Source: an uncultured Methanomicrobiales archaeon
GTDB lineage: Archaea > Halobacteriota > Methanomicrobia > Methanomicrobiales > Methanospirillaceae
Assembly (NCBI GenBank): GCA_963697895.1
Contig: OY969100.1
Coordinates: 704,001-768,000, forward strand
DNA: 64,000 nucleotides
Direction: 5' to 3'
Part shown: piece by piece, positions 1 through 64,000 of the stretch
Numbering within the stretch: the stretch's first letter is position 1
Layout of the letters: every line of letters starts with the position of its first letter
The notes under the pieces: generated by a model
Told to the model about the DNA's origin: nothing
The model's database searches: none
What the model saw: the letters and a program-made list of their open reading frames with translations, nothing else
Position numbers and translations under genes: made by a program

Positions 1-3000
1 ACTATAGGTGGACTGTACCTATTCGAGAACCTGGATTTCGGTAACTATACGGTGAACGAGACCCCGCAATGCGGGTGGTTGCAAATATCAGGGGACTATA
101 TTGTCGAACTGAATGTGACAAACTCCACGTTCACGGATCTGAATTTCACGAACCAGCAGCAGCTTGGGAACTATTACGGGAATGAAATGGAACGACCTGA
201 ACGCCGATGGAATCCATGATCCGGGAGAACCGGGTCTTTCGGGCTGGACAATCCGTTTACGGAACGCAACAACAAATTCAAATAGCGTCGCTATAAACGA
301 TATAACCGACTCGAACGGGAATTATTCATTTACCAATCTATCCTGGGGAGATTACAATTTAACAGAAAACATCGGTGCATTTGACGGATGGCGTTTGACC
401 TTCCCCGATTCAAATTTACACCAGCTAACCGTAAACTGCACGAATCTGACATTTACATCGATCGATTTCGGGAATCATCAGAGCATCATCGATGGGTATA
501 AACGGGATGAGAACGGGAATGGACTTTCTGACTGGACTATCTCTCTCTATAACCAGACAACGGGAGAACTGATAAACCAGACAACAACCGATGGCTCAGG
601 CTATTACAAATTTGTAAATTTATCTGTGGGTGGGACAAAGGGCAAATACACCGTAAATGAAACACCACAGCCCGGATATATTCTCACAAATCCACCAAGC
701 GGGTTCTATTATGCTAACTTAACGGCCGCAAATCCGGATGCAACCAACCTGAACTTTACCAACGTCCGGTTAAATGGAAGCATAAGCGGATATAAACAGG
801 ACCAACTTGGAGACCCTATCGAGAACTGGCCGATCAATCTCACGAACGTCTCGGGAACACCGGTCGGTAGCAACCTAACCGATCAAAATGGGTTCTTTAA
901 TTTCACCGATCTCCCCTGGGATACGTATAACGTGAGTGAAGGGATCCTTGCAGGGTACATACCCGCTGGTCCGACATTTTATGATTCTCTTACCGTGAAT
1001 GGGACTAACCTCGACATCGGGCCCGTGATCTTCACGAACGAGCTGGTGGGGTTCTGTATTGAGGGTCACAAGTTTGACAACAACACCGGTATGGGACTCT
1101 TCGGCTGGAATATCACAGTCACGGATGAAACGGATCAGGTAGTAGGAACCGCCATGACCGACGGGAATGGGCTCTACCAGGTCTGCGGTCTGATCCCGGG
1201 CAACTACACGGTCTGCGAGGAACTCAAGGACGGCTGGGTGAACGTGACCCCGGACTGCCAGAATGTCACGATTACAGATGCGGATGTTAGCGGCATCGAC
1301 TTCACGAACAAGCTGGCGGGGTTCTGTATTGAGGGTCACAAGTTTGACAACAATACCGGCATGGGACTCTTCGGCTGGAATATCACGGTCACGGATGAGG
1401 CGGATCAGGTAGTAGGCACTGCCATGACCGACGGAAACGGGCTCTACCAGGTCTGCGGTCTGATCCCAGGCAACTACACGGTCTGCGAGGAACTCAAGGA
1501 CGGCTGGGTGAACGTGACCCCGGACTGCCAGAATGTCACGATTACAGATGCGGATGTTAGCGGCATCGACTTCATGAACGAGCTGGCGGGGTTCTGTATT
1601 GAGGGTCACAAGATCGACAACAATTCCGGCATGGGACTCTTCGGCTGGAATGTCACGGTCACGGATGAAACGGATCAGGTAGTAGGAACCGCCATGACCG
1701 ACGGGAATGGGCTCTACCAGGTCTGCGGTCTGATCCCAGGCAACTACACGGTCTGCGAGGAACTCAAGGACGGCTGGGTTAATGTGACCCCGGACTGCCA
1801 GAATGTCACGATTGTTGATGCAAATATAAACGACATCGACTTCACGAACGAGCTGGCGGGGTTCTGTATTGAGGGTCACAAGTTTGACAACAACACCGGT
1901 ATGGGACTCTACGGCTGGAATATCACGGTCACGGATGAAACGGATCAGGTAGTAGGAACCGCCATGACCGACGGAAACGGGCTCTACCAGGTCTGCGGTC
2001 TGATCCCAGGCAACTACACGGTCTGCGAGGAACTCAAGGACGGCTGGGTGAACGTGACCCCGGACTGCCAGAATGTCACGATTACTGATGCGGATGTTAG
2101 CGGCATCGACTTCAACAACGAGCTGGCGGGGTTCTGTATTGAGGGTCACAAGATCGACAACAATTCCGGCATGGGACTCTTCGGCTGGAATATCACGGTC
2201 ACGGATGAGGCGGATCAGGTAGCAGGCACTGCCATGACCGACGGGAACGGCCTCTACCAGGTCTGCGGTCTGATCCCGGGCAACTTCACGGTCTGCGAGG
2301 AACTTAAGGACGGCTGGGTGAACGTGACCCCGGACTGCCAGAATGTCACGATTACTGATGCGGATGTTAGCGGCATCGACTTCATTAACGTACAGCCGGT
2401 GTTCTGTATCGATGGATACAAGATCGACGACTGCAACGATGAGGGTCTCCAGGGCTGGAACATAACCGTCAGGGACGAATCCGAAGCAGAGGTCGGAAAT
2501 GCGACCACGAATGGAAACGGGTACTACCTGGTCTGCAACCTGGTTCCGGGCAACTATACCGTCTGCGAGGAGATGCAGCCGGGATGGACAAACCTGACTC
2601 CGTCTTGCGTGGATGTCCAGATAAACGATGACAATGTGATTAACGTCAATTTCACGAACTCACAGGAATTCTGTATTGAAGGGTACAAGCTGGATGAGGA
2701 GACCGGCGATGGGCTGGAGGGATGGAACCTAACCGTTACGGATGACCTCGACCAGGAGGTCGGGACCGCGACCACCGACGAAAACGGGTTCTACCAGGTA
2801 TGCAACCTGATCCCGGGTGACTACACCGTCTGTGAAGAACTGCAACCCGGCTGGGTCAATGTAACCCCGATCTGCCAGGAAGTTACCTTGTTGTGTGAAA
2901 ACCTGACCGTGAACTTCACGAATATGCAACAGGAAGGTGAAACGTTCTGTATCGACGGGTACAAGATCGACGACTGCACCGGTGAGGGCCTTGAAGGATG

Positions 3001-6000
3001 GAATGTCACCGTTACAGACGAGCTCGACCAGGAAGTCGGGACCGCGACCACGGATGTAAACGGGCAATACCAGGTATGCAACCTGACTCCAGGCAACTAC
3101 ACTGTCTGCGAGGAACTGCAGGAAGGCTGGATGAACCTGACCCCGCTCTGCGCGGATGTCGAGATAGTCGATGCCGATGTGAACGACATCAACTTCACCA
3201 ATACGGAGCAGTTCTGCATCGATGGGTACAAACTTGATGTGGATACCGATGAGGGCCTGGAGGGATGGAACATCACGGTTACGGACGATCTCGACCAGGA
3301 GGTCGGGTCCGCGACCACGGATGTGAACGGGTACTACCAGGTTTGCAACTTGATCCCCGGTGACTACACGGTATGTGAAGAACTACAATCCGGTTGGGAG
3401 AATATTTCTCCCCTTTGCCAGGAAGTCACGCTCCGCTGTGACAATCTGACCGTGAACTTCACGAATGAACAGAAGGAGTTCTGTATCGACGGGTACAAGA
3501 TCGACAACTGTACCGGCGAGGGACTGGAGGGATGGATCATTACCGTCGAGGACGAATCCGAAGTCGTTTACGGGAGTGCGATCACCGACCAGAACGGTTA
3601 CTATCAGGTCTGCAACCTGACCCCCGGCAACTATATCGTCTGCGAGGAACTGCAGGATGGCTGGATAGACCTGACCCCGCCCTGCGTGGATGTGGAGATA
3701 GTTGATGCCGATGTGCATGATATCAACTTCACCAACACCCGGCAGTTCTGTATCGAAGGGTACAAACTCGATGCGGAGACCGGCGAGGGACTGGAGGGAT
3801 GGACCATTACGGTTACGGATGATCTCGACCAGGAAGTCGGAAATGTGATTACCGACCAGGACGGTTTCTATCAGGTCTGCGACCTCACTCCGGGCAACTA
3901 CACGGTCTGCGAGGAGTTGCAACCGGGATATCTCAATGTTACCCCGATCTGCCTGGAAGTCACTCTGCCCTGCAACAACCTGACCGTGAACTTCACGAAT
4001 CTGCAACAGGAAGGCGAAACGTTCTGCATTGACGGATATAAGATCGACAACTGTACGGGTGAGGGTCTCGAGGGCTGGACCGTCTATGTAATGAATGAGT
4101 CCGAGGTAGTCGGGAGCGCAGGAACCGATCAGGACGGATTCTACCAGGTCTGCAACTTAATCCCGGGCGATTACACCGTCTGCGAGTTTATGCAGCCAGG
4201 GTGGATGAACCTGACACCGACCTGCGTAGATGTTCCCGTCAGTGATTCCGACGTCCACAACATCAATTTTACGAACACACAGCAGTTCTGCATCGAGGGG
4301 TACAAGTTTGATCAGCAGACCGGCCTCGGGCTTGAGGGATGGACAATCTATGTCACGGATGAATCCGAAGAGGTTCTCGCGAGCACGATAACCGACCAGG
4401 ATGGTTTCTTCCAGATCTGCGGACTGATTCCGGGCGATTACATCGTCTGCGAGGAACTGCAACCGGGATGGGTAAATGTCTCCCCGATCTGCCAGGAAGT
4501 CACGCTGCCATGCGAAAATCTGACCGTGAACTTCACGAATATGCAACAGGCAGGTGAAACGTTCTGTATCGACGGATACAAGATCGACAACTGCACTGGT
4601 GAAGGGCTTGAGGGCTGGAACATCATCGTCAAGGACGAATCCGACATAGAGGTCGGGACCGCGATCACCGACGAGAACGGTTTCTACCGGGTCTGCAGCC
4701 TTATCCCAGGTAACTACACCGTCTGCGAGGAACTGCAGGACGGCTGGATGAACCTGACTCCAATCTGTGTGGATGTCGAGATAATCGACGCCGATGTGAA
4801 CGATATTAATTTCACCAACACACAAATGTTCTGTATCGAAGGGCACAAGATCCAAGGCGAGACGGGCCTCGGACTGCCAGGGTGGAACGTCTCGGTGATA
4901 GATGAGTCCGGCCAGGAGGTCGGTGAGGCAACCACCGATGAGAACGGCTTCTACCAGGTCTGTACTCTGATTCCGGGCAACTACACCGTCTGCGAAGAAC
5001 TGCAGCAGGGATGGGCGAACCTTACCCCGCTCTGTCAGAATGTTACCCTGTCCTGTGAAAACCTGACGGTGGATTTCGTAAACGATCCTGCGGTCTGTAT
5101 TGACGGGTACAAGATCGACAATTGCACCGGTCTCGGTGTCCCGGACTGGATAATCTCTGTCAGGGATGAGTCCGGTGCCTTGGTCGGGAGTGCAACAACC
5201 GACCAGAATGGTTTCTACCAGGTTTGCGGACTTATTGCTGGCAATTATACCGTCTGCGAGGAACTGCAGCCGGGTTGGATGAACCTGACCCCGTCCTGTG
5301 TGGACGTCGTTCTCGTGGATACCAACGTGAACAATGTCAACTTCACCAATACACAGCAGTTCTGTATCAACGGGTACAAGATCGACGAGCAGACCGGCCT
5401 CGGACTGCCCGGATGGAACATCTCGGTGATGGATGAATCCGGGCAGAATCTGGGTACCGCGATGACCGACCAGAATGGCTTCTACCAGGTCTGTGGCCTG
5501 ATTCCAGGTAATTACACTGTCTGCGAGGAAACGCAGCCGGGCTGGATGAACCTGACCCCGTCCTGCGTGGATATCACTTTGCCGTGCAACGATCTCACCA
5601 TTAACTTCACCAACTTGCAAACATTCGGTCAGATTTGTGGCTGGGTGGGGCCGAACTGTAATGAGGGTGGACTCTATCCACCTGATATACGGGTTCGGTT
5701 CGCCCTGAATGCATCAGATCTGAACGTACCAGGGATGTATTTTGAGACCACCACCGATATCCGGGGTGTTTACTGCATCTCGGGATTGCCAACCGGCCAA
5801 CCCCTCTTTGGAATTGCGTTATCCCCGCTTGCATTCCCGGACAGGTACCTCGAACGACCCATCAGTTACCAGATAGACAGTGGCAAACTTATCACCTGTG
5901 AGGACAGTGCATGCACGCCCCAGATACCTCCCCTGGCAAATAATGGGACTCTGCAGGTGAACTGGGTCCTTACCAACAATCAGGCATTTTTTAATCCAAT

Positions 6001-6010
6001 GCCCCTGTAA
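1..6010 (+). CDS. Giant surface protein with SdrD B-like/CnaB-type Ig repeats, Cys-rich; 5'-truncated by the window edge, apparent +1 frameshift near 165
   Basis: About 21 repeats of the type G.K.D...G.GL.GW.I.V.D.....G...TD.NG.Y....L.PGNYTV.E. Bases 1-165 in frame 1 encode the same domain (GLYLFENLDFGNYTVNETPQCGW...LNFTN) and join ORF 164..6010 if one base is removed near 165. Many N-x-S/T sequons. Confidence 0.85.
1052..2401 (+). repeat. Five near-identical 270-bp (90-aa) intragenic tandem repeats
   Basis: gttctgtattgagggtcacaag recurs at 1051, 1321, 1591, 1861 and 2131. Confidence 0.95.
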
Positions 6011-6278
6011 CTTTTTTCAAAAGCAGAAGCCCGATATCACATACTACCCTGCATTACCCGGAATAGAGAATGGGACGGGAATTTTAGGTCTTTTATAGCG
6101 TTATAACATTGATTTCTGAACCGGATAACAGATGAATGCGAAAAAGTTTTACTGGCGATTTTCTCATAAGGATAGTGCATTATTCTTATTCTCTCCTCGT
6201 TCCTTTTCACAATCGGATGGGGTTGAGTTTTCCCCCAAATTATAAATAATGGATGAACACTTTACCACTGCAGTGAAC

Positions 6279-6533
6279 ATGACGCAGATTAAGAAACGGG
6301 ACGGCCGCATGGAGACGTTTATGCCGGAAAAGATCGTTGTGAGTGCGGTCAAATCAGGTGCATCCCTTGAGGAGGCCCGGTTGATTGCAAAGGATATCGA
6401 AATGAAGGCGGCCAGTTATCCCTCAACGCAGGAGATTAAAACGAAAGTCCTTTCGATGCTCAGGCAGAAGAATCCCGAATGGGAAAAGAACTGGCTGATG
6501 TACGACAGGGCAGTAAAAAAGCGGCGTGATTAA
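6279..6533 (+). CDS. Stand-alone ATP-cone domain protein
   Basis: MTQIKKRDGRMETFMPEKI matches the ATP-cone start motif; TATA-like ttataaat near 6240 supports a start at 6279. Confidence 0.8.
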   Translation: MTQIKKRDGRMETFMPEKIVVSAVKSGASLEEARLIAKDIEMKAASYPSTQEIKTKVLSMLRQKNPEWEKNWLMYDRAVKKRRD

Positions 6534-6663
6534 TTCAGATCATCAACTATTTTAAACAAGGGAAAAGATAGAGTGAGGATTCGCTCTTGAGGGTATTGCG
6601 AATCTGTTGTCCCACATCCTTCGTAAAAGGGGAATAAAGATAATGTCCAATCATTTTCTTTCT

Positions 6664-7518
6664 TCATGAACGTTCATTCATCATCTTCCCGATTAATTGT
6701 TCACGTTCCCTGTCCGTGAGTTGTACGGGTACGGGATAACCATCTTCAAAGGTCGCGGCATTCCGTCGGTACAACACTCCAAGTCCTATCCTTGCGTCCG
6801 TGTTGTAGTCCCATTCCCTCGCTTTCATGAACGCATTCTGATAATCTCCGAGGTCATCCTCCTTCCAGTCGTAGATACGGGCATTGTAATAGTCTGTCAG
6901 ATCGTTATACGTGGCACAGATCTGGAGAATGTCGATGAAGGAGAAGCCACGATGCATCAGCGCCTCGCGGATAAGGTACCGGAGTTGTTCGGCCTTCCGG
7001 GTATACCCCCGACCGATGAAGGTTGCACCGGAGGTCAACATCAATTCGAGCGGATTTATTGGGTATTCATGTTCTCCGTCCGGACTGGACCGCCCACGAA
7101 AACCGAACGGGGATGTAGGAGTAAACTGACCGGTCGTCAGCCCGTATACCCGGTTATCATGCACCAGAACCGTGATATCCAGGTTCCGCTTCGCTGCGAA
7201 GATCAGGTGATCGAGTCCCTCGGCATAACAATCACCATCTCCCGCGATGCAGATCACTTTCAGATCCGGGTTTGAAAGTCTGATGCCGGTCGCAACGGGT
7301 ATGGTCCTTCCATGAAGCGAATAGAACCCGTTAATGTTCATAAAGTCGAAAATTTTCCCATGCTGCCCGATTCCGGCTACAAGCACGATATTTTCGAGAG
7401 GTATCCCGTCACGGTCGAGTTCCGTAAGGACATCTTTTATCGCGTGCTGGATGACGAAGTTCCCACAACCCGGACACCAGGTATTCTTCGCCCGGCTGAT
7501 GAGTTTGCTGCCGTTCAT
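6664..7518 (-). CDS. 2-oxoacid:ferredoxin oxidoreductase beta subunit (TPP-binding)
   Basis: WCPGCG, HGR, GDGD..AEG and NRVYGLTTGQ motifs. Confidence 0.93.
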   Translation of the reverse strand: MNGSKLISRAKNTWCPGCGNFVIQHAIKDVLTELDRDGIPLENIVLVAGIGQHGKIFDFMNINGFYSLHGRTIPVATGIRLSNPDLKVICIAGDGDCYAEGLDHLIFAAKRNLDITVLVHDNRVYGLTTGQFTPTSPFGFRGRSSPDGEHEYPINPLELMLTSGATFIGRGYTRKAEQLRYLIREALMHRGFSFIDILQICATYNDLTDYYNARIYDWKEDDLGDYQNAFMKAREWDYNTDARIGLGVLYRRNAATFEDGYPVPVQLTDREREQLIGKMMNERS

Positions 7519-9203
7519 GCGATCGCTCTCCGGAGTTCAGTTTCGAGCTCTTCGACCATGTACGGTCTCCCATCGTACTTCAGGACGTCCTCCTTGGACG
7601 TGAAACCAAACTGTTTTAAAAGACGGCTGAGCTGTCCTGTTTCGTTTGTCTCGATGCAATAGAACCGTGTTACTCCTTTCATCGCAATTTCGAAGTTCCG
7701 TTCGGGAAATGGCCAGAGAACCACCGGCTGAATAACGCGGAAACCCATCTTGGATCCAAGTTCATTGCATACTCCCTTGTTCGAGCCCCAGCAAAGGAGG
7801 GCGGTTTCGCTGTCCGGTTCTCCCCCGGTATTGACCGACTGCATCTGCTCAATCTCTACCTTAAGGTATTCCATCTTTCTCTTACGTTTATCGGCCATTG
7901 CCGTTGTCGTTTCAGGGTCCTCCGTAGTGATCCCATCGGGGTCATGGACATGACTGTTCACTTTGATATATTCGCCTTTCACCGGCGGGAAACGCAACGG
8001 TGAGATTCCCGAAGGAGAGATGGCATATCTGAGATAAGGATGATCTGGATTCGTATCGAGAACCGCCTCACTGCGAGAAGGGAAGATTTCCTCGGGATCC
8101 AGGGTGTACATCCCCTCGCAGATTATCTTGTCAGAGAGAAGAATGGCCGGTAGTTGATATTTCCAGGCAAGGTCCAGTCCGGCGGTCGACCATTTCCTGG
8201 CTTCGCCTGCATCTCCCGGTGCAATGATCAGCCTCGGAAACTCTCCTTGTCCGGCACTCAGGGCAAAGTTGAGATCGGCCTGGGCGGTGTACGTTGCAAG
8301 GCCGGTGCTCGGACCGGTACGCTGGCCGAGAATGATAAGGACCGGAAGCTCTGCAATGCCGGAAAGACCGAGGGCTTCGGTCATAAGGCAGAACCCCCCA
8401 CCCGACGTGCCGACAGCAGCTCTGGTTCCGGCATATGCGCACCCCAGAGCCGTCAGGACCACGGCGATCTCGCTCTCAGGCTGAATTACCCTGATCCGGA
8501 ATTCTTCCGCATGAGCAGCGAGGAAATGAAGAATATTCGAGGTCGGCGACATCGGGTATCCGAAATAACAGTCGAGGTCAGCCTCGGCTAACCCGAGACC
8601 GATCGCCTCGTTTCCGGTGAACACCGGAAAGCGCGGGCCTTCGAGGCTTTTTACCGGCAACAATTCCCGGGAATTATCGAACGCACGGCGGGCAACACTG
8701 AGGTTCTGCTCGATCCCTTTGGGAATGGATTTCCGTAATACCGATTCGGCAATTTTCCAGTCGATGGCTGCGGCCCGGACGAATGCACCTATCATTGCAG
8801 AGTTCCCCATCACCTGGGGTGCCCGTTCCGCGGCAAGAATGTCCTTGATAGGAACTGCAATCCCTCCCCGTAATTTCACCGAATCTGCATTGTACAGGAC
8901 AACTCCGGGATCAGCCAGGCGGAACGTATGGAGATCCAGCGTCTCCTGGTTCAATGCAAGAATAAAATCCACCCCGCTCCTCACCGCTCCGATCTTTACC
9001 CTGGCACCCCGGATGATGGCAAAATTATGACCTCCCTTGACCAGCGACGGATAATCGAAGTACATATGCACTCCAAACCCGAGCTGACCAAGGATCTGGC
9101 ATATGACCTGTCCGGCACTGCTGATGCCGTCCCCTGCTCTCCCCCCGATTAAAACCGATACCTCGTCTTCCTGCACTCTGGACTCTCCTGAATGTGGATC
9201 CAC
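7515..9203 (-). CDS. 2-oxoacid:ferredoxin oxidoreductase alpha subunit with fused gamma domain
   Basis: N-terminal GGRAGDG gamma domain; GYPMSP, ESEIA, TSGGGF, QRTGPSTG; overlaps the beta gene by 4 bp. Confidence 0.93.
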   Translation of the reverse strand: MDPHSGESRVQEDEVSVLIGGRAGDGISSAGQVICQILGQLGFGVHMYFDYPSLVKGGHNFAIIRGARVKIGAVRSGVDFILALNQETLDLHTFRLADPGVVLYNADSVKLRGGIAVPIKDILAAERAPQVMGNSAMIGAFVRAAAIDWKIAESVLRKSIPKGIEQNLSVARRAFDNSRELLPVKSLEGPRFPVFTGNEAIGLGLAEADLDCYFGYPMSPTSNILHFLAAHAEEFRIRVIQPESEIAVVLTALGCAYAGTRAAVGTSGGGFCLMTEALGLSGIAELPVLIILGQRTGPSTGLATYTAQADLNFALSAGQGEFPRLIIAPGDAGEARKWSTAGLDLAWKYQLPAILLSDKIICEGMYTLDPEEIFPSRSEAVLDTNPDHPYLRYAISPSGISPLRFPPVKGEYIKVNSHVHDPDGITTEDPETTTAMADKRKRKMEYLKVEIEQMQSVNTGGEPDSETALLCWGSNKGVCNELGSKMGFRVIQPVVLWPFPERNFEIAMKGVTRFYCIETNETGQLSRLLKQFGFTSKEDVLKYDGRPYMVEELETELRRAIA

Positions 9204-9448
9204 CTCAATATCTGCCGTCCAGATAAAAGGATATCTCTTTCATTCCGGCGAATATGTATCAATGGATGCATGAAGGAACTTCCCGTCCAATAGCTGATAA
9301 GAACGGCCTTCATTTAATGCCGGCAGGATTGCGCCACCAGGATCCATTCCCTGGATACCAGATCCCTGATACTTACTCAAAGAAATCTTCTCGAAAGGAA
9401 TCCGTTCCCGTGGTCCTGTCCGGTTCGGTTTCGGGACTCCACTCGTGC

Positions 9449-9742
9449 TTAAACGATCTTCCGCCATCGGAGAAGCAATGCAATCCCAAAATATCCGACT
9501 GATATGTACAGGTATCTGGTAAATTTAAATTGAATATACGCATAATCTCCGATCGTGAATCCGCGGTACAGCAGGAATACCTGAAGAACGATATAGAGGA
9601 TGAAAATAACCAGGAACAGGTACGCCATTATCAGCCCGATCGTCCAGGAGAGAACGAGGCCATCTGTTTTCAGGTTCATCAGCCGCAACTTTGTCCTCTT
9701 ATCGCTGTTTCCCACCTGCGACAGTGCTAACCGGGTATCCAT
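9449..9742 (-). CDS. Small hypothetical membrane protein
   Basis: Two hydrophobic stretches; starts 3 bp after the glycosyltransferase stop. Confidence 0.4.
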   Translation of the reverse strand: MDTRLALSQVGNSDKRTKLRLMNLKTDGLVLSWTIGLIMAYLFLVIFILYIVLQVFLLYRGFTIGDYAYIQFKFTRYLYISVGYFGIALLLRWRKIV

Positions 9743-9745
9743 GGA

Positions 9746-10837
9746 TTATCTTTCGAGATAATTTGCCAGCACGATCTCATATAACCGTCGTACATTCACC
9801 TCTGTACGGGACATATCAGGGAATCCTCCAAACTGTTTTGCTCGGTTGACGTCCTCTGCGAGTTGGAGGTGGTATTGGCTTTTTGACATAAACCATCCCT
9901 TTTTTTTGTAATAACCGGCAAGATATTCCTGTTCCCACTGCCCGGGTGTCGGAATGAATAATCCCTGCCGGAGATCGAGCTCGGCGACATCCATCATGGT
10001 GGTATATCCTGAACGACTTATAATAAACTTTGATCTCGACATCAGCAGGGATTTTTCTTCATTGGAAACAGACGAATATACCTGAGTGGAATCATCAGGA
10101 AAAGAGATATCACCGGACGCCGGCTTTCCCAGTATGGCGATCTTTTTCCCGGGGAGTTCTGATATTTGCGGAATTAATATCCGCTCAAGCGCTGTCCGCT
10201 GTGGCTCCATCCCGGAGATCATCATGAGAAAGTCAATATCCCTGGCCAGAGGTTGTTTTTGAACACTCGCGAGGATTCCCGCATAGTAATATCGCGTGCG
10301 TGAGCGGCGAAAAGGTGTCCTTGAGAGCTTCCCGGCAAGGGCGTTATCCCCCGGCGGATTGTCCGGAATGATAATGCCTGAAAATTTCCTGAATACCCTG
10401 ATATTCAGATAAACTCCGATAAGCTCGATCGGCCACACGATAAGCGGAAAACTCTGCTGGACCTGGTGAGTAATCTGGAGGGAGGGGATAGTATTGGAAT
10501 AAACCCCCGGGCGTGAATCACTGATGATAAGATCATACTGATTTTGGGAAAGAATTCTTTCCAGGCACTTTCGCTCCGTGGCTAAAGACTGGACAAGTGT
10601 GTTCATATGGAGTGTAAATCTCGGAAAGAAGAGTCGGCCTGGATTGTATGGGGGAGGGTAATCCTGAAACCGAATAAACGAGCAGTCGGGAAATTCCTTT
10701 TCCAGAAATATGAGCGCATTCCCGCAGGCTGCGATCGTGACTTCGTTCCCGGACCGCAGCATCTCCCGTATAACCGGAATACACCGGGATGCATGGCCAA
10801 GACCCCAGTTCAACGGTGAGATGAGAGCATGGCCCAT
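9746..10837 (-). CDS. GT-B glycosyltransferase (GT28/MJ1255-like)
   Basis: N-terminal WGLGHASR; C-terminal ISRSGYTT and IPTPGQWEQ. Confidence 0.85.
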   Translation of the reverse strand: MGHALISPLNWGLGHASRCIPVIREMLRSGNEVTIAACGNALIFLEKEFPDCSFIRFQDYPPPYNPGRLFFPRFTLHMNTLVQSLATERKCLERILSQNQYDLIISDSRPGVYSNTIPSLQITHQVQQSFPLIVWPIELIGVYLNIRVFRKFSGIIIPDNPPGDNALAGKLSRTPFRRSRTRYYYAGILASVQKQPLARDIDFLMMISGMEPQRTALERILIPQISELPGKKIAILGKPASGDISFPDDSTQVYSSVSNEEKSLLMSRSKFIISRSGYTTMMDVAELDLRQGLFIPTPGQWEQEYLAGYYKKKGWFMSKSQYHLQLAEDVNRAKQFGGFPDMSRTEVNVRRLYEIVLANYLER

Positions 10838-10905
10838 GAAACCCCCTTATTTCCAAACCGTTTCTAATTAGGTCCGTTTCTTCTTAAAAAAACCTGAAGA
10901 TACGG

Positions 10906-11409
10906 TTATGTTCGAATCCCGCACGCGCCCCGACCGTGCTTCTCCAGATATTGCTGATGATACTCCTCAGCACGGTAAAAAGTACCCGCTGCAGTGATCT
11001 CCGTGACAATGTTTCGGGGAAATCTTCTGCTTTCTTCAATCCGTTTCTTTGATGCCTCAGCAGCCGCCTTCTGTTCAGGGGTATGGTAAAAAATGGCGGA
11101 GCGGTATTGTGTCCCGTGATCCGGTCCCTGGCGGTTGAGCGTGGTCGGATCATGAATGCTCCAGAAAGTATTCAGCAGTTCCTCAAAGGTTACGATCTGC
11201 GGGTCAAAGACGACCATAACGACCTCTGCATGGCCGGTCCGATCGGTACAGACATCCTCGTAGGTGGGATTGGGAAATGTTCCTCCCATGTAACCGACCT
11301 CCGTCGATACCACGCCCTTCACGCAGCGAAAAGATTCCTCCACATGCCAGAAGCATCCTGCGGCGAACGTTGCCTTTTCGAGAAGTGCAGGTGAATTCCT
11401 TTCTCCCAT
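10906..11409 (-). CDS. msrA: Peptide-methionine (S)-S-oxide reductase
   Basis: AAGCFW, GHAEVV, HDPT, QYRSAIF and AEEYHQQY motifs; start codon uncertain. Confidence 0.95.
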   Translation of the reverse strand: MGERNSPALLEKATFAAGCFWHVEESFRCVKGVVSTEVGYMGGTFPNPTYEDVCTDRTGHAEVVMVVFDPQIVTFEELLNTFWSIHDPTTLNRQGPDHGTQYRSAIFYHTPEQKAAAEASKKRIEESRRFPRNIVTEITAAGTFYRAEEYHQQYLEKHGRGACGIRT

Positions 11410-11750
11410 CTTCATCAGAAGTTCATTGTCTCCACAAGAGATAGATGTTCCCAAATCGAGAACGACTGCTGGGATCGAATTCCCTTACTTTCATATACAA
11501 ACAGGATAAAAACGAATCCTATATCTTATATTACGTAGTCCGATCGGAATACAACGGGAATAATTAGTCCGGGGATGACATGGACTTTGGCTTTTTTTGA
11601 TTTAGCAGAACCGGCATGAAAATTGGGTAAAAATTGTATAAGAAAAATAAAACAGGGGAATGCGTGCAGACCAGGTGCACATTGGACAGAATACTTTGTC
11701 CTTACATCCTCCACCCTTTTTATTCCATAGTTCAGGTATTCAGGCACATT

Positions 11751-12221
11751 TCAGGTCTGGAATGGCACATCCCGGTCAATGACCGTGTATGTCGTTCCGT
11801 CGGTCATTGTAACGTTCACTATGACACGGTCAGTTTTTGTTGTACCCATCAGCGTGATATTCGTGCCTATCTGAGGGTAATTTGCGCTCCCGGTCTCGAC
11901 CACACAATCTGAACGGATAACGGTCGTAGTCATTACCACAACAGAACCGAGACCCTGCCCGCCGGCAAAGTTGGTTGTGATAATAGGATTGGTTGAAATG
12001 GGATTCTTCATGACTTCTATAAAAACCGATTGATAGGCCGGAACCAGGTCGACTGGCCCGGGAGTCAGAGAACAGGTAGCGCCAGGCCCTGTTACGGTAA
12101 CAGTGGTCTCTACGGGAGTTGCCGGGCTTGTTGGAGGTGGCTGTGGCTGGGTACATCCACCGGTTATGATAGCACAGATGATCAGGATCACAACGGGAAC
12201 GGCAATATGTATCGGGTTCAT
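11751..12221 (-). CDS. Putative lipoprotein of unknown function
   Basis: Hydrophobic signal ending ITGGC, then a P/T-rich linker and a beta-rich domain. Confidence 0.7.
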   Translation of the reverse strand: MNPIHIAVPVVILIICAIITGGCTQPQPPPTSPATPVETTVTVTGPGATCSLTPGPVDLVPAYQSVFIEVMKNPISTNPIITTNFAGGQGLGSVVVMTTTVIRSDCVVETGSANYPQIGTNITLMGTTKTDRVIVNVTMTDGTTYTVIDRDVPFQT

Positions 12222-12512
12222 ACGAAATCATTACCGTTCGGGATAATATTCATACCGGTTGTTGAAACCGCGAACACCGGGTGCTTCATCCCGCACGTTC
12301 ACATCAGGGGTTCTGAAGGGTGAATTAAGCCGATGGGTTTTTTCATGAAAAATACATGCGATAAAGCCATAATAGGGGGTATCTCACCGTTGGATGAAGG
12401 GGAAGTTTTCAAGACAAATTTCAGCAGGAAGTCAGCGCAGGGAGTGATGCCGGGAGAGAACCTTTTTTGACTCATCCGAAGAAATAATAGTATACCTGAG
12501 GGAGTGTGCAGA

Positions 12513-13316
12513 ATGGAGAATATTAAACGGGAAGAAGCCCAGACGACCGTTCTTGAAGACGCCCCTGATTACTACATTGAATTATCCGAATATCTCGAGG
12601 TGCTCTCCAACAGCCAGCGGCTGAAGATCCTGAAAATTCTTGAAGTAAAACCGCGGGATGTCAGATCGATCGCATCCGAGATCAGTACCAGTTACGAAAA
12701 CACCAAAAAGCACCTGGACAAGCTGATCAGCATGGGGTTGATAAAGAAGGAGGTCGGTCTTGGGCAGCAGACCTCCAAAGGTGTTCATCCTGTCTGGAAA
12801 TATTCCCTTGTTCCAGGAGCCATGGAAGCAATAGTCCGGAATCTGGGTATATTTTCCAACATGAAAATAAATCCGGTTAATCCGGAACTGCACAAACGAC
12901 TGGACGATGTACGGGGCCAGGTTGCCGAGGAGCTTGCGGGGATCACGCCGATGGTGGTAGTTCTGGGAGGGCCGGATGATGGTAAATACTTCCTTCTGAC
13001 CGAACCCCGAATGAGCATCGGACGGATCGATCCCGGGCAACCCGGGCGCTCTTCGGAACATGACGTAATTTTATCGACGGATTACGCAGCAGTGAGCCGT
13101 GTGTCCAAACCTCACGGGAAGTTCATCCTGGAGAACAGTGAATGGTACATCGAAGACAGTGGAAGCACGGGAGGAACGTTTGTTAATGCACACCCCGTTA
13201 CCCGTCATACTCGTGTCATCGTTCATGACGGTGACCTCATAGAACTTTCGCGGGGACCCACCGGTGCCAAATTGCTGATCATCCTCCCGGCTGAGGAACA
13301 AAAGGATCGATCGTAA
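12513..13316 (+). CDS. ArsR-like winged-HTH regulator fused to a C-terminal FHA domain
   Basis: [13 protein letters not shown]...[11 protein letters not shown] (HTH); [24 protein letters not shown] and GDLIEL (FHA). Confidence 0.85.
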
Positions 13317-13326
13317 ATCGTTTTAT

Positions 13327-15933
13327 ATGAGAAAAATACTCAATCGAACCGTTATATTCTCTCTTATCGGCATCTGCCTTCTCCTCACAACGTGCATCCA
13401 GGTCTCGGTGGCCGCGCGGGCAACCTTTGAGATCACTGCCTCTGCTGGCCCGAACGGAGAGGTTATACCCGCCGGGACGACTCCGGTTCCCGCCGGGTAC
13501 ACTCTTATGATCGTTATCCTCCCGAATATTGACTACCGGGTGGAGAATGTCATGGTCGATGGCACCTCCGTGGGTCCCCTATCTTCATTTACATTCAGCA
13601 ATATCCGGGATGATCATACACTATCGGTCACCTTCATTCATGAAACAGGGTCGATTTCGATCGATTCAACCCCTGCTGATTCGGATGTATATATTGATGA
13701 ACAGTATTACGGAACGACGCCGTTCACTGCGACTGAAATCCCAACCGGTATTCACGATATCAGGTTAATTAAAACAGGGTTTGTTGAATGGACAACCTCG
13801 GTACAAGTAAGATCCGGGCAGACATCATCCGTTCTGACGACCCTGGTCCCGATCACCGCAACCCCCACTCCAACCCCTTCTCCCACTCCTACACCAACTC
13901 CTACTCCTACTCCAACTCCCACTCCTACCCCCACGCCGAGTCCCACTCCTACACCAACTCCTACTCCTACTCCAACTCCCACTCCTACCCCCACGCCGAG
14001 TCCCACTCCTACACCAACTCCTACTCCTACTCCAACTCCCACTCCTACACCAACTCCTACTCCTACACCAACTCCTACTCCCACTCCTACTCCCACTCCT
14101 ACCCCCACGCCGAGTCCCACTCCAACTCCAACTCATACTCCAACTCCCACTCCTACACCAACCCCTACTGCGACTAAAACTCCTAGTCCCACTCCCACTA
14201 AAACTCCAACTCCTACTCCAACCCCAAGTCCAACTACGATCCCCGCCACAACATCAACCACCGTTCCCACCACTATCCCGACAACAATTCCAACGACCGG
14301 TCCGACGACCATTCCCACCACCATCCCGACAACAATTCCAACGACCGGTATGACAACCATTCCCACCCCTCCTCTGACCGATCCGGCGACCTTCCCGAAT
14401 GGTACCATTCAGCCCACCCCACAGGAGACGGCGATGCCACTAACAGGAGAAACAGGGACGAATAACTCATCAACAAACCAGACAGCAGGAACCCCATTAA
14501 TCCCGCTGGGGGGGCTGCCAGCACCGGGACCGATCTATATTATTCCCATTCTTGCATCTCTCGGCCTTGTTCTTTCCCTCGATCTCATGGGATCGGGAAA
14601 TTTCAGGTTCTTGCAGCCCTTTAGGTTGCGTGTGGGCATCGCATGCGGGTATTTTGTCTCCGGTATCGCATTGCTATATACACTATCCTGGATGGTCAGG
14701 TCCGGATCTGCCCAGACAATGACGGGGCTCCTCCCTCTCTATATCCTACTCCTTGCACTGGTCGCCTATGTCACCATATCCTCGGGTGTGCTCATAGTGG
14801 GCTCCCTAACATCACGCCCGCTCCGGCTGACTCTTAAAACGCATTGGATCTTTGGGATTATTATTTTCTTCATCACCATACTGCTCTTTCTCGCACAACC
14901 CGTTCGGGAGAATTACCCTCTCGTCCTCGTCATCGCCGCGATACCGGTCTCGGCATTATTAGCCCGATGGCAGGACCACCAGATGGAGTATTCCCAAAGG
15001 CCGGGGGGGGCAGGATCATTCTCCTCACCCGGCCCGGGAGGGGCCGGTGGGACGAATGCAGGGGGCATGACTCAGATTGCAGGATCGACCCTGCAACAGA
15101 CCTTTCCCCCCGAATTATCCGACCGGTATACTGATATCCAGTTTATTGGAGTGGGAGGAATATCGCGGGTATTCAAAGCAACGAGCATCCGGGATGGGCA
15201 GATAGTGGCAGTCAAGATACCTACCCACTTTGATGAAACTGCCGGTAAGTGTTTCATGAAAGAGATTATGGCATGGGAAGGATTGCAGCATCCAAATATT
15301 GTGGTGATACGGGAAGTCAATATCCTCCCCATTCCATATGTGGAGATGGAATATATCAGGGCAACCTTAAGCGATCTGCAAAAACCGGTTCCGGTTCTTG
15401 ATGCGGTCAGGATTATGACTGGAATCGCAGAAGGATTATCATACGCTCATACCTGTGGAATAATACACCGGGATATCAAACCACAGAATATTCTCATCAC
15501 CCCCGATGGAACCCCTAAGATTACCGACTGGGGAATGAGCAAGGTCATCGGCACCTGCATAATACCTACGCTCACCGGATTCTCGCTCTCCTATGCAGCC
15601 CCGGAGCAGGTAGCTCCGGGAAAGTTCGGGGAGACTGATGAACGAACCGATATTTATCAGGTAGGGACCGTCTTTTATGAGCTGGTAACCGGACAAATTC
15701 TTCATCCGGGGGACGATCTCGTAGCGGTGAGTACCGAAATTGTATCCCGCCAACCGATCTCTCCATCAGAATATAATTCCGATGCAGCTCCTCTTGATTC
15801 AGTAATTTTAAAGTGCCTGGCGACCAGTCCAGCCGACCGGTATCAGACCGTCAAGGAACTCATTGCGGATCTGCAGCGTTTCAGGCCGGGAGGATCGCTT
15901 ACTAACGATTTGTTTGAAGAGGAATTCGGGTGA
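13327..15933 (+). CDS. Membrane receptor-like Hanks Ser/Thr kinase (signal peptide, Ig-like, PEGA, PT linker, about 5 TM, kinase)
   Basis: [32 protein letters not shown] and DIYQVG kinase motifs; PEGA-like ISIDSTP..VYID; long (TP)n tract. Confidence 0.9.
13858..14370 (+). repeat. Low-complexity Pro/Thr linker containing 60-bp tandem units
   Basis: tcccactcctacaccaactcctactcctactccaactccc recurs at 13881, 13941 and 14001; (TP)n followed by PTTI repeats. Confidence 0.9.
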
Positions 15934-15940
15934 ATTACCG

Positions 15941-16754
15941 GTGAACGGAAAGATCCTTCTCGGTAATTCAGTTGCGGGCGTGACGTGCCAGGGCAGACGT
16001 CCCCAAAATGAGGATTCAATGGTGATCGAACCGGTTAGGAACGGTTATCTCTTTGCTGTTGCTGACGGGGTCGGAGGGCATAATGCGGGAGAAGTCGCAT
16101 CGGAGATAGCAATTCAGGAACTCACCCGTTATGTGGTCTCACAACTCGCGAAAGACCCTGCAGTCTGACCCCGGATTTCTCCTCAAGGATGGTTTTTCCC
16201 GTGCTCATGATGAGATAATCGGGAGAGCCACCGGAGAACGGGCGGGAATGAGTACTACCCTGGTCGCAGCCCTCGTTCTCGGTCAGGATCTGTTCATAGC
16301 AAATACGGGAGATTCACGAGCGTATCTGATCCGTGACGGGATCATCTTTCGTACAAGGGATCATTCTATCGTTCAGTCTCTGGTCGATAAAGAGCTTATT
16401 CCTGAAAATGAAAGACATTCTCATCCTTTTCGCTGTTACCTTACCCGCTGTCTGGGAGGAATATTTGAAACGGATCACTATCATATGACCCTGGAAAAGA
16501 ACGACCTGATACTCCTCTCCAGCGACGGATTCCACGAGTACGTTCCCGAATCGGAGATTACTGCGGGAGGAAAAGGACACCCCTTCAAAGAAATACTCGG
16601 GCGCCTCGTAAATCGGGCACTCGAAGAATCCGACGATAATATAACGATTATACTCTATCTGAACGGAGAGGGGGCAGAGAAGATTCAACACAGGCAGATA
16701 CAGTCATTCCCTTTTTCGTGCGATCAAGGCATCATTGATCTGTTTAACCCGTAA
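15941..16754 (+). CDS. PP2C/PPM protein phosphatase; apparent +1 frameshift at 16164
   Basis: First frame: GRRPQNED, AVADGVGGHNAGEVAS. Second frame: GMSTTL, NTGDSRAY, DHS, SSDG, SDDNIT. Deleting T16164 joins them as ...DPAADPG... Confidence 0.85.
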
Positions 16755-16818
16755 AACTATGTTCAAAACAGTCCTTTTCAAGCGGGAATTCTCCAGGAGT
16801 TTATCCCTGCACTATTTC

Positions 16819-17273
16819 TCAAAAAAGAGTAAGGAGACTTGTATTTCCTGATATTATTCTCTTATCGATATTGAGGATCCCTCCCGATCTCCCCCGGTTG
16901 TAATCGGATTTCAATTTGTTACCATGCGGAAACTGACCTGACTTCAGTTCCGCCATGACATTCCGATCGGCGTGTGTTCGAGAGTGGTGATTGGTGTGAG
17001 GCATGTCTGAAAGGTGCATTTGGATATTCCAGGTTCTTGTGTAGTCCCCATCTCGGTGTGATGCGTTTTTCGACTGATCTTTTCAGGGGAATACATCCTT
17101 CTCGGTGTGAATCCTGATCCTCCATTACCCATTTCTCACGGTCTCCCGGGAGAACCGGAATCATAGGGATCACGGTGATCACCCACCATTCACTGGCGAT
17201 GCACTCATGGAGGTATCATTATAGACATAATGATGAACATGAGTCCGATCCCCGCCATTACAACACGTATCAT
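16819..17273 (-). pseudogene. Degraded gene for a secreted protein
   Basis: AAGGAGG RBS, then ATG at 17273 and signal-like MIRVVMAGIGLMFIIMSIMIPP followed by a stop; only short broken frames downstream. Confidence 0.3.
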
Positions 17274-17572
17274 CGGTCTACCTCCTTGGCAATACATCCG
17301 GGAGCCGAACTCACCGGAGCAGCCTGAATGCGTCACCAATCTATCCATCGCCTTTCAGGAGAGATAAAATCCGATAATGGCGCCGGTTTGAAGACCATGA
17401 CGGAGGGACAGAGGATTGAACCAAACAGTTATATAAAGGATATAAATTTCCCGATATCCGGATCATCCGGGTAATTCTCCGGTGTTCATGGGGACCGGCG
17501 AAAAGAGCGATCGGATTCTTTCGCTGTGCGCCGCTCACCTTCCGTGAGAGAGATCGAAATATCCAGAAATCA

Positions 17573-19663
17573 TCAACAGGATTTATCCTCATACCGGTGA
17601 AATGGCTCGTTCATTTGCCGCGGAATGGACTTCATTCCGGCGAGGGTTCTTCCCACAGCCCGGAATGCCGCACGAATGTCTGAATAATTGGGAACTCCCT
17701 TATTCTGCAGGATGCGCATTCCGCTTCTCATGCTGTCTCCCCCCAGGAGGCATCCGACGATCATTTTGTCGGTATGCCGTGAAAAACGACAGATCTCCTG
17801 TGCAAGATGACCGGAGTCGAGCACTGCAGAGGGAACGGCGATGATGAATGCAATATCCCAAATATCCTGATGCCGGATCAGCACATCGAAGACCCGGGCA
17901 TATCGTTCTGCTCCCCCGTCACCAATAATATCCATCGGGTTTTCATGGCTCCAGATAGGAGGGAGAAACGAATTCAGTTCCTCCATCATATCCGAAGGGA
18001 TATCGATCAGATCGATCCCGTACTCTTCGGCATAGTCCGATGCCAGAACAGCAAATCCACCCGCTGCAGTGATAACGAGGGCCTTTCGACCGTGAGGGTA
18101 GCCTTCTGAAACGAGGAGCTCTGCAATATCAAATGTCTCGCTGATGGAATAGGCCTGGATTATCCCGCTCTGCAGGAACGCCGCCCGGTATATTTCATAA
18201 CTGCCGGCAAGAGATCCCGTATGGGAGGATGCTGCCTTTCTCCCCAGTCGGGAGGACCCTGATTTCAGTGCGATTATGGGTTTGTGGGATATGACCTCTT
18301 TTACCGTTTCCATGAATTCAGAACCATTCTTGATCTCTTCGACATAGAGAATAATTGCGCGTGTTTCCTGATCTTGAGAGAGAAACTGGAGAAATTCGAC
18401 GAAACCCAGATCGATCTGGTTCCCAATACTGATTATCCCGGAGAAACCGATATCCTCGGTCAGACTCCAGTCAACAATAGTCGTAATGATCGCTCCACTT
18501 TGAGAAATAAATCCAATATGACCTATTTTAGGCGAAACGGGGTCGAATGTGGTGTTTATTGCCTGCCGGGGGAGGACGAGCCCGAGGCAGTTTGGTCCCA
18601 TGATCCGAATCCCCTGTTCCCGGGCGATTCGGAGGACTTCCACTTCCCGCATCCTCCCCTCTTCACCCGTCTCACGAAATCCTGAAGATATGATCACGGC
18701 GAGTTTAACCCCTTTTAAGCCCAGTTCACGCAATACACCCGGTACCTGTTCAGCGGGAATTGCAATGACCGCGAGGTCGATCGTTCCGGGAACCGCCTGC
18801 ACGGAAGGATACACCACTCGCGAGAGGAGTTCCCGGTGATGCGGATTGATAGGATACAGTGCACCGGTAAAGGAAAGGAGATTACGGAGGATGGCGTACC
18901 CCACTTTTGTCGGGTCCGAAGATGCCCCGATGACCGCGATCGATGAGGGATAGAAAATTTGAGGGGAAACCGGCTCTTTCTGTTCTGACGATGCTTCAGG
19001 TGGCTGGTCGGTAACATAAATCCGGGCATCAACGACATATACTCCTGCAGTATGGAGAATAACCGGGTTTAAATCGAATTCCACCACCTGGCATTCTTCT
19101 GAGAAGAATGAGACCACCTTGAGAAGCAGATCCAACAGCGCTCCCTCATCCATTGCTGGATACCGGCGAAAACCCTGTATCATCGGGTACCCGCGGAGCT
19201 GACGGATCATCTCTTTCAGTTCCTCTTTCGGGACGGGTAAGACCCGTATGGCAATATCTTTCAGCAGTTCAACATAGACTCCCCCGAGGCCGATTGTAAT
19301 CACCTTGCCGAATGTGGGATCCGTTTTCCCCCCGATGATCATCTCGAGGCCGGAGGGGACCTGTTTTTCAGCAATGATACCGGATATCTCTGCTTCAGGG
19401 ATATTTTCACGAACATTTCTGGTGATGATATCAAAAGATTCCACTGCCTGCTGATCGGTGGATATATCCGTGATCACGCCTCCTGCATCGGTTTTATGCA
19501 CGACATCACGGGAGATGACCTTCATTACGACGGGGTACCCGATTTCAGCGGAAATCCGTGCCGCCTCCCCGGCATTCCGCACGATACGGTACGCCGGAAC
19601 GGGGATGCCAAATCGATCCAGGAGAACATACCCTTCCGGCTCAGTTAGCATCCTTATTTCCAT
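17573..19663 (-). CDS. ADP-forming acetate/acyl-CoA synthetase, beta-alpha fused order
   Basis: N-terminal ATP-grasp (VVHKTDAGGV, EFDLNP), then CoA-binding domain (AVIGAS, MGPNCLG, SQSGA) and phospho-His motif SHTGSLAG. Confidence 0.92.
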   Translation of the reverse strand: MEIRMLTEPEGYVLLDRFGIPVPAYRIVRNAGEAARISAEIGYPVVMKVISRDVVHKTDAGGVITDISTDQQAVESFDIITRNVRENIPEAEISGIIAEKQVPSGLEMIIGGKTDPTFGKVITIGLGGVYVELLKDIAIRVLPVPKEELKEMIRQLRGYPMIQGFRRYPAMDEGALLDLLLKVVSFFSEECQVVEFDLNPVILHTAGVYVVDARIYVTDQPPEASSEQKEPVSPQIFYPSSIAVIGASSDPTKVGYAILRNLLSFTGALYPINPHHRELLSRVVYPSVQAVPGTIDLAVIAIPAEQVPGVLRELGLKGVKLAVIISSGFRETGEEGRMREVEVLRIAREQGIRIMGPNCLGLVLPRQAINTTFDPVSPKIGHIGFISQSGAIITTIVDWSLTEDIGFSGIISIGNQIDLGFVEFLQFLSQDQETRAIILYVEEIKNGSEFMETVKEVISHKPIIALKSGSSRLGRKAASSHTGSLAGSYEIYRAAFLQSGIIQAYSISETFDIAELLVSEGYPHGRKALVITAAGGFAVLASDYAEEYGIDLIDIPSDMMEELNSFLPPIWSHENPMDIIGDGGAERYARVFDVLIRHQDIWDIAFIIAVPSAVLDSGHLAQEICRFSRHTDKMIVGCLLGGDSMRSGMRILQNKGVPNYSDIRAAFRAVGRTLAGMKSIPRQMNEPFHRYEDKSC

Positions 19664-19858
19664 TTGTATTCACTCTCCTCGCCAGATTATCCCCCATTTT
19701 CCGATTCTTCAGAGAAATCGTTCGGCGAATGCGAAAATCCGGAAACAATTGGTTCACGAAGACGATTCGTTCAGGGAATTAATGAAATGATCGTTCTGCA
19801 TGTTCTGGTTAAACCAGGTATAATAATCCTTATCGGTCAGGACAGGATTTAATTATGT

Positions 19859-21343
19859 ATGCAACCCGGAGAGTTTCGCGCTGCAATAGCGCGTATGCTC
19901 GAAAATAGACCCTCGTTTCTTCTTTCCGAACTTTGTACGGATCGTTTCCCGCAATTAACGCCCCGTGAATTTCTGGACATGATACAGCCTTATTGTCAGG
20001 ATATTCAGATTATTGCATCACCGCTGGGTGATGATTTCGAGATCCGCTCGTCCGCTCCATTTTTATCTTTGAATGAAAAAGAATACGCACAGCAACGCTC
20101 ATTTTTGGAAAACGCCCAAGTCCCCCGGCGCCTCGAAACGATCATAGAGGAGTACATATCTTCGAAGGTAGGGAAGAGCTGGCGAGATCCGGTCATTCTC
20201 GATCGCATCCGGAAGGCTATCATACGACAGAAGGACTGCTACTGGGCGGATGGGAAAAACAGGAAAATACGCTATGAAAAAGGGTATCAGGTCTGGGGAT
20301 ATCTCGCCTACCAGCTCCCGGTTTATCTGATTCAGTTTGAACATATTCTCTTCCAGCTCGCCCGGGAAGGGCTGTTGAAGAGAGATTTGAGACTACTCGA
20401 CGCAGGAACAGGACCAGGGGTCGTACCTCTGGCAACGATGGATTTTTTCCGCCGGCTCAATCGTTTCTCCCTCGACATCACTGCGATTGAGCAGTCTGAT
20501 GAACATATCGAAGCATATAATTATCTTGTCCCAGAATTCCGCGGGGATTCAGCAGAGATATGTATCCATCCTCCGGTAAAATCCGATCTCAGGACCATCC
20601 GGCGGGATCAGCTCCCGGATTGCGCGGATCTGATCGTCTTCCAGAATGTCCTGAATGAAATAACCGACCAACCGCGGGAAAAGGCAGACATTGTCAGGAA
20701 ATTCCTCCCCGTCCTCGCCGATGATGGCAGTATATTGATCATGGAACCAGCGGACCGCATGAATGCCACTGCTCTCCGTGTAGTGGTCATGGATCTCGTC
20801 TCCGGAGGGGTCGGATTGTATGGTCCGTGCACGCTTCTTCGTGGTGGTCCCTGTCAACCACAAAATTGCTGGACGTTTGAAGAACGGCCACCTATCAGGC
20901 CGACCACCCTCATGCAATCACTTGCTGCCGCAGGTCCCGAACCATACCGGTATGTGAACACCGATATAAAATATGCCTCTGCGATCCTCCGGAAGGATAC
21001 CCGTACGATGAAGAACTTCCGGATAACACCCAAGATGCGATATGCGCGTTTTTCATCGTTAAAGAGGCATGTCAGCCGGTATGTCAACGCAGTTGCGTGT
21101 GTCATGTCAGGAGACCTCGGGGATTCCCGGACCCATGTTTACAAGCTCTGCGATGGGACATCCGTAAATGCGGTATATGCAATACTTCCTTCGTATCACG
21201 CGACTGCATCAAACCGGGCATTGCTTTCCATCGGCTATGGAGATATCATCGCGCTGGATCAGGTTCTCGTCCGGTTTAACCGTCGGTATGAAGCATATAA
21301 TCTCCTGATAAATAAAAAAAGCAGGATCATACCTTTGAATTAG
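19859..21343 (+). CDS. Class I SAM-dependent methyltransferase-like protein (Rsm22-like)
   Basis: YLAYQLP, LLDAGTGPG, FQNVLNE, IMEPA, GPC..C..CW; C-terminal OB-like region. Confidence 0.7.
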   Translation: MQPGEFRAAIARMLENRPSFLLSELCTDRFPQLTPREFLDMIQPYCQDIQIIASPLGDDFEIRSSAPFLSLNEKEYAQQRSFLENAQVPRRLETIIEEYISSKVGKSWRDPVILDRIRKAIIRQKDCYWADGKNRKIRYEKGYQVWGYLAYQLPVYLIQFEHILFQLAREGLLKRDLRLLDAGTGPGVVPLATMDFFRRLNRFSLDITAIEQSDEHIEAYNYLVPEFRGDSAEICIHPPVKSDLRTIRRDQLPDCADLIVFQNVLNEITDQPREKADIVRKFLPVLADDGSILIMEPADRMNATALRVVVMDLVSGGVGLYGPCTLLRGGPCQPQNCWTFEERPPIRPTTLMQSLAAAGPEPYRYVNTDIKYASAILRKDTRTMKNFRITPKMRYARFSSLKRHVSRYVNAVACVMSGDLGDSRTHVYKLCDGTSVNAVYAILPSYHATASNRALLSIGYGDIIALDQVLVRFNRRYEAYNLLINKKSRIIPLN

Positions 21344-21554
21344 TATTGCGGATGGCATTTGAGGTCTTAACAGGCTGGATACCGTATCGATCTAGTTCGG
21401 GAGCTCATGACATAATTGATAAATCGGGGTACCCCAATATCATCATTGATTGAGGGTTCAGAATAAAGGGGTAAGGCGATGGATTCGGTAGATGTCAGAA
21501 CTAATGCAGGGTACATCGGGACCGCCCAGTATCCGGATGGGGGATTCTGATCGG

Positions 21555-22451
21555 ATGAGAGACATCATCTCCATCCGGGATATGCAACGTGATGCAATTG
21601 ATTCATTGCTTGACGAGGCACAGCAGATTCAGTGGCATCACTACGATGAAAATGCATTGAAAGGAAAGCTGATTGCGCTTCTGTTCTTTGAGCCCTCGAC
21701 CAGGACCCGAATGTCCTTCGAATCGGCTATGGCCCGGCTCGGGGGAACATCGGTCAGCGTGGGAAGTGTAGAGGCGAGTTCGATATCCAAAGGGGAGACC
21801 CTTGCAGACACCATTCGCGTAGTGAGCGGTTATGTTGATGCGATCGTACTCCGGCATCCGAAGGAAGGTGCTGCACGGCTGGCGAGTGAATTCGCAACGG
21901 TACCCGTGATCAATGCCGGAGATGGAGCGGGACAGCATCCATCACAGACGCTCCTCGATCTCTTCACCATTCGTCAATCAATGCCGATTCATGGAATTGA
22001 GGTTGGATTGCTGGGTGATCTGCGATATGGGAGGACCGCACACTCCCTCGCATATGCGCTCTCCCTCTACAATGCGCGAATCCATACGATCTCCCCAAAG
22101 GGGCTAGAACTCCCCTCATCCCTCATCAATGAACTCCGGTCCCAGGGGACATCGATTCGTGAGCACAATACCGTGGAAGAGGTGATCCGGGATCTGGACG
22201 TGTTATACGTTACGAGGATTCAACGCGAACGTTTCCCTGACTCGTCCTCCTATTTCAAAGTCGCATCAAGTTACCGGATCACGCCCGAACTGCTGACTAA
22301 TGTGCACGAACATCTCATCGTTCTCCACCCGTTGCCGCGTCTCGATGAGATCGATCCCCGTGTCGATGCACTTCCCTATGCGCGCTACTTCGAACAATCA
22401 AACAACGGTATACCCGTCCGCATGGCTATGCTGCAGAGGGTGATGGGATGA
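21555..22451 (+). CDS. pyrB: Aspartate carbamoyltransferase catalytic subunit
   Basis: FFEPSTRTRMSF, NAGDGAGQHPSQ, HPLPR; the start may be upstream at 21492. Confidence 0.97.
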   Translation: MRDIISIRDMQRDAIDSLLDEAQQIQWHHYDENALKGKLIALLFFEPSTRTRMSFESAMARLGGTSVSVGSVEASSISKGETLADTIRVVSGYVDAIVLRHPKEGAARLASEFATVPVINAGDGAGQHPSQTLLDLFTIRQSMPIHGIEVGLLGDLRYGRTAHSLAYALSLYNARIHTISPKGLELPSSLINELRSQGTSIREHNTVEEVIRDLDVLYVTRIQRERFPDSSSYFKVASSYRITPELLTNVHEHLIVLHPLPRLDEIDPRVDALPYARYFEQSNNGIPVRMAMLQRVMG

Positions 22452-22915
22452 AGATTAAAAATTCCCGCGAGGGGCTCCTGGTCAGTCCCATCCGGGATGG
22501 AACAGTCATCGACCATATCACGGCCGGTGAAGCATTGAATGTCCTGAAAATGATCGGGATAACCGGGTATACGAAGGAGTGCTTAAGCATTGCAACCAAC
22601 GTGGCAAGCCAGAAGATGGGAAAGAAGGATATCGTAAAGATAGAAAACCGGGAGCTTCGAAAGGAGGAGGTGGACCGGATCGCTCTTATCGCCCCTGATG
22701 TATCCATCAATATCATCAGAAATTATACCGTCTTTGAGAAGAAGGGAGTTGAAAAACCCGCATCTCTGGTGGGTGTGGTCAGATGCCCGAATCCCGGCTG
22801 CATATCGAATACCCATGAACCGATCGAAAGCCGGTTTGAGGTTCTCGGGAGTGGGTTGCGATGTATGTACTGCGACTGGTTGATAACCGAGGACATTACC
22901 AGTCATATCGTGTAG
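22448..22915 (+). CDS. pyrI: Aspartate carbamoyltransferase regulatory subunit
   Basis: GTVIDHI, KKDIVKIE and Zn site CPNPGCIS...RCMYC. Confidence 0.97.
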   Translation: MKIKNSREGLLVSPIRDGTVIDHITAGEALNVLKMIGITGYTKECLSIATNVASQKMGKKDIVKIENRELRKEEVDRIALIAPDVSINIIRNYTVFEKKGVEKPASLVGVVRCPNPGCISNTHEPIESRFEVLGSGLRCMYCDWLITEDITSHIV

Positions 22916-23201
22916 GGAATGAATCCTCCATGGCATTATCCTGGATGAATAGAATTTATATATGCCGGCTAACAAGAAATCGGCGATTATTTGGCTCCAA
23001 AACAGCAGTTGCATTTTGTGTTCCGGCAACGTGTCTATTTATCCACTGATATATTGGTTCGGGTTTCCGTTACGAAAAATGACGAATCAACACAGTAAGA
23101 GGAAGGAGTTCTTCCCGGTGAAAAATAGATCCGGATCCTTGGAAGATTTCACTCGCCTGAAAGTGGGCTGCGATATTCGTGAACCGGATACCAGCACGAT
23201 T

Positions 23202-23669
23202 TTAGGAATCTTTCGGGAGAACAGTACCATGTTCATCGATCTCACCCCGATAGATGCGCGTGCTGGATATCCAGCGTCCGTCCGCAGCGAGGACGCAGCT
23301 GATCTGGTGAATATCGACCTTTTTTTTTCCCCGTTCGCGGCGGATCCGGTTAATTTCTGCCGCGGTCGTGAGGGTCTCCTCGCTCACCACAAGGGCATCA
23401 AAATCTGCATCGATCGCTGATCCGAACCGGTCGTCCAGTGGCTCAATGGACCAGTGGGAGGGAAAACCCCTTTCAGCGATAAATTTAATCAGATTTTCTT
23501 TCCGCTCCCGAAAGGACCTTACCGGATGTGTCTTATGACTCGCAAATCGATCGGTGGTCAACCCGATAACCACGGAGCCGTTCTGTCCCGCCAGTTCGAA
23601 AGATCGGGAAATAAGTCGTTTATGGCCATCGTGGAGCGGATCGAAGGTGCCTCCCACCATAATCTTCAT
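23202..23669 (-). CDS. coaD: Phosphopantetheine adenylyltransferase (archaeal type)
   Basis: VGGTFDPLHDGH, LVVSEET, ISSTRI. Confidence 0.93.
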   Translation of the reverse strand: MKIMVGGTFDPLHDGHKRLISRSFELAGQNGSVVIGLTTDRFASHKTHPVRSFRERKENLIKFIAERGFPSHWSIEPLDDRFGSAIDADFDALVVSEETLTTAAEINRIRRERGKKKVDIHQISCVLAADGRWISSTRIYRGEIDEHGTVLPKDS

Positions 23670-23698
23670 GCATGTTCATGGTTAATTTTCTCATTATT

Positions 23699-24190
23699 AT
23701 GTATACTGTTCCGGAATTTTCTCATCCGGTATTTATCGCCAGGAATGCGACGGTGATTGGGGATGTGACGATCGGGGAGGACGTAGGAATCTGGTTTGGT
23801 GCCGTCGTTCGGGCGGATAAAGACCGGATTGTGATCGGCGACCGATCCAATATTCAGGATAACGCCGTCGTTCACACGAGCAGAGGTCACCCCTCTCTGA
23901 TTGGCAGACTCGTTTCGGTAGGTCACGGCGCAATACTTCACGGGTGCACGATCGGGGACCGGGTTCTTGTTGGGATGGGGGCGATAGTGATGAACGGGGC
24001 AATTATCGGCGAGGGCTCTATCCTGGGTGCGGGAACTATAGTTACGGAAAGTACAGAAATTCCTCCGGATTCGGTCGTCCTCGGTCTTCCCGGAAGAGTG
24101 GTAAAACAAGCGACTGAGCAACAACGTCAGTATATTAATGACAACGCACTGAATTATTGTGAATTAGCAAAGGAGTACCGCAATGGGTGA
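23699..24190 (+). CDS. Gamma carbonic anhydrase family (hexapeptide repeat) protein
   Basis: IGDV.IG, IWFGAVVRAD, SNIQDNAVVH, VGHGAILHGC. Confidence 0.92.
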   Translation: MYTVPEFSHPVFIARNATVIGDVTIGEDVGIWFGAVVRADKDRIVIGDRSNIQDNAVVHTSRGHPSLIGRLVSVGHGAILHGCTIGDRVLVGMGAIVMNGAIIGEGSILGAGTIVTESTEIPPDSVVLGLPGRVVKQATEQQRQYINDNALNYCELAKEYRNG

Positions 24191-25457
24191 TGTCGTTGTC
24201 ATCGGAGGAGGAATTACCGGTATCCAGGCTGCGCTGGATGTGGCGAATCACGGGATCAGGGTATACCTTATCGAGCGGGAACCTACCATCGGGGGCCATA
24301 TGGCCCAACTGGATAAAACATTCCCCACAAATGACTGTTCCATGTGCATTCTCAGCCCAAAGATGGTCGAAGTCCAGCGTCACCCGCTCATCACCGTACA
24401 TACCTGCAGCGAGATTGAACGGGTGGAAGGGGAGGTCGGGCACTTCACGGTTATCGTAAAGAAAAAACCCCGCTATATCGATGAAGATCAATGTACCGGG
24501 TGCGGGGATTGCATTCTTATCTGCCCCGTAGAGGTGTATAACCGTTATGATGCAGGAATCGGGGTGAGAAAGGCGATTTATAAGCCTCATCCACAGGCGG
24601 TACCGGACATCGTGATCAAAGATAACGAACATTGCATCGAATGCGGCCTTTGTTATGGAATATGTGGTAAGGATGCAATAAAAAAGGAAGATTCTCCCAC
24701 AACGATAGAACTGGAGGCTGCAAGCATTATTATCGCATGCGGGTACGTGACTTTTGATGCGGTTGATAAAGAGCAGTTCAGGTATCGCGTCCTTCCAGAC
24801 GTGATAACCAGTTTGGAGCTGGAGCGGATGATCAGCGCGAGCGGTCCGACTGGAGGCGAATTGCGACGTCTCTCCAACGGGGAGGCCCCCCATAACATCG
24901 TTTTCATCCAGTGCGTGGGATCCCGGGATGTACCCCTCGGCCGCTCGTATTGCTCGGGTGTCTGTTGTATGTCCGCGGTAAAAAATGCGATGTTAATTAA
25001 AGAAAAACACCCGGAAGTAGAGGTTTCCATCTGCTACATGGATATCAGGGCTTATGGAAAGGGGTATGAGGAGTATTACGAGCGGGCAAAGGGGCTTGGT
25101 GTCCAGTTTATCCGCGGGATGCCGTCAGACGTCATCGGGGACGATGATGGAATGATTCTTCGGGTGGAAAATACCGAGACGGGAGAATTTCTTATCCTCC
25201 ACCCGGACCTTGTCATCCTTTCAGTCGGCCTCGGACCGGCCGAAGATCTCCGAAAAATTGCGCAAAACCTCGGGATTGCCCTTGAAGAAGAAGGGTTCAT
25301 CAGGCCGCTCGATGCAAAGATCAACACGGTTGCGACGATCAGGCCGGGCATTTATGCTGCAGGGACCGCAGTCTCGCCCCGGGACATTCCGGACTGCGTC
25401 GCGCATGCGGGTGCAGCTGCGATGCGTGCATTCATGGATGCGTCCCGGGAAGGTTGA
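24183..25457 (+). CDS. Short stand-alone HdrA-like FAD/Fe-S oxidoreductase
   Basis: VIGGGITG, IGGHMAQLDKTFPTNDCSMCIL, two CxxCxxCxxxC motifs, IQCVGSRD...YCSGVCC; no C-terminal ferredoxin domain. Confidence 0.9.
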   Translation: MGDVVVIGGGITGIQAALDVANHGIRVYLIEREPTIGGHMAQLDKTFPTNDCSMCILSPKMVEVQRHPLITVHTCSEIERVEGEVGHFTVIVKKKPRYIDEDQCTGCGDCILICPVEVYNRYDAGIGVRKAIYKPHPQAVPDIVIKDNEHCIECGLCYGICGKDAIKKEDSPTTIELEAASIIIACGYVTFDAVDKEQFRYRVLPDVITSLELERMISASGPTGGELRRLSNGEAPHNIVFIQCVGSRDVPLGRSYCSGVCCMSAVKNAMLIKEKHPEVEVSICYMDIRAYGKGYEEYYERAKGLGVQFIRGMPSDVIGDDDGMILRVENTETGEFLILHPDLVILSVGLGPAEDLRKIAQNLGIALEEEGFIRPLDAKINTVATIRPGIYAAGTAVSPRDIPDCVAHAGAAAMRAFMDASREG

Positions 25458-25461
25458 CGGG

Positions 25462-26499
25462 ATGCACGAGTGGCAGACCATCCGATGGGATGACAATACC
25501 GGGAAAATTATCCTCATTGATCAGACGAAACTCCCCGGAAAATATGAAGAAATGAGATGCTCTTCGGTACGAGACCTGGTATCGGCTATACAATGTCTCG
25601 CGGTCCGGGGAGCTCCGGCACTCGGGGTTGCAGGTGGATACGGAGTGGCACTCGCAGGATACACAGCTTCTGACAAGACGATGAAGGGCTTTGCCGCGAC
25701 AGTGAGGGCATCTGCAGAGATCATCCGGAATGCCCGCCCGACTGCAGTCAACCTCGGGTGGGGTGTGGACCGGGTACTCGGGAGTCTCGATCAGACGAAG
25801 TCCATAGAGGAAGCCCGCGTCCTGTTGCTCGAAGAAGCGAAGAGGGTTGCGTCCGAGGATATCATCACCTGCAAGGCAATCGGAGATACCGGTGCCCCGC
25901 TCCTGCCGGACCGATGTACGGTGCTCACGCACTGTAATGCAGGGGCTCTTGCATGCACAGCATGGGGAACGGCCCTGGGAGTGGTAAGAACGGCAATTCT
26001 GCAGGGGAAGGATGTCCGCGTAATTGCCTGTGAGACACGGCCTCTCTTCCAGGGGGCACGCCTGACGGCATGGGAACTGGAACAGGATGGAATCGATGTC
26101 ACGGTCATCACAGATTCCACTGCAGCCTTCCTCATGCGCACCGGCAGGATTGACCTGGTTCTGGTCGGAGCAGACCGTATCACGCGTGATGCGGTTTTCA
26201 ATAAAATCGGAACGTATATGCACGCGGTATGCGCGAGGTATCACGGTATCCCGTTCTATGTCGCTGCTCCGTTTTCTACGTTTGATCGGGGACATAGCGA
26301 ACCGGATATTACGATCGAGGAACGGGGGCGCGAAGAGATCGCCGGATGTGGGGGGGTCAAAACAGTACCTGACAACGCAGGCATAGAGAATTATGCCTTT
26401 GATGCGACGCCACTTTCCCTCATTTCAGGAATTATTACCGAAAAAGGCCTGCTTACCCCTCCGTATCCCTCGATCGTCCAGCAATCCCGGGATGTATGA
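25462..26499 (+). CDS. mtnA: Methylthioribose-1-phosphate isomerase (eIF2B-like family)
   Basis: VRGAPALG, RPTAVNL, LTHCNAGALA, ETRP..QGARLT, NKIGTY, FDATP. Confidence 0.92.
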   Translation: MHEWQTIRWDDNTGKIILIDQTKLPGKYEEMRCSSVRDLVSAIQCLAVRGAPALGVAGGYGVALAGYTASDKTMKGFAATVRASAEIIRNARPTAVNLGWGVDRVLGSLDQTKSIEEARVLLLEEAKRVASEDIITCKAIGDTGAPLLPDRCTVLTHCNAGALACTAWGTALGVVRTAILQGKDVRVIACETRPLFQGARLTAWELEQDGIDVTVITDSTAAFLMRTGRIDLVLVGADRITRDAVFNKIGTYMHAVCARYHGIPFYVAAPFSTFDRGHSEPDITIEERGREEIAGCGGVKTVPDNAGIENYAFDATPLSLISGIITEKGLLTPPYPSIVQQSRDV

Positions 26500-27245
26500 C
26501 TTCGACCGGACTCCTTCTCTTAAGTTCACTGGATGGCGAAATTCCCCTTGGATACCAGATCGTCTATTATATCGGCGAGATCACCCTCATCATCCTCGCC
26601 GGTCTGATCATCACGGTATTTACCCTCGTCGGGCTTTCCCTGTACTCCATGCGCTCCGGAAAGTTGATCTTTCCCGGATTTCTGAAAGCCGGAATGGTCC
26701 TGTTGGAGGGGTTCGCCAAGGCATTGTTCCGGTTGTTCGGGTTGGAAGATCGGGAGGTCCAGGCGTTCTTTATCCAGATCCAGAACGCGATGAATAGAAA
26801 GGCCTTCGCTGCCGTACCCATCGCAGAAAGAGCAATATTTTTACCTCAATGCCTCCGCTCGTCGATCTGTCCGGCGCATCTTACTCCTGAGGGATTGAAA
26901 TGTAAAAGCTGTGGTTCGTGCGGGATCGAATATGTCAAAAGAACCCTCGAACAGATGGGGTATCACCTGTTCATCGTCCCGGGTTCTTCTTTCATAAAAA
27001 GAATGGTGAAACAGTACCATCCGAAGGCGATCATCGGGGTCGGATGTCTCTCCGAAGTAAAAGACGGGTTGGAAATGGCGGATAAGATCGGGTTGATCGC
27101 CATAGGAGTGGTTACCCTGAAGGAGGGGTGTGTCGAAACCCTGGTGAACTGGGACGATCTCTTTGAAGTCGCAATACTCGGCTTGGACCCGGACCTGATC
27201 CCGGATGAGATCAGGCCGGGACATCCCCCCTTTGCTCCCAAGTGA
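26496..27245 (+). CDS. DUF116 family Cys-motif membrane-anchored protein
   Basis: FLPQCLRS..CPA...CKSCGSC, IVPGSS, IIGVGC, GCVET; N-terminal TM segment. Confidence 0.8.
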   Translation: MTSTGLLLLSSLDGEIPLGYQIVYYIGEITLIILAGLIITVFTLVGLSLYSMRSGKLIFPGFLKAGMVLLEGFAKALFRLFGLEDREVQAFFIQIQNAMNRKAFAAVPIAERAIFLPQCLRSSICPAHLTPEGLKCKSCGSCGIEYVKRTLEQMGYHLFIVPGSSFIKRMVKQYHPKAIIGVGCLSEVKDGLEMADKIGLIAIGVVTLKEGCVETLVNWDDLFEVAILGLDPDLIPDEIRPGHPPFAPK

Positions 27246-27289
27246 GGTCCGATGGAGAGGACGTTATAAGTTTCCGCTGCCGTCTGCAT

Positions 27290-28129
27290 TCACAGGAAGA
27301 GCGCTGCCAGGGTGAATACCAGCAATGACGCGAACATTCCGATCTTGAGAAATTCCGTCGATCGCGATGCTCTTACACAGGAAGGCGTGGTACATGCAAA
27401 CGATCGCGCTGCTCCAATCAGAATAATGAGATCGATGACTGCTATACCGGCAAGATACCAGGGTCCCCACCAGATATAGGGTATAACACTCGCGGCAACC
27501 GCTCCGATTGAAAATAAAAGGGCGATAATGGCGGTTTTTCTGACGCCGATCAGGACAGGGAGCGTCCGTGCGCCGGCAGCCGCATCCCCCACGAGGTCTT
27601 CGGCGGCCTTCAGGAGTTCACGAGAGATCATCGCAAGGATGGTGATGGCCACGATAGGGGCGATGTGAAGGATTCCTTCCCCTCCTGCCAGCGCTCCTCC
27701 GAAGAGAAATATACTTCCGGAAAGGTAGGCGACAGTACCATTCCCGACAAAAGCCATCCGTTTCAACCGTGCCGCGTACAGGATAAGAAGAATGGAATTA
27801 GTCAGCACAATGAGGAGGCAGACGGGGTTCGTTGGGATTGTGAGCAGAATTCCTGTAGAGAAGAGGAGAATGGTGAGCAGAAGTGCAGTACGGGGAGTTA
27901 TTTCACCCGAGGGAAGGGGTCGGTCCGGTCTGTTTATTGCGTCTATACGAACGTCATAATAGTCATTGACGATATTTCCTGCGGCGGTGATGCAGAAGAC
28001 GATGGGAATGAGAATCAATGCAAAAGGGATAAGGGTTCCCGTTGCGATGAAAAATGCAAGAACTGCAGCGATTCCGGCCACCAGGGAATTTACCGGTCGC
28101 AGGATCCTGATCATCCCGGGTACGATCAT
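27290..28129 (-). CDS. Digeranylgeranylglyceryl phosphate synthase (UbiA family)
   Basis: RPVN, NDYYDVRIDAINRPDRPLPSG, RELLKAAEDLVGD; multiple TM segments. Confidence 0.92.
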   Translation of the reverse strand: MIVPGMIRILRPVNSLVAGIAAVLAFFIATGTLIPFALILIPIVFCITAAGNIVNDYYDVRIDAINRPDRPLPSGEITPRTALLLTILLFSTGILLTIPTNPVCLLIVLTNSILLILYAARLKRMAFVGNGTVAYLSGSIFLFGGALAGGEGILHIAPIVAITILAMISRELLKAAEDLVGDAAAGARTLPVLIGVRKTAIIALLFSIGAVAASVIPYIWWGPWYLAGIAVIDLIILIGAARSFACTTPSCVRASRSTEFLKIGMFASLLVFTLAALFL

Positions 28130-28207
28130 ACCATCACCACTCCTGCTCTCTATTACTTTTCTCTTACCCATTAACCTTGAGCTCCTACATCGGTTTTTCG
28201 AGAAAAG

Positions 28208-28282
28208 CGGGCGTGGGGGGATTTGAACCCCCGACCATTAGCTTAGGAGGCTAACGCCCTATCCGGACTAGGCCACACGCCC
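28208..28282 (-). tRNA. tRNA-Arg(CCT)
   Basis: Acceptor GGGCGTG/CACGCCC; anticodon arm TTAGC-CTCCTAA-GCTAA; T-loop TTCAAAT. Confidence 0.95.
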
Positions 28283-28345
28283 CCGCTCATATCCATTAAC
28301 GAGGAGAAGGTATAAGGTTAACGAACTTCAACATTGGAGAGAAAT

Positions 28346-29461
28346 ATGGATTTAATTGAGGTAACCGAGGGTCGAACGCAGTTTTTTGTACCACTGCAGG
28401 ACCCCGGGGTCCCATTTCCGCCGGGAGCGGCAGCGGTCTTCTTTAACCGGCGAATGGAATTGAACCGGGACGCAACCGTTCTCCTTACCTCGATCACCCG
28501 GCCATACCGGTACCTGGATGCAATGGCCGCGACCGGCGTGCGGGGTTTACGGATCGCCAATGAATGCGGGATTCCCGTCACGGTAAATGATCGAAATAAA
28601 AAAGCAGAAGAGCTTATCAGAATGAATGTATGCCGTTCCCGCCTGCCGATTGAAGTGCTCGCCGAAGATGTGAATGTACTGCTCAGTCTTCGTCATTTTG
28701 ACGCGGTGGATCTCGACCCCTTCGGAACCCCGGCACCATTCACCGATGCCGGGGTCCGAAGTGCGAACCGGTTCCTGTTCATAACGGCAACGGATACCGC
28801 ACCCCTCTGTGGGGCCCATATGAAGGCGGGTATACGGAGATATTTCGCATTTCCGCTCAATACGGAATACCATAGTGAAGTCGGCCTTCGGATTCTTATG
28901 GGATTTGTAGCAAGGGAAGCGGCGAAATATGATAAGGGGATTGAACCTCTCTTCTGCTTCGCCTATGAGCATTATATCCGCCTTCACCTTGGGGTACTGC
29001 ATGGCGCCCTGAAAGCAGACCGGTCCCTCGGGCACCTGGGGTTTGTATTCCAGTGTCCGGGCTGTCCTCACCGGGTGGAACAATCCGGTTTGAGGGCAAG
29101 CACCATCCGGTGTGAATTTTGCGGACATGAGATGGCCCCCATAGGGCCGTTATGGATGGGAGCCATAAGCAGTCCGGAAACGATTGCCCTGATGCTGCAG
29201 GAACTTCCCCGTATGAATCTTGGAACATCTTCGGAATTGGAAAAACTGCTGGTCCTTTGTGGAGAAGAACTTCCGTTCGCATCATTTTATGATTATCACC
29301 AGCTCGCAAAACACCTGAAGGTATCACCTCCACAGATCACGTTTGTACTGGATCAACTCAAAAAACGAGGTTTCCGGGCGAGCCGTACTCACTACGCAGG
29401 AACCGGAATCAAGACGGACGCCCCACTGGCCGATCTATATGCGAGTATCCACGCGTATTAA
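28346..29461 (+). CDS. trm1: tRNA (guanine26-N2)-dimethyltransferase
   Basis: VFFNRRMELNRD, DAMAATGVRGLR, DLDPFGTP, TATDTAPLCG, Zn ribbon, GPLW, KTDAP. Confidence 0.95.
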   Translation: MDLIEVTEGRTQFFVPLQDPGVPFPPGAAAVFFNRRMELNRDATVLLTSITRPYRYLDAMAATGVRGLRIANECGIPVTVNDRNKKAEELIRMNVCRSRLPIEVLAEDVNVLLSLRHFDAVDLDPFGTPAPFTDAGVRSANRFLFITATDTAPLCGAHMKAGIRRYFAFPLNTEYHSEVGLRILMGFVAREAAKYDKGIEPLFCFAYEHYIRLHLGVLHGALKADRSLGHLGFVFQCPGCPHRVEQSGLRASTIRCEFCGHEMAPIGPLWMGAISSPETIALMLQELPRMNLGTSSELEKLLVLCGEELPFASFYDYHQLAKHLKVSPPQITFVLDQLKKRGFRASRTHYAGTGIKTDAPLADLYASIHAY

Positions 29462-29517
29462 TCTCGGGAATCATTTTTCTCCAGAAATGCCTGAAGGTTG
29501 CGTCCGGTTTCCCGGTT

Positions 29518-30630
29518 CTAGTGCTCAATGATTATCGAGAGGAGATCCCCGTCGTGGAGCCGGTAGGGAAGTCCTACCCGCTGACCCGGATGCTTCACCA
29601 ACTTTCCCCAGATACGGGCATATCGAAACCGGTCGACAAAGTCACGATGGAGTTTTCGGCATACGTCTTCGACGGTACTTCCCGAACGGATGATGAGCGG
29701 CTCCTCGAGATCCGCCACTCCGCTTTGTGGTTTCAGAAATACCCGCATAAACCCGAGCTGCTGGTAAATAACTTCTTTCAGTTCATCGATATGAAATCCC
29801 ATCTGGGCGGAGATCATGACCGGATGCATATTGAACCGATAAATGAGATCTTCTTCTATCTTCCCGACCGTGGGGGGATCGATAAGATCCACCTTGTTTA
29901 CCACGATGATTGCCGGGGCAAATATCCGGTTCCCCAACACCGCGTCAATGACATCGTCCTGGGTTGCTCCTCCCCTGATAAGGATATCCGCATTCATTAG
30001 TTTATTTTCGGCCATGATCGCACGGATCTCTTCGATGTCGAGGGACAGTGTGCCGACCGCATTGAGCCGGATCCCCCCGTGGGAAGTCTTCTTGATAGTG
30101 ATATCGGGACGCTGCCGGTTGATCCTGATACCTGCGTCATAGAGTTCTTTCATAAGAACATTGACGTGGCCCTGGTTGAACACGTCAACGAGGATTACAA
30201 TCATATCCGCACTGCGGACGACCCCGATCACTTCTTTCCCCCTCCCTTTTCCCATTGCTGCTCCGGCAATGAGTCCGGGGATGTCTAGGATCTGAATCTT
30301 TGCGCCTTTGTACTCCATTGCACCGGGAACGACCGTGAGAGTTGTGAATTCATACGCCGCAACCTCGCTCTGAGCCCCGGTCATCTGGTTAAGCAGGGTG
30401 CTCTTTCCGGTAGAGGGAAACCCGACGAGCACGACGGTTGCATCACCGGATTTCTTTACAGAGTATCCTTCTCCGCCTCCTCCAGACCGCATCGCCCTGT
30501 TGACCGCCTCGTCTCGGAGCTTTGCGATCTTTGCCTTGATTCGTCCGATGTGCTTGGACGTGGCCTTATTATAGGGAGTCTTCTGGAGCTCATCCTCCAG
30601 TTCCTTTACCTGTTCCTCAAGACCACTCAT
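29518..30630 (-). CDS. DRG/OBG-family GTPase with TGS domain
   Basis: NKATSKH, GFPSTGKST, YEFTTLT, DIPGL, NKVD and C-terminal TGS. Confidence 0.95.
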   Translation of the reverse strand: MSGLEEQVKELEDELQKTPYNKATSKHIGRIKAKIAKLRDEAVNRAMRSGGGGEGYSVKKSGDATVVLVGFPSTGKSTLLNQMTGAQSEVAAYEFTTLTVVPGAMEYKGAKIQILDIPGLIAGAAMGKGRGKEVIGVVRSADMIVILVDVFNQGHVNVLMKELYDAGIRINRQRPDITIKKTSHGGIRLNAVGTLSLDIEEIRAIMAENKLMNADILIRGGATQDDVIDAVLGNRIFAPAIIVVNKVDLIDPPTVGKIEEDLIYRFNMHPVMISAQMGFHIDELKEVIYQQLGFMRVFLKPQSGVADLEEPLIIRSGSTVEDVCRKLHRDFVDRFRYARIWGKLVKHPGQRVGLPYRLHDGDLLSIIIEH

Positions 30631-30777
30631 TTACTTATATTAGTGGCGGGATCGGCGACATATAGTTGTGGGTTGGCATATACGGTATTAAAATCCCGAT
30701 TTCGAAGGTTGATGGCCGATAAGGGCGACGGTTACAACATCTTTAAGTAAAACAAGCACCCAGATATGTGAGCAGTT

Positions 30778-30852
30778 GCTGCTATAGTGTAGTCCGGCCA
30801 ATCATGTGGGACTCTCACTCCCACGACTGGGGTTCGAATCCCCATAGCAGCA
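30778..30852 (+). tRNA. tRNA-Glu(CTC)
   Basis: Acceptor GCTGCTA/TAGCAGC; anticodon arm TGGGA-CTCTCAC-TCCCA; TTCGAAT; TATA-like tttaagta upstream. Confidence 0.95.
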
Positions 30853-31606
30853 TTCTATTTTAGGGAGTCATTTGGGGGTAGTTGAGTATCTCCATATGTA
30901 TTGTATTTTCCGCTTTAATACCCGGAAAATCGTTCATCTGAAACATAGACAACCTCGTAAAACCAAGCAAAAACCCTGGAATGTCAAGATCAAATATCTA
31001 TTCGGGAAGACACTAGTTTAGCTTCAAATAACCCCGGTTTGAGCGTATTACCCAGGAAATGTGATATTCTCTACCGCTCGCCTGAAGAACCCTGAACACC
31101 GTAATCAAAAATACTGATATAATCTGCCATTTATTAAAAAGGAGTGAGAATTACCGATTAAAAAGGTGCTTAATAGCGCCCCTCCGGCACGAGGGTAAAA
31201 TCAGATATACTGTCAACCATCCAAGATAAGATCCGGTCCCTAACCATCAGGGACGAGGCGTCTTTCTCGGTTAATTACGGGGAGATTTGGGGGTTTATGA
31301 CACATCATGCGGAGGGATTCCCATAGTATCCTCTCTCTTAATACCGTTCATTTCCTCGCACTACTTAACCTATGTTTAGCGGAAATATGGCCAGGATACA
31401 TACTCTCGGCTTAAACAGGAGATTGATATCGGGCGGTACCGAAGGCTATAAAAAACAAAGCAAATGATTCGGATCAGATGGCGGTTTTCAACTTCCGCAG
31501 GGATCCCCGGAATTCGTACGGGAATGAGATTTACGAACCTATCTCTGATTATTTATTTCGTCGGTAAATCAGATTAAAAAAATAGTTTGGGAAGATTGCT
31601 TCTCCA

Positions 31607-32107
31607 TTAAAAATACAGAACGCTCGGCAATGCAAACGGGTCAGCGACACCAAGCGAGTTCGCCCATGTCGGAACCGAGACATCAGTCGATATGCTGGAA
31701 ATCGCGAATGGATCCGCTACTCCGAGCGAGTTTGCCCATGTTGGAACCGAGACATCAGTCGATATGCTGGAAATCGCGAATGGATCCGCTACTCCGAGCG
31801 AGTTTGCCCATGTTGGAACCGAGACATCAGTCGATATGCTGGAAATCGCGAATGGATCCGCTACTCCGAGCGAGTTTGCCCATGTTGGAACCGAGACATC
31901 GTTCGATATGCTCGGCAATGCAAACGGGTCAGCGACACCAAGCGAGTTCGAATACGTCGGAACCGTGATGTCAGTAGATACACTGGGTATATCGAACAGA
32001 CTATCCGGAACCGCTGTTGGATCTGTTGTTTCCTGGGCAATCGCCGGTACTATCATACCAAGCGCAAGTATTGCCGCAATAACAAGGAGATACAGTTGTT
32101 TTTTCAT
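31607..32107 (-). CDS. Secreted protein built of five 24-aa tandem repeats
   Basis: GGAGA RBS; signal peptide MKKQLYLLVIAAILALGMIVPAIA; repeat unit DVSVPTWANSLGVADPFAISSIST; T-rich terminator-like run downstream. Confidence 0.8.
   Translation of the reverse strand: MKKQLYLLVIAAILALGMIVPAIAQETTDPTAVPDSLFDIPSVSTDITVPTYSNSLGVADPFALPSISNDVSVPTWANSLGVADPFAISSISTDVSVPTWANSLGVADPFAISSISTDVSVPTWANSLGVADPFAISSISTDVSVPTWANSLGVADPFALPSVLYF
31681..31896 (-). repeat. Three identical 72-bp tandem units, flanked by two codon-variant units
   Basis: catcagtcgatatgctggaaatcgcg starts at 31681, 31753 and 31825. Confidence 0.95.
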
Positions 32108-32354
32108 GAGTTCATCTCCGATAAATAAACTTAGGTTCCTTCATATATATTGTTTCTCGGTGTGACAAACGGGATTTCAACGGAATTTAAAAAAAAAAAT
32201 AAATATCAGGGCTCGCAATACAAATCGTACAACGCTCGATCTATTGTAGTCACCTGAGCCCATTAGGTTCGATGGAGCGCAAAGATGAAATTTCTCTGAC
32301 GGTTTTTAAGAAAGATTTATCTCATCGGCTATAGCATACGCACTAAGGGACCCC

Positions 32355-32555
32355 ATGATTGAAAAAGTAAAAGTTCCGAGAAAGGTCTATGAAGAATTGA
32401 AGGTCATTAACCGGGAGATTCATTATACTCTCGACTATTCTCAGGTCATAAAAAAAGCAGAAGACAACGGATTTATCACAACAGCGGAATGGTTGAGAAA
32501 TAATGAAGAACAATATAAACGGGGATTTTCCCATGGGTTTGAACCGATAGACTAA
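32355..32555 (+). CDS. Small protein, DUF5049-like
   Basis: KVPRKVYEEL...LDYSQV...AEDNGF..TAEWL....EQYKRGF..GF resembles DUF5049 as recalled, not searched. Confidence 0.6.
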   Translation: MIEKVKVPRKVYEELKVINREIHYTLDYSQVIKKAEDNGFITTAEWLRNNEEQYKRGFSHGFEPID

Positions 32556-32730
32556 ATTATTCGGCATGTTATTATTTTTGCAAAAAAATATTGTTTTCCA
32601 TGGTTTATTTGTTTTTAATCTTATCGATTTTTTTTGAATACTTAATTTTTTCTCCAGTGGAATCATTCCATAAGATCCCGCATGGATATATCTACGAAAA
32701 AATTAACCAAAGATTATTAAATTCAGAAAA

Positions 32731-32803
32731 CGCCCCGGCCGGGATTCGAACCCGGGTCAAAAGTCTCCGGAGGCTTCTAGGATATCCACTACCCTACCGG
32801 GAC
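32731..32803 (-). tRNA. tRNA-Arg(CCG), with one extra base in the anticodon stem
   Basis: Acceptor GTCCCGG/CCGGGGC; anticodon arm GAAGC-CTCCGGA-G(A)CTTT; TTCGAAT. Confidence 0.9.
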
Positions 32804-32852
32804 GCAGGCGCCTCTATATTATTTCCCTTTTGGTTATATTAAAGAGCGGGGA

Positions 32853-33881
32853 TCAGGTACGACGCACCTGGTACCGGTACCATATCTTGCACGCCCCTTC
32901 ATGGCTCACCATGCAGGGACCGATCGGCGTCCGTGGATTACATCCCTTTCCAAAGAGTCTGCAGTCCGAAGGCTGGGCAATACCCCGCAAAACCCGGTCG
33001 CAGATGCAGGCAGAATGCTTCCCGACATGATGGAAAACGATCCCGAATTTCTTTTGTGCGTCATATCGTTCGAATTCTCCCCGGATTCGGAGTCCGGAAC
33101 CGGGTATAACCGGGAACCCCCGCCATTCTACATCAGCCGGTTCGAAGACACGGTGCATTATTTCCTGAGCCCTGACATTACCCTCACAGCTCACCGCCCG
33201 TGGATATGCATTTTCAAGACGATATGTCCCCTCACGTGCCTGGCGTACCAGCATCAGGAGACCGAGAAGGATATCGTCCGGTTCAAAACCTGCAACCACC
33301 TGCGGTACAGGGAACCGTTGATATTCATGATATCCCATCACGGTGCACACATGGCCGGGAAGCATAAACCCGTCAATCTTCGCCTCCCCCTGTTCGAGAA
33401 GCCATTGCATGGCAGGAGGCACCACCCGGTGGCAGGAAAGGATACTGAAATTTGTTGGGGGCTCCGTCAGAATAGTGGCGGCTACGGTAGGGGCCGTGGT
33501 TTCAAACCCGACCGAAATAAATACAACCTCTTTTTCGGTTTTCCTGGCGATATCGACTGCTTTATGGACACCCTGCACCACCCGGACATCTCCCCCGCAG
33601 GATTCGAGGGATCCCTGAGAACCCGGGACGCGAAGGAGATCTCCATACGTTGCAATGATGCAGCCCCGTTCGGCGAGCTCGAGTGCAGCATCGATCTCTC
33701 CCTGCGGGGTGATGCAGACCGGACAACCCGGACCCATGACAATCTTCAACATTTTCGGGAGAATGCTGCGGATCCCGTGACGGGCAATTGCTGCTTCGTG
33801 CGTTCCGCAGATATGCATGAAGCAGAGATCCCGATCGGTGATCGACTCCAGTTGTCGTGCAATATCCTTTCCAATCGCCAT
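32853..33881 (-). CDS. hypD: Hydrogenase maturation protein HypD
   Basis: MHICGTHE, GPGCPVC, GFETTAP, PGHV, GPCMVSHEGAC. Confidence 0.97.
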   Translation of the reverse strand: MAIGKDIARQLESITDRDLCFMHICGTHEAAIARHGIRSILPKMLKIVMGPGCPVCITPQGEIDAALELAERGCIIATYGDLLRVPGSQGSLESCGGDVRVVQGVHKAVDIARKTEKEVVFISVGFETTAPTVAATILTEPPTNFSILSCHRVVPPAMQWLLEQGEAKIDGFMLPGHVCTVMGYHEYQRFPVPQVVAGFEPDDILLGLLMLVRQAREGTYRLENAYPRAVSCEGNVRAQEIMHRVFEPADVEWRGFPVIPGSGLRIRGEFERYDAQKKFGIVFHHVGKHSACICDRVLRGIAQPSDCRLFGKGCNPRTPIGPCMVSHEGACKIWYRYQVRRT

Positions 33882-33923
33882 AATGATGAGGATTATTTAT
33901 AATTTGTACATATAAGTATAGGT

Positions 33924-34968
33924 GTGGTAACAGGAAACATCATCGCCGGTACCGTTGTACTGATCGGCCTGGCATTGGCCCTCATTACAAGTTTGATCCT
34001 CAGACTGGATAAAGAAAAGAGCCGATCAAACCGAATCAAAACTCGATGATATTATCGTACTTGCGATTGGAAAGCCACTCGTCATCACGATAATCGTCGT
34101 GTCGATCTATTTTGCCCTGAACTATTACGCCGAAATTCCGGAACAATACCAGTGGATTCTGGACAGCAAATATATTGATTCCGTTTATATCGTCATCGGC
34201 GCCTGGATCGTATCCAATTTCGCCCACAATTTCATCAAGGTGTATGGAACCTGGTTTGCCTCGCGGACGGATACGGAAATTGACGACCGCCTGATCACCC
34301 TTCTTGAACTGATCGCAAAGTACCTCATCTGGTTCATCGCGTTCCTGTTGATCCTGTACACCCTTCAGATCGATATTACCCCGTTCCTCGCCGCCGCCGG
34401 TATCGTTGGCCTCGCGATTGCTCTCGCGGCTCAGGATATCTTATCCAATTTCTTTGGCGGAGCGATCATTACCCTCGATAAACCCTTCAAAGTGGGTGAT
34501 CGGATCCAGATCGACACCCAGATCGGGGATGTCGTCAATGTCGGTCCGCGGAGCACCCGGATCATGACCCTCGATAATCAGCTGGTCACCATACCGAACA
34601 ACAAGATCACCACGAGCGTTATCACCAATTTTTCGATGCCGGATGCCCGGCTCAAGATCAGAATTCCGATCGGGGTGGCGTACGGGACGGACGTGGAACG
34701 GGTAAAGAAAATATTACTTGAAATCGCCGATGAGATCGGGGCAGTATCCAATCTCGTCCTGCATGATCCGTCTCCGGAGGTATTTTTTCTCGAATTCGGA
34801 GAATCGAGCCTCAATTTCCAGATGGTCGTCTGGACTCACGACTTTTCAAAGGTATTCGATGTCAAAGACATGGTTAATACGCGAATAGTAAAGCGGTTCG
34901 AAGCAGAAGGAATCGAGATCCCGTTCAGGCAGGTCGACATTCACGTCAGGTCTCGGGTCGATCTCTGA
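33924..34968 (+). CDS. MscS mechanosensitive channel; apparent +1 frameshift at 34004
   Basis: AAQDILSNFFGG, KPFKVGDRI, IPNN, EIPF; upstream hydrophobic frame from 33924 joins if A34004 is deleted. Confidence 0.88.
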
Positions 34969-35003
34969 ATACTTTTTTCATCCTTCGATTAAGATCCAAA
35001 CCT

Positions 35004-35732
35004 ATGTTCGGTGTATCCACTTTCTGTCTCCATCATCAACCGCTTGCGTTCGCAATCGACACGATCTCAACACTAACGGATACCATCGAGATCATGGACG
35101 ACGGGCCCCATTATCTCGTTTCTTCCGAACTCCTGGAGAGTTATGTACTTTCCTTCACCCTCCACGCACCGTCACGGGGAGTCAACATTGCAAGCGTACT
35201 TGAGCCGATCCGGAAAGCCAGCGTAGAGGTGACCGGGCAGTGTTTTCAGATTGCCGGTGCGGTAAATGCTCCGGTGGTGATTCATCCCGGCTATTTTGCC
35301 TGGGAAGAAGAACGGGGGGGTGCCACCCGGCAGTTCAGGCGTTCACTTGGTGAGCTCGATGCCCTCGCGGAAGAGTATTCAACCACCTATTACGTCGAGA
35401 ACATGGGAAACTGGAATTATTTTTTTCTTCGTCACCCCTCGGAGCTTCCCCTGATCGGGAAGACCGGGCTCGCCCTGGACGTCGGACATGCCCATCTCAA
35501 TCATTGCCTTGACGGGTTCCTTGACCACCCGATCCGTCATGTACATCTTCATGACAACAAGGGGGAGGAGGATTCGCACCTGCCCGTCGGTCAGGGGACG
35601 ATCGATTTCACTCCGGTAATGAAAGCGATAAAAAAGAACAAAGCAGTACCCATCATCGAGGTATCGGATTTCGAAGGTGTGAAGACGAGCATTGCCCGAT
35701 TGAAGGGGATTATCGGAACATCGAAAGGCTAA
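35004..35732 (+). CDS. Sugar phosphate isomerase/epimerase (AP-endonuclease-2 TIM barrel)
   Basis: LHAP, VIHPG, VENM, LDVGHA, HLHDNKG..DSHL. Confidence 0.88.
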   Translation: MFGVSTFCLHHQPLAFAIDTISTLTDTIEIMDDGPHYLVSSELLESYVLSFTLHAPSRGVNIASVLEPIRKASVEVTGQCFQIAGAVNAPVVIHPGYFAWEEERGGATRQFRRSLGELDALAEEYSTTYYVENMGNWNYFFLRHPSELPLIGKTGLALDVGHAHLNHCLDGFLDHPIRHVHLHDNKGEEDSHLPVGQGTIDFTPVMKAIKKNKAVPIIEVSDFEGVKTSIARLKGIIGTSKG

Positions 35733-35980
35733 TTATTCCCTCAAATCTCACGAACCTTTTTTAATGGAAATGTGTGCTCGCACCAGGCCCTGCGTTCCTC
35801 CCCGCAAAAAAAGGGTATCTCCGGAGGAAATCACGTCAAAATCAGGTTTTTTATGGACTTTTCCGCAATCTTTTAAACCTATAAACCCCACATTATTGAT
35901 GCACAGTATGCCTTGTGGCGTAGCCGGCATAGGGTTTCTGTGGAAGGATGCTCTGCAGGATGCTCCACTTGATATGCATT

Positions 35981-36054
35981 GCCTATGTGACACAGCCCGG
36001 TAGTGTGCCTCCTTGGTAAGGAGGAAGTCCCGAGTTCGAATCTCGGCATAGGCT
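35981..36054 (+). tRNA. tRNA-Thr(GGT)
   Basis: Acceptor GCCTATG/CATAGGC; anticodon arm CCTCC-TTGGTAA-GGAGG; TTCGAAT. Confidence 0.95.
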
Positions 36055-36431
36055 TTTCGAGAATTCCTATCGAGGATCAAACTTCTTTTTCTTTTTTATT
36101 ATCAATCCGGTCGTATTATCAAAAGAGGTGAAGTTAATGCAGGTTAAAAAGGAAGAAGAAGGGCCCCTTGACAAAGGAATCCATGAATCAAGGATTCGTC
36201 TCTTTCAGACTTCTATCCGGATTTGATTCGTCTTTCCAACCGTAAGGGAATATAATAAAGCATTTTTTTCTCCAAAATATCCATATGGCATACAGAAAGA
36301 AATTTTTTTAAAGAAACAGCAGACATCGACGAACTGTTGATTAATGAACCCACTGTCTTGGTCGGGATGTACTTCAAAGGCAAACGGTTATGTACAAACG
36401 TTCAATTCGTTAAAAACTAAATCGGGAGAAA

Positions 36432-37607
36432 ATGAAACAAAATACGAGTGCGCAGATTGTAAAGGAAATCATGAGGGATTATTCCCGCATGACCGGACTT
36501 GACCCGGCCGGTTGCCATCCACACCGCTACCTGTGGACGGATGCGTTCTCCGTCTGCAATTACCTCGAACTTTTTTCACAAACAAAGGATGAGACATACC
36601 TTACTATGGCATTGCGCCTCGTCGATAAAGTGCATCACACGCTCGGCCGTCACCGTGATGACGACGATCGCTCGGGATGGATCAGCGGTCTCGACGAGAA
36701 CGCGGGTGAACTGCATCCGACCGCGGGAGGATTGCGCATCGGGAAGAATCTCCCCGAACGGAGGGCCGATGAGCCACCCGACGAGCGAAGGGAATGGGAT
36801 CGGGACGGGCAGTACTACCATTACCTGACGAAATGGATGCATGCCCTGAACCGGGTGACCCGGGTGACCGGAGATCCGACCTATCTGGGATGGGCGATGG
36901 AGCTTGCCCGGACGGCACACGCCGGATTCACCTACCTTCCCGCTTCTGGCGACCGGAAGGGGATGTTCTGGAAGATGAGCATAGATCTCACCTACCCTCT
37001 CGTCCCCTCGATGGGCCAGCACGATCCTCTCGATGGGTTCGTCACCTACAGCGAGCTGCAGGCGACGGCTACGGTAGATTTTGGCAAACCTGTGCATCAG
37101 GATCTGAGCGCCGAGATCGCCGATATGGCTGGCATCTGCCGGAGGAACAACTGGGTCACGGATGATCCGCTCGGCATCGGTGGTCTTCTGTTCGATGCAG
37201 TTCGCATCGTTCAACTAATGGTAAAAGGCGGTCTCCGGTACGGGATGCTGCTGGAAGACGTCGTGGATTCGGCCCTGTCCGGCATAGAGGCCTACTCGAA
37301 AGGCAGTTCCCAGAGTCTGCCTGCCGATTACCGCCTTGCCTTCCGCGAGCTCGGACTGTCCATCGGATTGCACGGGGTGGAGCTGCTTCGGGAAGAGATC
37401 GTGGAACACCCCGGTTTATTCGGCCGGAAGAGTCCTGTATACCAGGCAGTTGACGCGCTTCTGGAATACCTGCCGCTTGCGGAAGAGATAGAACGATTCT
37501 GGATGGAGTGGAAGAACAGGGAGACCCTGAACTGGAAGGATCATCAGGAGATCAATACCGTAATGCTTGCAACCAGTCTTGCGCCAAGGGGATTCCTGGC
37601 AATTTAA
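36432..37607 (+). CDS. Conserved hypothetical protein, probable (alpha/alpha)-barrel enzyme
   Basis: RYLWTDAF, GGLRIGK, DGQYYHYLTKW, MGQHDPLDG, RLAFRELG; GGGAG RBS. Confidence 0.75.
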   Translation: MKQNTSAQIVKEIMRDYSRMTGLDPAGCHPHRYLWTDAFSVCNYLELFSQTKDETYLTMALRLVDKVHHTLGRHRDDDDRSGWISGLDENAGELHPTAGGLRIGKNLPERRADEPPDERREWDRDGQYYHYLTKWMHALNRVTRVTGDPTYLGWAMELARTAHAGFTYLPASGDRKGMFWKMSIDLTYPLVPSMGQHDPLDGFVTYSELQATATVDFGKPVHQDLSAEIADMAGICRRNNWVTDDPLGIGGLLFDAVRIVQLMVKGGLRYGMLLEDVVDSALSGIEAYSKGSSQSLPADYRLAFRELGLSIGLHGVELLREEIVEHPGLFGRKSPVYQAVDALLEYLPLAEEIERFWMEWKNRETLNWKDHQEINTVMLATSLAPRGFLAI

Positions 37608-37726
37608 TGTCCACCATCACTTGTATCCGCCCGGAGTAGGGGATCTGCAAAAATAATGTTTTCGGGCATTTTTTGATGTCCGTGTCCTGATCACAGTTAG
37701 GGCTCCCATAATCGTTTTCCGCATTA

Positions 37727-38197
37727 TCACCGGACAGTATACCCCTTTCCTTCGAGAAATACTTTCGTCAATTCCTCCACATCCGGTGAAGAACGGGAGA
37801 TCAGCCGTTCGCCCTCTTCCCAGACGAAACGGAGAACGGAATCGCCGGAATGCAGGGCCATGGTTCCGGTCACATACCCGATTTCCTCCCCGGCAGGACG
37901 ATAAATACGCATAATTATACACCGGTATATTTTACATTGTGCCGGGCTTGTTTCATGAATCGTACAGACCACCCTGTCGAGGTCCGGGCGGAGAAATAAA
38001 CAGGCTTCAGGGTGTTGCTCCAGCCAGTTTCTTTCGTCAAAGAGGGCATGTTTGTCTTCATCAACCCGGGCGTTGAAGGACGCACCTGTGGATACCGAGA
38101 TGCAGGCGAACGTGTAAGGGCCGGTCTGCTTTTCTATGGCGATATAATGACCCATATACATACAGCACCGGCCACATTGATGGCAGTTGAATGTCAC
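37727..38197 (-). CDS. YkgJ-family cysteine-cluster protein
   Basis: FNCHQCGRCC, CLFL, CTIHETSPAQCK. Confidence 0.85.
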   Translation of the reverse strand: MTFNCHQCGRCCMYMGHYIAIEKQTGPYTFACISVSTGASFNARVDEDKHALFDERNWLEQHPEACLFLRPDLDRVVCTIHETSPAQCKIYRCIIMRIYRPAGEEIGYVTGTMALHSGDSVLRFVWEEGERLISRSSPDVEELTKVFLEGKGYTVR

Positions 38198-38487
38198 AAG
38201 AGATTACTTTGGATGTCCTCTTTATGAAACCCCCTCTTTTAAACATAAATTAATGTCCTTTATTCCTTCGACATTCGATTCTGCTGTAATTTCCTTATGA
38301 ATTATTCAATCTTTTGTTGAATCCGATATAACCTGACGGTTACACAATTGAAAGTATAAATTACACTCCATATGTGACTATTTACCAAAACAAACCCATA
38401 AGAATGCTTTTTCTGGAAAGACTTTATAGTACTCTCCCGAACAGGATCCTGATGCTGAGATAATTAGCAGAAAACAGGAGAAAGGAT

Positions 38488-39342
38488 ATGAAATCGCGAA
38501 TCATCGTTCTGGGGCTTGTTGTCATGGCACTCTGTATCGGGTGCGTCATGGCAGCGGTGCCTCCGAACGCAACCTTTGAGACTCAGGGAATCAGGTCAAC
38601 AGGAACTATTTCAGTCCTGAAAGGATCCGTTGCGACATCCACAACCATGGTAATGACCGTAGCAAATAATAACGACGGCATTAACGCACCGCCCCTTGAG
38701 GCCAGCAGCGACAGTCCTGGCGAGCGTCAGTCAACTAATGTTTATTCAGAGATGACGGATGCGAAGAACGGTCAAAATATCGAATATTCGAACACAATAA
38801 CTGCAGACACGGGCAATAAGGTGCTTGGCACCTGGAATACACAGTCACATCGATCCATTCAGTACGAGACAGACCCGACCAAAGACGGCCGGATGACCTC
38901 AAATGAGAGGATCGTGATGGATGTTGTCGGTAATTCGGGAAGCTCCGAGGATGAATACCTTTGTCCGTTTGCATCAGGTAAGTCGGCAGACTCGCCGGCA
39001 TTCTGTAATATTGTACAGATGGGGAGCACCCTAGATGCGACATACGCGAACGTTGTCAGTGATGCTGCGAGTAGAGACATTCAGGCAACTGCTGACTTCC
39101 CGGTGGAGGCCCAGTACTTAATCAGCGCAAAAGGTGTCCTTGTCGATACCCCGGACGGATTGGTCTCACAGCCATACACCGGTTCGATCAACGCGTTCAT
39201 GGATGTGCACACACAGGAAGCTCGGGGAAATAACACCGTGCCGGAGGGAGATTTCGTTTATAAGGAGTCCACATCGGCCAGTGGCTACATCGACAGTTTC
39301 GTGAAGAGTATGTATTACCAGGATGGCGCAATCAGGATCTGA
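38488..39342 (+). CDS. Secreted MspA-like (Methanospirillum-type) sheath protein homolog
   Basis: Signal peptide; ETQGI, DTGNK, LCPFA...PAFCNIVQMGS, HTQEARG, Y.ESTSASG.I..F.K.M.Y match the family as recalled; T-rich terminator at about 39384-39394. Confidence 0.65.
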   Translation: MKSRIIVLGLVVMALCIGCVMAAVPPNATFETQGIRSTGTISVLKGSVATSTTMVMTVANNNDGINAPPLEASSDSPGERQSTNVYSEMTDAKNGQNIEYSNTITADTGNKVLGTWNTQSHRSIQYETDPTKDGRMTSNERIVMDVVGNSGSSEDEYLCPFASGKSADSPAFCNIVQMGSTLDATYANVVSDAASRDIQATADFPVEAQYLISAKGVLVDTPDGLVSQPYTGSINAFMDVHTQEARGNNTVPEGDFVYKESTSASGYIDSFVKSMYYQDGAIRI

Positions 39343-39536
39343 AATCTGATTTGACGAGAGATAAGGAATAATATCCTCCACATTCTCTTTTTTTCACGAA
39401 AAATGGTAAAGATCATTCTCCTTCTCTCGTTATGGAACATCCGGCGATTTTTACTAAATCACGCTGCAGATTTCAAAAACCCTTATATGATAGTACCGTA
39501 TAATACGTTATTGTTCGACAAAGGAGTTGGATTAGG

Positions 39537-39989
39537 ATGAAACTGGAGGAATACAAGAAAATTATCGCGAATGCGATCACGAAAGAAGTAGAATCATACA
39601 CATTTTATCACGATATTCACGCGAAAGTTAAGGATCCCGCGCTGAAATCACTTTTTAAGGAACTCGCTGATGAAGAGACAAAGCACCGCGTTCTCCTCGA
39701 AGGATATCTGTCAGGGACCAGACCGATGCATTTTAATGAAGCAAAGGATTTTAAGATCTCCGCGACTCTCACGAAACAAGTTCCGACTGTGAATATGAAA
39801 CCCATCGAGGGTATCGCGCTCGCAATTAAAAAAGAGGAAGATTCTATGAATATGTATATTCAGTTCTCCACGTTGAGCACTGAAGCGGAACAAAAGAACG
39901 TCTTCCAGGAACTTGCAAAGATGGAACTCGGACACAAGGCCCGACTTGAAGATATCTACACAAACATGGCCTTCCCAGAAGTCTGGTAA
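39537..39989 (+). CDS. Ferritin-like/rubrerythrin-family diiron protein
   Basis: Two E..S..FY...ELA.EE.KH-type halves; C-terminal FPEVW. Confidence 0.88.
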   Translation: MKLEEYKKIIANAITKEVESYTFYHDIHAKVKDPALKSLFKELADEETKHRVLLEGYLSGTRPMHFNEAKDFKISATLTKQVPTVNMKPIEGIALAIKKEEDSMNMYIQFSTLSTEAEQKNVFQELAKMELGHKARLEDIYTNMAFPEVW

Positions 39990-40172
39990 TCTTGGCGGTG
40001 GATGAGTAAAAAGTTCCTAAAATGCTTTGGCATTTGACTGGAACCTTTTTTTAAACTTTTATCTGCAGTTATTCTTTTTCAATGTTCATAATTACTATGA
40101 AAGAGACCATACTGCAATGTTTTATCGCCTTTCACCCTGAAATACTACGTATTCGAAGTGATGGTTTATTCC

Positions 40173-40986
40173 ATGGCCGGCCTCGAAGAATTGGTGCACA
40201 TAATACCGCTCGGATTTGAAATTGATCGGGCGGTGAAACCGTTTGAAAAATACAGTGCAAACAGGGCGTATATCCTGACCATCACAGACCATCCTAAATA
40301 CAGACTCACCCGTTGAGATGGAAAAAAATAAAAAACAGCGATACTATGACGCAACTGTTACCCGACTCCTGAAGGAGAGGGGAATAGATGTCCGGATCCA
40401 GAAAATTGATATGTTCGATATCCTTGATGTGATGAGAACAGTATCCGCAATCATTCTTAAGGAAAAATCGGAAAACAACAGGGTGTACCTGAATATGTCA
40501 GCATGCGGACGCCTGACATCTGTAGGAGCAACGCTTGCTGCGATGGCTCACGACATATCCATATATTATGTACGGAGCGATGGATACTCGAGAAGTGTGG
40601 AAGAAGAACGGGAACACGGTCTCTCGATATGTACCAAACCACACATATGGCAACTTGAAAATTTCCATATCGCACTCCCCGATGAAACGAGTGTCAGGAT
40701 CCTTGTCCGCCTTTCAGGGGAGGAACAGGGAATGACGACCGAAGCACTGCTTCGCTACCTCTTCGAAGAGAAGGTACCGGGGTTTGATGAGGACTATCAT
40801 GCACTCCATATGATCGATCGCCGAAGAAAACAGAGCAACTACCTGATGAAACTGAATAAGGGAATTCTCACAAAGATAGAACTCGCAGGGTATATAGAAC
40901 GGAAAAGGTCTGGCAGGAATACGAATGTTTCTATCACTGAGTCTGGTAAATATATCGCATATATCAGCGGATTAATCCAACCGTGA
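40173..40986 (+). CDS. HFX_2341/DUF6293-like regulator (Rossmann-like plus wHTH); apparent +1 frameshift at 40304
   Basis: VHIIPLGFEIDRAV, VYLNMSACGR and C-terminal wHTH GYIERKRSGRNTNVSITESG; deleting A40304 joins the frames. Confidence 0.75.
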
Positions 40987-41749
40987 ATTAAATGGAGGAT
41001 CGCAGAGAAGGATCCTTCGCCCATTTTTGTTAATAATGCTAATCTTGTTAATTATAATAACATTAAATAATGATTTAATAATAGAATAGTTAAGCAGAGG
41101 GAGGTGAAGAAAGAGACTGCGTTTTAGTTAGCAAAGTTAAATCGGCCACCTTGAATGTGATATAATATTATTCCCTATACAATTGCAATATCTGTTTTTT
41201 GGAACAACTTTAAGAATGTACAAATCTGACATTTTATCTCATTGGCATTGTACTAGAATTAATCGGATGATAATATTCATCTAGTTTTCATAAACAAGGA
41301 AATTTCGTAAATTTAATTCGGTTTGATCTCGGAACAGAATCGCAGTTGAATTGATTTCATTTTCATGAAGAATGTTGTTCGATATATTATTTTCCCTTTC
41401 TATCCTCTTTCCAGCGCATGATAACCAAAAGAGAAGGCTAAAGGCCCCCGTTCCTTTGCAGATATTTTCAAAAGATTTAATAAGGTATCTTATCTATCTT
41501 ATAGCAGGTGCATTAGTGTCCAACTAAATCACCGACCAAGACGTTCAATCCAAAGGCGTTCATCCTCCCGATTCCATCACCAAGAGAGAGGGTGGATAGG
41601 GAGGATAGTGCCTCCTTCAGGAGCTTGTCTTTTGATATCCGTTCTGACAGATAGAGAATCATTCCGTCAATTCAGTTATATGTAATTGAATGTTGGTGGA
41701 TCTCAGTGTTAAAGGGTTTAAATATCACCAGGTGATAGATTACCTCATC

Positions 41750-43087
41750 ATGCAGTTCATGAAATCCGGAAGTCTGAGCCGAGGAGGATATATTATGTTT
41801 ATTTCGTGTTTGATATCGCTCCTTGCATTATTACCGTTGAATGCGAGCGCAGAATCCTCCTCGTCTGCTACATCAGGTATAGATTCCGGCGTTGGGTATT
41901 ATCAGATTGATTCAGTCCCCGAGGGTGCCGAAGTCCTGATGGACGGACAGTTCAAGGGAGAGACTCCGATTACCATTCCCGTTTACAGTACAGTTCCCCC
42001 CGGACATACCGTGGTTTTAAGCCTTGCAGGTTTTCTTCCTTGGACCGGTTCATTTCGGACAAATCCGCTGCCAGGTGAAGTCGTCCCTATTCTCGCCGAT
42101 CTACAGCCGATAAATCCAAGCGGATCCCTTTTGGTAACCTCTTCCCCGACTGGCTCTCTCGTGACCGTTGACGGTGACCGGGGACAGATGACCCCCTGGA
42201 CGTACACCAACCTTCCACCCGGAGATCATCTTGTCTCGGTATTCCTTTCCGGGTACCAGACCTTCACCACCACCGTGGCCGTCCCTCCGGGCGGTTTTGC
42301 CACGATCCATGCGGATCTCCCCACGTTATCCAATGCTGGGGTATTACAGGTGATTTCAACACCGGGCGGTGCTGATGTGTATGTCGATCAGGTCTTTGCA
42401 GGGATAACCGCGACCACCATAGGAAACCTTCAGGATGGGAATCATAAAGTAAGGTTGCGTTTAACCGGCTATGAGGACTGGACGGGAGATGTACAGATTC
42501 AGGGGGGAAAGACCACAACGATAACTCCGACACTGGTTCCCATTTCCCAGGCATCTACAGGGGATATCCGGGTTTCATCCACCCCTCCGGGGGGATCGGT
42601 ATACCTTGACGGGGTTTTCCAGGGACTAACCCCTCATTCAGAGCATCTCGAACTGACTCAAATCACTCCCGGAGTCCATCTAATCTCCATTCAGCTCCCA
42701 AATTATCAGGATTACCAGGACACCGTCCAGGTAAATGCAAGCCAGATAATCGTATTGTCTCCTGTTCTCACACCAGCGACACAGCCGTCCGGTAATGGAA
42801 GCATGCAGATCAATTCCCAGCCTTCGGGTGCCGATGTCTACCTCGATGATCAGTACCGGGGTTTCACACCCCTTACCCTTCCGGAAGTGCCGGCCGGGAA
42901 CCATACCGTTATGATCCGGCTCACCGGATACAACGAATATGACCAGACTATCCCCGTAGTACCCATGCAGGACATCCTGATATCGGCTTCCCTCTCTACT
43001 CAGGTGATTCCCACCAAGTCTGGCTTGGTTCCTGTCTCGTTGGTGGTTGCGCTGATTTCAATCGGCCTTCTTATGAAGAGGAAATAG
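41750..43087 (+). CDS. Surface protein with five PEGA domains and a C-terminal anchor
   Basis: Repeated S.P.GA.VY.DG...G.TP; signal peptide; PTKSG followed by a TM helix and KRK. Confidence 0.88.
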   Translation: MQFMKSGSLSRGGYIMFISCLISLLALLPLNASAESSSSATSGIDSGVGYYQIDSVPEGAEVLMDGQFKGETPITIPVYSTVPPGHTVVLSLAGFLPWTGSFRTNPLPGEVVPILADLQPINPSGSLLVTSSPTGSLVTVDGDRGQMTPWTYTNLPPGDHLVSVFLSGYQTFTTTVAVPPGGFATIHADLPTLSNAGVLQVISTPGGADVYVDQVFAGITATTIGNLQDGNHKVRLRLTGYEDWTGDVQIQGGKTTTITPTLVPISQASTGDIRVSSTPPGGSVYLDGVFQGLTPHSEHLELTQITPGVHLISIQLPNYQDYQDTVQVNASQIIVLSPVLTPATQPSGNGSMQINSQPSGADVYLDDQYRGFTPLTLPEVPAGNHTVMIRLTGYNEYDQTIPVVPMQDILISASLSTQVIPTKSGLVPVSLVVALISIGLLMKRK

Positions 43088-43269
43088 TCCTGCAATGCGA
43101 TTCAGTCATTCTCATTTTTTCATCTCTTATGGAGTAAACTATTCCTAGACCATCCAAATTTCATCTCCGACCAGAAATGGCAGGGTTGAACAGAAAAGAA
43201 TCATAATATCTCCGGGCCATATTTCCCGATACGGATCGAATTATCTACGATGTATGAAAGGAGCCTTTC

Positions 43270-43899
43270 ATGAAAGCGGACCGCATATGTAAAACAGAGA
43301 TTCTCGGAGACCTCACCGACGCTCCATTTTACCTGCCCGTATTTGAGGATGCCTATCGGTTCATTATCGATGATTATTCGATCCCCGACAAAAATATCGT
43401 AATTTTCATCCCATGCGCCATACGAAAGCCATATAGTTCCAGTCCCAGCCATCGGCTCTTCCGGCGGATCATCGATAGTATCCTTGCTCCCGGAGAATAC
43501 CAGATCATCATTTTCGGTACCTGTGGAACCGTACCTGCGGAGCTGGAGTTGATGTACCCGTTCGCCCATTATCATTTCATGCTGGGAAAGTGCACGGATG
43601 AACGAATCAGGAGGGATTTTCACATCATTGAAACATACCGCATTGCGGGTTTCCTGGAGAAGACAAGGCAGACCTATAAAAAGAGAGTCGCCTATTGTAT
43701 CGGACCCTTCCGCGAGGCAATGATTCATGCATCTCAAAGGACCGGAATTGCTATGGATATGTTGCTTCCTTCCAATCCTACGATTGAACGGCAACGTGAT
43801 GAAGATTGTCCGTTCCCTGAAGGGAGCCTTTCGATGAAAGAGTACGTGGATGAATTTCGTGAAGGATTGCAGGAATTGAAAAACACACTCAAACCGTAA
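43270..43899 (+). CDS. DUF5591-like protein (archaeosine-synthase C-terminal-like)
   Basis: FIPCAIRKPYSSSPSH, GTVPAELELMYPFAHY. Confidence 0.8.
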   Translation: MKADRICKTEILGDLTDAPFYLPVFEDAYRFIIDDYSIPDKNIVIFIPCAIRKPYSSSPSHRLFRRIIDSILAPGEYQIIIFGTCGTVPAELELMYPFAHYHFMLGKCTDERIRRDFHIIETYRIAGFLEKTRQTYKKRVAYCIGPFREAMIHASQRTGIAMDMLLPSNPTIERQRDEDCPFPEGSLSMKEYVDEFREGLQELKNTLKP

Positions 43900-44014
43900 A
43901 AAGCTATAAAGCCCTGTGGAGATGTATGGACCGACACCGCGTCACCTGCAGAGAGCGCGTAATATTTATCGCGTCATCGATACTCATTTGTATTGGAATT
44001 CATCTGAGCAGAAA

Positions 44015-44380
44015 ATGGCAGACATTTACGAGAAAATTTACCGGGATCTTGAACATCTCGGTGTGCTTGATGTTAGACAATACGCAGTAATCCATAACGA
44101 TCCCTATCCTCCCCTCTGCATCGACCGGCTGGCTCCCGATCGTTTTGCGATTGCGCATAACCGAAATGATGATGGGACTCTCGTTCCGGATCCGGATATG
44201 GAAATTCGGGTATTCCCGGACAAAAAAATGGCAGAACCACTCACCTATCAGGATGCAAACGGCCGAAGAATTGTGTACCCTGAACCTGGCAAGGTTGATC
44301 TTAAAACGAAAAATGAGCTGACGGTCTATCTCGGGCACTGGCTGAAAGACCTGGTGGAGAAAGGATACCATCGCGAATAA
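44015..44380 (+). CDS. DUF1249/DUF6908-like protein
   Basis: PY.PL.I, AIAH...DG..VPDPDMEIRV, AEPLTYQD, WLKDLVEKGY. Confidence 0.75.
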   Translation: MADIYEKIYRDLEHLGVLDVRQYAVIHNDPYPPLCIDRLAPDRFAIAHNRNDDGTLVPDPDMEIRVFPDKKMAEPLTYQDANGRRIVYPEPGKVDLKTKNELTVYLGHWLKDLVEKGYHRE

Positions 44381-44431
44381 AGAAAATTTCAGGAAAACGG
44401 TGTGCCCCAGACAAGAAATTCACTGAGTACC

Positions 44432-44710
44432 TGTTCGGCCCATGGATAATCCGTCTTGGTCGCCCACCGGCCTTACGCCGTTTTGAGCAGTGGACTCGTT
44501 TTATCCACGCAGTGCCATCTATACCCGTTTGTTCGGCCCCCCAGTGCATTGTCTTTGATCGCTCACCGATCTTACGCCATTTTGAACGGATTACTCAATG
44601 CATCAGGGCATCACGGATATTGAGATACACTGTTCGGCCCTGTGATGATGCGTCTTTGTCGTCGGCAGGTCGTCGCGCCGTTCTGACTTGCAGACTGCCA
44701 TACAGCACAG
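44432..44710. repeat. Three degenerate 55-56-nt non-coding repeats with unique 43-45-nt spacers (candidate structured ncRNA array)
   Basis: TGTTCGGCCC-N11-GTCTT...CGCC(G/A)TT(T/C)TGA at 44432-44486, 44530-44585 and 44631-44686. Confidence 0.85.
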
Positions 44711-44757
44711 CACCGGTATCCCGGTATACTCTTCTCTGAGGCATATCCCAATAGTTG

Positions 44758-44775
44758 TCTTAATATAAAAATATA
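44758..44775 (-). promoter_or_regulatory. Putative TATA box pointing into the repeat array
   Basis: Minus strand reads TTTTATATTAAG, placing a start near 44740, about 50 nt before the first unit; weak because the region is AT-rich. Confidence 0.35.
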
Positions 44776-44877
44776 TCGAAATGAGTACCGTATAAAGAAG
44801 GAGATTGTTTATAGTGTCGATGAAACGCGCATATTTTATCCGTGTATAATTAAAAAATAAATAGGAATTATCTCTCT

Positions 44878-45219
44878 TCAGTGCAGTTCTGGATGGAATT
44901 CCTTCACCGGGGCGCAAGGCCTGTCACCCGAAATAACCCTTTTTATGTCCCTATAGTGCATGATAAAGACTTTCTGCCGTATCAATGCAGTCAGTTCCCT
45001 TTTTTTAACGGAAATGAGGGGTGAAAACCATGCCGTTCCTTCCTGTTCGCCATGAAAATCGACGACTTCGGCAGCCTGATCGCTCGACAACACCAGTATC
45101 TCCTCCGGTGTGATATAGAACCGGGCCCCCGCAATCTCCATGACAAGCCCCTTTCCGGAACGCCGGGCCGAACCAACCGGGGTGTATAGCTCACACACAA
45201 CATGTCTCATGCCACTCAC
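44878..45219 (-). CDS. Hypothetical protein
   Basis: 113-aa ORF with globular composition; no motif recognised. Confidence 0.65.
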   Translation of the reverse strand: MSGMRHVVCELYTPVGSARRSGKGLVMEIAGARFYITPEEILVLSSDQAAEVVDFHGEQEGTAWFSPLISVKKRELTALIRQKVFIMHYRDIKRVISGDRPCAPVKEFHPELH

Positions 45220-45987
45220 CTGAGTATCATGGAACTGTTTCTATGTATAGCTGGCGTCTGACAGTTTTTCTGGCTTATATTCCACAATAACCTATATTTA
45301 GAGGATTTTTGGCTTGCCATTATTGCGAAATGGAAGGAAGGAAAATTGAGGAAAAAAACTCGGATTTTTTTCAAGGTATGAAGAGGATCTCATCCACAGG
45401 CCATCCTAAACCTTCCTACTATGATGACATATACCCATGAGTATGCCGGATGGGATAATGCGCGACAATTGCGCTGCCATTACCCTGTATATCAGAATAA
45501 CAAAATCTTTTCTTGCGTATTTTGTGATGTTTTTATTTTTCCGCATCATATTACAATTATTTTGGCTATTTCCTAAATCTTTTAAGAGATCAGCAAGAGC
45601 ACCCCGAATCTCCGCTCGAAGCGGTATCCGGTAACAATATTCGTCTATTTGAGAGAGTTTCTGCATAAAGTATTTATACAGGAACCTAATAAAAAGAAAA
45701 TTGAAACCAACATGCTCCAGTGTGCTGGTATCATCATATGATCAAGCTGATACTCATCAGAAAATATGGTGGCTGATACTCTTCCAGCATCATTATAAGC
45801 CTCTGCTTGGATCATGTTGGTTCTTTCCTATCAGATGATCATGAGTTTAAAATTAATATAGGACGATGTCCATGTTCCGAGGGATATAATTTTTTTGCCT
45901 TCATAAAAAATAAACAAGCATTCGGGACCAGTATCAGATACGGAAATTAATGATTCACTGGCGACCCTGTCTGCGGGGAATTGGATA

Positions 45988-47727
45988 TCACCCGATTACA
46001 ATGTATGCAATTATGGAAAGAAGAAATGCAAGGAGCAATATCGCGATACTTAATGGACCGATAAAAAGGATCATCGTATTCACCGTACTGGCAAGTTGGG
46101 CAATGCGTTGAGAGCCAAAGACGACGATCCGTTCGCAGGTCACCGTGCTTGCCGAGACTTCAGCAGGTGAGAGATCCTGAAGCGCTGACTGAATCGCAGT
46201 ATTGACAAATCCCAGTATCTCTTCCGGCGGGACATGGAGACCGATTGGATTTTTTCCGGTTATCAGATTTACGACATGAGAATCAGTTGTCATTATTTCT
46301 GCTTCGTCTATTTGCATCAGGATATGATCCCGGAATATTTCTCTCGCACCCGACTCCATATTATTTCCATCGAAGAGCATATACGCCGTGGTTTGACCAT
46401 GCACCCGCACGACCAGGGTCTGTATGCCACGGTCCCCAAATCCCTGTGCACGCGTGAATGGAAGGTTGATCTCTGAGACACCAATTTCAAAGGGGTATTG
46501 ATCCAAGGAAGGTGCTTCGTCGATAGCCTGGGTGCTTGCCTTGATATACTCGGTTGCAAGAAGAGTCGCAGGGAGTACATGGCTGATATCCCCGGTAAAG
46601 GAGTTATGTGCATCAATAAATGCGATGTGAGGAAAAGAGCGATGCCCCTCAGCCATTATCATCAGACCGATGCCGACATCAAGATCTTCAGTTTTTTCCG
46701 GAGATCGGGTGCATATAAGGAGAAGGGCATCCGAAAATCGCTGGAAGAGCAAACTGACCGATCCATACCGGACTCTTTTTGAAATCGATGCGTCATTCGA
46801 ATAGGTAAGTTGATCGCGGGAGCCCTGTACTGCATCGATTATCTTGTCGATCTCTGTCTCGGAAACCAGGTTGAAATCATGGGTGGCAGCTCCGTGGGGT
46901 ACCATTACCAGCTCGTCGAATGCCCTCTGGAAACAATTTGGCAGGTTTCCCCCTCCGATCTCCCCCATCGGACCGGGATGCACATTTGGGATCGTCATAA
47001 TCACCCCGCGACGTTCCGGACGGCGGAAGAAGAGGGTTACCTCGGGTACATAGACTTCTTCGCCAATTTTACGGAAAAATTCCTCGAGGTCTTTGGATCC
47101 ATCGGTGAGATGGGCGATAAATGCATTGACAAAATCCAGAATACGAATATGAAATGTTTTATAGAGGGGTCGCTCGATCAGCCGGATCAGCAAAATAAAG
47201 CCTACACCAAAGAACAGCTGGAGGAGGAGTCCGAGGAGGAGGAACCCTGGCGGTAGAATGAGTGTCCCGAAGATCAGACCGGCAATACTCTGGGTTGCCG
47301 CGGGAATAATCATTCGACGGATACGGTAATCTGCGACAGCAACAAGTATCAGGAGACGAGAACCGAACATGAATCCCAGGGAAATGGCGACTGCAAGGGA
47401 GAGAAGTGAAACAGATAATACCAGCGAGAAGAGGGTGATGATTACCCCGAATACCATAGTCGCGAGGGCCAGCAACGCAGAACGGTTCCAGGTCATCGGT
47501 TTGCCGGTTATGTTGACGAGGACTTTCGTCAGTATTATACCGATGATTGCGGGAATAGTGAATACCAGAGATCCGAGAAAATGGTAGGAATCTCCGATCC
47601 GGAAGCTGACAACATCGAGGAGAAGCCCGATGATAATGATGATTCCGACCGAGATTGGCCAGGAAGGTGCGCTGAACAGATAACGGGCAAGCCGTTCGAG
47701 CCGTACATCTCCCTGGAGCACCATCAA
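45988..47727 (-). CDS. DUF2070 family membrane protein
   Basis: N-terminal TM helices; HPGPMGEIGGGNLP, HGAATHDFN, DAHN, DGNNM, TTDSH. Confidence 0.88.
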   Translation of the reverse strand: MMVLQGDVRLERLARYLFSAPSWPISVGIIIIIGLLLDVVSFRIGDSYHFLGSLVFTIPAIIGIILTKVLVNITGKPMTWNRSALLALATMVFGVIITLFSLVLSVSLLSLAVAISLGFMFGSRLLILVAVADYRIRRMIIPAATQSIAGLIFGTLILPPGFLLLGLLLQLFFGVGFILLIRLIERPLYKTFHIRILDFVNAFIAHLTDGSKDLEEFFRKIGEEVYVPEVTLFFRRPERRGVIMTIPNVHPGPMGEIGGGNLPNCFQRAFDELVMVPHGAATHDFNLVSETEIDKIIDAVQGSRDQLTYSNDASISKRVRYGSVSLLFQRFSDALLLICTRSPEKTEDLDVGIGLMIMAEGHRSFPHIAFIDAHNSFTGDISHVLPATLLATEYIKASTQAIDEAPSLDQYPFEIGVSEINLPFTRAQGFGDRGIQTLVVRVHGQTTAYMLFDGNNMESGAREIFRDHILMQIDEAEIMTTDSHVVNLITGKNPIGLHVPPEEILGFVNTAIQSALQDLSPAEVSASTVTCERIVVFGSQRIAQLASTVNTMILFIGPLSIAILLLAFLLSIIAYIVIG

Positions 47728-48381
47728 GAAAACCCGCCCAATACCAACTCGCTCCGATCTGCGTGTATATGGATCTCAGATGTCTTATAGGTGATTGGAC
47801 GTGTGTAGAAAGGAGCATTTAGGGTGAGGCTTTCATATTCCCCGCCCTCACCCGCGAGATGAATGTGATAGCGGGAAGCGATCATTTTGAGGTCTTTGAT
47901 CAACGATTCGTCGATATGAGCCCCGAGAAAATGTGGACCGAGGCCATCAGCAGCGGTAACTACAATAATAGACTCCAGTCGTGCTGCCACCTCGCGGAGA
48001 AGGGACTCGGGATCCATGTGCCAGAGGGGGCAAAATACCTTCATCGCATGTTTCGCAGCGATACGATCGATTCGCTGGCGCTGGTATTCCGACGCAACAG
48101 CGCCAGTAATAATCCCCTCAACAGGAAGATCCCGTATTCCCGCTTCCAGTTCGACGAGTTCCTCTTCCTTTTTTCCTTCCGAACGGATCTCATGGTAAGA
48201 TATCCCAGAGGCGTCGGCGATCACCGGTACCGCATCAAGGTTGGAGCTGATGGAACATGTAAGAATCGGGGTTCCGTGGCCGGATCGTCACAAGATAATC
48301 TACTTCCATATCGGAATCAATCGCACGCTGGATCGAGAGGATAGAGTCCTTTCCCCCGGAGGTCAATGCCGCCCATCCCAT
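47724..48381 (-). CDS. Diphthine--ammonia ligase family (PP-loop ATPase); apparent +1 frameshift near 48249
   Basis: SGGKDS and PDSYMFH in one frame; GAVASEYQ, PLW and GEGGEYES in the next. Confidence 0.88.
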
Positions 48382-48386
48382 CCTGC

Positions 48387-49286
48387 TCACCATCTCCTGC
48401 TTCCCGGTGCCGGAAATGCCCCAAAATATGTCCGGTACCGTGTCTGCAGATCATCCCACCGCGGAAGATATTTCTGGCAACCCCGGTGTTCCACAATGAA
48501 AGCAGCGGTAATCGTACCAATTCTACAGCAATCAATTGCATCGTACCCCCGCATATATGCAGTAAGAAAGCCGGCCCGGTACGCGTCCCCCGCACCCGTC
48601 GGATCCATTCTCTCCACAGGAACCGCGGGAATGTGTTCACTTGTTCCCTGCTCATGAAGCACGCTCCCCCCGTGCCCCATAGTGAAGACTGCAATAGGTA
48701 CTCGTTGTATTATCTCCTCTTCCGTCGAATTCAATATTCGACACATTCCCAGCACTTCGTGCTGATTTGCAAATAGGAGGGATATTCGGTCAAGGATTCC
48801 CGATAACTGAATTTTCGAATAACGATGAATATCCTGCCCTGGATCGAAAGATGAAAAACCGCTCTTTTCAGCAATCCGGAGATTGAAATCCGGATCCGCC
48901 GTTGCCATATGAACGAAAGGAAGACTGGGAGCCTCAGCGTCGGCAAACGCCCGTGATGCGCCCCAGTCGAAATAGGTGACCTGATCGCCCTCCCGATCTG
49001 TGAAGATGAATGCCGCGGCAGTAGGGAGATCCGTCCTGATAAAAAATTGCCGCTGAATCCCGAGTTGGTTCATCCAGCGGTCATATTCACTCCCGGGAAA
49101 GTCAAAACCGATCGCCGATATCAGAGTACACGACTCCCCAAGCCGGGTGATTCCGGCAGCGATATTTGCGGCCCCTCCGCCAAAATCCATGTGGCGCTCA
49201 AGTATCAGTGTGGAGCTGTTTTTTACCGGGATAACAGGCACCTGCATCAGATGATCGATCGCGGTGTGACCCACGACGTATATCAT
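48387..49286 (-). CDS. PfkB-family carbohydrate/nucleoside kinase
   Basis: [30 protein letters not shown]. Confidence 0.92.
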
Positions 49287-49621
49287 GATTCCTGCACATC
49301 CTTCACTTTCAGGGGTACATCACGGAGTGCTTTACCGATGACCGATTTTGCAATCCTGCCTGCGTGCTCCTTGGATTCTGCCTTAAACACTTTCAGTTCG
49401 AGAGACAGGCCAACGAGAGCCGTGTCTGCCACAACGATTGCACTGTTCAGCTCGCCCTCACAGAACGGGCAGGCGAGCATCCCGATCTCTACCTCAACAT
49501 TTTTTGCAGCAGGATTGAGTCTCTTTCCTGCTTCACTTATCGCAATACCGATGGCGTCATCGAGGGATTTAACATCTCTGATAATCCATGCAGATTCCAG
49601 TGTTACACAATAATCAGGCAT
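49283..49621 (-). CDS. DUF555/UPF0212 protein
   Basis: [33 protein letters not shown]. Confidence 0.9.
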
Positions 49622-49638
49622 TCATTTCCTCAAATTGA

Positions 49639-50169
49639 TCATTCCCAGTATTCCTGGTGCACATGTTCCTCAATTGCCATACGATCGGTCAATATCGGCG
49701 GACTTTGCCCCTTACCGACGCACAATATCGAAACGGGACGGATATGGGGTGGCAAGCCGAGAATCTCCCGTATCTCACCTTCATCCATCGCTCCTACCCA
49801 GCAGGAGGCCAGTCGCTCTGCATGAGACGCGAGCATCATATATGTACATGCGATCGTCGCATCCTGAACCGCATACAGGATCCCTCGTTCCCCGTACCGC
49901 GACATGGAACGAATATAATTCGCACAGATAACAAATAGTACGGCCGCATGTTCTACCTGCGGTTGATCGAATGCTGCCCGGGAGAGTGCATTTTTTACCT
50001 CCTCATCGAGGACTACCACGACATCCCATGCTTCAAGGTTGCCCGCACTCGGCGCAGTTGTCGCGCACGCAAGGATATACCTGATCTGCCCGGGTGTGAC
50101 CTCTTCCGCGGAATATTCCCTGACCGAACTCCGGTTGGCCAGGAAATCAAAAAACTCAGATGAGTCCAT
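49639..50169 (-). CDS. Nitroreductase family protein
   Basis: RSSVREY, APSAGNLEAW, SCWVGA. Confidence 0.9.
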   Translation of the reverse strand: MDSSEFFDFLANRSSVREYSAEEVTPGQIRYILACATTAPSAGNLEAWDVVVVLDEEVKNALSRAAFDQPQVEHAAVLFVICANYIRSMSRYGERGILYAVQDATIACTYMMLASHAERLASCWVGAMDEGEIREILGLPPHIRPVSILCVGKGQSPPILTDRMAIEEHVHQEYWE

Positions 50170-50512
50170 GTTCGTTGAGCACCAGCCATGCTGCCTGTGC
50201 TGCGGTCGTCGATGCGCTGATAGATTCGCTAATCCTGAGCGATGCGGCCCCGAATTGATCGCTTTCAGCAAGGCTGATAGCCTCGCTCAGGAGATCCCCC
50301 GCCTTCCTGAATTCTCCGATGGAGGTATTTGCGAAGGCAAATCCAATCTCAGATCGAACAGACTCCATCAGCAGGATGAGCATCCTCTTCCCCCCGGGCC
50401 GCTCAGTCACCGGAAACGCCGGAAGAGCGGTTGAAAGTTGCGAACAGATGATCAGCTCTGATTTTGCCCGTTCACCAAAGGTGTAGGTCTTCACTGCGGT
50501 TTTCTGATCCAT
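50156..50512 (-). CDS. Conserved hypothetical helical protein
   Basis: In-operon ORF overlapping the nitroreductase start. Confidence 0.7.
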   Translation of the reverse strand: MDQKTAVKTYTFGERAKSELIICSQLSTALPAFPVTERPGGKRMLILLMESVRSEIGFAFANTSIGEFRKAGDLLSEAISLAESDQFGAASLRISESISASTTAAQAAWLVLNEHGLI

Positions 50513-50620
50513 ACACATTAGAATATCCCTGGAAATAAAAGATCATTGTTTTCAGATAAAAAGAGAAGGGCGGACCGATTTCATCCCTTTACCAGAATTC
50601 CGGCCCGGAAAGCATATCGA

Positions 50621-50939
50621 TTATCGTGCGGATTTCTGTTTGGCTCCGAGCATGGAAACTTTTGCGCGCCGCATGGACTTCCTGACAATTGAATTCTCAT
50701 TGGCCCCCATATCGCGTCCCCTGCCGCCGCGACCGGAGACTCCGCCTGCCGCCCCTTCCGCCGCGCCCACCGCCCCGCTGATCCCCGGTGCTCTGTTCAA
50801 GTTTCTTGACCGTAGCACCTGCCTTAAAGCGTTGATTCGGGCCTGGTGTCTTTGATTCCCCTTCAGATCTCGGAACCAGTCTGATTTGTCCTTTGACACC
50901 CTTGACCTGGACCCATTGTGTTGTTCCTGTCTTTCCCAT
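50621..50939 (-). CDS. DUF5350-like small basic RGG-rich protein; apparent +1 frameshift at 50739
   Basis: MGKTGTTQWVQVKGVKGQIRLVP...GPNQRFK, then VRKSMRRAKVSMLGAKQK in the +1 frame; AAGGAG RBS. Confidence 0.8.
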
Positions 50940-51025
50940 GATTAAACTCCTTTAATTATACCGTTTCTGTTCCTATAAAGGTATGCGAATAAGTCGATTC
51001 ATCGACAACAGGATAGTTCCTGACA

Positions 51026-52885
51026 TCATTCATCCAGGATCTGATCGATCTCACGTTCGAGGGTTTCACATACTACTTTCCCATCAATTGACCCGCGAAC
51101 TTCTTCCATGACAATTCCCATGATCGGTCCGATCGCTCTCTTCCCCCGTTGTTTAATAAAATCGATCCGCTCGTGCACGACCCGCCGGACGATCGTTTCC
51201 AGATCGGTTGAGGATATGGATGAGGTACATTCGCTAATTGCCGTTTCAAGCGGAATGCCGGTAGCAATACTGGTTAAAATACGGGGAATTGCCTCCTTTG
51301 CCGCAGATCCGTTTTCCACCGCGCACATCACCTCGATCAATACGGGACCCAGATCGGTATCCTTCGGTTCATTCACCAGTACCCGGATATCGACCCCTTC
51401 CCGGGAAAGCTCCTTGAGTGTGGAAAAGATGGTGCGGGATGCCAGGTTCGGGTTGATCCCCACCTGTATTGCCCGCTCGAACAGCCAGAGGTATTCGGAA
51501 TAGGCGATCTGCCGTGATAATGCCGGATCGAAACCAAACTCACGGGAAAATCGGTCGGCTTTGACGGTTAACAATTCCGGCAGTGGCAGCGAGTCCCAGA
51601 GTTCCCGGTCAACGGAGACCGGGAAAACATCCGTTTCCGGATACATGCGGGCTGCGCCTGGGAGCGGCCTCATGTACGCTGAATTTCCTTCCTCGATCAT
51701 CTTACGGGTCTCTTCCGGGACACCGTTCAGGGCCGCATTCGCTCTCCTCATCACCTGAGCAGCGGCACACGTGGTCTGAGCATGGTTACCGGCCACGATC
51801 GCCACACAATCGGAAGGACCGGCGCCGACGCATTCACGGAGGCGTGTTACTTCGTCATGGGTAATTCCATAGGCTGGAAGTTCATCGGTATGAAAGATCC
51901 CCCCTACACCGCATTTTTTTGCATAATCGGATAATTCACTTCCAAATCGGCGACCAGGCTGGATCTCCCTCCCGACAATCCCTGCAAATCCTCTGAGCGA
52001 GACGGCGAGGATCCTATCTGCCTTTCTCAGTATGGACGATCGGGTTTCTTCGAATATACTTGATACATCGATCGGGTCTGAATCAACTGAAGCCCCCCTC
52101 TTCCGGAGTTCCGTCCGGATCTGCAGGAGTCCCTGTTGACGGCAGACTTCCCGCCGCACGACTTCGCTGATGAGATCGAGATCCTGGACTCCTTTGATCT
52201 CGATTCGGGCGCCTTCACGGATGGAAATATTGATATCCTGTCTGATGGTACCGAGTCCCCGTTTCACCCGCCCGGTTGAACGCAGAACCATGCCCAGATA
52301 TTGAGCCATCTGTTGCACGTCCTCCGGTGTGTGCATGCAGGGTGAAGTGGTGATTTCGACGAGAGGGATTCCGAGGCGATCGAGGGAAAAGATCTCATCC
52401 TTCACCCGCTGTGCCGCCTCTTCTTCCAGACACAGGGTTTCGATCCTCCCCCCGCCAGGGAGATCCCCGTCGATGGCGATGAGGGCGGTCCGCTGGAAAC
52501 CACTCGTATTAGATCCATCGATCACCAGTTTTCTCATCGTATGCACCTGCTGCACCGGGGTCATGCCGAAACACTTTGCAATGGTGAGACAGATAGTGAA
52601 GGCTTCGTCGTCTAGCAGGGAAGGCGGCTCTTCGTCGTTCTCGACCAGACAGGTTGTGTCGTACGTAAAATACCGGAACCGACGTTCCTGCTTCATCTCT
52701 TCTTTCGCTGCTTCGTCAATCTCGCCGAGTTCGCTAACGGTAGCACGTAAAAACCGGAAGAATTCGCCGTTCCTTTCCTCGAATTTTCGGAGGACGGTCG
52801 GGCATCCGCAGAAGAGTTTCTCCCGGGTATTCAGCTGCTGGTGGATCTCGATGCCTGCTTTGAGGCCGAGAGATTCATAATCCAT
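51026..52885 (-). CDS. gatE: Glu-tRNA(Gln) amidotransferase subunit E
   Basis: GIEIHQQL, IDGSNTSGFQRT, LDRLGIPL, RGLGTIRQD, ARMYPETD. Confidence 0.98.
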   Translation of the reverse strand: MDYESLGLKAGIEIHQQLNTREKLFCGCPTVLRKFEERNGEFFRFLRATVSELGEIDEAAKEEMKQERRFRYFTYDTTCLVENDEEPPSLLDDEAFTICLTIAKCFGMTPVQQVHTMRKLVIDGSNTSGFQRTALIAIDGDLPGGGRIETLCLEEEAAQRVKDEIFSLDRLGIPLVEITTSPCMHTPEDVQQMAQYLGMVLRSTGRVKRGLGTIRQDINISIREGARIEIKGVQDLDLISEVVRREVCRQQGLLQIRTELRKRGASVDSDPIDVSSIFEETRSSILRKADRILAVSLRGFAGIVGREIQPGRRFGSELSDYAKKCGVGGIFHTDELPAYGITHDEVTRLRECVGAGPSDCVAIVAGNHAQTTCAAAQVMRRANAALNGVPEETRKMIEEGNSAYMRPLPGAARMYPETDVFPVSVDRELWDSLPLPELLTVKADRFSREFGFDPALSRQIAYSEYLWLFERAIQVGINPNLASRTIFSTLKELSREGVDIRVLVNEPKDTDLGPVLIEVMCAVENGSAAKEAIPRILTSIATGIPLETAISECTSSISSTDLETIVRRVVHERIDFIKQRGKRAIGPIMGIVMEEVRGSIDGKVVCETLEREIDQILDE

Positions 52886-54113
52886 CAAGAGACCTCCGGT
52901 TACACTCGCCCCGTATATCCTGTTTCAGGAGAATCTTTGCCCGTTCGGGATCGGGCTCATTTCCGAGGACCCACATGAGTTTTACCAGCGCAGCCTCAGG
53001 GAGCATGTCTTCTCCTTCAATGACTCCGATTTCAAGAAGGTCACGACCGGTGTCATAGACACGATCGCAGATTCTTCCGTTCAGGCACTGCGAGGTCATT
53101 ATCACCGTGGTTCCTTCCTCGATAAGGGATTTTAATGGCGCAATGAGGTTCGTGCTGGTATGCCCCAGCCCGGTCCCCGCAATTACCAGACCCCGGAAAC
53201 CGGCAAATGCTTCAATCATTGATGCCCGCATCCCGGGATAGAAGGAGATCAGCGCACAGCGTTCTTCGAGCCGGTTATGGAGTGCTGGCTCCCGTTCTCC
53301 CCGTCGAACTGCTTTATCACCCAATTTAACTTCAAGCGACGGATACTCGACATAGCCCAGGGGCGGTATACCGATGCTCCGGAACGCATCCCGGCGCGAA
53401 GTATGCATCTTTCGTACCCGCGTCCCACGGTGGATCGCACACCGGTCGTCGCTCGTCGATTCATGCATTACGACCACAACTTCGCCGAGCAGGCTCACGG
53501 CTGCACTCGCGCTACAAAGAGCGTTCATCGTATTGTCGCTGCTGGGACGATCGGCTGACCTCTGTGAACCTACAAAAATAACCGGTACTGGCGTATCCAC
53601 CATAAAACTGACAGCCGCTGCGCTGTAGGCCATCGTATCTGTACCATGGGTTACTATCACCCCGGTCACGCCGTCACATATCTCCCGGTATACTGCCTCC
53701 GCAAGCTCCTGCCATATCCCGGGGGTCATGTTCTCCGAAAGGATCGTGTACAGCTGACGGGTCCGGTACCGGGCAATCGTTCGAAGCCCGGGTATGGCCC
53801 GCAGAATATCATCTGCATCAAACTGGCTGGTAACCGCTCCGGTCCGGTAATCGATACGGCTGGCAATAGTCCCTCCCGTTGAAATAATGGAGATCTCCGG
53901 CAGGGTTTCGTCCTGTGACACCGTTACCTCGCGGGCAGAGGGCATTACCTGGTGTTCGATTAGGGTTATAAAATCTGAGGATACGCCGATGTTGTATCCA
54001 CTGTCGAGCTTCACCACTGCCATGCTGTCCCGTTGAGTAATATAGGTCCCTCTGCGCGCTTCCCGCCCGAAAGAGCAGAGAACCCGGTCGCCTGGTGAAA
54101 ATGTCCCGCTCAC
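52875..54113 (-). CDS. gatD: Glu-tRNA(Gln) amidotransferase subunit D
   Basis: KLDSGYNIG, STGGTIASRIDYRTG, HGTDT, KMHTSRRDAF. Confidence 0.98.
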   Translation of the reverse strand: MSGTFSPGDRVLCSFGREARRGTYITQRDSMAVVKLDSGYNIGVSSDFITLIEHQVMPSAREVTVSQDETLPEISIISTGGTIASRIDYRTGAVTSQFDADDILRAIPGLRTIARYRTRQLYTILSENMTPGIWQELAEAVYREICDGVTGVIVTHGTDTMAYSAAAVSFMVDTPVPVIFVGSQRSADRPSSDNTMNALCSASAAVSLLGEVVVVMHESTSDDRCAIHRGTRVRKMHTSRRDAFRSIGIPPLGYVEYPSLEVKLGDKAVRRGEREPALHNRLEERCALISFYPGMRASMIEAFAGFRGLVIAGTGLGHTSTNLIAPLKSLIEEGTTVIMTSQCLNGRICDRVYDTGRDLLEIGVIEGEDMLPEAALVKLMWVLGNEPDPERAKILLKQDIRGECNRRSLDGL

Positions 54114-55588
54114 GAAACAATCCTCCTCGCATCATATACGAGACGCTGCTTCGCTTCCGCGATCGAGGCAATCTTCTGCTCGAGTTCGATCCTGTCATCC
54201 CCCAGCTCTTTTCGTCGTTCTCCCAGGGCGATCCTCACCGAAAGGGGTGAGGGGCCTCCTTCCGCCCTCCGGATCGAAACGCTCTGTTCCACATCAAGGG
54301 CTTCATGCACCTGCGCCTCCGTGAGACCCTGTTCCAAAAGCGAAATATGTGCGATTTCATTGCCGGAACTTTCAAGCGTGCTCAGATCTATGCTTCCCTG
54401 CTGTATCGCTCTTGCAACAATAGAATGTGCAGTCCTGAACGGGAGATCAAATCTTCGAACAAGCATGTCTGCAAGATCCGTTGCAGTTGTATCACCTCTT
54501 CCTGCTTCCTCCCGCATTCTGCCTGTGTCAAACTCTGCCGTCGCGAGCATGTCAACCAGCAGCCGTGTGCTGTGTTTCGCGTCACGCGTTCCCCGCCAGA
54601 TGCTGGGGGTCATCTCCTGAAGATCCCGGTTATAACTCATCGGGAGACCTTTTACAGTCGCCAGAGCCGCCGTATATGCGCCAAGCACGGAAGCCGACTT
54701 TGCCCGCATAATTTCAGCCGTGTCGGGGTTTTTCTTCTGGGGCATGATCGAACTGGTTGAACAGAAGGCATCGTCAAGGGAAACAAACCGGATAGAGGAG
54801 GAACTCCAGAGAATGAACTCCTCGCAGAGGCGACTTACATGAATCATCAGGATCGAGAGGTTCGAAAGAAGCTCGAGCGCAAAATCTCTCGATGCCACGG
54901 CATCCATGGTATTGACCACCATTCCATCAAAGCCGAGAAGTTGAGAGGTGAACTCCCTATTAATCGGATAACCCGTTGAGGCGAATGCGGCAGCGCCGAG
55001 GGGAGACTGGTTCACACGTGCAAAACATTCCCTTATGCGATCAAAATCCCGCCCGAATGCCTGTTCATATCCAAGCAGATGATGGGCGAGAGTTGTCGGC
55101 TGTGCATACTGGAAATGGGTGAATCCCGGCATGATCGAACCGGTGTGTTCCTCTGCAATCGCGAGGAGAGTCTCCCGGAGGCGGCAGAGGATAGAGAGCT
55201 GGCGGAGAATATCATCTCGGAGCCTCATCCGCATACAGGTCACCACCTCATCATTCCTCGACCGTGCAATATGGAGCCGTCCGCCGATCTCCTCTCCAAG
55301 GGTCTCAACGAGAAGTGTTTCGATGCCCGCATGGATATCCTCGAAACTGACATCGAATGCAGCTTCCGGGATCCCATTGTCGAACATATCCAGTAACGCT
55401 TCCAGAAGCTTCCTTGCAGGTTCCCGCCCGATGATCTGTTGCTTGTGAAGCATCAGGACGTGAGCCATATCCACAAGGATGTCCGCATCTGCGATACACC
55501 GGTCTGCCTTCATGGAAGAGAGGAACTGCATCATTTCCCCGGTTCGCTCCCCGCTTAAACGGCCTCTCCTGATCACATCATTCGGCAT
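54110..55588 (-). CDS. argH: Argininosuccinate lyase
   Basis: EDIH, RSRND, MPGFTH, SSIMPQKKNPD, YNRDLQE. Confidence 0.98.
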   Translation of the reverse strand: MPNDVIRRGRLSGERTGEMMQFLSSMKADRCIADADILVDMAHVLMLHKQQIIGREPARKLLEALLDMFDNGIPEAAFDVSFEDIHAGIETLLVETLGEEIGGRLHIARSRNDEVVTCMRMRLRDDILRQLSILCRLRETLLAIAEEHTGSIMPGFTHFQYAQPTTLAHHLLGYEQAFGRDFDRIRECFARVNQSPLGAAAFASTGYPINREFTSQLLGFDGMVVNTMDAVASRDFALELLSNLSILMIHVSRLCEEFILWSSSSIRFVSLDDAFCSTSSIMPQKKNPDTAEIMRAKSASVLGAYTAALATVKGLPMSYNRDLQEMTPSIWRGTRDAKHSTRLLVDMLATAEFDTGRMREEAGRGDTTATDLADMLVRRFDLPFRTAHSIVARAIQQGSIDLSTLESSGNEIAHISLLEQGLTEAQVHEALDVEQSVSIRRAEGGPSPLSVRIALGERRKELGDDRIELEQKIASIAEAKQRLVYDARRIVS

Positions 55589-55852
55589 TTGATCTGCAAC
55601 CTCTGTACAAAGTGGTGCAGGAAGAGATTAAAACCACGCCTTTCTGGCTTCAAGCTCAATTGTCCGCATCAGCATACCAGGGAAATTACATTGCGACTGG
55701 ATATGCCGAACAGATCTGTACATGAAATTTGTTATACTTTCGAACCCATATACGATATATTTTTGGGGAATTTTGAAAAAATATTAGTACATTTGTACAA
55801 TTATTTTAGTCGAATAAGAGATTATTAAATAGTGAAAAGGCAACGATATTTT

Positions 55853-57061
55853 ATGAGATATAAAAAGGTCCTCGCCCTTATCGGGATGATTGCATTGACG
55901 ATCCTGATCGCCGGATGCGTAACGCCGACCCCACCAGCGCAGGCCGCACAGGTCACTCTGCTCTATGCGAACGTGGGTCAGATGCCCCAGCTCCTTGCAA
56001 CGGGCCAGGTCGATGGCTATATGGCTTGGCAACCCTTCGTTTCGGTAGCAGATGTCACCGGGCTCGGCACCATTGTGTCTTACTCTCAGAACCTTCCCCC
56101 AAAAGGGATTTGGGAAGATCATTCCTGCGACAGCCTGGTTGCGAGGGATGTGATTGTAGCGTCAAATCCTGATACCACTCAGGCACTTGCGACACTTCTC
56201 ACCAAAGCCACGGATTACACTGCTCAAAACCCGGACCGTGCGGCAGAAATTTCCGCAGAATGGATTTTTGGTCGCAATAACCTGACATTCGGGAATATCA
56301 GTGTCGATCCGATAATGATAGAAAAAGCTTCCATTCCAACGATAAAATTTACGAACGATCCTTCACCACAATGGCAAAATTCGAATACGCTCTTCATCGA
56401 TGCGTTAAAGGATATCGGGTACATCACCGGATCCCTGGCGAATGCCACTCCGGAACAGAGGCAGGCGTTGTTATATAATTTTAATCCCTACAATGCCACA
56501 AAATCCATAACCGGACCCGGGCAGCAGACGACACCCTCCGGGGAGACCCAAAAGATAAATATCGGGTATCTTCTCTCCGACCATGATGCACCGTTCTTTG
56601 TTGCCATTAAAGAATGGAGATATTTCAATGATACCTATGGTGTTGCGCTCCGCCCGGTGAGCGATACCTACGGAAAGGTCGACGCAGCCGAACTGATAGT
56701 GAATGGGGAGAAGGTAGCCGACGTTCAGTTAGTCAGAGGTGACAGCGGCGCTCAGCTCATGACCCTGATGGGTTCCAATTCCATCGACTTTGCCGTTGCC
56801 GGAACGCCTCCGACCATCACCGCAATAGACAAAGGCACACCCTTAAAGATCCTCTTCCCGATGCATGTTGAGGGATCCGGATTGGTCGTCTCCTCATCGG
56901 CACCGGTGAAGGACTGGGATAGTTTCATCACCTGGGTCCAGGACCGATCCACACAGGGCAAACCGGTAAAGATCGCGGTCGCACCGAAAGGATCGATTCA
57001 GGATGTGCAACTCAGTTATGCTCTTGAACAGAGCGGAATCACGGTGAGCGAAACTCAATGA
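55853..57061 (+). CDS. NitT/TauT-type ABC substrate-binding lipoprotein (apparently circularly permuted)
   Basis: Lipobox IAGC; VDGYMAWQPF, IGYLLSDH and GSIQD motifs. Confidence 0.88.
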   Translation: MRYKKVLALIGMIALTILIAGCVTPTPPAQAAQVTLLYANVGQMPQLLATGQVDGYMAWQPFVSVADVTGLGTIVSYSQNLPPKGIWEDHSCDSLVARDVIVASNPDTTQALATLLTKATDYTAQNPDRAAEISAEWIFGRNNLTFGNISVDPIMIEKASIPTIKFTNDPSPQWQNSNTLFIDALKDIGYITGSLANATPEQRQALLYNFNPYNATKSITGPGQQTTPSGETQKINIGYLLSDHDAPFFVAIKEWRYFNDTYGVALRPVSDTYGKVDAAELIVNGEKVADVQLVRGDSGAQLMTLMGSNSIDFAVAGTPPTITAIDKGTPLKILFPMHVEGSGLVVSSSAPVKDWDSFITWVQDRSTQGKPVKIAVAPKGSIQDVQLSYALEQSGITVSETQ

Positions 57062-57819
57062 GGAGATATATCTGGATTATATCTCCCATACTCCTTCTTG
57101 TCATCTGGGAAATCCTTGCCATCCTAATCAACAATCAGTTCATCCTCCCCACAGTGGGTTCAGTATTTGCTGTTCTTCTTCATCCCTTCGCTGATATCCT
57201 GGGTACCGGTAGCCTTGTCTCGAACGCAACAATAAGTCTTATCCGGGTCGTCACAGGATTTCTTGTCGGTGTCCTCGCTGCCATTCCGATTGGAATCGTG
57301 ATGGGGAAGTCCGAGCTGGTTGACCGTATGGTCGATCCCATCATTCAGATATTCCGGCCCATCCCTCCGATCGCATGGATTCCCCTGGCACTCGCGTGGT
57401 TCAAAATCGGCTTTACCTCTATTGTTTTTATCATATTCATCGGCGCTTTCTTCCCTGTCCTCATCAATACCATCGATGGGGTGCGTCGGGTAAACCGTAC
57501 ATGGATCGAGACTGCATACATCTTCGGAGCCTCTGAACTCCAGAGTGTTTATAAAGTTGTTATTCCGGCAGCTGCCCCCACCATCTGGACCGGACTCCGG
57601 GTGGGGTTCGGTATCGCGTGGATGTCCGTTGTTGCTGCTGAAATGACTGCGGGGACAAGTTCCGGACTGGGATACCTGATTATTTACGCATACAACTTTG
57701 GACAGGTCCAAGTCATAATTGCAGGAATGATCGTCATCGGTCTGATTGGGCTCGGGATCGATAACATGTTAAGAAGAGTGGAGCGGAAAAAATTCCAGTG
57801 GCAGGGACAGGAAAAATAA
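57058..57819 (+). CDS. NitT/TauT ABC permease
   Basis: RPIPPIAWIP, EAA-like ETAYIFGA, VVAAE. Confidence 0.93.
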   Translation: MRRYIWIISPILLLVIWEILAILINNQFILPTVGSVFAVLLHPFADILGTGSLVSNATISLIRVVTGFLVGVLAAIPIGIVMGKSELVDRMVDPIIQIFRPIPPIAWIPLALAWFKIGFTSIVFIIFIGAFFPVLINTIDGVRRVNRTWIETAYIFGASELQSVYKVVIPAAAPTIWTGLRVGFGIAWMSVVAAEMTAGTSSGLGYLIIYAYNFGQVQVIIAGMIVIGLIGLGIDNMLRRVERKKFQWQGQEK

Positions 57820-57830
57820 CCGGTGGACGT

Positions 57831-58589
57831 ATGGATCTCAAAATTGCGCATCTTTCAAAGGAGTTTATGTCCGCAGCCGGTGAAAAGGTCATCGCATTGC
57901 AGGATATCAATCTTGAGATCAGTGACCGGGAGTTCGTGTGTCTCCTCGGCCCCTCCGGATGCGGAAAGACGACACTTCTCAGGATAATTGCTGGCCTTGA
58001 TGGGGCAACTGCAGGAAGTATAACGATCGACGGGGAGTCCATTACAAAACCGGACAGGAAGATGGCCATGATTTTCCAGGAATACTCGCTTTATCCCTGG
58101 AGAAACGTGATCGATAATATTACCTTCGGACTTGAAGTCAAGGGTCAGGGAAAAGCCGAGCGAAATACCGAGGCACAACACTATCTGGACCTTGTGGGGC
58201 TGGCAGGGTTTGAAAAGAGTTTTCCGTACGAGCTTTCCGGAGGCATGAGACAGCGGGTCGCAGTGGCCCGGGCACTTGCCGTCGATCCCGCCGTTCTGCT
58301 CATGGATGAACCGTTCGGTGCTTTGGATGCTCAGACGCGTAACCTGATGCAGAGAGAGATTCTCGAAATCTGGGAAAAGACGAAGAAAACTATCATATTT
58401 GTTACCCATAGTGTTGATGAAGCGGTGTTCCTTTCTGATCGACTCGTCGTCATGACTCCACGCCCGGGCAGGATTCAGGAGATCCTCCCTATCCTCCTGC
58501 CGCGACCACGGGATCGGACAAGCACGGAATTCGCACAGGTCCGCCGTTATGTCCTGAATCTGATCGATAGCAGAGGCGTTCTCCAGTAA
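57831..58589 (+). CDS. NitT/TauT ABC ATPase
   Basis: GPSGCGKT, LSGGM, LMDEPFGALD, VTH. Confidence 0.95.
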   Translation: MDLKIAHLSKEFMSAAGEKVIALQDINLEISDREFVCLLGPSGCGKTTLLRIIAGLDGATAGSITIDGESITKPDRKMAMIFQEYSLYPWRNVIDNITFGLEVKGQGKAERNTEAQHYLDLVGLAGFEKSFPYELSGGMRQRVAVARALAVDPAVLLMDEPFGALDAQTRNLMQREILEIWEKTKKTIIFVTHSVDEAVFLSDRLVVMTPRPGRIQEILPILLPRPRDRTSTEFAQVRRYVLNLIDSRGVLQ

Positions 58590-58650
58590 GATTTAATAAG
58601 CCACATCTCCTTTTTATAAAGCACGAACAGGGACGAGGAGTTACCCAGCG

Positions 58651-59169
58651 ATGGTCCGAAAACCAGGAAAAATGTATAGGAATCTGTCAAAAAAGGCATA
58701 TACCCGCCGCGAATACATGGGTGGTGTGCCTGGCAGCAAAGTTGTACAGTTCGAGATGGGGAACTTATCCGGAGAATTTCCTGCTGAAGCGCATCTGATC
58801 GTGGAAGAAGCCTGTCAGATCCGGCACACTGCCCTCGAAGCAGCCCGTATCAGCATCAACAGGAAACTACTCAAAGACGTGGGAAGGCAGAATTTTCACC
58901 TGAAACTCCGGGTATATCCCCATCATGTACTCCGGGAGAACAAACAGGCGACCGGTGCGGGTGCAGATCGTGTCTCGGAAGGGATGCGCCTCGCCTTTGG
59001 TAAGGCAGTCGGCACCGCGGCACGCGTGACGTCAGGGCAGAAGATTTTCACCGTCTATATGACGCCTCAGTACACCGATAAGGTGAAAGACGCACTCCGG
59101 CACGGTGGGCACAAACTTCCATCGCCGTCATATATCGTCATCGAGGAAAAACAACCGGTCATCAGCTGA
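58651..59169 (+). CDS. rpl10e: 50S ribosomal protein uL16 (L10e)
   Basis: [38 protein letters not shown]. Confidence 0.98.
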
Positions 59170-59270
59170 AGATTCCTTTTTTTCTCGGCAGATTTTATTC
59201 TGCAGTGCCCATAGTTTGTACACAGGGGATCATCAGGGGAAATTTTATCCTTTTCCCTCTCTCATGAGTT

Positions 59271-59601
59271 ATGATGGACCAGAGGGAGGAACGAGTGTTT
59301 CTGGACGTGGTTTCGGATGCAACAAAAAGAGCCACCTGGAAAGCCGAAGTATACCTCCCGGGAGATGTTTATCGGGCGATTACCTGGACCGCAGTCCTGG
59401 ATCAAGGCGATGTGCAGAGCTTGTCGCATCCCACATGTACCTCCGCAAAGAATATTTCAAAAGATCCCGGGATGAGAGAAACCGTCCGGAGATTTTTACT
59501 CAGGGAACTCCCGACTGCTGGTTGGTATGGACTCGATGGGCGGGGATCTCCTTGCAAAGGTGAGCAGGAAAGCAAAAATGCTTCTCGATGACATGTATTA
59601 A
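59271..59601 (+). pseudogene. Remnant of Fe-S fumarate hydratase: alpha N-terminus fused to beta C-terminus
   Basis: N-terminal ...KAEVYLPGDVYRAI is alpha-like; DPGM.E...ELP/LLVGMDSMGGDL is beta-like, with a frameshift near 59514; heads the kor/suc cluster. Confidence 0.6.
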
Positions 59602-59621
59602 AGAGAGACAGGAAATCCCAC

Positions 59622-59894
59622 ATGAAACTGGTAATTGATGAAAACCGGTGCAAAGGCTGTAATCTCTGTACCATGGTCTGCCCTTACAAGATCTTCCGGC
59701 CGGGAAAGAAGCAGAATCCCCGGGGTGTTGTTATCCCTGAACTTGACCGTCCGGAGCGGTGCGCAAACTGCCGTCTGCAACCTTTGTATGGGCGAACTCT
59801 CTGTGGGGTATGTCAGATGATCTGCCCTGACCAGGCAATACGATGGGAGGAGGAGAAGCCTCATCAACCCCGGAAAGTGGCGGTGGAATATTGA
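59622..59894 (+). CDS. korD: 2-oxoglutarate:ferredoxin oxidoreductase ferredoxin (delta) subunit
   Basis: CKGCNLCTMVCP and C..C...CGVCQMICPDQAI. Confidence 0.88.
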   Translation: MKLVIDENRCKGCNLCTMVCPYKIFRPGKKQNPRGVVIPELDRPERCANCRLQPLYGRTLCGVCQMICPDQAIRWEEEKPHQPRKVAVEY

Positions 59895-60991
59895 CCAGAA
59901 CAGAGTTCATGCAGGGAAATATTGCGTGTGCAGAAGGCGCACTTGCTGCAGGCTGTCGTTTCTTCGGCGGATACCCAATCACCCCGTCCACCGAAATTGC
60001 GGAACACATGGCGCAGAAACTTCCGAAACAGGGTGGCGTTTTCATCCAGATGGAAGATGAAATCGCCAGCATGGCATCCCTTATCGGTGCTTCATGGACC
60101 GGATTCCGTGCAATGACCGCGACCAGTGGTCCGGGTTTTTCTCTCATGATGGAGAACATCGGGTATGCAATCATGACGGAAACCCCGTGTGTCATCGTAA
60201 ATATCCAGCGCGGAGGACCGAGTACCGGCCAGCCCACGATGGCGGCCCAGGGTGACATGATGCAATGCCGGTTCGGATCTCATGGAGATTCCAGCATCAT
60301 CGCCTTGGCGCCGATGAGTGTTCAGGAGATGTTCGCACTCACGGTCCACGCATTCAACCTTTCAGACCGGTTCAGGGTTCCCACATTCCTGATGGCAGAC
60401 GAGATCATAGGTCATATGCGCGAGCGGATACTTATCCCCGATACCGTGGAAAATACACCGAGAAAGCCCTTGCAGAAGGGCAAACCACCGTTCCAACCGG
60501 ATCCGGATGATATTCCCGGGTTTCCGGAGTTTGGAAAGGGTTACGGAGTTCATGTAACAGGGCTGACCCACGATGAACGGGGATATCCCTGTGCCACGAA
60601 CCCCAAAGTACATGCGTCACTGGTGGAGCGTTTAGTTCGGAAGGTTGAATCCGCACGTCATGAAATTGCCGATTATGAAGTGGTCAATCCCGAAGCACGG
60701 AGGGTGTTCATCACGTACGGGGCACCGGCCCGATCCGTGCAGCAGGTTCTTCACGATCTCGAATCGTCCGATGTCGGGCATCTCCGGCTCAGAATGGTAT
60801 GGCCGTTTCCCGAAAAAGCCCTAATGCAATTTCGGAATGCTGAAGTATTCTTCGTCCCTGAACTGAATCTTGGTCAGATGGCACGGGAGATCGATCGTCA
60901 TACCGATGTTCCCGTCGTTCCGATCCCGAAACTGGGAGGAGATCTTCATACCCCGGAAGAATTGAAAATAAGAGCGCTGGAGGGTAAATGA
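59891..60991 (+). CDS. korA: 2-oxoglutarate:ferredoxin oxidoreductase alpha subunit
   Basis: GYPITPSTE, QMEDEIAS, TATSGPG, QRGGPSTG; adjacent to sucCD. Confidence 0.92.
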   Translation: MTRTEFMQGNIACAEGALAAGCRFFGGYPITPSTEIAEHMAQKLPKQGGVFIQMEDEIASMASLIGASWTGFRAMTATSGPGFSLMMENIGYAIMTETPCVIVNIQRGGPSTGQPTMAAQGDMMQCRFGSHGDSSIIALAPMSVQEMFALTVHAFNLSDRFRVPTFLMADEIIGHMRERILIPDTVENTPRKPLQKGKPPFQPDPDDIPGFPEFGKGYGVHVTGLTHDERGYPCATNPKVHASLVERLVRKVESARHEIADYEVVNPEARRVFITYGAPARSVQQVLHDLESSDVGHLRLRMVWPFPEKALMQFRNAEVFFVPELNLGQMAREIDRHTDVPVVPIPKLGGDLHTPEELKIRALEGK

Positions 60992-61776
60992 GTTTCAGCG
61001 ACTGGTTCAGGCAGGACCGTCTCCCGCATATTTTCTGCGCCGGATGCGGGAATGGAACCGTTATCAACTGCACCCTGAGCGCGGTGGACGAGATGGGCTG
61101 GTCAAAGGAAGAGACGGTCTTCATTTCCGGTATCGGGTGTTCTTCCCGTGCACCAGGGTATATCCTCACCGACTCGCTGCATACGACACACGGCCGGGCA
61201 CTGGCCTTCGCAACCGGTGTCAAACTTGCCCGACCTGAACTTCATGTGGTGGTCTTCACGGGGGACGGGGATCTTGCTGCGATCGGAGGCAATCATTTCA
61301 TCCATGCATGTAGGCGTAATATCGACATCACCGTGATTTGCATGAACAATCAGATATACGGCATGACCGGAGGACAAGGGAGCCCGACGACCCCCATAGG
61401 GGCTCTCAGCACAACCACTCCCTATGGCTCCGCGGAACCCGCTTTCGATCTGTGCGAACTTGCCATTGCAGCCGGTGCGAATTATGTCTCGCGCTGGACC
61501 TCATATCATGTCAAGGAGCTCTCCCGGGCAGTGAAGGTAGGACTCGAGACCCCTGGACTGTCCTTCATCGAAGCGATGGTCCAGTGTCCGACGAATTTCG
61601 GACGGAGAAACAAGTACCGTCAGGTGACCGATCAGGTCGAATACATGAAAACGCATACTATTCTCCGGCAGCAGCGGGACAGGATGATCGAGGGGGGAAT
61701 AGAGGTCCCATCCGATATGGTACCGGTTGGGGAGTTTATCCGTCGCAACCGACCGGCACTGGGGGTCCTGCAATGA
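60988..61776 (+). CDS. korB: 2-oxoglutarate:ferredoxin oxidoreductase beta subunit
   Basis: FCAGCGNG, SGIGCS, GDGD..AIGGNH, YGMTGGQ. Confidence 0.92.
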   Translation: MSFSDWFRQDRLPHIFCAGCGNGTVINCTLSAVDEMGWSKEETVFISGIGCSSRAPGYILTDSLHTTHGRALAFATGVKLARPELHVVVFTGDGDLAAIGGNHFIHACRRNIDITVICMNNQIYGMTGGQGSPTTPIGALSTTTPYGSAEPAFDLCELAIAAGANYVSRWTSYHVKELSRAVKVGLETPGLSFIEAMVQCPTNFGRRNKYRQVTDQVEYMKTHTILRQQRDRMIEGGIEVPSDMVPVGEFIRRNRPALGVLQ

Positions 61777-62324
61777 GGCACGAAGTCAGGTTTTCCGGGT
61801 TTGGAGGCCAGGGGATCATCCTCTCGGCAGTAATCCTCGGTCGGGCGGCAGTCATGTACGATAACAAATTTGCCGTCCAGACACAGGTATATGGACCTGA
61901 GGCACGGGGTGGTGCTTCAATGAGTGCGGTAATCATCGATGATGAACCGATATTTTACCCGAAAGTCACCATTCCCGATATCTATGTGATCATGTCACAG
62001 GAGGGGTTTGAAAAGTACGGAGAATCCGCCCCTGCCGGAGCAATCATGCTCCTTGATTCAACATTGGTTCATTCCAGACCCGGCTGCAGGTATTTTGAAA
62101 TTCCGGCTACCCGGGAGGCAAAAGAGACGCTGGGAAGGGATATCGTCGCAAATATCGTGATGCTCGGCGCACTTGTGGTTGCGACACATATCGTAAGCGA
62201 GAAAGCGCTTGAACGAGCGATCCTCGACAGTGTACCCAAAGGTACGGAATCACTCAATCAGAAGGCGATGAAAAAGGGATTCGAATTGGCGGAGAAAGAG
62301 GGGAACAGACATGAAGTTGCTTGA
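61773..62324 (+). CDS. korC: 2-oxoglutarate:ferredoxin oxidoreductase gamma subunit
   Basis: SGFGGQG, YGPEARGGAS, NIVMLG. Confidence 0.92.
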   Translation: MRHEVRFSGFGGQGIILSAVILGRAAVMYDNKFAVQTQVYGPEARGGASMSAVIIDDEPIFYPKVTIPDIYVIMSQEGFEKYGESAPAGAIMLLDSTLVHSRPGCRYFEIPATREAKETLGRDIVANIVMLGALVVATHIVSEKALERAILDSVPKGTESLNQKAMKKGFELAEKEGNRHEVA

Positions 62325-63399
62325 ATTTGAGGCAAAAAGGTGCATGAATACATACGGTATACCGATTCCGAACCATCTACTGATTCGTTCACCGGAAGAA
62401 CTGAAGGACCATATCCAGAATATCGGCGAGGAGATCGTCCTGAAAGCGCAGGTGGATGTCGGTGGCAGGGGAAAGGCCGGTGGAATCGTCATGGCGACCC
62501 CGTCGGATGTCGCTGTCAAAGCATCAGCCCTTTTTCGGAAGGAGATCAAGGGTCTGCCGGTACATGAAATCCTTGTTGAGGAGAGGCTCCCTATCCTGAA
62601 CGAATACTATCTGAGCATCGCGATCGATCGCTCCTCAAAACAGGCGCTCATCCTCTTTGCCGATGCGGGCGGGGTCGACATAGAGAGGGTCGCACGGGAG
62701 AAACCGGAGGCGGTGAGAAGAGGCTCCGTACCACTCCTTATGCATGATATCCCTCCGTTCATGATTCGAGACCTGCTCGCCGGAGCACCGAAGGAGCTGG
62801 GCGGTCTCATCTCTAAGTTGTACCGGGTATTCTCTGAAAAAGATGCCCTCCTTGCCGAGATCAATCCGCTGGTTACCACCCCCCGCGGGGTATTTGCCGC
62901 CGATGCCAAGATGATCATCGATGACAACTCACTACAGCGACAGGGCATTACGGTGAACAGGGATCTTACCGAGCGAGAGAGGGAGGCGGAAAAACATGGC
63001 TTTTCTTATGTCGAACTGAACGGGCAGATCGGCGTGATCGGAAACGGAGCCGGCCTCACCATGGCAACACTGGATCTCATCGAATATTATGAAGGACGGG
63101 CCGCCAATTTCCTGGATGTCGGCGGTGGTGCCGACCAGGAGCGGGTGATGCATGCCGTGAGACTTGTCGCGAGTGTTCCATCGGTGAAGGTGATCATCGT
63201 CAACCTCCTCGGAGGGATCACTCGTTGTGATGAGGTAGCTCGCGGGATCATCGATGCCGGGGTATCCCAAAAGATAATCGTAAGGCTTGCGGGCACAAAT
63301 GAGGATGATGGCAGAAGACTCCTTACTGCCAAGGGATATGAGATGCTCGACACGATGGAACAGGCTGTTAAGGCTGCGGTCATGGAGGCGGCGGAGTGA
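62311..63399 (+). CDS. sucC: Succinyl-CoA ligase beta subunit
   Basis: MKLLEFEAK, GGRGKAGG, EINPL, GNGAGL, NFLDVGGG, GGITRCD. Confidence 0.95.
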   Translation: MKLLEFEAKRCMNTYGIPIPNHLLIRSPEELKDHIQNIGEEIVLKAQVDVGGRGKAGGIVMATPSDVAVKASALFRKEIKGLPVHEILVEERLPILNEYYLSIAIDRSSKQALILFADAGGVDIERVAREKPEAVRRGSVPLLMHDIPPFMIRDLLAGAPKELGGLISKLYRVFSEKDALLAEINPLVTTPRGVFAADAKMIIDDNSLQRQGITVNRDLTEREREAEKHGFSYVELNGQIGVIGNGAGLTMATLDLIEYYEGRAANFLDVGGGADQERVMHAVRLVASVPSVKVIIVNLLGGITRCDEVARGIIDAGVSQKIIVRLAGTNEDDGRRLLTAKGYEMLDTMEQAVKAAVMEAAE

Positions 63400-64000
63400 T
63401 TTACGGCGATAAACGAATGGGGATTATCGTTCAGGGCGCGACCGGTAAGCAGGGGGCATTTCATCTGCAACTGATGAATGAATATGCACGCCAGGTCGGC
63501 GGGAGGGGAGTCGTTGCGGGGGTTACTCCCGGCAAGGCAGGCCAGGAGGTACATGGCGTTCCGGTATACAACAGTATTCGCGATGCACTCCGGGAGCAAG
63601 ATGCATCCGTGAATGTCATATTCGTCCCCGCTGTAGCTGCGGGGGATTCCATTATGGAATCGGCAAGTGCCGGGCTCGACCTAGCGGTCGTTATCACCGA
63701 GCATATTCCCGTGCATGATACCATGACGGCCATCTCATTTGCGGAATTGAACGGATGTGCCGTGATCGGACCGAACTGCCCCGGACTCCTGTCTCCGGAT
63801 GAGATAAAGTTAGGTATCATGCCTGCTCACCTCTCCTCGCGGGGTCAAATCGGGGTCATATCGCGGAGCGGTACCCTTACGTACGAGATCGTGAGCGAAC
63901 TGACCCGGTCAGGTCTGGGTCAGAGCACGATCATTGGAATCGGAGGCGATCCGGTCATCGGTCAGACCTTCGCGGATGTTTTATGTCGGTTCGAGGAAGA
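63396..64000 (+). CDS. sucD: Succinyl-CoA ligase alpha subunit (3'-truncated by the window edge)
   Basis: Manual translation gives VQGATGKQG, GVTPGK, ITEHIP, IGPNCPG, SRSGTLTYE, IGIGGDP. Confidence 0.95.
   Translation, partial: MIYGDKRMGIIVQGATGKQGAFHLQLMNEYARQVGGRGVVAGVTPGKAGQEVHGVPVYNSIRDALREQDASVNVIFVPAVAAGDSIMESASAGLDLAVVITEHIPVHDTMTAISFAELNGCAVIGPNCPGLLSPDEIKLGIMPAHLSSRGQIGVISRSGTLTYEIVSELTRSGLGQSTIIGIGGDPVIGQTFADVLCRFEE

Follow-up and report, generated by a model that had tools for sequence, protein, structure and literature searches.

Within the 64,000-nt window analyzed here, part of the 2,091,725-base (2.09 Mb) genome of an uncultured Methanomicrobiales archaeon, an exact block, TGTTCGGCCC, occurs three times, at 44432, 44530 and 44631, with spacings of 98 and 101 nt. 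A second block, CGCCRTTYTGA, recurs at 44476, 44575 and 44676; three copies were observed against 0.18 expected, and three were reached in 0 of 100 shuffles. When the composite repeat pattern was run against the whole genome, its three matches all fell at this locus, while the reversed control gave none. The three units that a sequence-only reading of this DNA had described at approximately 100-nt spacing are therefore genuine and unique genome-wide. That reading had also placed them in a gap between two convergent genes. The convergent arrangement stands, with a DUF6908/DUF1249 gene on one side, but the right-hand gene (DUF2070) begins only at 45988. A 104-aa open reading frame overlying the repeats (44603-44917) has no Pfam match.

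A plain DNA similarity search of 40 relatives returned two weak true matches (E values of 0.008 and 0.8) and otherwise noise; these two matches provided the lead to homologues. The loose pattern AAACGGC-N(20-50)-GGGCCGAAC, applied to genome contigs, gave at least 120 chance matches, mostly bacterial, and is uninformative on distribution. A covariance-model search of Methanomicrobiales, as proposed in the sequence-only reading, was run under strict filters with approximately 25 candidates scored per genome, and it detected the element in 40 (model R1) and 44 (model R2) of the 151 genomes of the order. These genomes represent approximately 12 of the 34 sampled genera and several families. Covariance models found the element in none of 132 genomes from other families of the phylum. 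No match was obtained in roughly two thirds of the genomes sampled from the order, including all 29 in one family, which may reflect either real absence or limited model sensitivity. No match to the RNA was found in phage or plasmid collections, and the genes adjoining it differ between families.

Comparison of the homologues shows that the three repeats are homologous arms of a single noncoding RNA of approximately 340 nt, encoded on the minus strand from about 44745 to 44403. Each arm consists of a lower stem of approximately 10-12 bp that is free in sequence, a strongly asymmetric, A-rich 1x8 internal loop in which a single A stands opposite eight nucleotides (consensus GA(C/A)(A/G)A(A/G)GA), an upper stem of approximately 9-11 bp, and an apical loop of approximately 13 nt with the consensus (U/C)CAAAACGGC(G)NAAGA. 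The CGGC of the apical loop pairs with the GCCG directly 3' of the same arm (GGGGCCGAACA), forming a fold-back pseudoknot. Across 60 arms, compensatory changes were found at 21 of 21 stem pairs, and 89.7% of stem cells were paired, as compared to 63.5% in shuffles, of which none of 500 reached the observed value, and 31-43% with slid partners. Pseudoknot cells were paired in 99.6% of cases, with double changes at two of the four pairs (CGGU with ACCG in L045, L046, L049 and L053; CAGC with GCUG in L034 and L036). In L053, arms 1 and 2 carry CGGU with ACCG while arm 3 carries CGGC with GCCG, so the pseudoknot forms within one arm and not between arms.

These results bear out two pairings that had been picked out from the sequence. 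The complementarity between each variable segment and its own spacer is real in all three units; it corresponds to the lower stem of each arm and covaries in relatives. The pseudoknot formed by the fixed ends (CGGC/GCCG) is likewise backed by compensatory changes in relatives. The inner hairpins of the same reading (GGTCG/CGGCC and GATCG/CGATC) fared less well, being local alternatives in the window genome, and the family-wide upper stem instead encloses CGCC..TGA as the apical loop. On the plus strand, minimum free energy folds of single units did not outperform shuffles (z -0.19, -0.17 and +0.71); on the minus strand (z -2.13, -0.57 and -0.35) one of three did. The arm structure is revealed by covariation and hidden from single-sequence energy.

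The transcribed strand had been left undecided, with G-U evidence seen both ways. It can now be assigned to the minus strand from 138 G-U-type against 44 A-C-type pairs together with the promoter and the T-run, two minus-strand signals that the earlier reading had correctly noticed. In arm 2, for example, UGGC with GCCG contains a G-U pair when read on the minus strand, for which the plus strand would have an A-C mismatch. The canonical archaeal BRE/TATA promoter, GATATATTTTTATATT (44777-44762, minus strand), is located 24-27 nt upstream of the conserved 5' sequence, and its consensus, GAAA..TAT.TATA, recurs in alignment at all 14 loci of the same family. Transcription is predicted, from the distance to the TATA box, to start at approximately 44747-44742. 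The conserved 5' end, GGAUAUGCCUCAGA (44735..44748, minus strand), keeps GCCUCAG in all loci and contains the 5' strand of the closing helix P1 (44743-44735), which pairs with the 3' end of the RNA. The 3' closing strands occupy 44403..44430, with the 3' strand of a second helix, P2, at 44430-44425 and that of P1, UCUGGGGCA, at 44411-44403. Directly after P1 comes a T-rich stretch, CCGUUUUCCUGAAAUUUUCUUUAUU (44400-44376, minus strand), read as the presumed oligo-T terminator. Archaeal transcription terminates at oligo-T runs, and in another family GUUUUU is found immediately 3' of P1. Further downstream on the strand of the RNA there is only the antisense of the convergent DUF6908/DUF1249 gene.

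The three arms and two linkers follow one another on the minus strand between these closing strands. Arm 1 (44631..44716), copy 3 of the sequence-only reading, matched the covariance model with 81.3 bits. Its lower stem pairs 44705-44697 with 44651-44640, its apical loop spans 44688-44669 with the pseudoknot CGGC at 44680-44677, the 3' strand of its internal loop is GACAAAGAC (44660-44652), and its tail is GGCCGAACA (44639-44631). Linker 1 (44607..44630) supplies, with its 3' part, the 5' strand of a stalk closing arm 2. Arm 2 (44530..44606; copy 2; 79 bits) has a lower stem of 44602-44596 with 44551-44545, an apical loop at 44586-44570 that carries the pseudoknot strand UGGC, and the tail GGGGGGCCGAACA (44542-44530). 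The 5' part of linker 2 (44513..44529) forms the 3' strand of the arm-2 stalk. Arm 3 (44431..44512; copy 1; 87.9 bits) comprises a lower stem of 44508-44501 with 44449-44442, an upper stem of 44495-44490 with 44467-44462, an apical loop at 44489-44468 with the pseudoknot CGGC at 44480-44477, an internal-loop 3' strand at 44461-44450, and the tail GGGCCGAACAG (44441-44431).

In 29 of 30 RNAs the two ends pair into a P1 of 8 bp or more, with energies of -16 to -27 kcal/mol versus -6 to -15 kcal/mol in shuffles. The helix also covaries, occurring as GCCUCAG/CUGGGGC (14 cases), GCCUCGG/CCGGGGC (4) and GCCUGAG/CUCGGGC (1). P2 probably forms between GAGUAU (44726..44731, minus strand) and GUACUC (44430-44425); GU-rich equivalents, such as GGGGAUAC with GUGUUUCC, can be read from the alignment of relatives. 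The duplex of linker 1 with linker 2 is calculated at -20.8 kcal/mol, compared to self-folds of -2.6 and -2.5 kcal/mol, and 0 of 200 shuffles were as low; in all 12 RNAs of the family that were parsed, the arm-2 stalk was favored over local hairpins. From this thermodynamic comparison and the reading of the alignment, on which the topology of P2 and the stalk rests, the predicted junction is best described as four-way, joining P2, arms 1 and 3, and the stalk that carries arm 2. A pseudo-threefold ring, in which the arms alternate with local linker hairpins, was abandoned because the linkers of the window and of one genus pair with each other and lack self-complementarity. The description of the locus as a tandem array thus holds insofar as three homologous units lie in one noncoding RNA, but these units project as arms from the four-way junction of a single closed RNA and do not form a free array. 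In the proposed fold, each arm would turn back by approximately 180 degrees at the A-rich loop, since the apical loop must reach the base of its own arm, and the three apical loops may dock onto the junction strands to give a compact structure. The near-equal lengths of the two arm stems fit a fold-back of approximately 180 degrees.

Metatranscriptome contigs from four studies cover the element at 44406-44729 (depth 312), 44406-44724 (232), 44454-44727 (84) and 44566-44715 (4.7). Contig cover was zero on the flanks at 44000-44375 and 44752-45400, which serve as a control for DNA carry-over and carry no evidence of silent genes there. Variants among the contigs keep the lower stem of arm 3, with a G-U pair converted to G-C at 44442 and an A-U pair to G-U at 44504 (minus strand). 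The contigs carry no strand, true-end or processing information; their ends (44406; 44724-44729) fall inside P1 and P2. The RNA is abundant in environmental RNA. The earlier suggestion of a multi-unit structured noncoding RNA with pseudoknotted units is therefore supported by covariation, by order-wide conservation and by RNA-derived contigs confined to the element, which is transcribed and is free of coding signal and of Rfam matches.

Known RNA families were compared with the element in several ways. An Rfam 15 covariance-model search of positions 43800-46200 at E<=10, a comparison also suggested in the sequence-only reading, returned three chance-level matches and no family: mir-33 at 21.5 bits (gathering threshold 50), CRISPR-DR33 at 16.7 bits (threshold 39), and a fungal snoRNA outside the element. 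Nine homologous loci gave no Rfam match at E<=1. RNase P RNA and SRP RNA are both encoded elsewhere in the genome (207 and 173 bits, respectively). In box C/D RNAs, boxes C (RUGAUGA) and D (CUGA) enclose free guide sequence on the strand that is transcribed. Box C/D assignments were rejected on both strands: the GUGAUGA...CUGA of copy 3 lies on the plus, untranscribed strand, and the (A/G)UGAUGC and CCGA found beside some minus-strand arms adjoin sequence that is paired in the lower stem. K-turns were considered at two sites, the internal loop and the arm base (GAUGCC with GGCCGA), and dropped because, by reading, the registers clash with covarying pairs or have the wrong strand polarity. The parts of the literature on Methanomicrobiales structured RNAs, sequence motifs and methanogen small RNAs that were covered contain nothing on this RNA, which could appear in the candidate lists of their supplements. 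Within the sources covered, the RNA matches no described family and looks like a new structured noncoding RNA class.

To our knowledge, very few large structured noncoding RNAs are known in archaea beyond rRNA, tRNA, RNase P, SRP and guide RNAs. Bacteria possess several large orphan structured RNAs, including OLE, GOLLD, HEARO, ROOL and raiA. The RNA described here resembles these in its length of hundreds of nucleotides, its many covarying helices and its invariant loop and junction nucleotides, and also in being a standalone gene of one lineage that is abundant in RNA data and whose function is unreadable from the sequence. It differs from them in being archaeal, in the internal triplication of a pseudoknotted module, in a module number that varies between lineages, and in having no Rfam similarity. 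According to lineage, the RNA has three arms, two arms plus a different hairpin, or one arm, and some lineages carry several one-arm genes. Such changes offer a natural experiment on modular RNA evolution by internal duplication. The size and compactness of the RNA make it a realistic target for cryo-EM and partner pull-down, and its restriction to methanogens hints at a link with methanogen physiology.

Our best guess is that this is a trans-acting RNA whose arms are repeated putative binding modules. The arms suggest binding modules because each fixes approximately 40 nucleotides of loop and junction while its helices vary freely, and because arm number varies between lineages. The arms would work autonomously, all of them binding one and the same partner (a protein or a small ligand), and the RNA would be a multivalent scaffold or decoy that operates in trans, neither a cis-regulator nor a guide. 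We give this reading, one noncoding RNA with three homologous arms that serve as binding modules in trans, a probability of about 0.5. The working analogy for the mechanism is provided by CsrB and RsmZ, multi-site small RNAs that sequester proteins, with which the RNA shares repeated putative binding modules, abundance and a lineage-variable module number. The modules here are, in contrast, pseudoknotted folds of approximately 85 nt and not short GGA hairpins. A regular-expression and hairpin scan of the same genome for further arm-like hairpins gave only chance matches; there is therefore no obvious mimicry of mRNA sites as in CsrB-type decoys.

The conservation of approximately 40 loop and junction nucleotides per arm, together with the pseudoknot, is more typical of riboswitch aptamers or ribozymes than of simple protein-binding hairpins. 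A bolder and tentative extension, which we consider possible and no better than that, is a hitherto undescribed class of large, compact, order-specific archaeal RNA with three fold-back modules docked on a four-way junction, potentially a catalyst or a cooperative sensor of a methanogen-specific metabolite in place of a passive protein scaffold, and perhaps co-evolved in some lineages with an adjacent RNase III-domain protein. The architecture equals riboswitches and ribozymes in intricacy, which could point to such a role. If the arms bind a ligand or catalyze a reaction, the RNA would represent a new class, riboswitch or ribozyme, for the archaeal domain, in which few such classes are known.

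Tandem ligand-sensing aptamers are the first specific alternative. On this view the ligand of each arm would be a small molecule, perhaps an ion or a cofactor specific to methanogens, and the RNA would sense it cooperatively, either in trans or by governing read-through into the DUF6908 antisense. Conserved unpaired nucleotides around freely covarying helices with a fold-back pseudoknot, confinement to one methanogen order, and a variable module copy number all agree with such sensing. The glycine riboswitch is an example of a tandem aptamer, and like it the RNA repeats one conserved module per transcript with tertiary contacts closing each. Unlike tandem riboswitches, however, it is transcribed from a promoter of its own, and the T-run comes immediately after its closing 5'/3' helix; no expression platform is visible, and its strand has no coding gene downstream. 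This arrangement led us to reject a cis-regulatory riboswitch position. The neighboring genes differ between families and no Rfam riboswitch matched, and we regard the aptamer explanation as unlikely.

Somewhat less probable still is a catalytic RNA, in which ribozyme activity would reside in the arms or in the whole junction; self-cleaving modules might, for instance, divide a multimeric transcript. Pseudoknotted folds are common among small self-cleaving ribozymes, which the compact, tandem modules with their invariant unpaired nucleotides resemble. Against cleavage, contigs cross all three arms unbroken at high depth, though contigs could hide cleavage; the conserved P1 closes the whole RNA, and models of hammerhead, twister, pistol, hatchet and HDV ribozymes were unmatched at permissive thresholds.

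A similarly low probability attaches to the RNA being a substrate or regulator of an RNase III-family enzyme, its long helices (P1/P2, the stalk and the arms) being cut by, or titrating, a dedicated double-strand-specific nuclease. This possibility derives from a gene of approximately 225 aa, encoding an unassigned 120-aa N-terminal part and a PF00636 domain, which lies on the opposite strand and starts at most approximately 250 nt from the RNA. In three genera (two families) the PF00636 gene and the RNA are adjacent in 14 of 14 genomes having both, and one family has both in 10 of 12 genomes and neither in the other two, although these co-occurrence counts come from related, non-independent genomes. 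In the family of the window, however, the neighbor protein had no full-length match among 31 genomes, including that of the window, and in two other families the gene is not adjacent to the RNA, one of them showing poor overlap (4 shared of 13 and 12). Whether or not the RNA is present, 144 of 151 genomes encode RNase III domains of other types. The positions of the contig ends inside P1 and P2 would suit cleavage there, but they lack the 2-nt offset across a helix expected of RNase III cuts. Genus-level co-occurrence with 'long' RNase III genes was also set aside; in the family of the window these code for ordinary RNase III enzymes carrying a double-stranded-RNA-binding domain and have no relation to the neighbor found in other families.

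A divergent three-hairpin H/ACA pseudouridylation guide is very improbable. Three-hairpin archaeal H/ACA RNAs are known, and such small RNAs share with this one a comparable size, one to three tandem hairpins, and a short conserved tail after each with ACA (AGA in some middle arms of the present RNA). An H/ACA guide nevertheless requires a guide pocket with two strands of several nucleotides, particular to its hairpin, whereas the internal loop here has a single A on its 5' strand and an 8-nt 3' strand whose consensus is common to all arms and genera. The internal loop is no site-specific guide pocket because its 5' strand is 1 nt and its sequence is shared between arms and genera. In H/ACA RNAs approximately 14-16 nt separate the base of the upper stem from the ACA or ANA box 3' of it, and the distance in this RNA is approximately 27-29 nt. 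No register of an L7Ae-binding K-turn or K-loop in the upper stem or apical loop (tandem G-A by a 3-nt bulge) could be read without breaking covarying Watson-Crick pairs, the GCCG of the tail is engaged in the pseudoknot, and no Rfam H/ACA model matched.

The regular spacing of approximately 100 nt, the alternation of fixed and variable blocks and the pseudoknotted units could also be read as an array of independent small RNAs resembling type III antitoxins or CRISPR, or as a DNA-level repeat (a decayed coding repeat or protein-binding iterons), an explanation to which we assign a negligible likelihood. The variable parts pair within their own unit and covary, and there are therefore no free spacers; the closing helix and junction bind the units into one RNA, and the number of arms per RNA, one to three across lineages, shows no CRISPR-like growth. 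Toxin, cas and reverse-transcriptase domains were absent from the flanking genes tested. The RNA recalls ToxI-like antitoxins in its direct repeats and pseudoknotted units, but the ToxI repeat unit is 36 nt, whereas units of approximately 100 nt are joined here in one closed molecule at a chromosomal, syntenic locus, conserved across the order and without plasmid or phage copies. With only the DUF6908/DUF1249 antisense downstream and no endoribonuclease toxin gene beside it, the type III antitoxin-like array envisaged in the sequence-only reading is disfavored. As for a coding repeat, spacings of 98 and 101 nt are not multiples of three and the overlapping open reading frame belongs to no family, and the excess of G-U over A-C pairs points to RNA rather than to a repeat at the DNA level.

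The sequence-only reading had described three repeated units spaced by 98 and 101 nt, each with a variable segment complementary to its own spacer, and both descriptions hold. The segment TGTTCGGCCC occurs three times in the window with this spacing (44432, 44530 and 44631), and CGCCRTTYTGA occurs three times (44476, 44575 and 44676) against a chance expectation of 0.18, a count reached by none of 100 shuffles. A composite repeat pattern searched throughout the genome (2.09 Mb) gave three matches, every one at the element, and its reversed control gave none. The repeats form the arms of an ncRNA of about 340 nt encoded on the minus strand (about 44745 to 44403), with arms 1, 2 and 3 corresponding to repeat copies 3, 2 and 1. 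We regard this element as a real and new family of structured ncRNA with a probability of roughly nine in ten. The host is a methanogenic archaeon, whose genome carries mcrA and the archaeal RNase P and SRP RNAs, all away from the element. To the left lies a plus-strand stretch of three family-matched genes ending at 44380 (a PEGA-domain protein, a DUF5591 protein and a DUF6908/DUF1249 protein), while the first family-matched gene to the right encodes a DUF2070 membrane protein (start 45988, minus strand). A Pfam search of small ORFs over and beside the repeats returned no match.

A weak DNA match identified a relative in another genus, where the same three units stand behind the orthologous DUF6908 gene, and a third genus also carries three units; in both, the variable stems are unlike those of the window in sequence and keep their complementarity. 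With a covariance model built from nine units (R1), the element was detected in 40 of 151 sampled genomes of the order, mostly as three adjacent matches; a second model, from 60 arms (R2), gave 44 of the 151, representing 12 of 34 genera. Under the strict filters of these scans, where 'not found' does not equal 'absent', one family of the order gave no element in 29 genomes and the phylum outside the order no match in 132 genomes. Other families keep the frame and differ in its contents: some have another type of long hairpin between arms 1 and 3, and in still others the RNA has a single arm (approximately 125-150 nt), with several such genes possible per genome. In one of these families a small ferredoxin-like gene (...CPVTVI(I/F)VED*) immediately precedes the one-arm RNA at loci L052 and L054 (genomes G071 and G125); this RNA occurs two or three times per genome, and G071 has two copies 3.8 kb apart.

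Alignment of the 60 arms revealed compensatory changes in all 21 stem pairs, with 89.7% of cells paired against 63.5% in shuffles (none of 500 as high), in an alignment whose fitting to the covariance model favours the structure; sliding the partners by 1-3 columns reduced pairing to 31-43%. Independently, RNAalifold applied to nine MAFFT-aligned units arrived at these stems again, and 15 of the 21 pairs were compensated. At the base of each arm is a lower stem whose sequence is free. Above it, an internal loop flanked by G-C pairs sets a single A on the 5' side against eight nucleotides, GA(C/A)(A/G)A(A/G)GA, on the 3' side, and an upper stem then leads to an apical loop (U/C)CAAAACGGC(G)NAAGA. 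The pseudoknot proposed earlier between the fixed ends proved to be real. Of the 60 arms, 48 combine CGGC in the loop with GCCG in the tail GGGGCCGAACA, and the departures include compensated variants, CGGU/ACCG in four arms from three families and CAGC/GCUG in two genomes of one genus, together with two wobbles and one non-pair, leaving 99.6% of cells paired. Since locus L053 carries CGGU/ACCG in arms 1 and 2 and CGGC/GCCG in arm 3, that is, differing matched sets of loop and tail, the pairing occurs within one arm. For the apical loop to contact the strand at the base of its own 20-bp hairpin, the arm would have to fold back at the A-rich loop, a predicted geometry with which the similar lengths of the two stems agree.

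The transcribed strand, previously called unresolved, is settled as the minus strand by the G-U excess, the promoter and the T-run. Stems in this orientation contain 138 G-U-type and 44 A-C-type pairs, of which 48 of the 138 represent one conserved U-G pair later reassigned to the pseudoknot, the ratio without it being about 2 to 1; in arm 2 of the window, UGGC opposite GCCG forms a G-U pair on the minus strand only. Every locus read in this orientation has the same frame of 5' sequence, arms and 3' sequence. The TATA-like box and T-run noted earlier belong to this frame: the 5' sequence, conserved as G(G/A)U(A)UGCCUCAG, is preceded at a distance of 24-27 nt by a BRE/TATA box that aligns in all 14 loci of the window's family, and after the arms come the 3' sequence, conserved as ..C(U)GGGGCA(C), and then T-runs.

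The ends of the RNA pair with each other. Of 30 RNAs, 29 pair their initial 17 nt with their final 18 nt through 8 bp or more, with energies of -16 to -27 kcal/mol compared with -6 to -15 for shuffles, and the two sides covary (GCCUCAG/CUGGGGC 14 times, GCCUCGG/CCGGGGC four times and GCCUGAG/CUCGGGC once). This closing helix, P1 (44743-44735 with 44411-44403), adjoins a second, G-U-rich helix read off the alignment, P2 (44731-44726 with 44430-44425). The linkers between successive arms show no local hairpins; they pair with each other, linker 1 with linker 2, in a stalk that closes arm 2. The window's duplex reaches -20.8 kcal/mol against self-folds of -2.6 and -2.5 (0 of 200 shuffles as low). 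Among the 12 RNAs of the family that were parsed, two others not being parsable, the duplex was better than both self-folds in every case, and shuffles as low numbered at most 3 of 200 in seven, and 15, 15, 23, 30 and 84 in the others. The whole is best described as a putative four-way junction of P2, arm 1, stalked arm 2 and arm 3. The earlier proposal of a multi-unit structured ncRNA thus stands in its structured, repeated modules and fails as an array, since paired ends and linkers join the units into one RNA.

Transcription is evident from public data: 20 metatranscriptome runs from 14 studies contain part of a 701-nt query. Four runs from four studies were mapped on 44000-45400, and each gave one contig, confined to the element and carrying no information on strand, level or true ends: 44406-44729 (run X1, depth 312), 44406-44724 (X4, depth 232, sequencing-adapter letters on both sides), 44454-44727 (X7, depth 84) and 44566-44715 (X8, depth 4.7, identical to the window). 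The coding flanks gave no contig in any of the four runs, and DNA carry-over would not have spared them; the source is therefore an abundant discrete RNA. Contig ends coincide across studies, at 44406 twice and within 5 nt at 44724, 44727 and 44729, a few bases inside P1/P2. The mature RNA may be trimmed at 44406 and 44724-44729, or the ends may reflect reverse-transcription stops or assembly. One contig runs straight into adapter letters and a second continues with unrelated letters. Two natural variants leave the lower stem of arm 3 paired: G-U turns into G-C at 44442, and A-U into G-U, on the minus strand, at 44504.

The element is a single abundant standalone RNA, highly structured, with repeated pseudoknotted modules. 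Because these modules repeat, with fixed loops, freely varying helices and a module number that differs between lineages, each arm might tentatively be viewed as an autonomous binding module for the same kind of partner, and the RNA would then serve as a trans-acting multivalent scaffold or decoy. That the arms are instead aptamers or catalytic is somewhat less likely, and the remaining probability is spread over other readings. The Rfam comparison suggested earlier gave no match in Rfam 15 at permissive thresholds for the element or nine homologous loci. An H/ACA guide is rejected on several grounds: the internal loop has a 5' strand of one nucleotide and a sequence common to all arms, about 27-29 nt separate the upper stem from ACA, a K-turn does not fit in any register, and the tail is taken by the pseudoknot. 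A riboswitch in the usual sense does not agree with an own promoter and terminator and no same-strand gene downstream. The type III antitoxin-like array once suggested is contradicted by the lack of a toxin gene, the single closed molecule and the conserved chromosomal locus, and phage and plasmid collections held nothing similar. A decayed coding repeat, likewise considered at first, is ruled out by a period not divisible by three, the lack of any match to a protein family, and compensatory substitutions. The apparent C/D boxes of copy 3 sit on the untranscribed strand, and the CRISPR 'spacers' are stem halves. A full-text literature search, which does not reach supplements, returned no paper on this RNA. 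The RNA is most closely comparable to the large orphan ncRNAs of bacteria, from which it is set apart by its fold, internal triplication and archaeal host.

Three genera, belonging to two other families, have on the opposite strand a gene for a protein of approximately 225 aa that starts no more than about 250 nt from the RNA (divergently encoded at L050:738-1412 (-), L198:87-779 (+), L199:131-814 (+) and L200:361-1038 (-)). The protein joins a conserved, uncharacterised N-terminal part of 120 aa (MHRxLxW...PSTRNLF) to an RNase III domain, the latter alone being recognised by Pfam and NCBIfam. Gene and RNA are adjacent in all 14 genomes of these genera with both; in one family they share the same 10 of 12 genomes and the other two lack both. 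In some lineages this protein may act on the RNA by processing or binding it. It cannot be a general partner; the window's own family yielded no full-length match in 31 genomes, and in two further families the gene does not neighbour the RNA. RNase III proteins of other types are near-universal in the order (144 of 151 genomes).

Several minor observations concern the surroundings of the RNA. The convergent DUF6908/DUF1249 gene (approximately 140-154 aa; 43916-44380 (+) in the window, L025:1995-2417 (-)) adjoins the 3' end of the RNA in the window and one other genus, and a 2-thiouracil desulfurase/DUF1722 gene takes its place in a third genus of the family. Between the RNA promoter and the DUF2070 gene (44800-45988) lie about 1.2 kb of AT-rich DNA, with no Pfam match for its ORFs (two longest tested) and no metatranscriptome contig up to 45400. 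A GCGCG core, often within a short palindrome such as TGTGCGCGCACA, is found approximately 95 nt upstream of the RNA 5' end in 12 of 14 family loci (window about 44838-44846, ATGCGCG, minus strand; same place in L024-L037), and a plus-strand TTTATAG lies at about 44808; the GCGCG site may be a regulator site or a divergent-transcript start. Genome G137 of the window's family has two full three-arm copies on separate contigs (C25:10786-11089 and C14:3002-3307), either a duplication or an assembly/binning effect.
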